From the NCBI GenBank assembly GCA_022560555.1, contig JADFSZ010000053.1, positions 1-9,680 on the forward strand: a stretch of 9,680 nucleotides of DNA, read 5' to 3'. This stretch comes from PVC group bacterium (GTDB lineage Bacteria > GCA-001730085 > JADFSZ01). The notes under the pieces are model-generated. The model was not told where the DNA came from. It saw only the letters and a program-made list of their open reading frames with translations, and searched no databases. This document shows positions 1-9,680 of this stretch, piece after piece. Position 1 is the stretch's first letter. Each line of letters begins with the position of its first letter. The position numbers and the translations under genes are program-made.

Positions 1-1
1 C

Positions 2-388
2 AGAGCTTGTATGCATAAACAGACGGTACCCTTGACCCCTCCGGGTTACCGGCGGGATTGGGTTTTTATCGAAGATGTTATTGAGGCTTACCTGCTCGCT
101 GTAGGTGCTGAGAATACTGCCGGCGAGATTATAAATGTGGGCTCCCAAGAGCAATGGAGCAATGAAGAAGTTGTTGATATGGTTCAGGATATATGTGGGC
201 AAAAGATTGAAGTACAAGTTGGAGCACATAGACCTACCTCCTTTGACACCGCTCAATGGGTGGCAGGCATCGAGAAGGCTCAAAAATTACTTGGATGGAA
301 ACCTCGTCATACGTTCCGGAGGGGGTTGGAAAAGACTATTTCCTGGTTTCGACTTCATCAAGATGCTTATAAGAATGTTTTACGTTAA
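2..388 (+). CDS. NAD-dependent epimerase/dehydratase (extended SDR family), C-terminal part; the 5' end lies upstream of the window
   Basis: The frame is open from base 2, with no stop before the ATG at 11, so the gene is cut by the window edge. The translation RRDWVFIEDVIEAYLLA...GEIINVGS...KAQKLLGWKPRHTFRRGLEKTISW fits the C-terminal half of UDP-sugar 4-epimerase / dTDP-glucose dehydratase-like enzymes (RD-aromatic-x-x-x-D-V, N-x-G and LGW-x-P motifs, recalled from memory). Stop TAA at 386-388. Confidence 0.8.
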   Translation, partial: RACMHKQTVPLTPPGYRRDWVFIEDVIEAYLLAVGAENTAGEIINVGSQEQWSNEEVVDMVQDICGQKIEVQVGAHRPTSFDTAQWVAGIEKAQKLLGWKPRHTFRRGLEKTISWFRLHQDAYKNVLR

Positions 389-409
389 AAAAGGATAAGA
401 ATAACCGAA

Positions 410-1159
410 ATGAAAAACAAATCTAATTTATTCGCAGGCACGACACTTCAAGATCCATATATTAGTGTTGTTGTTCCTGTCTATCAGAATAGAGAGACGC
501 TATATGCACTCTTTAACCGTTTGCACCAAGTTCTCCAATCTAAGGGATTTTCATATGAAATTATTTTTGTGAATGATGCGAGTCCTGATGATTTACTTGT
601 CATATTAGAAAAGCTCGCTCGTGAAAATTCACAAGTAGGAGTGTTGGATTTGGAGCGCAATATAGGACAAAATCAGGCGGTATTGGTTGGTTTACGCTAT
701 GCGAGGGGAACATGTGTAGTGATTATGGATGCAGACTTGCAGGATCCCCCAGAGGCTATTCCTGATCTCGTTGATAAGTTACAAGAAGGTACAGCCGCTG
801 TTTTTGCGGGAAGACGCGGCCAGTATGAGTCTCCCTTTAGACTTTTCACCTCTCGGCTGTTTAAAAAACTGCTTCAGTTATTATGCGGTGTTCCTGAAGA
901 TGCCGGTATTTTTGTGGCAATGAATAGACATACAGTAAAGTGCCTTCTTGGCTTTAATACAACACGGCCTTCTATTGTGGCAATGATTGGCTGCACTCAG
1001 CTTCCTCTGGTATCGATTCCGGTAGTGCGAGCTCAGCGTCCTTCCGGTATTTCCGCCTACAGCTTCTGGAGGCGTTTCAAGGCCGGCCTCCTAACCATAG
1101 CCTGGGTAATTGCCTGGAAGTGGTTTCCTGGCTTTCGTACGTCGAAACGTTGCGAATAA
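410..1159 (+). CDS. Family 2 glycosyltransferase (polyprenyl-phosphate sugar transferase / DPM1-ArnC-like), possibly C-terminally truncated
   Basis: Classic GT2 N-terminus ISVVVPVYQNRETL...YEIIFVNDASPDD and the D-x-D region VIMDADLQDPPEAIPDL. At 249 aa it ends just after the G-x-S-x-YS segment. Longer relatives normally carry two C-terminal TM helices after that point. The last codons run into a transposase relic. Confidence 0.88.
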   Translation: MKNKSNLFAGTTLQDPYISVVVPVYQNRETLYALFNRLHQVLQSKGFSYEIIFVNDASPDDLLVILEKLARENSQVGVLDLERNIGQNQAVLVGLRYARGTCVVIMDADLQDPPEAIPDLVDKLQEGTAAVFAGRRGQYESPFRLFTSRLFKKLLQLLCGVPEDAGIFVAMNRHTVKCLLGFNTTRPSIVAMIGCTQLPLVSIPVVRAQRPSGISAYSFWRRFKAGLLTIAWVIAWKWFPGFRTSKRCE

Positions 1160-1495
1160 AGATGCCTATTTGCTATCTTTAGTGCGGTATATCCATTTGA
1201 ACCCTGTTAGAGCAAATATGATAGAGTATAAGGATCTCAGGCGTTATAAATGGTCAGGACACAGAGAAATATTAGAAGAAAGGGAAGCGCCTTTCAGCCC
1301 CCGTTATAATTGGACTCAAGCATAAGGGAGAAATCTTGGTAGAATGAAGGCCTCTTTAGAAGTGGCGGAGGCAAATGGGGTGTGAGGGAGCGCAAGAATG
1401 AAGAGCGTGAGATGTATGACGATCGAATATTGGGAAACGGTAGTTTTGTTGAGAACGTAGATGTGCTCAAACTTCTTTACATGAGAAGGTTTTGA
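1151..1495 (+). pseudogene. Relic of an IS200-like / COG1943 (Y1, HUH-type) transposase. Only the C-terminal part survives, split over at least two frames
   Basis: ORF 1110..1325 encodes KDAYLLSLVRYIHLNPVRANMIEYKDLRRYKWSGHREIL. This is the highly conserved YLLxLxRYIHLNPVRA...Y.WSSH block of COG1943 transposases. After the stop at 1323-1325, homology resumes in another frame (1343..1495): SGGGKWGVRERKNEEREMYDDRILGNGSFVENV, which is the typical D-x-RILG-x-x-x-FVE tail. The N-terminal HUH and catalytic Tyr regions are absent. Confidence 0.7.
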
Positions 1496-1533
1496 AATTG
1501 TCGGGGTTGTTCCGAATCTAAGGAAAAGAGATA

Positions 1534-2334
1534 ATGGTAAAAACTAATATTCCCTTTTATCTTTCGCTCGCAGGGATCGCGGGGATTGTCTTTTTTCTAG
1601 CCTTGGAAAGGGTTTTTCCTTTTCGGCGGATGACGTTACTGCCCTGGCAAAGATGGCTTATCAATTTTTCCCTCAGTTTTTGTAACCTTCTTATTGTGGA
1701 TCAAGGCTTTGTGATTCTTCTGCAACGAACGTCTCTTTTTACAGAGCTGTTTCATCTAGATTTATTTGGCCGTCTCGGTCTCAATAGTTTTTCGCGCGTC
1801 ATACTTACGATTGTGATTTTAGATCTCGCGATGTATGTCTGGCATCGTCTCAATCACGCGATTCCTTTTTTGTGGCGGTTTCACAGGGTGCACCACAGCG
1901 ATCGCGAAGTGGATGTCACGACAGCTTCCCGTTTCCATTTTGGAGAGGTGACCTTGGGAGCCATGATCAATTATGCCCTCATGCTTTCTTTGGGTGCCTC
2001 CATTTGGGAGGTACGCATTTTTAAGGTGATCTTTGTTTTTATGACCCAACTCACGCATAGCAATATCAGGATCGCCAAACCACAGGAGGATATCTTCTGG
2101 CTTGTCTTTGTGTCGCCATCCATGCATCGCATTCACCATTCGGATATTCGTTGCGAGACCGATTCGAATTACGGTACGATATTTTCCGTTTGGGACAGAT
2201 TGTTCAGAACTATAGTGAGTGGTGTCAATGCCAAGAAGCTTCACTTTGGTCTTAAGGAATTTGAAAAACCGCAGGAACTCACATGGCCGCGGCTCATCAC
2301 CATGCCCTTGAAACCCGTGGAAAGGAAAAAATGA
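1534..2334 (+). CDS. Fatty acid hydroxylase / sterol desaturase family integral membrane protein (di-iron, histidine-box enzyme)
   Basis: Three histidine boxes in the canonical order: WHRLNH, FHRVHHSD and MHRIHHSD. Several hydrophobic helices. Purine-rich RBS (AAGGAAAAGAG) upstream of the ATG at 1534. Confidence 0.88.
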   Translation: MVKTNIPFYLSLAGIAGIVFFLALERVFPFRRMTLLPWQRWLINFSLSFCNLLIVDQGFVILLQRTSLFTELFHLDLFGRLGLNSFSRVILTIVILDLAMYVWHRLNHAIPFLWRFHRVHHSDREVDVTTASRFHFGEVTLGAMINYALMLSLGASIWEVRIFKVIFVFMTQLTHSNIRIAKPQEDIFWLVFVSPSMHRIHHSDIRCETDSNYGTIFSVWDRLFRTIVSGVNAKKLHFGLKEFEKPQELTWPRLITMPLKPVERKK

Positions 2335-3356
2335 TGAAGACAGGAACCGTGAAATTCAAAATCGTTTTTCTGCTTATGGTGCTGATATTAGTGCCGGGCG
2401 GGGTATGGGGCATAGCAGGGCTGCGTGTCCCTTCCTCACGACTCGTAGATTTTGATTATGAAATACGCATTCACGATATTCCTCAAGGCAGCAGGGAATT
2501 GAAAGTCTGGCTGCCTCTTTTAGCTCAAACCCCCTATCAGGAAATTAAAAACATAACCATCGAACCACAGGAACACACGGCAATCTACTATGATCCGGTC
2601 TATCACAATAAAATTCTCAGTTATACGGTTGACATAGCGCGACGGGATTCCTTAATATTCAATGTGCGCTATCGCGTGAAGCGCTATGAATATTCAAATA
2701 AACACGGTATTTTGAAGACGGTTTTGGCGAAAGATGCGGATTTGAATCGATACCTCAAGGCCAATCGTTTGGTCACCATAAGTCCCAAGGTTAAAGACTT
2801 GGCCGATGAAATTACAATAGCCGAGACATCGACGATGGGGAAAGCTCGTGCGATTTATGACTATATTTTTCACAATGTTTCGTACGACAAAACCATTTTG
2901 GGTTGGGGAAACGGCGATACGGAACGGGTCTGTTCGGTAAAGGCCGGCAACTGCACGGATTTTCATTCGTTATTTATTTCGCTCGCGCGTGCCGTGGATA
3001 TTCCGGCAAAATTCGTGATGGGTGTTCCTCTCATCCATAATACACCGGAAGGCGAGATTTGCGGATATCATTGCTGGGCGGAGTTTTATGATGAGATTTT
3101 AGGGTGGGTACCCGTGGATATTTCGGAGGCTTGGAAGGACAAAGCGAAATACGAATATTATTTCGGCACAATCGGACCGGACCGCCTTGAGGTGAGCGTG
3201 GGACGGGACATTGTTTTGGATCCGAATATTCACATGGAACCTTTGAATTATTTTATTTATCCGTATGTGGAAATAGATGGAAAGGTTTTTGAGCAGGTCC
3301 GAACATCTTTTCGGTTTAAAGAGGTGAATCAAAGAAAGGAGGCGCGCGCAACTTAA
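2331..3356 (+). CDS. Secreted transglutaminase-like (Cys-His-Asp) superfamily protein
   Basis: I prefer the ATG at 2331 over the ORF-track start at 2283. It has GGAAAGGA 5-12 nt upstream, forms an ATGA overlap with the upstream stop (2332-2334), and yields a signal-peptide-like N-terminus MMKTGTVKFKIVFLLMVLILVPGGVWG. Transglutaminase core motifs are present: GNCTDFHSLFISLARAVDIPAK (Cys), GYHCWAEFY (His) and GWVPVDISE (Asp). Confidence 0.88.
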   Translation: MMKTGTVKFKIVFLLMVLILVPGGVWGIAGLRVPSSRLVDFDYEIRIHDIPQGSRELKVWLPLLAQTPYQEIKNITIEPQEHTAIYYDPVYHNKILSYTVDIARRDSLIFNVRYRVKRYEYSNKHGILKTVLAKDADLNRYLKANRLVTISPKVKDLADEITIAETSTMGKARAIYDYIFHNVSYDKTILGWGNGDTERVCSVKAGNCTDFHSLFISLARAVDIPAKFVMGVPLIHNTPEGEICGYHCWAEFYDEILGWVPVDISEAWKDKAKYEYYFGTIGPDRLEVSVGRDIVLDPNIHMEPLNYFIYPYVEIDGKVFEQVRTSFRFKEVNQRKEARAT

Positions 3357-3415
3357 TACAATGCAAAATTCGTTGGTTTACATACTTCACAACACAATAA
3401 ATGAGGAGAAAATAA

Positions 3416-3952
3416 GTGAACAAATTCATAGTCTTAATCATGATTATCAATGCTATGGTTTTTGGAGCCGGTTCGATGGTTTTGGCGGCCGAGCATGGAG
3501 GGCAAGAACACGGTGGAACAAGCGTAAAAGAAAACGGCGGGACAAGCACTCCGTCTAATGATGCCATTCGGACGGCCATGACAGATTATGTCATGAGAGA
3601 ATCCGAGGCAACGGGAACATTAGATGTGTTAGATCCCGAAACGGGGCAAACGCGACAATTAGAACTCGTCAGAGTTCATGAACGTGTTGGCAAAACAGGA
3701 AATTACTATTACTCTTGTGCGGATTTTAAAGATATCAAGACCGGTCAGCTTCTTGATCTTGATCTTGATGTGGAAGACGAAGGCGGCCGCTTAAGTGTCA
3801 AGGACGTGAGAATTCACAAAGTCGATGGGCATGAACGCTATACGTACGATTCCTCTGACAATCGAATTCCTGTCATGGAGGAAGGCAGTCATAGGGAAGG
3901 ATCTGAGCACGGAGGCAAAGAACACGGAGGCAAGGAGCACGGAGGCAATTAA
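3416..3952 (+). CDS. Secreted protein of unknown function with E-H-G-G tandem repeats at both ends of the mature chain (candidate periplasmic metal-binding protein)
   Basis: GTG start 7 nt downstream of GAGGAG (3403-3408). Signal peptide MNKFIVLIMIINAMVFGAGSMVLA, then AEHGGQEHGGTSVKENGGTS. A roughly 110 aa acidic core follows. The C-terminus is SEHGGKEHGGKEHGGN. I cannot name a family for the core. Confidence 0.78.
   Translation: MNKFIVLIMIINAMVFGAGSMVLAAEHGGQEHGGTSVKENGGTSTPSNDAIRTAMTDYVMRESEATGTLDVLDPETGQTRQLELVRVHERVGKTGNYYYSCADFKDIKTGQLLDLDLDVEDEGGRLSVKDVRIHKVDGHERYTYDSSDNRIPVMEEGSHREGSEHGGKEHGGKEHGGN
3491..3544 (+). repeat. In-frame 15-bp repeats encoding EHGGQ / EHGGT, plus a degenerate ENGGT copy
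   Basis: gagcatggagggcaa (3491-3505) and gaacacggtggaaca (3506-3520) are adjacent copies. gaaaacggcgggaca (3530-3544) is a diverged third copy after a 9-bp spacer. Confidence 0.8.
3905..3949 (+). repeat. Three perfect-register 15-bp tandem repeats encoding EHGGK-EHGGK-EHGGN directly before the stop codon
   Basis: gagcacggaggcaaa (3905-3919), gaacacggaggcaag (3920-3934) and gagcacggaggcaat (3935-3949), followed by TAA at 3950-3952. Confidence 0.95.
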
Positions 3953-4136
3953 GAGGATGTAAGTGGAGCGGAGCCGCTGTCAAGATTTTGGAGCGCGCAT
4001 TTAGAGGCCTTTGCCTCCCGAAATACACCATCTAAAACTAAAGTATTCGAAGAAATGTTGGAAAAATGTTTTCAATCATTTGTGACTCAGTTCAATATGC
4101 TTTTAAGTCTGTTAGAAAGTTTGGACGATTGAAATC

Positions 4137-4721
4137 ATGGCGGATCACGGAATAACAATCAGGAGGCTTATTGTTCGTGCGCGGAAGTTGACGATTGTTT
4201 TGACTTTTCTATTCGGACTGAGTCTGAATGGGATGAACAGTCCGCAAGCGGCACAAGTCGGCCAACAAGCATCCCAATGGGTTGTCTCGGAATGGGTCAA
4301 CAGTGAGCCGATCTCATTAGACCAGCTTAAAGGGAAGGTCGTTGTGATTGATTTTTTTCAGCTGTGGTGTCCGGGGTGTAATCGTTTTTCCATTCCGCTT
4401 ATGCTTCAATGGGAGAAAAAATATAAAAACGCCGCTGATGTTCAGCTGGTAGGGATTCATACGGTTTTCGAAGGGCATGATTATCAAACAGCCGAACGCT
4501 TGAGGGAATATGTAAAAGAAAAGGGGATACAACATCCGGTAGGAATGGACGCGCATGTGAGCGACACCCGGCTCCCGGAGACCATGATCCGTTATCAAAC
4601 AAAAGGAACCCCTGAGATGGCGATTGTGGACAAGCAAGGAGTGATTCGTTTTCAAAAATTCGGCTCTTTTGATATTGGAGAGGCAGAAAGTTTGATCGCG
4701 GAATTACGACGTGCCTTCTAA
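4137..4721 (+). CDS. Exported thioredoxin-fold thiol:disulfide oxidoreductase (redoxin / TlpA-like family), CPGC active site
   Basis: KGKVVVIDFFQLWCPGCNRFSIPL is the beta-strand plus W-C-x-x-C signature of TlpA/AhpC-TSA-like redoxins. The conserved cis-Pro region GTPEMAIVD lies near the C-terminus. The N-terminus has a hydrophobic segment LTIVLTFLFGLSL followed by PQAAQ, consistent with a signal peptide or anchor. Confidence 0.85.
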   Translation: MADHGITIRRLIVRARKLTIVLTFLFGLSLNGMNSPQAAQVGQQASQWVVSEWVNSEPISLDQLKGKVVVIDFFQLWCPGCNRFSIPLMLQWEKKYKNAADVQLVGIHTVFEGHDYQTAERLREYVKEKGIQHPVGMDAHVSDTRLPETMIRYQTKGTPEMAIVDKQGVIRFQKFGSFDIGEAESLIAELRRAF

Positions 4722-4750
4722 ATTTCAGGAAGGCGAAAGGAGGAGAGCAG

Positions 4751-5158
4751 ATGAACAATATTCTTCGAGGATTCATAATGTTTTTGTTCTTAGGTCTTGC
4801 TTGTCCCCTGCCGTCTTTTGCCATGCCGGTGGAAGAGCTATCTTATGAAGGGAAAATACCCGAGGAAGGGTTGTTTCATACGGCAAGGTTTAAAAGTCTA
4901 GGGCTGAATGTCGATAGCGGCACGAAAAATATTCATCATGAAAAAATGCGTGTTCAACAACGGCGTAAATCAAAAGCCCCAATGAGGACAACTGCCGGTG
5001 GATATGCATTCGCAACTCTTTTGGACCAAGATCATTTTGATTTAGATGTGCTGGTGATGGGATTCCTTTCTCCTTCTGCTCCCGCAGTTCCGGAGCCGAT
5101 GTCTCTTATTCTTGTGGCGTCGGGATTGTTGGGGGTCTTGACTCGACGACGCAGATGA
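4751..5158 (+). CDS. Small PEP-CTERM sorting-domain protein (predicted exosortase substrate)
   Basis: Strong RBS AAGGAGGAG (4737-4745). N-terminal signal peptide MFLFLGLACPLPSFA. The C-terminus VPEPMSLILVASGLLGVLTRRRR has the textbook PEP-CTERM architecture: PEP motif, TM helix and Arg cluster. Confidence 0.85.
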   Translation: MNNILRGFIMFLFLGLACPLPSFAMPVEELSYEGKIPEEGLFHTARFKSLGLNVDSGTKNIHHEKMRVQQRRKSKAPMRTTAGGYAFATLLDQDHFDLDVLVMGFLSPSAPAVPEPMSLILVASGLLGVLTRRRR

Positions 5159-5189
5159 CCCGAACAGAAGATCTGATTTTCTCCATTTG

Positions 5190-5210
5190 AAACCGAAAGA
5201 ACACGGTTTT
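5190..5210 (+). terminator. Weak candidate intrinsic terminator after the PEP-CTERM gene
   Basis: AAACCG (5190-5195), an 8-nt loop, then CGGTTT (5204-5209) running into TTTT. The stem is only 6 bp and AT-biased, and the U-tract is short. Confidence 0.25.
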
Positions 5211-5274
5211 GGTAAAAATATTATGATGATTATTTATTTTGCGGCTACAAAATTAAGCGTGCGGTTGTAAGAGC

Positions 5275-6237
5275 ATGAAAAATTCTAATAAATGGCTCCT
5301 ATCAATAAAAGAAAGAAAGTTCAGAGGTATTCGGATTTGTCTGAGCGCTATTGTTATTGTTGGAGTATTCTTAAGTTATGAATTTTTAACGGCCCGTTCA
5401 AGAGTCGAATCTGAAATAAAAGATATTTACTTTAGCTTGAAACAAGCTTCCGCGGAAAAGCAAGATTTAGACAGCACAAAGAGAGAAGAACTCATCAGAA
5501 AACTTATTTCCAAAGAGCCTTCTTACCGTTGGGAGGCCGCTTCTGAGTTGGCAAGGTGGAAAGATCAAAAATCGGTAAATGCCATCATTGATGCCATGCG
5601 GGACACAAAAGGAACAATTCGTACTTGTGTCATGGCTGAGTCATTAGGTAGGATTGGGGACAGAAAAGCCATACCCGCTCTCATTCAAGCCATGAATCAG
5701 CCTGTTAATCAAGACTTGCGTATTTGCGCCACTCAAGCGATAGGTGAAATGAGGGATAAACGAGCTTTAAGCCCCCTCATAGAAAAAATACGTCATTCGG
5801 AAGACGAGTTTTTCACTGCTGAGGCACTAGGAAAATTAGGAGATAAAAAAGCGTTACCCATATTAGATGAGGCCGCCAAGAAATCAAAGGATCCTCTCAT
5901 TCAAGCGGCTATCCATCGCGCCATTGTGATGATTCAAATACAGAATGAGAAAGATCTTGTTTCGGCATTCATTGAGGCATTGAATAACGAAGATGATCAA
6001 ATAAGGTTCTGGGCCCTTAAAAATTTAGCTCTTAAGCGGGACTCAAAAGCCATTGAGCCCATTGCCAATACACTCCAAACATCAAATTCTAAGGATATAA
6101 AAATATATGCAGCGGCTACTTTAGCCTATTATGGAAAAGGAACAAGACCCTTCCTTGAAAAAGCAAAACTGACGGACGATAAGATAACCCTTTGGGCAGC
6201 GGAGTATGCTATTAAGCTTTTGAATAAAAAATCATGA
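5275..6237 (+). CDS. HEAT-repeat (PBS-lyase HEAT-like) protein with a single N-terminal TM anchor
   Basis: Repeated units with the signature G-x-(I/L/M)-(G/R)-D-x-(K/R)-A-(I/L)-(P/S)-x-L-I: GRIGDRKAIPALIQAM, GEMRDKRALSPLIEKI, GKLGDKKALPILDEAA and LKRDSKAIEPIANTL. The N-terminus is MKNSNKWLLSIKERKFRGIR followed by a hydrophobic helix ICLSAIVIVGVFLSYEFL. The stop TGA (6235-6237) overlaps the sigma factor ATG (6234-6236). Confidence 0.82.
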   Translation: MKNSNKWLLSIKERKFRGIRICLSAIVIVGVFLSYEFLTARSRVESEIKDIYFSLKQASAEKQDLDSTKREELIRKLISKEPSYRWEAASELARWKDQKSVNAIIDAMRDTKGTIRTCVMAESLGRIGDRKAIPALIQAMNQPVNQDLRICATQAIGEMRDKRALSPLIEKIRHSEDEFFTAEALGKLGDKKALPILDEAAKKSKDPLIQAAIHRAIVMIQIQNEKDLVSAFIEALNNEDDQIRFWALKNLALKRDSKAIEPIANTLQTSNSKDIKIYAAATLAYYGKGTRPFLEKAKLTDDKITLWAAEYAIKLLNKKS

Positions 6238-6818
6238 ATTCATCAACGATAGAAATACAACGTAAATCGTCCACCCCGGAAACCTGGGTGGACCATTATG
6301 GCGACTATCTTTATAGGTATGCTTTGAGTCGTCTACGGAATGCCGGACTTGCGGAAAATCTTGTTCAGGAAACCTTTCTTGCCGCGCTTCATTCACGGGA
6401 CCGCTTCTCAGGTTTGTCCACAGAAAAAACCTGGCTTACCGGAATTTTGAAACATAAGATTGTCGATCACTTTCGCAAGAATTACAGAGAACATCCTGTC
6501 AGTGACTTTGTCAATGAGGATGAATCCGTAGATGAGTTTTTTACAAAATCCGGAATATGGAAAAACCAGCCCGGACATTGGACTCTTGATCCGGCAAAAC
6601 TTCTGGAAAATAAAGAGTTTTGGGAAGTCTTTAAAGAGTGTCTTAACAGACTCCCCAGGCCTATGGCAGATGCCTTTATGTTAAGCACAATGGAAGGCAT
6701 GAAAACGGATGAAGTTTGTAAGATATTGAATATTACACGAACTAATTTGTGGGTTATTCTTTGCCGTGCACGCATGAGGCTGAGGCAATCTCTGGAAAAT
6801 TGTTGGTTCCAAAATTAA
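6234..6818 (+). CDS. ECF-type (sigma-70 family, group 4) RNA polymerase sigma factor
   Basis: Region 2: YLYRYALSRLRNAGLAENLVQETFLAAL...TWLTGILKHKIVDHFRK. Region 4 helix-turn-helix: MKTDEVCKILNITRTNLWVILCRARMRLRQSLE. The linker between them is long, about 40 aa. The C-terminal ...LENCWF ending resembles the TIGR02943-type ECF subgroup, as far as I recall. Confidence 0.92.
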   Translation: MNSSTIEIQRKSSTPETWVDHYGDYLYRYALSRLRNAGLAENLVQETFLAALHSRDRFSGLSTEKTWLTGILKHKIVDHFRKNYREHPVSDFVNEDESVDEFFTKSGIWKNQPGHWTLDPAKLLENKEFWEVFKECLNRLPRPMADAFMLSTMEGMKTDEVCKILNITRTNLWVILCRARMRLRQSLENCWFQN

Positions 6819-6827
6819 GGAAAAAGG

Positions 6828-6857
6828 TTGTTTGTGATTCCTATGAAACTCTATAAT
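6828..6857 (+). promoter_or_regulatory. Candidate sigma70-type promoter upstream of ccdA
   Basis: TTGTTT (6828-6833), an 18-nt spacer, then a perfect TATAAT (6852-6857), inside the 91-bp AT-rich gap between the sigma gene and ccdA. The spacer is 1 nt longer than optimal and the -35 is imperfect. Confidence 0.35.
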
Positions 6858-6909
6858 ATCATTTTATTATTTGCATTTCTTTTGTTCTTTAATTTTTGAG
6901 GAATTCAAT

Positions 6910-7638
6910 GTGAATCAGATTTCTTTAGGTATGGCTTTTATAGCAGGGATACTATCGTTTCTCTCGCCTTGCGTATTGCCGCTGATACCGGGATACATTT
7001 CGTTTCTATCCGGAGTATCGGTCGAAGTGCTCGAGAAGGACACACATCGTCGAGAGGTCTTTTGGAAAACGGGCATGGCTTCGATCTTTTTTGTATTGGG
7101 ATTTTCAGCCGTTTTTATAGCTTTAGGCGCCTCCGCTTCTCTTGTCGGAAAATTTTTACTATCTCATATGACAATATTTACCAAGGTCGCCGGGGTATGT
7201 ATTGTGATATTGGGACTGCATCTTGTGGGGATTCTAAAAATAAGCTGGCTCTACACAGAAAAGAGATTGAGAATCAAGCGGCATTCACCTGGTTTTTTCG
7301 GCGCTTTCGTGATCGGACTTGCTTTTGCTTTTGGCTGGACTCCGTGTATCGGACCCATTCTGGCAGGAATTCTTACGCTGGCAGCAGCCCAAAAGACCGT
7401 TTTAGAGGGGATGTTTCTTTTAGCTGTTTATTCATCAGGACTTGGCATTCCGTTTATTATTACAGGGTTTAGTGTTGGTCTATTCATGCGCTTTTTTAAG
7501 CGTTACAAACGATTTATTCGCTCCGGAGAGATTGTGGCCGGATCGCTTTTGATCGCGATCGGGGTGCTTGTGTTTTCCAATAATTTGACGATGCTACTGA
7601 GATATATCCCCTCTTTCTTTTACAAATTTACAATATAA
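6910..7638 (+). CDS. ccdA: CcdA / DsbD-family transmembrane thiol:disulfide electron transporter (cytochrome c biogenesis protein CcdA family)
   Basis: Both conserved membrane-embedded Cys motifs are present: LSFLSPCVLPLIPGY and FGWTPCIGPILAGIL. It is polytopic and hydrophobic throughout. I prefer the GTG at 6910 (GAGG at 6898-6901, 8 nt upstream) to the TTG at 6871. The ATG at 6931 is an alternative. Confidence 0.9.
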   Translation: MNQISLGMAFIAGILSFLSPCVLPLIPGYISFLSGVSVEVLEKDTHRREVFWKTGMASIFFVLGFSAVFIALGASASLVGKFLLSHMTIFTKVAGVCIVILGLHLVGILKISWLYTEKRLRIKRHSPGFFGAFVIGLAFAFGWTPCIGPILAGILTLAAAQKTVLEGMFLLAVYSSGLGIPFIITGFSVGLFMRFFKRYKRFIRSGEIVAGSLLIAIGVLVFSNNLTMLLRYIPSFFYKFTI

Positions 7639-7659
7639 AAAAAAGGAGATTTTCAAAAA

Positions 7660-8178
7660 ATGAAAAAAAGAAAGTTAATTCCGTTCATCGTAGTCATATT
7701 ACTGATAATGGCCCTGAGCCCTTTATTGAAAAGTCAACGGACGCCTGTTGCAGAAAACAACTCAGGAGATCAAGTCGCTTCAGATTTCACTCTCAATGAT
7801 CTTGATAACAAGCCTTTTCGGTTTTTTGATCTTAAAGGGAAAGTGATCATTCTCGATTTCTGGGCGACCTGGTGTCCCCCATGCATAGCGGAATTACCTC
7901 ATTTCAAAGCTCTTTATAGTGAGTATCAAGAACAGGGATTAGAGATTGTCGGCGTTTCTCTTGATCAAGGGGGCGCTGATGTGGTTAGGCCTTTTGTCAA
8001 GGAGCATGAAATCAATTATACAATGCTCATTAGCAACCAAGAGGTGGTTGAGGATTACGGAGGAATTCGCGGGATTCCCACGACATTCATCATTGATCGG
8101 GAAGGGCGTATTGTTGAGACGTTTGTGGGCTATCGGGATAAAGAAGTATTTGAGTCAGTTATTCAAGAGCTTTTATGA
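7660..8178 (+). CDS. TlpA/ResA-like periplasmic thiol:disulfide oxidoreductase, CPPC active site, N-terminal signal anchor
   Basis: RBS AGGAG (7644-7648). N-terminal anchor KLIPFIVVILLIMALSPLL. Motifs DFTLNDLDNKPFRFFDLKGKVIILDFWATWCPPCIAELP, LEIVGVSLD and GIPTTFIIDREGRIV are a textbook TlpA/ResA/DsbE family pattern. It lies directly downstream of ccdA, the usual electron donor. Confidence 0.92.
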   Translation: MKKRKLIPFIVVILLIMALSPLLKSQRTPVAENNSGDQVASDFTLNDLDNKPFRFFDLKGKVIILDFWATWCPPCIAELPHFKALYSEYQEQGLEIVGVSLDQGGADVVRPFVKEHEINYTMLISNQEVVEDYGGIRGIPTTFIIDREGRIVETFVGYRDKEVFESVIQELL

Positions 8179-8194
8179 ATGACAAGGGTGACTG

Positions 8195-8653
8195 ATGAAT
8201 AAAAATCCTACTGTCTCTCGCAATGCTCCGTGTCCGTGCGGAAGCGGTAAGAAGTACAAACGTTGTTGTGCTTTAAAGGGAGAGCAAGAAGCCTCTTCGC
8301 ACCGACAACTAAAGAGAGCCTTGAAATGGATCGGCGGAGCGGCCGTTGTGCTCCTGGTCGGCTACGGGATTTTCAGGAATGGTCCTGTAAGCAGGCCCAC
8401 CGGTTATAATTCGGTTATCTCTGAAGGTTCGCGGGGAAGGGGTTACTACACGGACTCAGATATCACTGCGGTGGATTTCTCCGGACTCACACAGGCACAA
8501 AGAAAAAAAGTTTTAGATAAAACCAACAAGATGCAGTGCCCCTGCGGATGTGCAATGACGCTGGCCCAATGTGTTGCGGTTGATAGGACCTGTCCTTTAA
8601 GAAGCTCGAACATTAAAAAAATGAGAGATCTTGTAAAGGAATTAAGTGGATAA
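8195..8653 (+). CDS. Single-pass membrane protein: N-terminal SEC-C zinc-binding motif, one TM helix, C-terminal Cys-rich domain (CxCxC-x6-C-x6-C)
   Basis: aa 13-25, CPCGSGKKYKRCC, is the SEC-C motif (the SecA C-terminal zinc finger pattern C-x-C-x8-C-C/H). aa 44-60, KWIGGAAVVLLVGYGIF, is a TM helix. aa 115-133, CPCGCAMTLAQCVAVDRTC (nt 8537-8593), is a second cysteine cluster. A weak SD-like AAGGGTG lies at 8184-8190. The gap from the tlpA-like gene is 16 nt. Confidence 0.78.
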   Translation: MNKNPTVSRNAPCPCGSGKKYKRCCALKGEQEASSHRQLKRALKWIGGAAVVLLVGYGIFRNGPVSRPTGYNSVISEGSRGRGYYTDSDITAVDFSGLTQAQRKKVLDKTNKMQCPCGCAMTLAQCVAVDRTCPLRSSNIKKMRDLVKELSG

Positions 8654-8727
8654 AAAAATGATCTTGGTCAAAAAGTTTATTGGTTATCAAGACATGGAAA
8701 TTTTTTAATCACTATTCAGAAACTTTT

Positions 8728-9453
8728 ATGAAATGGGCATATTTGAAATTTATCGTTATAGGGGGCCTTGTCTGTCTCATTGCATCTCTTTTCGTTTTCT
8801 ACTCTTATGACAAAGAAGGACCCATAGTAAAACAGGAACTTAAAGAAAACGATTTTATGGCACAGAGGCAAAGAGCTTTAGAAAATCAAGCAAAATTCTT
8901 TTCTCCCCGAAGTCCCTGGGTTAAAGAAATCTATATCGTAAAGCCAGGGGATTCTCTTTACCAAATATCCCGCCTATTTGGTATTACTGTTCAGTTGCTA
9001 AAACAAGTGAATGATCTTGTCTCTGATACAATCCATCCTGGAATGAAGTTGGGAATCCCTGATCCAAAGTTTCACATTGATATAAATCTTTCCCATAAAC
9101 AGTTGTTTCTTTATAGCAACAGCGATCTGGTCGCTGCCTATCGTGTGGGAATCGGAAAAAATATTTCCACCCCTCTAGGCGCATTTACAATTACAAATAA
9201 ACTGATTGATCCTGTCTGGTATCGCATTGGAGCTGTTATTCCTGCTGGTAGTCCGGAGAATGCTTTAGGTTCTCGATGGATGGGTTTGTCAGTAGAAGGT
9301 TACGGCATTCATGGCACAATTGAGCCGGAAAGCATAGGCCAGGCGACTAGTTCAGGCTGTATCAGGATGCATAATAAAGATGTTGAACAATTATTTGACT
9401 GGGTTTCAATTGGAATTCCGGTCAGGATTGTTTATGATGAAGAGGAGCCCTGA
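8728..9453 (+). CDS. L,D-transpeptidase (YkuD domain) with LysM peptidoglycan-binding domain and N-terminal membrane anchor
   Basis: LysM: YIVKPGDSLYQISRLFGITVQLLKQVNDLVSDTIHPGMKLGIP. YkuD catalytic region: YGIHGTIEPESIGQATSSGCIRMHNKDVEQLF (His ... S-x-G-C-hydrophobic-R-hydrophobic). I prefer the ATG at 8728 (MKWAYLKFIVIGGLVCLIASLFVF, a TM anchor) over the TTG at 8680. No clear SD is present, so the start is uncertain. Confidence 0.88.
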   Translation: MKWAYLKFIVIGGLVCLIASLFVFYSYDKEGPIVKQELKENDFMAQRQRALENQAKFFSPRSPWVKEIYIVKPGDSLYQISRLFGITVQLLKQVNDLVSDTIHPGMKLGIPDPKFHIDINLSHKQLFLYSNSDLVAAYRVGIGKNISTPLGAFTITNKLIDPVWYRIGAVIPAGSPENALGSRWMGLSVEGYGIHGTIEPESIGQATSSGCIRMHNKDVEQLFDWVSIGIPVRIVYDEEEP

Positions 9454-9496
9454 GCGGAACTGAGGGACATACTATATGATTTGTTCAAAAAGAGAG

Positions 9497-9524
9497 ATCA
9501 CTGATTCTTTTTTCTGTGATTTTT
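9497..9524 (+). terminator. Candidate Rho-independent terminator after the L,D-transpeptidase gene
   Basis: ATCACTGA (9497-9504) pairs with TCTGTGAT (9513-9520) with one T-T mismatch. The loop is 8 nt and TTTT follows (9521-9524). An A-run sits upstream. The stem is AT-rich and weak. Confidence 0.35.
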
Positions 9525-9526
9525 AA

Positions 9527-9540
9527 GTATTTTAAAATAC
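9527..9540. promoter_or_regulatory. Perfect 14-bp palindrome, possible operator site
   Basis: GTATTTTAAAATAC is an exact inverted repeat (GTATTTT / AAAATAC). It lies in the intergenic region about 85 bp upstream of the candidate promoter. It is AT-rich, so a chance occurrence is not negligible. Confidence 0.25.
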
Positions 9541-9623
9541 TGATAATATATGTACTGTATTTCAATCGTTGCTGTGACGCCTTGGATCAGACAGGTTTGA
9601 ACGTTATTCAGCTAGCCCCCCAA

Positions 9624-9651
9624 TTGACAATGGTAAGATAATGAGTAAAAT
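9624..9651 (+). promoter_or_regulatory. Candidate sigma70-type promoter for the gene starting at the right edge
   Basis: Consensus -35 TTGACA (9624-9629), a 16-nt spacer, then -10 TAAAAT (9646-9651). It is followed by AAGGAG (9663-9668) and an ATG (9675). Confidence 0.5.
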
Positions 9652-9674
9652 AGGTCCGCGATAAGGAGAAAAAA

Positions 9675-9680
9675 ATGACA
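9675..9680 (+). CDS. First two codons (ATG ACA) of an unidentified downstream gene, truncated by the window edge
   Basis: The ATG lies 6 nt downstream of a consensus AAGGAG RBS and about 24 nt downstream of the candidate -10. No product can be inferred. Confidence 0.3.

Follow-up and report, generated by a model that had tools for sequence, protein, structure and literature searches.

A secreted protein with EHGG-repeat tails from a PVC group bacterium represents an undescribed protein family with a possible role in periplasmic metal capture

The gene at positions 3416-3952 of the window, by which we mean the whole 9,680-nucleotide stretch of contig JADFSZ010000053.1 that was analyzed, encodes a secreted protein of an undescribed family without a match in Pfam, NCBIfam, the PDB or the literature. 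This is a real gene, and the preliminary description of it is confirmed in this respect. Metal capture is most likely the role of the EHGG element that marks both tails of the protein, and we regard it as an evenly balanced proposition that the protein is a Sec-exported component of a conserved module in which this element captures metal, with a Cu/Ni-type site at the mature amino terminus.

Mature amino terminus and EHGG units

The features of the gene and its product are as follows.

3403-3408, plus strand: Shine-Dalgarno-like GAGGAG, 7 nt 5' of the GTG start codon (read from the sequence)
3416-3952, plus strand: gene for the EHGG-tailed secreted protein, 178 aa, with the stop codon at 3950-3952 (ORF list)
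3416-3487, plus strand: predicted Sec signal peptide M1-A24, with predicted cleavage between VLA and AEH (-3/-1 rule, 152 homologues)
3488-3550, plus strand: disordered N-tail A25-T45, with the predicted mature start A-E-H at 3488-3496 (pLDDT <50 for residues 25-40)
3491-3502, 3506-3517 and 3530-3541, plus strand: N-tail units EHGG, EHGG and degenerate ENGG (read from the sequence)
3551-3871, plus strand: folded alpha+beta core P46-P152 of an undescribed domain family (pLDDT >90)
3872-3949, plus strand: disordered C-tail V153-N178 (pLDDT <50 for residues 158-167; TRF)
3905-3949, plus strand: three 15-bp units encoding EHGGK-EHGGK-EHGGN (read from the sequence)

The GTG start codon lies immediately 3' of an in-frame TAA, and a scan for promoters and terminators returned no signal exceeding the shuffled background. 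In the encoded protein, the signal peptide is followed by a disordered N-tail (A-EHGG-Q-EHGG…ENGG), a core of about 110 aa and a C-tail with the three EHGG repeats.

The n, h and c regions of the signal peptide read MNK, FIVLIMIINAMVF and GAGSMVLA, respectively, and the AF2 model places a helix at residues 3-15, within the signal peptide. Application of the -3/-1 rule to 152 tail-bearing homologues identified the junction between V-L-A24 and A25-E-H as the sole cleavage site conserved across the family, with A, S or G at position -1 in 150 homologues and V, S, A, I, G or T at position -3 in 145. A cut one residue further on is disfavoured, as position -1 would then be V, K or D in some sequences, while position -3 would be L, F or Y. 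The residue preceding the Glu is variable (A in 119, G in 17, V in 7, K in 4 and D in 2), and 146 of the 152 homologues have a predicted mature terminus of NH2-X-E-H, Glu being the second residue and His the third. The cleavage yielding A-E-H that had been claimed from the single sequence thus gains comparative backing. The same register was observed in stand-alone secreted EHGG proteins (LLA/GEHGG, LYA/GEHGG and others, the slash marking the predicted cut), and an A/[AG]-E-H start is also found in about 10 of 15 distant relatives with EHP repeats. As mature residue 1 is A, G or V, a pyroglutamate block is not expected.

The A25-E26-H27 terminus of the window's protein fits the sequence pattern of an ATCUN site, in that its third residue is His and neither position 2 nor position 3 is Pro, and free NH2-X-X-His peptides in general bind Cu(II)/Ni(II) tightly. 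The earlier proposal of such a site stands in so far as the X-E-H register is conserved, but not as a full account of the motif. Lipoprotein and membrane-anchored versions of the EHGG protein have no free X-X-His, so an amino-terminal site is not universal in the family. In addition, the conservation of Glu in EHGG units equals that of His, whereas ATCUN chemistry (NH2-X-X-His) has no requirement for Glu before His.

The occurrence of five EHGG tetrapeptides within 178 aa is far beyond chance. TRF detected the C-terminal array as a 15-bp repeat (3908-3948, 2.7 copies, 92% matches, score 68), and the codons CAC GGA GGC common to its three units point to a recent expansion. The N-terminal units use differing synonymous codons (CAT or CAC for His; GGA GGG, GGT GGA or GGC GGG for Gly-Gly), which indicates that the motif is maintained at the protein level. 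Copy number had been expected to vary, and it does so among homologues that are 91-95% identical: P0001 and P0002 carry two C-terminal units versus three in the window, and P0002 (91% identical) has EHGG in place of the window's ENGG. The weight given earlier to the histidines of the repeats is also borne out, since His and Gly-Gly are almost invariant in the homologues. Among 702 GG sites in tails, E is found at -2 in 685 and H at -1 in 655; conservation within the EHGG unit is 93-98% per position, and the spacers are variable. The residue before the unit is K in 50% and Q in 18%, and that after GG is T, K, A or N. C-terminal tails end in GG plus K or N in 72 of 103 cases (K 39, N 33), and most others end in GG plus one different residue (Q 6, S 6). 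No relevant match for EHGG-type repeat motifs was found in the literature, and a scan of all loci fetched for other ORFs of >130 aa with at least two EHGG units found none.

Tails of this kind might have no specific ligand and act as disordered spacers, or as sacrificial oxidation sinks through their His and Met residues, in an envelope stress-defence locus. The tails are indeed disordered and variable in length and type, with acidic or Pro/Ala-rich tails also present among relatives, and neighbouring genes include those for thioredoxins, DsbD/CcdA, MsrA/B, superoxide dismutase, protein-isoaspartate methyltransferase and an ECF sigma factor. We nevertheless consider this explanation decidedly unlikely, because the unit is conserved, holds a fixed register at the start of the mature protein and is retained in a separate gene of its own, all of which speaks for a specific function and against an effect of bulk composition.

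The core domain and its association with the EHGG element

In the AF2 model, the core consists of a helix (residues 48-62) packed on a curved antiparallel sheet of four to five strands, four of them long. Its best-conserved polar residues include the following.

3677-3679: H88
3716-3718: C101
within 3755-3769: D114, D116 and D118
3815-3817: H134

Among 95 single-domain cluster representatives, C101 and H134 are each conserved in 85, D116 in 93 and D114 in 88. We identified 884 homologues at E<=1e-3, the top one being 95% identical, and the core alone comprises 918 clusters at 50% identity. The hosts are mostly uncultured Omnitrophota and Planctomycetota, the latter including Scalindua.

The preliminary description could put no name to the core, and Pfam, NCBIfam, PDB sequence and literature searches have supplied none. 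The whole protein has no match in Pfam or NCBIfam at E<=0.1 and none among PDB sequences, and nothing beyond scattered noise came up when 30 core sequences were searched against Pfam with a threshold of E<=10. Among the Pfam and NCBIfam profiles of known periplasmic copper chaperones (CusF, CopC, PCuAC, CopK and others), none match the protein. Comparison of the AF2 model with the PDB by Foldseek yielded generic cystatin/NTF2-like matches only, and with a top E-value of 0.01 the modelled fold supplies no functional anchor. A role for the core as a cystatin-type inhibitor of the adjoining cysteine enzyme was rejected, given Foldseek E-values of at least 0.01 and the absence from the core sequence and consensus of the cystatin (MEROPS I25) inhibitory motifs, namely the N-terminal Gly, QxVxG and the PW hairpin. 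A seeming transglutaminase-core fusion, P0134, has the appearance of a read-through or mis-called ORF and was excluded, and a YHS domain in P0256 was discounted at 19 bits, which is under the Pfam cut-off.

Of 73 loci, 44 have the EHGG module fused to the core, 21 encode it in a separate adjacent gene and 8 lack it. The view that the tails are dispensable, which the many tail-less homologues might suggest, is reversed by this arrangement, as a separate EHGG gene adjoins most tail-less cores. Some stand-alone EHGG proteins are encoded between the core gene and that of a transglutaminase-like enzyme (TGase; see below). A search with a stand-alone KEHGG lipoprotein recovered nine small relatives only and no annotated repeat carrier. 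Other members of the family carry Met-rich tails (MMEEKGS, MMEDKG) or EHP repeats. In addition, a tail-less core is fused to a Cu/Zn superoxide dismutase (PF00080, E=1e-34) in six contigs, where the TGase context is shared and a stand-alone GEHGG protein adjoins.

Gene neighbourhood and candidate roles

Five neighbouring genes of the window bear on the role of the protein.

1534-2334, plus strand: fatty-acid-hydroxylase-family membrane protein, FAH (PF04116, E=3e-29), overlapping the start of the TGase ORF
2283-3356, plus strand: transglutaminase-like cysteine enzyme, TGase, secreted or membrane-anchored (PF01841, E=4e-26; likely start ATG at 2328)
4137-4721, plus strand: TlpA/ResA-like periplasmic thioredoxin with a CPGC motif, downstream (Pfam and NCBIfam)
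6871-7638: CcdA (Pfam and NCBIfam), part of a thiol-reductant context recurring in related loci
7660-8178: second thioredoxin (Pfam and NCBIfam), part of the same recurring context

At 57 of the 73 loci (about 78%), the TGase gene, which the preliminary description had overlooked, lies upstream in the same orientation, with gaps down to 5-20 nt. Its Cys-His-Asp triad (C209/H248/D264) is invariant among 32 sequences, as are two more Cys residues, and the best Foldseek matches of its AF2 model are 3ISR (E=4e-18) and TgpA (E=6e-9). The FAH-like gene and the frequent embedding in ArsM/ArsS-type clusters, likewise overlooked, are the other two dominant context signals, and FAH and TGase are fused into a single protein in relatives L001 and L079.

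This pairing raises the question of whether the EHGG units are a substrate or recognition element of the TGase, which would either cleave after Gly-Gly, resembling double-glycine peptidases and ubiquitin-processing enzymes, or cross-link Lys and Gln; the His would then serve recognition, not metal. The close linkage and intact triad are consistent with such a role, as are the C-tails, most of which end in Gly-Gly plus exactly one residue, the frequent K or Q ahead of the units and the stand-alone EHGG genes located between the TGase and core genes. However, a TGase gene is missing within 2.5 kb at 13 tail-bearing loci, the tail Gln is not conserved and is lacking altogether from some tails, relatives still paired with TGase have Met-rich or EHP tails instead of EHGG, and it is not obvious what the fixed X-E-H start would mean in a substrate for proteolysis or cross-linking. 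We therefore consider a substrate role rather unlikely. It is a far more remote idea that the TGase cuts poly-EHGG tails and stand-alone EHGG proteins after each Gly-Gly into K-E-H-G-G pentapeptides, each beginning NH2-X-E-His, and we think it very improbable that a ribosomally encoded metal-chelating peptide would be freed in the periplasm in this way with the core as scaffold or acceptor, although the Gly-Gly-plus-one C-termini, the commonest spacing of five residues and the protease-like partner would fit.

Arsenic-type genes are the other recurrent neighbours. Even with short flanks, the 73 loci include ArsM in 17, TIGR04282 in 17, TIGR04283 in 15, ArsS in 12 and PHO4 in 10. In the closest long contig, a single operon encodes an ArsM-like methyltransferase, ArsS (TIGR04167, 446 bits versus a cut-off of 300), FAH, FAH-TGase and the EHGG protein, followed by an FAD disulfide reductase, TIGR04282, DedA and TIGR04283; in relative L079, arsenosugar-type cluster models score over their cut-offs. 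The "arsenosugar" names of TIGR04282 and TIGR04283 in NCBIfam presumably derive from gene association, not from assay. ArsS is described, in work cited in PMC12159101, as a radical-SAM enzyme that adenosylates arsenic. The module might accordingly be read as the periplasmic arm of an organoarsenical (arsenosugar/arsenolipid) pathway, with the core Cys/His/Asp site handling a species of arsenic or selenium, or else an intermediate of the pathway, and the tails being secondary. The window's 9.7 kb contain neither ArsM nor ArsS, however, and the TGase gene is all that most loci show. A chain with just one Cys offers a poor site for As(III), and tails of His, Glu and Met are unsuited to arsenic chemistry, so that we hold this reading to be quite improbable.

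The thiol-redox neighbours had been taken as a sign of copper handling. These genes do recur, but the argument is judged to be weak, as keeping periplasmic cysteines reduced accounts for them more simply.

We favour metal capture by a conserved module. An FAH-like membrane protein, a transglutaminase-like cysteine enzyme and the small core protein, an alpha+beta domain with a conserved Cys/His/Asp surface, would form this module, accompanied by the EHGG element either fused to the core (at both ends here) or as a small secreted protein of its own. Signal-peptidase cleavage would produce NH2-Ala-Glu-His, an amino-terminal site of the Cu(II)/Ni(II) type, and the internal (K/Q)-E-H-G-G units, borne on flexible arms, may contribute further sites with imidazole/carboxylate and possibly backbone-amide ligands. 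Bound metal could then be handed on, with the core Cys/His/Asp site or a client enzyme as its recipient, or it could be kept off the catalytic thiols of the partner enzyme. This proposal is favoured by the fixed X-E-H register together with selection on the EHGG unit itself, by the integral place of EHGG in the module (missing in only 8 of 73 loci), and by the combination of disordered tails with a confidently modelled core and its conserved Cys/His/Asp residues. The data show the gene and its repeats, the family, the X-E-H register, the alternation between fused and separate EHGG elements and the gene neighbourhood. Metal binding by the EHGG tails is plausible but inferred, as are which metal would be bound and which way it might be transferred.

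Several observations bear on which metal would be involved. The swapping of tails to Met-rich or EHP types, which is typical of copper proteins, and the fusion to Cu/Zn superoxide dismutase, which is restricted to a single lineage, are both hints of copper. In the prion octarepeat, Cu(II) is coordinated by a His-Gly-Gly core. No single coordination mode fits all variants of the family, as the Pro of EHP relatives blocks prion-type coordination on the C-terminal side. The disordered His/Met-rich N-terminal domain of PcoB is required for copper efflux (PMC12509749). Classical copper genes are not regular neighbours of the EHGG gene, a MerR/MerT-HMA/CopZ-like set being present in one locus only. 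The Omnitrophota and Planctomycetota hosts are largely anaerobes, for which Cu(II) is expected to be scarce, and we know of no copper or nickel requirement in the ArsM/ArsS-type pathway.

Zn(II) and Fe(II) stay available in anoxic habitats, and the tails may instead bind Zn(II) or Fe(II)/Mn(II) via His and Glu, the protein acting as a periplasmic zinc buffer or chaperone rather than through a Cu/Ni amino-terminal site. The Glu-His pair, as the common denominator of EHGG and EHP tails, suits carboxylate plus imidazole ligation, and the Cu/Zn superoxide dismutase fusion needs zinc too. Against this, Met-rich tails such as those of the relatives are typical of Cu(I) proteins and not of zinc proteins, a fixed His-3 register is unnecessary for zinc, and ZnuABC/Zur-type genes were not seen in the loci examined. 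On balance, this alternative seems unlikely.

If the tails do bind copper or nickel, these proteins would constitute a large unannotated periplasmic metal-handling family, mostly in uncultured Omnitrophota and Planctomycetota, with a fold new for this kind of protein and a modular capture element that occurs both fused to a core and on its own. An amino-terminal Cu/Ni site made by signal-peptidase cleavage is, to our knowledge, little documented in bacteria. The recurrent pairing with TGase and the frequent ArsM/ArsS-type placement provide concrete handles on poorly understood systems, and the core family is a candidate for a domain definition in public databases.

Comparison with known systems

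The TGase resembles 3ISR from Cytophaga hutchinsonii and the periplasmic domain of TgpA from Pseudomonas aeruginosa in its match to PF01841 and its Cys-His-Asp triad; we know of no substrate for either and of no description of an EHGG or core-type partner. For the core, the closest likeness is to the designed cystatin-fold protein 4r80, with a Foldseek TM-score of 0.70 normalised to the target, and other weak matches (E 0.01-0.4) include phytocystatins, affimers and ketosteroid-isomerase/NTF2-like proteins. However, identity is at most 16%, all E-values are at least 0.01, and the conserved Cys/His/Asp set of the family has no counterpart in these proteins. The fusion of a core to superoxide dismutase recalls the chaperone-client fusions and pairings of the copper chaperones for superoxide dismutase, eukaryotic CCS and CueP of Salmonella, although neither shows sequence or fold similarity to the core.

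The loop of ZnuA and the N-terminus of ZinT, both periplasmic zinc proteins, are, like the EHGG tails, flexible His/acidic-rich segments on a folded periplasmic protein and are thought to capture metal. They differ in their folded domains and lack repeat regularity; moreover, Znu/Zur genes were not found near the EHGG gene, and the Met-rich variants of the present family point away from zinc. The outer-membrane copper protein PcoB offers a functional parallel, with a periplasm-facing disordered His-rich region that, like the EHGG tails, contains XXH-like motifs, and that is poorly conserved in length yet needed for copper handling (PMC12509749). The exchange of His-rich for Met-rich tails among relatives of the present family is a further likeness. 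In contrast, PcoB is a beta-barrel with no sequence or fold relationship to this family, and the EHGG tails are far more regular and conserved.

Tandem units based on His-Gly-Gly are shared with the prion octarepeat PHGGGWGQ. There is no homology between the two. The EHGG tails have no Trp, no third Gly and no Pro before His, and Glu precedes His in 98% of EHGG units. Finally, ATCUN sites such as those of serum albumin (DAH), histatin-5 and hepcidin represent a motif rather than a protein family. The predicted mature A-E-H resembles these in its predicted free amine, in having His as the third residue and in lacking Pro among the first three. What sets the EHGG proteins apart is that the site would be created by a bacterial signal peptidase, that it is followed by internal E-H-G-G repeats, and that Glu-2 and Gly-4/5 are invariant.

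The EHGG gene and its core domain

The gene and the parts of its product are:

3416-3952, + strand: gene of the 178-aa EHGG protein; GTG start right after an in-frame TAA, with GAGGAG 7 nt upstream
M1-A24: signal peptide
From A25: N-tail A-E-H-G-G-Q-E-H-G-G-T-S-V-K-E-N-G-G, then the central region
C-terminus: …G-S-EHGGK-EHGGK-EHGGN

The signal peptide and EHGG-tailed architecture proposed in the preliminary description were borne out by the open reading frame, its translation and the upstream GAGGAG, and the C-terminal 15-bp repeats were recovered by Tandem Repeats Finder (3908-3948; 2.7 copies, 92% matches). The His and Gly codons are identical across the three C-terminal units, which indicates a recent expansion, and the N-terminal units differ in synonymous codons, so that it is the peptide motif that has been maintained. 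In addition, a perfect 6-bp tandem repeat (TCTTGA x3.2, 3751-3769) encodes the invariant L-D-L-D-L-D core strand, a structurally essential motif written as slippage-prone DNA.

The protein has no match in Pfam, NCBIfam or PDB sequences, in agreement with the earlier view of its core, the region of about 110 aa between the tails, as a domain without a name. A word-indexed search recovered 884 homologues; those with a name are all called "hypothetical" and belong to assemblies of Omnitrophota and Candidatus Scalindua. A copy of the gene adjoining the EHGG gene, 98% identical, bears the label "PVC group bacterium". A core-only profile retrieved 918 clusters (50% identity, E<=1e-3; 1.8 billion representatives searched), 52 of the best 149 with two domain copies, and no Pfam domain covers the core region in the family members scanned. 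Two tandem cores (~230 aa) were seen in P0146, P0166, P0171 and some 50 further cluster representatives; in this large branch the conserved Cys and His are mostly gone, His-rich tails are absent and the function is presumably different.

AlphaFold2 (42-sequence alignment) predicted the core with confidence (pLDDT >90, about residues 44-152) as a helix (48-62) and four long antiparallel strands, with both tails disordered (pLDDT <50). Foldseek against the PDB returned generic cystatin/NTF2-like alpha+beta rolls alone (best E-value 0.01, identity <=16%); the fold class of the model is recognisable, yet no homologue is known. Among 95 single-domain cluster representatives, the best-conserved polar residues are D73 (94), D116 (93), D114 (88), C101 (85) and H134 (85), followed by D103 (81), Y144 (80), K135 (79), R141 (79) and H88 (72), which by their conservation look like a putative functional Cys/His/Asp surface.

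Predicted mature start and repeat unit

N-tails occur in 152 of 179 non-redundant family members, 99 of them with a C-tail as well; 4 have only a C-tail and 23 no tail. In the 152, position -2 relative to Glu is occupied by A (140), S (6) or G (4) and position -4, in 145 of them, by one of V, S, A, I, G and T; position -1 is variable (A119, G17, V7, K4, D2). This pattern points to signal-peptidase cleavage one residue before Glu, giving NH2-X-E-H, which we consider quite probable. Such a start is predicted in 146/152, and the comparison therefore favours the cut VLA|AEH and mature A-E-H put forward before. The X-E-H register is kept in two independent lineages: distant relatives with E-H-P tail repeats (A|[AG]-E-H-P in about 10/15) and stand-alone secreted EHGG proteins (A|[GAV]-E-H-G-G).

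At 702 Gly-Gly sites in family tails, Glu stands at -2 in 685 and His at -1 in 655, so the repeat His is retained in homologues. The unit is flanked by K/Q/A before and T/K/A/N after, the commonest distance from His to His is 5 residues (199 cases; next 8-10), and the C-tail ends in Gly-Gly plus K or N in 72/103, most others having Gly-Gly plus one other residue. Copy number is variable, as had been anticipated: three C-terminal units in the window protein, two in its 91-95%-identical homologues P0001 and P0002. P0002 also has EHGG in place of ENGG, consistent with the latter being a degenerate unit. Judged from these alignments, the unit is under selection, and it is very unlikely that the tails, disordered as they are predicted to be, are non-specific or antioxidant segments.

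Fused and free EHGG elements and their gene context

When the DNA surrounding each core gene was scanned, EHGG repeats were located on the core protein itself in 44 loci and on a small separate gene beside a tail-less core in 21; they were missing in 8, of which 3 are contig edges or broken genes. Dispensability of the tails, as read from tail-less homologues, was overturned by these separate genes. The free elements take three forms: a signal peptide, X-E-H-G-G units and a conserved C-terminal helix (…AATIREAASILKSTHPDLAAKLE…); lipoproteins with KEHGG repeats alone; and repeats membrane-anchored at the N-terminus. The first is an unannotated small secreted family (~85 aa, [GAV]-E-H-G-G repeats) beside tail-less cores, without a Pfam match in its 11 loci:

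L046 9579-9851; L051 140-421; L055 5213-5488; L059 6102-6407
L062 10334-10660; L069 1720-2109; L070 4560-4934; L071 9639-9911
L075 1036-1335; L076 7743-8081; L080 5617-5883

No further protein >130 aa in the fetched loci carries the repeat. Together with the fused-or-free pattern, this indicates that the EHGG element, the core and a transglutaminase-like cysteine enzyme (TGase) belong together. Besides two TlpA/ResA-like thioredoxins, CcdA and a LysM-YkuD transpeptidase, the window holds:

1110-1325: short ORF (…LVRYIHLNPVRANM…KWSGHREI…) between glycosyltransferase and hydroxylase genes, without Pfam or NCBIfam match
1534-2334, + strand: FAH, a fatty-acid-hydroxylase-family membrane protein
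2283-3356, + strand: TGase (PF01841, E=4e-26), directly upstream of the EHGG gene
4751-5158: small PEP-CTERM-tagged protein, between the thioredoxin genes
5275-6237: membrane-anchored HEAT-repeat protein, likewise between them
6234-6818: ECF sigma factor (TIGR02943 family, above cut-off), likewise between them
8195-8653: N-terminal SEC-C zinc-binding motif, predicted membrane helix, Cys-rich C-terminal segment (CPCGCAMTLAQC…C)

The HEAT-repeat protein may regulate the sigma factor, and the 8195-8653 protein has a 42%-identical copy near the thioredoxin genes in locus L044. The FAH and TGase ORFs share about 50 nt, read in different frames, and the true TGase start may be the ATG at 2328; FAH comes before TGase, and in some genomes the two form one fused protein (412-622 aa in L001 and L079).

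A TGase gene lies immediately upstream on the same strand in 57/73 species-representative loci, or 49/64 where upstream sequence is long enough. Its Cys-His-Asp triad and two further cysteines are invariant (n=32 homologues), and its AlphaFold2 model matches 3ISR (Cytophaga "putative cysteine protease", E=4e-18) and the TgpA periplasmic domain. With this pairing, the tails might be TGase substrates, a role that we consider improbable. The extra cysteines, C202 seven residues ahead of the catalytic Cys and C249 adjoining the catalytic His, could form a redox switch, which would suit the thioredoxin-rich neighbourhood. Protein-L-isoaspartate O-methyltransferase-like genes stand just upstream of TGase in L057 (7905-8774), L073 (6793-8859), L004 (6167-6925) and four other loci, some with an apparent signal sequence or permease fusion.

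Among relatives on long contigs, the closest (71% identity) has its gene in one operon, which comprises an ArsM-like methyltransferase, ArsS (TIGR04167, 446 bits vs cut-off 300), FAH, FAH-TGase and the EHGG gene, then an FAD disulfide reductase, TIGR04282, DedA and TIGR04283. Across the 73 loci, whose flanks are incomplete, neighbours include DUF255-type thioredoxin (24), ArsM (17), TIGR04282 (17), TIGR04283 (15), ArsS (12), FAD reductase (11), DedA (11), TlpA-like redoxin (11), PHO4 (10) and protein-isoaspartate methyltransferase (7). Such neighbours would suit a role of the EHGG protein, through its core, in organoarsenical metabolism, which we regard as rather remote; neither ArsM nor ArsS lies within the window. 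The ORF at 1110-1325 resembles the remains of a transposase-type gene and may mark a rearrangement parting this locus from its relatives' ArsM/ArsS genes.

Putative ligand and comparison with known systems

In some family members the His tails are replaced by Met-rich tails (MMEEKGS, MMEDKG) or EHP repeats, and exchange between His and Met is typical of copper proteins in the periplasm. In one lineage (six contigs), a tail-less core is fused to Cu/Zn superoxide dismutase (PF00080, E=1e-34; P0152, at L080 6001-6828 and L081 2057-2884) in the usual GT2/radical-SAM/FAH/TGase and thioredoxin context, with a free GEHGGSEHGGSEHGG… protein adjoining. In PcoB, a disordered His/Met-rich N-terminal domain was found by experiment to be needed for copper efflux (PMC12509749). 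The tail swaps, the fusion and this comparator are hints of a copper ligand; zinc or iron as the tail metal is, in our view, unlikely.

We propose, with about even confidence, that the EHGG element acts as a flexible device for capturing metal in the service of the core/TGase module. The metal would be bound by an amino-terminal site of the Cu(II)/Ni(II) type and by internal His/Glu sites, and the element would either deliver it, to the core Cys/His/Asp site or to a client enzyme, or shield periplasmic catalytic thiols from it. Against metal capture count the lipoprotein forms, which lack a free X-X-His, and the invariance of Glu, for which it offers no account. In addition, the hosts are largely anaerobic, and we know of no link between an arsenic-type gene context and copper or nickel. 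The recurrence of thioredoxin and CcdA is most simply explained by keeping periplasmic cysteines reduced, and these thiol-redox neighbours, tied earlier to copper handling, give no evidence for copper.

In the databases (Pfam, NCBIfam, PDB sequences) and literature searched, the family and its fold, the strict E-H-G-G unit with its fixed start register, the fused-or-free organisation and the pairing with TGase inside ArsM/ArsS-type clusters are undescribed. Disordered, His-rich segments that bind metal are already known from periplasmic proteins, as are X-X-His sites, and beside these the EHGG system is a lead open to experiment.

Follow-up and report, generated by a model that had tools for sequence, protein, structure and literature searches.

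A predicted extracytoplasmic five-cysteine domain beside CcdA and a TlpA-like thioredoxin: a widespread family and candidate thiolate site of the cell envelope

Introduction

Reductases of the TlpA/ResA type and the membrane protein CcdA are found in many bacteria, and their clients are known in few cases only, namely apocytochromes, ScoI, CoxB and Msr. TlpA reduces the copper-binding cysteines of ScoI and CoxB, and CcmH (NrfF, CycL) works in the periplasm, where it reduces apocytochrome c thiols for System I of cytochrome c maturation. Structurally, CcmH is a membrane-anchored three-helix bundle with its CXXC motif in the loop that joins the first two helices, and CcmG serves as its reductant (PMC3884852). 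In the Scs system (ScsC is reviewed in PMC10907172), ScsA is marked by a CX2C motif (CLAC) located in the membrane or at its surface, by either two predicted transmembrane (TM) helices or a lipobox, and by a peroxidase-like signature (PMC10907172). The residues that define the SEC-C metal finger, including S889 and Y893 of SecA, and the role of that serine have also been described (bioRxiv 10.1101/613315).

The locus studied here lies on a contig from a PVC group bacterium (JADFSZ010000053.1), of which positions 1 to 9,680, hereafter the window, were analysed. It combines an N-terminal SEC-C motif, a single TM helix and a second cysteine cluster in one small protein that is encoded next to ccdA and a tlpA-like gene. 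An initial annotation made from the sequence had noted this layout; searches of the literature for the combination of SEC-C, transmembrane segment and thioredoxin returned nothing relevant.

Results

The gene for this 152-aa bitopic membrane protein occupies positions 8195..8653 of the window (+ strand, stop codon included), with an ATG start and 152 translated codons. A putative Shine-Dalgarno-like AAGGGTG (8184..8190, +), read directly from the sequence 4 nt 5' of the ATG, falls into the 16-nt spacer behind the stop codon of the tlpA-like gene (8178). When checked on the sequence, the initial coordinates of the ORF, of both cysteine clusters and of the 16-nt gap all proved correct. Public assemblies held no record identical to the window protein, and 17 full-length homologues with 31-91% identity were found, so the ORF is not the orphan that the initial annotation had considered it might be. 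The 152-aa protein is a real, conserved small membrane protein.

A hydropathy peak at aa 42-61, about 18 residues beyond the SEC-C motif, marks a hydrophobic segment that is also present in homologues. The predicted TM anchor (aa ~43-61, LKWIGGAAVVLLVGYGIF; 8321..8377, +) is spanned by an AlphaFold helix (aa 21-62) and preceded by 10 K/R. The protein is thus of type II (N-in/C-out) with a basic N-terminal tail, in agreement with the layout initially proposed, that is, a cytoplasmic SEC-C motif, a TM helix and an extracytoplasmic cysteine cluster. The linker behind the anchor (aa 62-83; 8378..8443, +) is predicted to be disordered, with pLDDT <50 for aa 63-80, and it is variable in length and gapped in the homologue alignment.

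The cytoplasmic N-terminal motif (aa 9-26; 8219..8272, +) matched the Pfam SEC-C model PF02810 with 39.6 bits, well over the gathering score of 20.4 (E=4.7e-10), which bears out its initial assignment. Cluster 1, CPCGSGKKYKRCC (aa 13-25, nt 8231-8269), holds the ligand pattern CXCX8C[C/H] together with the expected serine and aromatic residue (C13-P-C15-G-S17-G-K-K-Y21-K-R-C24-C25), and the defining residues were invariant or nearly so across 18 sequences. In the alignment of full-length homologues C13, C15 and C24 were invariant, while C25 and the five C-terminal cysteines were kept in at least 90% of the rows, so that the conservation on which the initial reading of both clusters hinged was found for all nine cysteines. 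Exceptions in the nine-Cys set were one C25-to-His change and two truncated sequences; histidine is known as an alternative SEC-C ligand at this position. In most homologues the SEC-C motif is missing and only a polybasic tail stands ahead of the TM helix, and the motif is thus dispensable for the five-Cys family. The combined architecture is present as initially claimed, but as a minority variant of a much larger domain family. Two further observations concern the SEC-C motif: it is often trimmed off these genes by gene callers, and other proteins that combine SEC-C with a TM segment bear His-rich ectodomains.

The C-terminal part (aa 84-152; 8444..8650, +) is a five-Cys domain with three predicted helices, and its cysteine loop and core, C115-x-C117-G-C119 ... 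C126 ... D130 ... C133-P134 (8537..8593, +), coincide with cluster 2, CPCGCAMTLAQCVAVDRTC (aa 115-133, nt 8537-8593). Members share the signature N-x3-C-x-C-G-C-x2-T-[LIV]-A-x-C-x3-D-x2-C-P within a ~65-aa three-helix unit, and the window protein has every signature residue. Profile searches with the domain recovered 1165 proteins in 751 clusters at 50% identity, chiefly from Acidobacteriota, Omnitrophota and Eisenbacteria. Among 373 unique instances of the domain, none of the five cysteines fell below 99% retention, and G118 and D130 were also highly conserved. C119 was the only cysteine with recurrent replacements: four degenerate repeats, all in multi-copy proteins, lacked it but retained C115, C117, C126 and C133, and the loss of C119 alone suggests a four-Cys core. 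Pfam and NCBIfam scans of the domain returned no matching model (DUF1970 reached E=0.066 against the C-terminal half, under its cutoff, and was disregarded), and PDB sequence searches with the single sequence and with the domain profile yielded chance matches only. Literature searches on CXCXC, periplasm and copper found no account of this five-Cys domain. The C-terminal domain is an autonomous and widespread module that constitutes a new family without a Pfam or NCBIfam model.

Searching with the domain separately, as the initial annotation had suggested for each half of the protein, revealed its fusions to TlpA-like and DsbA-like proteins. Most members consist of the domain alone behind a TM anchor. 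In others it lies C-terminal to TlpA-like thioredoxins (in Acidobacteriota, 27 of 80 genome loci; also 12 of 38 long cluster representatives) or N-terminal to tandem DsbA domains (L066, L076, L079, P0339 and P0382), the latter being the fusion that was half remembered at the outset. Further proteins have the domain two or three times in a row, and in some of these (P0242, P0250 and P0253) the N-terminus bears His-rich tracts; one other fusion partner was a caspase-like domain. A signal peptide, lipobox or TM anchor preceded the domain in every architecture examined, which places the five-Cys domain outside the cytoplasm.

AlphaFold predicted aa 84-152 confidently as a three-helix bundle (pLDDT 95.2 to ~96, pTM 0.80) with helices at 100-112, 123-129 and 136-151, in keeping with the helical appearance of this segment noted from the letters; the cysteine loop (115-121) joins helices 1 and 2. 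A Foldseek search with the domain-only model against 350,542 PDB chains gave a single match, 2HL7, the periplasmic domain of P. aeruginosa CcmH (TM 0.53/0.47, E=5.3, probability 0.20; rmsd 2.9 Å over 60 columns). The full-length model, dominated by its long TM helix, gave no match. Aligning the domain with a shallow CcmH profile built from gammaproteobacteria only, hhalign reported P=0.0036, a score of 18.6 and a probability of 9%. Shuffled controls averaged 10.4 ± 2.1 (z about 4), and the real score was reached by 1 of 150 column shuffles and none of 150 block shuffles. A single CcmH sequence in place of the profile gave a probability of 0.7%. In the profile alignment the first cysteines pair with each other, and C115 and C119 pair with the two CcmH cysteines only via an inserted gap. 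Neither match is significant, given the Foldseek E-value and probability and the hhalign probability. The Pfam CcmH model PF03918 found neither the window protein (E<=0.1) nor six other family members (E<=1), and the LRCXXC redox motif is missing from the domain, which has N-x3-C-x-C-G-C in its place.

The cysteine loop was also compared with the SEC-C knuckle. The two clusters had initially been said to begin alike with CPCG, which holds for the first; in the second the proline is variable among homologues, which mostly read CTCGC. What both clusters do have in common is the spacing C-x-C-G-[S/C]-G-x5-C. hhalign recovered this register with C119 at the position of SecA Ser-889 (P=1.8e-4, probability 48%) over 17 Cys-rich columns only, and 2 of 150 shuffles reached the score. 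The Pfam SEC-C model gave no match in the C-terminal domain. This SEC-C-like register and the CcmH-like predicted fold may be regarded as additions to the initial view of the protein.

Upstream of the gene lie CcdA (DsbD_TM, a membrane electron conduit; 6871..7638, +; PF02683, E=9.8e-18) and a TlpA/ResA-like membrane-anchored thioredoxin with a WCPPC motif (7660..8178, +; Pfam AhpC-TSA/Redoxin, NCBIfam ResA subfamily), the proposed reductant. The initial annotation had tied the outer cysteine cluster to this reducing pair. The tie holds insofar as the order CcdA-TlpA-target is repeated in Omnitrophota relatives (L001 and L005) and TlpA-like fusions are frequent; linkage to ccdA itself is limited to close relatives, with five loci in all, made up of the window and of two independent contigs, of which one turned up three times. 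A second thioredoxin-like protein (WCPGC; 4137..4721, +) was identified by tblastn and gene tables as the orthologue of a Redoxin gene directly downstream of the target in relatives (61-64% identity to L001, L005 and L006, 41-45% to L007 and L046). In Eisenbacteria a thioredoxin-like gene lies within about 1 kb of the domain gene.

The commonest neighbour family in a scanned batch of 121 neighbour ORFs was a Cu(I)-type P1B-1 ATPase (CPC, YNx4P and MxxSS motifs, YHS and HMBD domains), found on the same strand ~1 kb or more upstream of a TlpA-domain fusion in seven acidobacterial loci. Gaps of several hundred nt between ATPase and fusion gene count against a tight operon, and, limited to one acidobacterial group, the arrangement may be lineage synteny. 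Unbiased clustering of neighbours across all 80 genome loci brought up, for the most part, genes shared through lineage synteny (PQQ propeller, desaturase, RNase III, FKBP) and high-GC shadow ORFs, with no universal partner gene, and conserved metal or redox neighbours were lacking for most stand-alone members. No ccm, ccs or nrf genes, ccmF and ccmI included, were seen among the window ORFs or the top families of scanned neighbours, and the window shares only CcdA and the TlpA-like gene with cytochrome c maturation pathways. One conserved neighbour, p178, carries EHGG His/Gly-rich repeats.

Discussion

The frequent fusion or adjacency of the five-Cys domain to thiol-reducing enzymes indicates that it probably binds metal or passes electrons in the cell envelope. 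The reading I tentatively put first, while granting it somewhat less than even chances, is that the domain forms a thiolate site in the periplasm that probably binds metal (Cu(I) or Zn), has a scaffold like that of CcmH and is kept reduced by CcdA-TlpA. The single TM helix tethers the three-helix domain to the cytoplasmic membrane on its outer side, where a SEC-C-like knuckle (C115-x-C117-G-C119-G/A-x5-C126) and C133 could form a site for Cu(I) or Zn(II). Electrons would pass from CcdA to the adjoining TlpA-like thioredoxin and on to the five-Cys domain, keeping its cysteines reduced, and the domain may serve as a membrane-proximal metal chaperone, buffer or sensor. The SEC-C finger, which stays in the cytoplasm, would be an accessory module, a basic anchor stabilised by metal that might attach to lipid or ribosomes, or else sense redox state or metal. 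The data themselves establish that the gene is real and conserved, where the domain starts and ends, that it lies outside the cytoplasm, that it is fused or adjacent to thioredoxin-fold proteins and what fold is predicted for it; I infer metal binding, the identity of the metal, reduction by TlpA and this role of SEC-C.

Binding of Cu(I) or Zn, which the initial annotation had also entertained, is a live and even the favoured reading. Counted in its favour are the near-complete retention of the cysteines, the putative four-Cys core, the SEC-C register and the extracytoplasmic location, as well as the Cu-ATPase synteny, the fusion and adjacency to TlpA, the p178 repeats and the His-rich ectodomains of other SEC-C proteins with a TM segment. 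Tandem copies with His-rich tracts are a usual trait of proteins that handle metals and would be unexpected in a redox relay. Counted against it are the silence of the Pfam SEC-C model in the C-terminal domain, the mere 17 Cys-rich columns behind the knuckle similarity, whose score shuffles now and then reach, the restriction of the Cu-ATPase synteny to one acidobacterial group, the lack of conserved metal or redox neighbours around most stand-alone members, the absence of classical copper domains (HMA, CopC, PCuAC, cupredoxin) from fusions with family members, and the single fold match of the model, which points to CcmH, a redox and not a metal protein.

That fold match fits the main rival explanation, in which the domain is a remote CcmH relative acting as a thiol-disulfide relay: a cysteine pair in the loop between helices 1 and 2 would take electrons from a CcdA-reduced TlpA/CcmG-like thioredoxin and pass them to a periplasmic client (an apocytochrome c CXXCH or another disulfide), with the remaining cysteines being structural. 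The CcmH idea predated the fold search that returned 2HL7 as its only match, CcmH itself is just such an anchored bundle with a CcmG-reduced CXXC, hardly any shuffles matched the hhalign score, and the order CcdA-TlpA-target and the TlpA fusions mirror the route from DsbD/CcdA via CcmG to CcmH. I nevertheless consider the relay a doubtful, if serious, possibility, as the structural and profile matches are not significant and the CcmH profile is shallow, PF03918 matches no member tested, LRCXXC is missing, five conserved cysteines exceed what a relay needs, His-rich tandem repeats and fusions to DsbA-type (normally oxidising) proteins fit poorly, and ccm, ccs and nrf genes are absent from the window and scanned neighbours.

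It is unlikely that the domain is purely structural, a disulfide- or zinc-stabilised bundle that docks or oligomerises thioredoxin-fold partners at the membrane without chemistry of its own. The four-Cys core with its conserved Gly, Asn and Asp does resemble a structural zinc site or two structural disulfides, partners as different as reducing (TlpA-like), oxidising-type (DsbA-like) and caspase-like domains would suit a generic interaction module, and N-terminal oligomerisation domains have precedent in DsbC, DsbG and ScsC. Most family members, however, are TM anchor and domain only, and so the domain must do something by itself; the near-universal fifth cysteine (C119) would be needless in a purely structural site, and tandem arrays with His-rich tracts suggest ligand binding.

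Improbable, too, is a transmembrane signalling device, either an anti-sigma factor for the ECF sigma factor encoded upstream (6234-6818) or a sensor that links the periplasmic thiol or metal state to the SEC-C finger. The layout is anti-sigma-like, with a short zinc finger in the cytoplasm, a single TM helix and a sensor domain outside. No anti-sigma gene adjoins the ECF sigma gene, and the CC pair of the YchJ SEC-C motif has been reported as a sensor of ROS (PMC13377102). Yet the sigma gene was found near the target in the window only and not in the other fetched loci, and for this the anti-sigma assignment was rejected; moreover, two genes lie between the pair, no known anti-sigma domain would fit into the ~42 aa of the cytoplasmic part, the HxxxCxxC ZAS motif is missing from the 152-aa sequence, and SEC-C is missing from most homologues. 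Kinship with ScsA was likewise rejected, since the CLAC motif, two TM helices or lipobox and peroxidase-like signature are absent from the 152-aa sequence (PMC10907172). A spurious or decaying ORF, favoured solely by its shortness and want of annotation in most sources, is already refuted by the conservation data: motifs kept in 17 full-length homologues down to 31% identity, 751 clusters with the C-terminal domain, its confident predicted structure and conserved synteny.

Repeatedly fused or adjacent to TlpA-type reductases, and with neither a family model nor a solved relative across hundreds of clusters, the 69-aa domain is a concrete and easily expressed candidate for a client or partner still missing from the thiol and copper homeostasis of the envelope. 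Should the relationship to CcmH be real, the CcmH fold reaches beyond cytochrome c maturation; should metal bind to the knuckle, the periplasm would have a new metal-binding motif whose pattern is related to that of the SecA finger. A bolder proposal, which I hold to be a long shot, is that the C-terminal module represents a novel and widespread class of periplasmic domains, active in metal or redox chemistry, in which a SEC-C-like thiolate knuckle is set on a CcmH-like bundle and which serve as dedicated partners of TlpA- and DsbA-type oxidoreductases, and that the window variant, with knuckles on both faces of the membrane, could couple cytoplasmic Fe, Zn or ROS status to periplasmic thiol or copper status, or relay metal, as a new type of bitopic sensor or chaperone. 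For annotators there is a practical warning, namely that gene calls often omit the N-terminal SEC-C of these genes.

Comparison with known systems

CcmH/NrfF/CycL (PF03918) resembles the predicted form of the five-Cys domain as a small membrane-anchored periplasmic three-helix bundle with functional cysteines where helix 1 ends and in the segment that leads on to helix 2, partnered by a TlpA/CcmG-type thioredoxin that DsbD/CcdA supplies. The window family differs in having no significant sequence match to it and a silent Pfam model, in its CxCGC and two more conserved cysteines where CcmH has LRCXXC, in an N-terminal anchor (type II) where that of CcmH is C-terminal after a signal peptide, in its tandem repeats and TlpA- or DsbA-like fusions, and in the absence of ccm or nrf genes near the window gene.

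ScoI/SenC, CoxB and the Scs proteins (ScsB/ScsC/ScsD, ScsA) involve, as is proposed for the five-Cys domain, envelope cysteine sites that have to be kept reduced by a TlpA-like thioredoxin, itself tethered to the membrane and supplied with electrons by a protein of the DsbD/CcdA type, and, like the window locus, comprise operons with several thioredoxin-fold genes and one small membrane protein; they share a link to copper, which for the five-Cys family comes via the ATPase synteny. Unlike Sco and ScsC, the five-Cys domain has no thioredoxin fold, and ScsA, with its CX2C motif in or near the membrane and its two predicted TM helices or lipobox, bears no similarity to it (PMC10907172).

Compared with the SEC-C proteins SecA, YecA and YchJ (PF02810), a class marked by binding of Zn or Fe and of SecB, ribosome or lipid, the N-terminal motif of the window protein is bona fide (CXCX8CC with conserved Ser and Tyr), but it sits at the extreme N-terminus of a membrane protein and not, as usual, at the C-terminus of a soluble one. 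The periplasmic cysteine loop repeats the C-x-C-G-[S/C]-G-x5-C spacing of that knuckle, whereas it has no adjacent fourth ligand (C/H) and is predicted to lie inside a helical bundle outside the cytoplasm.

Target gene, conservation and topology

The target ORF occupies nt 8195-8653 on the plus strand (459 nt, 152 aa), and its ATG start lies 16 nt past the stop codon of the TlpA-like gene and 4 nt 3' of an SD-like AAGGGTG. Two cysteine clusters can be read from the plus strand, CPCGSGKKYKRCC (aa 13-25, nt 8231-8269) and CPCGCAMTLAQCVAVDRTC (aa 115-133, nt 8537-8593), and a hydrophobic stretch, LKWIGGAAVVLLVGYGIF, starts about 18 residues past the first; when rechecked, the coordinates in the initial annotation for the ORF, both clusters and the hydrophobic stretch were all correct. 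Residues 9-26 match the SEC-C family of Pfam (PF02810; 39.6 bits, cutoff 20.4, E=4.7e-10), a known motif that is unusually placed here, and the C-terminal half has no match in Pfam or NCBIfam.

The target is a real, conserved gene. Its possible restriction to this one stretch, raised at the outset, was contradicted by 17 full-length homologues (31-91% identity) in a search of 5.8 billion proteins, all of them metagenomic and one labelled as an Omnitrophota MAG. Among the cysteines, whose conservation had been proposed as a check, C13, C15 and C24 of the N-terminal cluster are invariant, as are P12, G16, S17, K19, Y21 and K22, while C25 and the five C-terminal cysteines (C115, C117, C119, C126 and C133) persist in 90% or more of the alignment rows together with N111, T122, D130 and P134; the cysteine pattern is broken by one C25-to-His change and in two truncated sequences. 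The observation that both clusters begin with CPCG applies to the target itself but not to the family, in which the proline of the second cluster is variable and most homologues have CTCGC.

The homologues share a hydrophobic segment at the equivalent position, preceded by 7-15 Lys/Arg. The N-terminal part of the target is rich in basic residues, SEC-C modules are known as cytoplasmic, and in other proteins the same C-terminal domain is in every case preceded by an export or anchoring element (signal peptide, lipoprotein lipobox or TM anchor) and is in places joined to TlpA-like or DsbA-like periplasmic domains; for these reasons the N-terminus is placed in the cytoplasm and the cysteine-rich domain outside. 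As far as sequence analysis goes, this bears out the proposal of a cysteine cluster on either face of the membrane.

A widespread five-cysteine module

As a module, the C-terminal domain is autonomous, widespread and undescribed: no model for it exists in the Pfam and NCBIfam copies used, and no description was found in the literature searched. A profile of aa 84-152 recovered 1165 proteins from a word-indexed database, the best 120 of which are all 76-126 aa long and without a Pfam domain. An exhaustive HMMER scan over 1.84 billion cluster representatives gave 751 clusters at E<=1e-3, 205 of them at E<=1e-10, and GTDB species genomes, when scanned, yielded 80 loci, the majority in Acidobacteriota (Vicinamibacterales, Acidiferrales/Acidoferrum, Polarisedimenticolia) and the remainder in Omnitrophota, Eisenbacteria and Caldithrix. 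Each of the five cysteines is kept in at least 99% of 373 unique instances, and with D130 (364/369), A124 (360/372), N111 (349/372), G118 (345/371) and T122 (341/371) the signature reads N-x3-C-x-C-G-C-x2-T-[LIV]-A-x-C-x3-D-x2-C-P.

The commonest architecture is a polybasic tail, a TM helix and the domain, and the SEC-C form of the target is a minority (5/80 genome loci). A TM or signal sequence and a TlpA-like AhpC-TSA/Redoxin domain (WATWC[PG]PC) precede the five-cysteine domain in 27 of the 80 loci and 12 of 38 long cluster representatives. Other forms combine a lipoprotein signal, the domain and two DsbA/Thioredoxin_4 domains, so that the mention of DsbA-like fusions in the initial annotation proved right; carry two or three tandem copies, some behind His-rich tracts (matches P0242, P0250 and P0253); or join two copies to a caspase-like domain.

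Gene calls for relatives of the target often lose SEC-C to a start set at an internal Met, as in two public calls that omit an in-frame SEC-C (L009, 5836-6354; L011, about 5900-6321), and database architectures therefore under-report SEC-C in the family. Since a plain polybasic tail takes the place of SEC-C in most homologues, SEC-C may serve as an accessory anchor or topogenic module on the cytoplasmic side. A role as metal or redox sensor is another possibility, by analogy with the CC pair of the YchJ SEC-C, which is reported to sense ROS (PMC13377102). An N-terminal SEC-C and TM helix also occur on ectodomains of PEPWEYDxxNxxHWDPxHxHWHDGPPP repeats (P0020, P0041, P0047, P0074, P0089 and P0111), which are His-rich and look metal-binding. 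These proteins hint at a broader class of periplasmic metal proteins anchored through SEC-C.

Predicted structure and resemblance to CcmH and SEC-C

An AlphaFold2 model of the full-length protein (96-sequence alignment) has one continuous helix across the TM region, a disordered linker (aa 63-80, pLDDT below 50) and a C-terminal domain with pLDDT ~96 and helices at 100-112, 123-129 and 136-151; the domain modelled by itself reached pLDDT 95.2 and pTM 0.80. In the predicted fold, a beta-bridge that joins residues 114 and 122 closes the loop C115-P-C117-G-C119-A-M, with C126 on helix 2 and C133 in the loop between helices 2 and 3.

The layout helix, Cys motif, [ST]-[IL]-A, helix had raised a possible likeness to CcmH ahead of any fold search. 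In CcmH, a three-helix bundle anchored in the membrane, an LRCPKC motif occupies the helix 1-2 loop, and the reductant is CcmG (PMC3884852). No solved relative of the domain was found by sequence, and Foldseek matched the domain-only model to a single chain among 350,542 in the PDB, that of the CcmH periplasmic domain from P. aeruginosa (2HL7; TM 0.53/0.47, rmsd 2.9 A over 60 columns, E=5.3, probability 0.20). In a profile-profile comparison with 36 CcmH sequences, hhalign gave a score of 18.6 (P=0.0036, probability 9%); shuffles averaged 10.4 +/- 2.1, and the real score was reached by 1/150 column and 0/150 block shuffles. The Pfam CcmH model does not detect the family. A resemblance of the predicted fold to CcmH is plausible, and homology is unproven.

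The loop C115-x-C117-G-C119-G/A-x5-C126 is spaced as the SecA knuckle C-x-C-G-S-G-x5-C, with C119 in the position of SecA Ser-889, a residue that points at the metal and sets iron preference (bioRxiv 10.1101/613315). Against a 129-sequence profile of the SEC-C motif, 17 columns of the domain profile aligned in exactly the knuckle register (hhalign, P=1.8e-4, probability 48%), a score reached by 2/150 shuffles. Where repeats of multi-copy proteins have degenerated, C119 is the one cysteine that changes (to R, S, Y or K) and C115, C117, C126 and C133 stay, which points to a four-cysteine core plus one extra cysteine.

Gene neighbourhood

In the window, an ECF sigma factor gene (TIGR02943 family, 6234-6818), ccdA (6871-7638), the TlpA/ResA-like gene (7660-8178), the target and a LysM-YkuD L,D-transpeptidase gene (8680-9453) all run on the plus strand with no plus-strand terminator-like site among them; ccdA directly follows the sigma gene, which has no recognisable adjoining anti-sigma gene. 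Two independent Omnitrophota-type contigs have the order DsbH-like thioredoxin, CcdA, TlpA, target, Redoxin and nitroreductase-domain protein, and L007 and L046 retain target, Redoxin and DsbH-like, in that order. Redoxin lies directly downstream of the target in five loci (L001, L005, L006, L007 and L046), its start 2 nt from the target stop in L005 and L007, whereas its orthologue in the window (61-64% identity), a WCPGC thioredoxin-like gene (4137-4721, plus strand), lies 3.5 kb upstream. CcdA linkage is confined to the closest relatives; in other lineages the genes next to the target are unrelated, for instance an ABC transporter (L004 and L009).

A transglutaminase-like gene (2283-3356) and a gene for a secreted 178-aa protein (3416-3952), both on the plus strand, have counterparts beside the target in L003 and L046, where the latter always follows the former. 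The 178-aa protein belongs to no Pfam family. Each of its ends bears His/Gly-rich repeats (AEHGGQEHGG... and EHGGKEHGGKEHGGN), and the protein is a possible metal-binding partner.

Genes for a 727-aa DsbH/DUF255 thioredoxin-like protein and a ~735-aa nitroreductase-family protein (PF00881 matches in two stretches, best aa 556-732) flank the cluster in Omnitrophota-type relatives (L001, 1273-3456 and 5977-8184; also L005, L007 and L046), and neither occurs within the 9.7-kb window. Between the two thioredoxin-like genes of the window, genes for a PEP-CTERM sorting-signal protein (4751-5158) and a HEAT/PBS-lyase-repeat protein (5275-6237) are found on the plus strand; a HEAT_2 protein is near the target in L003 too. 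Further upstream, a 71-aa plus-strand ORF without a Pfam match (1110-1325) contains YIHLNPVRANMIEYKDLRRYKWSGH and resembles a fragment of an IS200/RAYT-type Y1 transposase.

In seven acidobacterial loci the TlpA-domain fusion is preceded on the same strand, at a distance of ~1 kb or more, by a Cu(I)-type P1B-1 ATPase (CPC, YNx4P and MxxSS signatures; N-terminal YHS and HMBD domains). This ATPase was the commonest neighbour family in a scanned batch of 121 neighbour ORFs, in a neighbourhood confined to one clade and with gaps of several hundred nt before the fusion gene. A conserved, unassigned 75-77-aa ORF (MT[YF]MTVTYELQ...) follows the ATPase in these seven loci (for example L057, 1804-4152 then 4173-4406; L053, 768-3341 then 3830-4057), likewise upstream of the fusion gene.

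Function

The target is a membrane-tethered extracytoplasmic five-cysteine module, linked to TlpA-type reductases by gene fusion (a Rosetta-stone argument) and by adjacency. On the favoured reading, which is put forward tentatively, its thiols would assemble a Cu(I) or Zn(II) site that the CcdA-TlpA pathway would keep reduced. This is favoured because of the four-cysteine core, the knuckle glycines and SEC-C-like register, the tandem repeats with His-rich tracts, the Cu-ATPase synteny, the His/Gly-rich neighbour and the SEC-C and TM proteins with His-rich ectodomains. The main rival, a CcmH-like disulfide relay downstream of TlpA, appears somewhat doubtful, and the two are compatible since a CcmH-like scaffold could hold a metal site. 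A purely structural or adaptor domain is unlikely. Transmembrane signalling, anti-sigma activity included, is improbable indeed: the sigma gene lies near the target in the window and in no other locus, and SEC-C is missing from most homologues. A spurious ORF is refuted by the conservation data.

The target is a good, testable lead for specialists, and it would change the paradigm only if a two-sided knuckle couples both compartments. TlpA keeps the thiol metal sites of ScoI and CoxB reduced, and functionally the target falls within a known kind of system, the envelope thiol/metal pathways that CcdA and TlpA serve.
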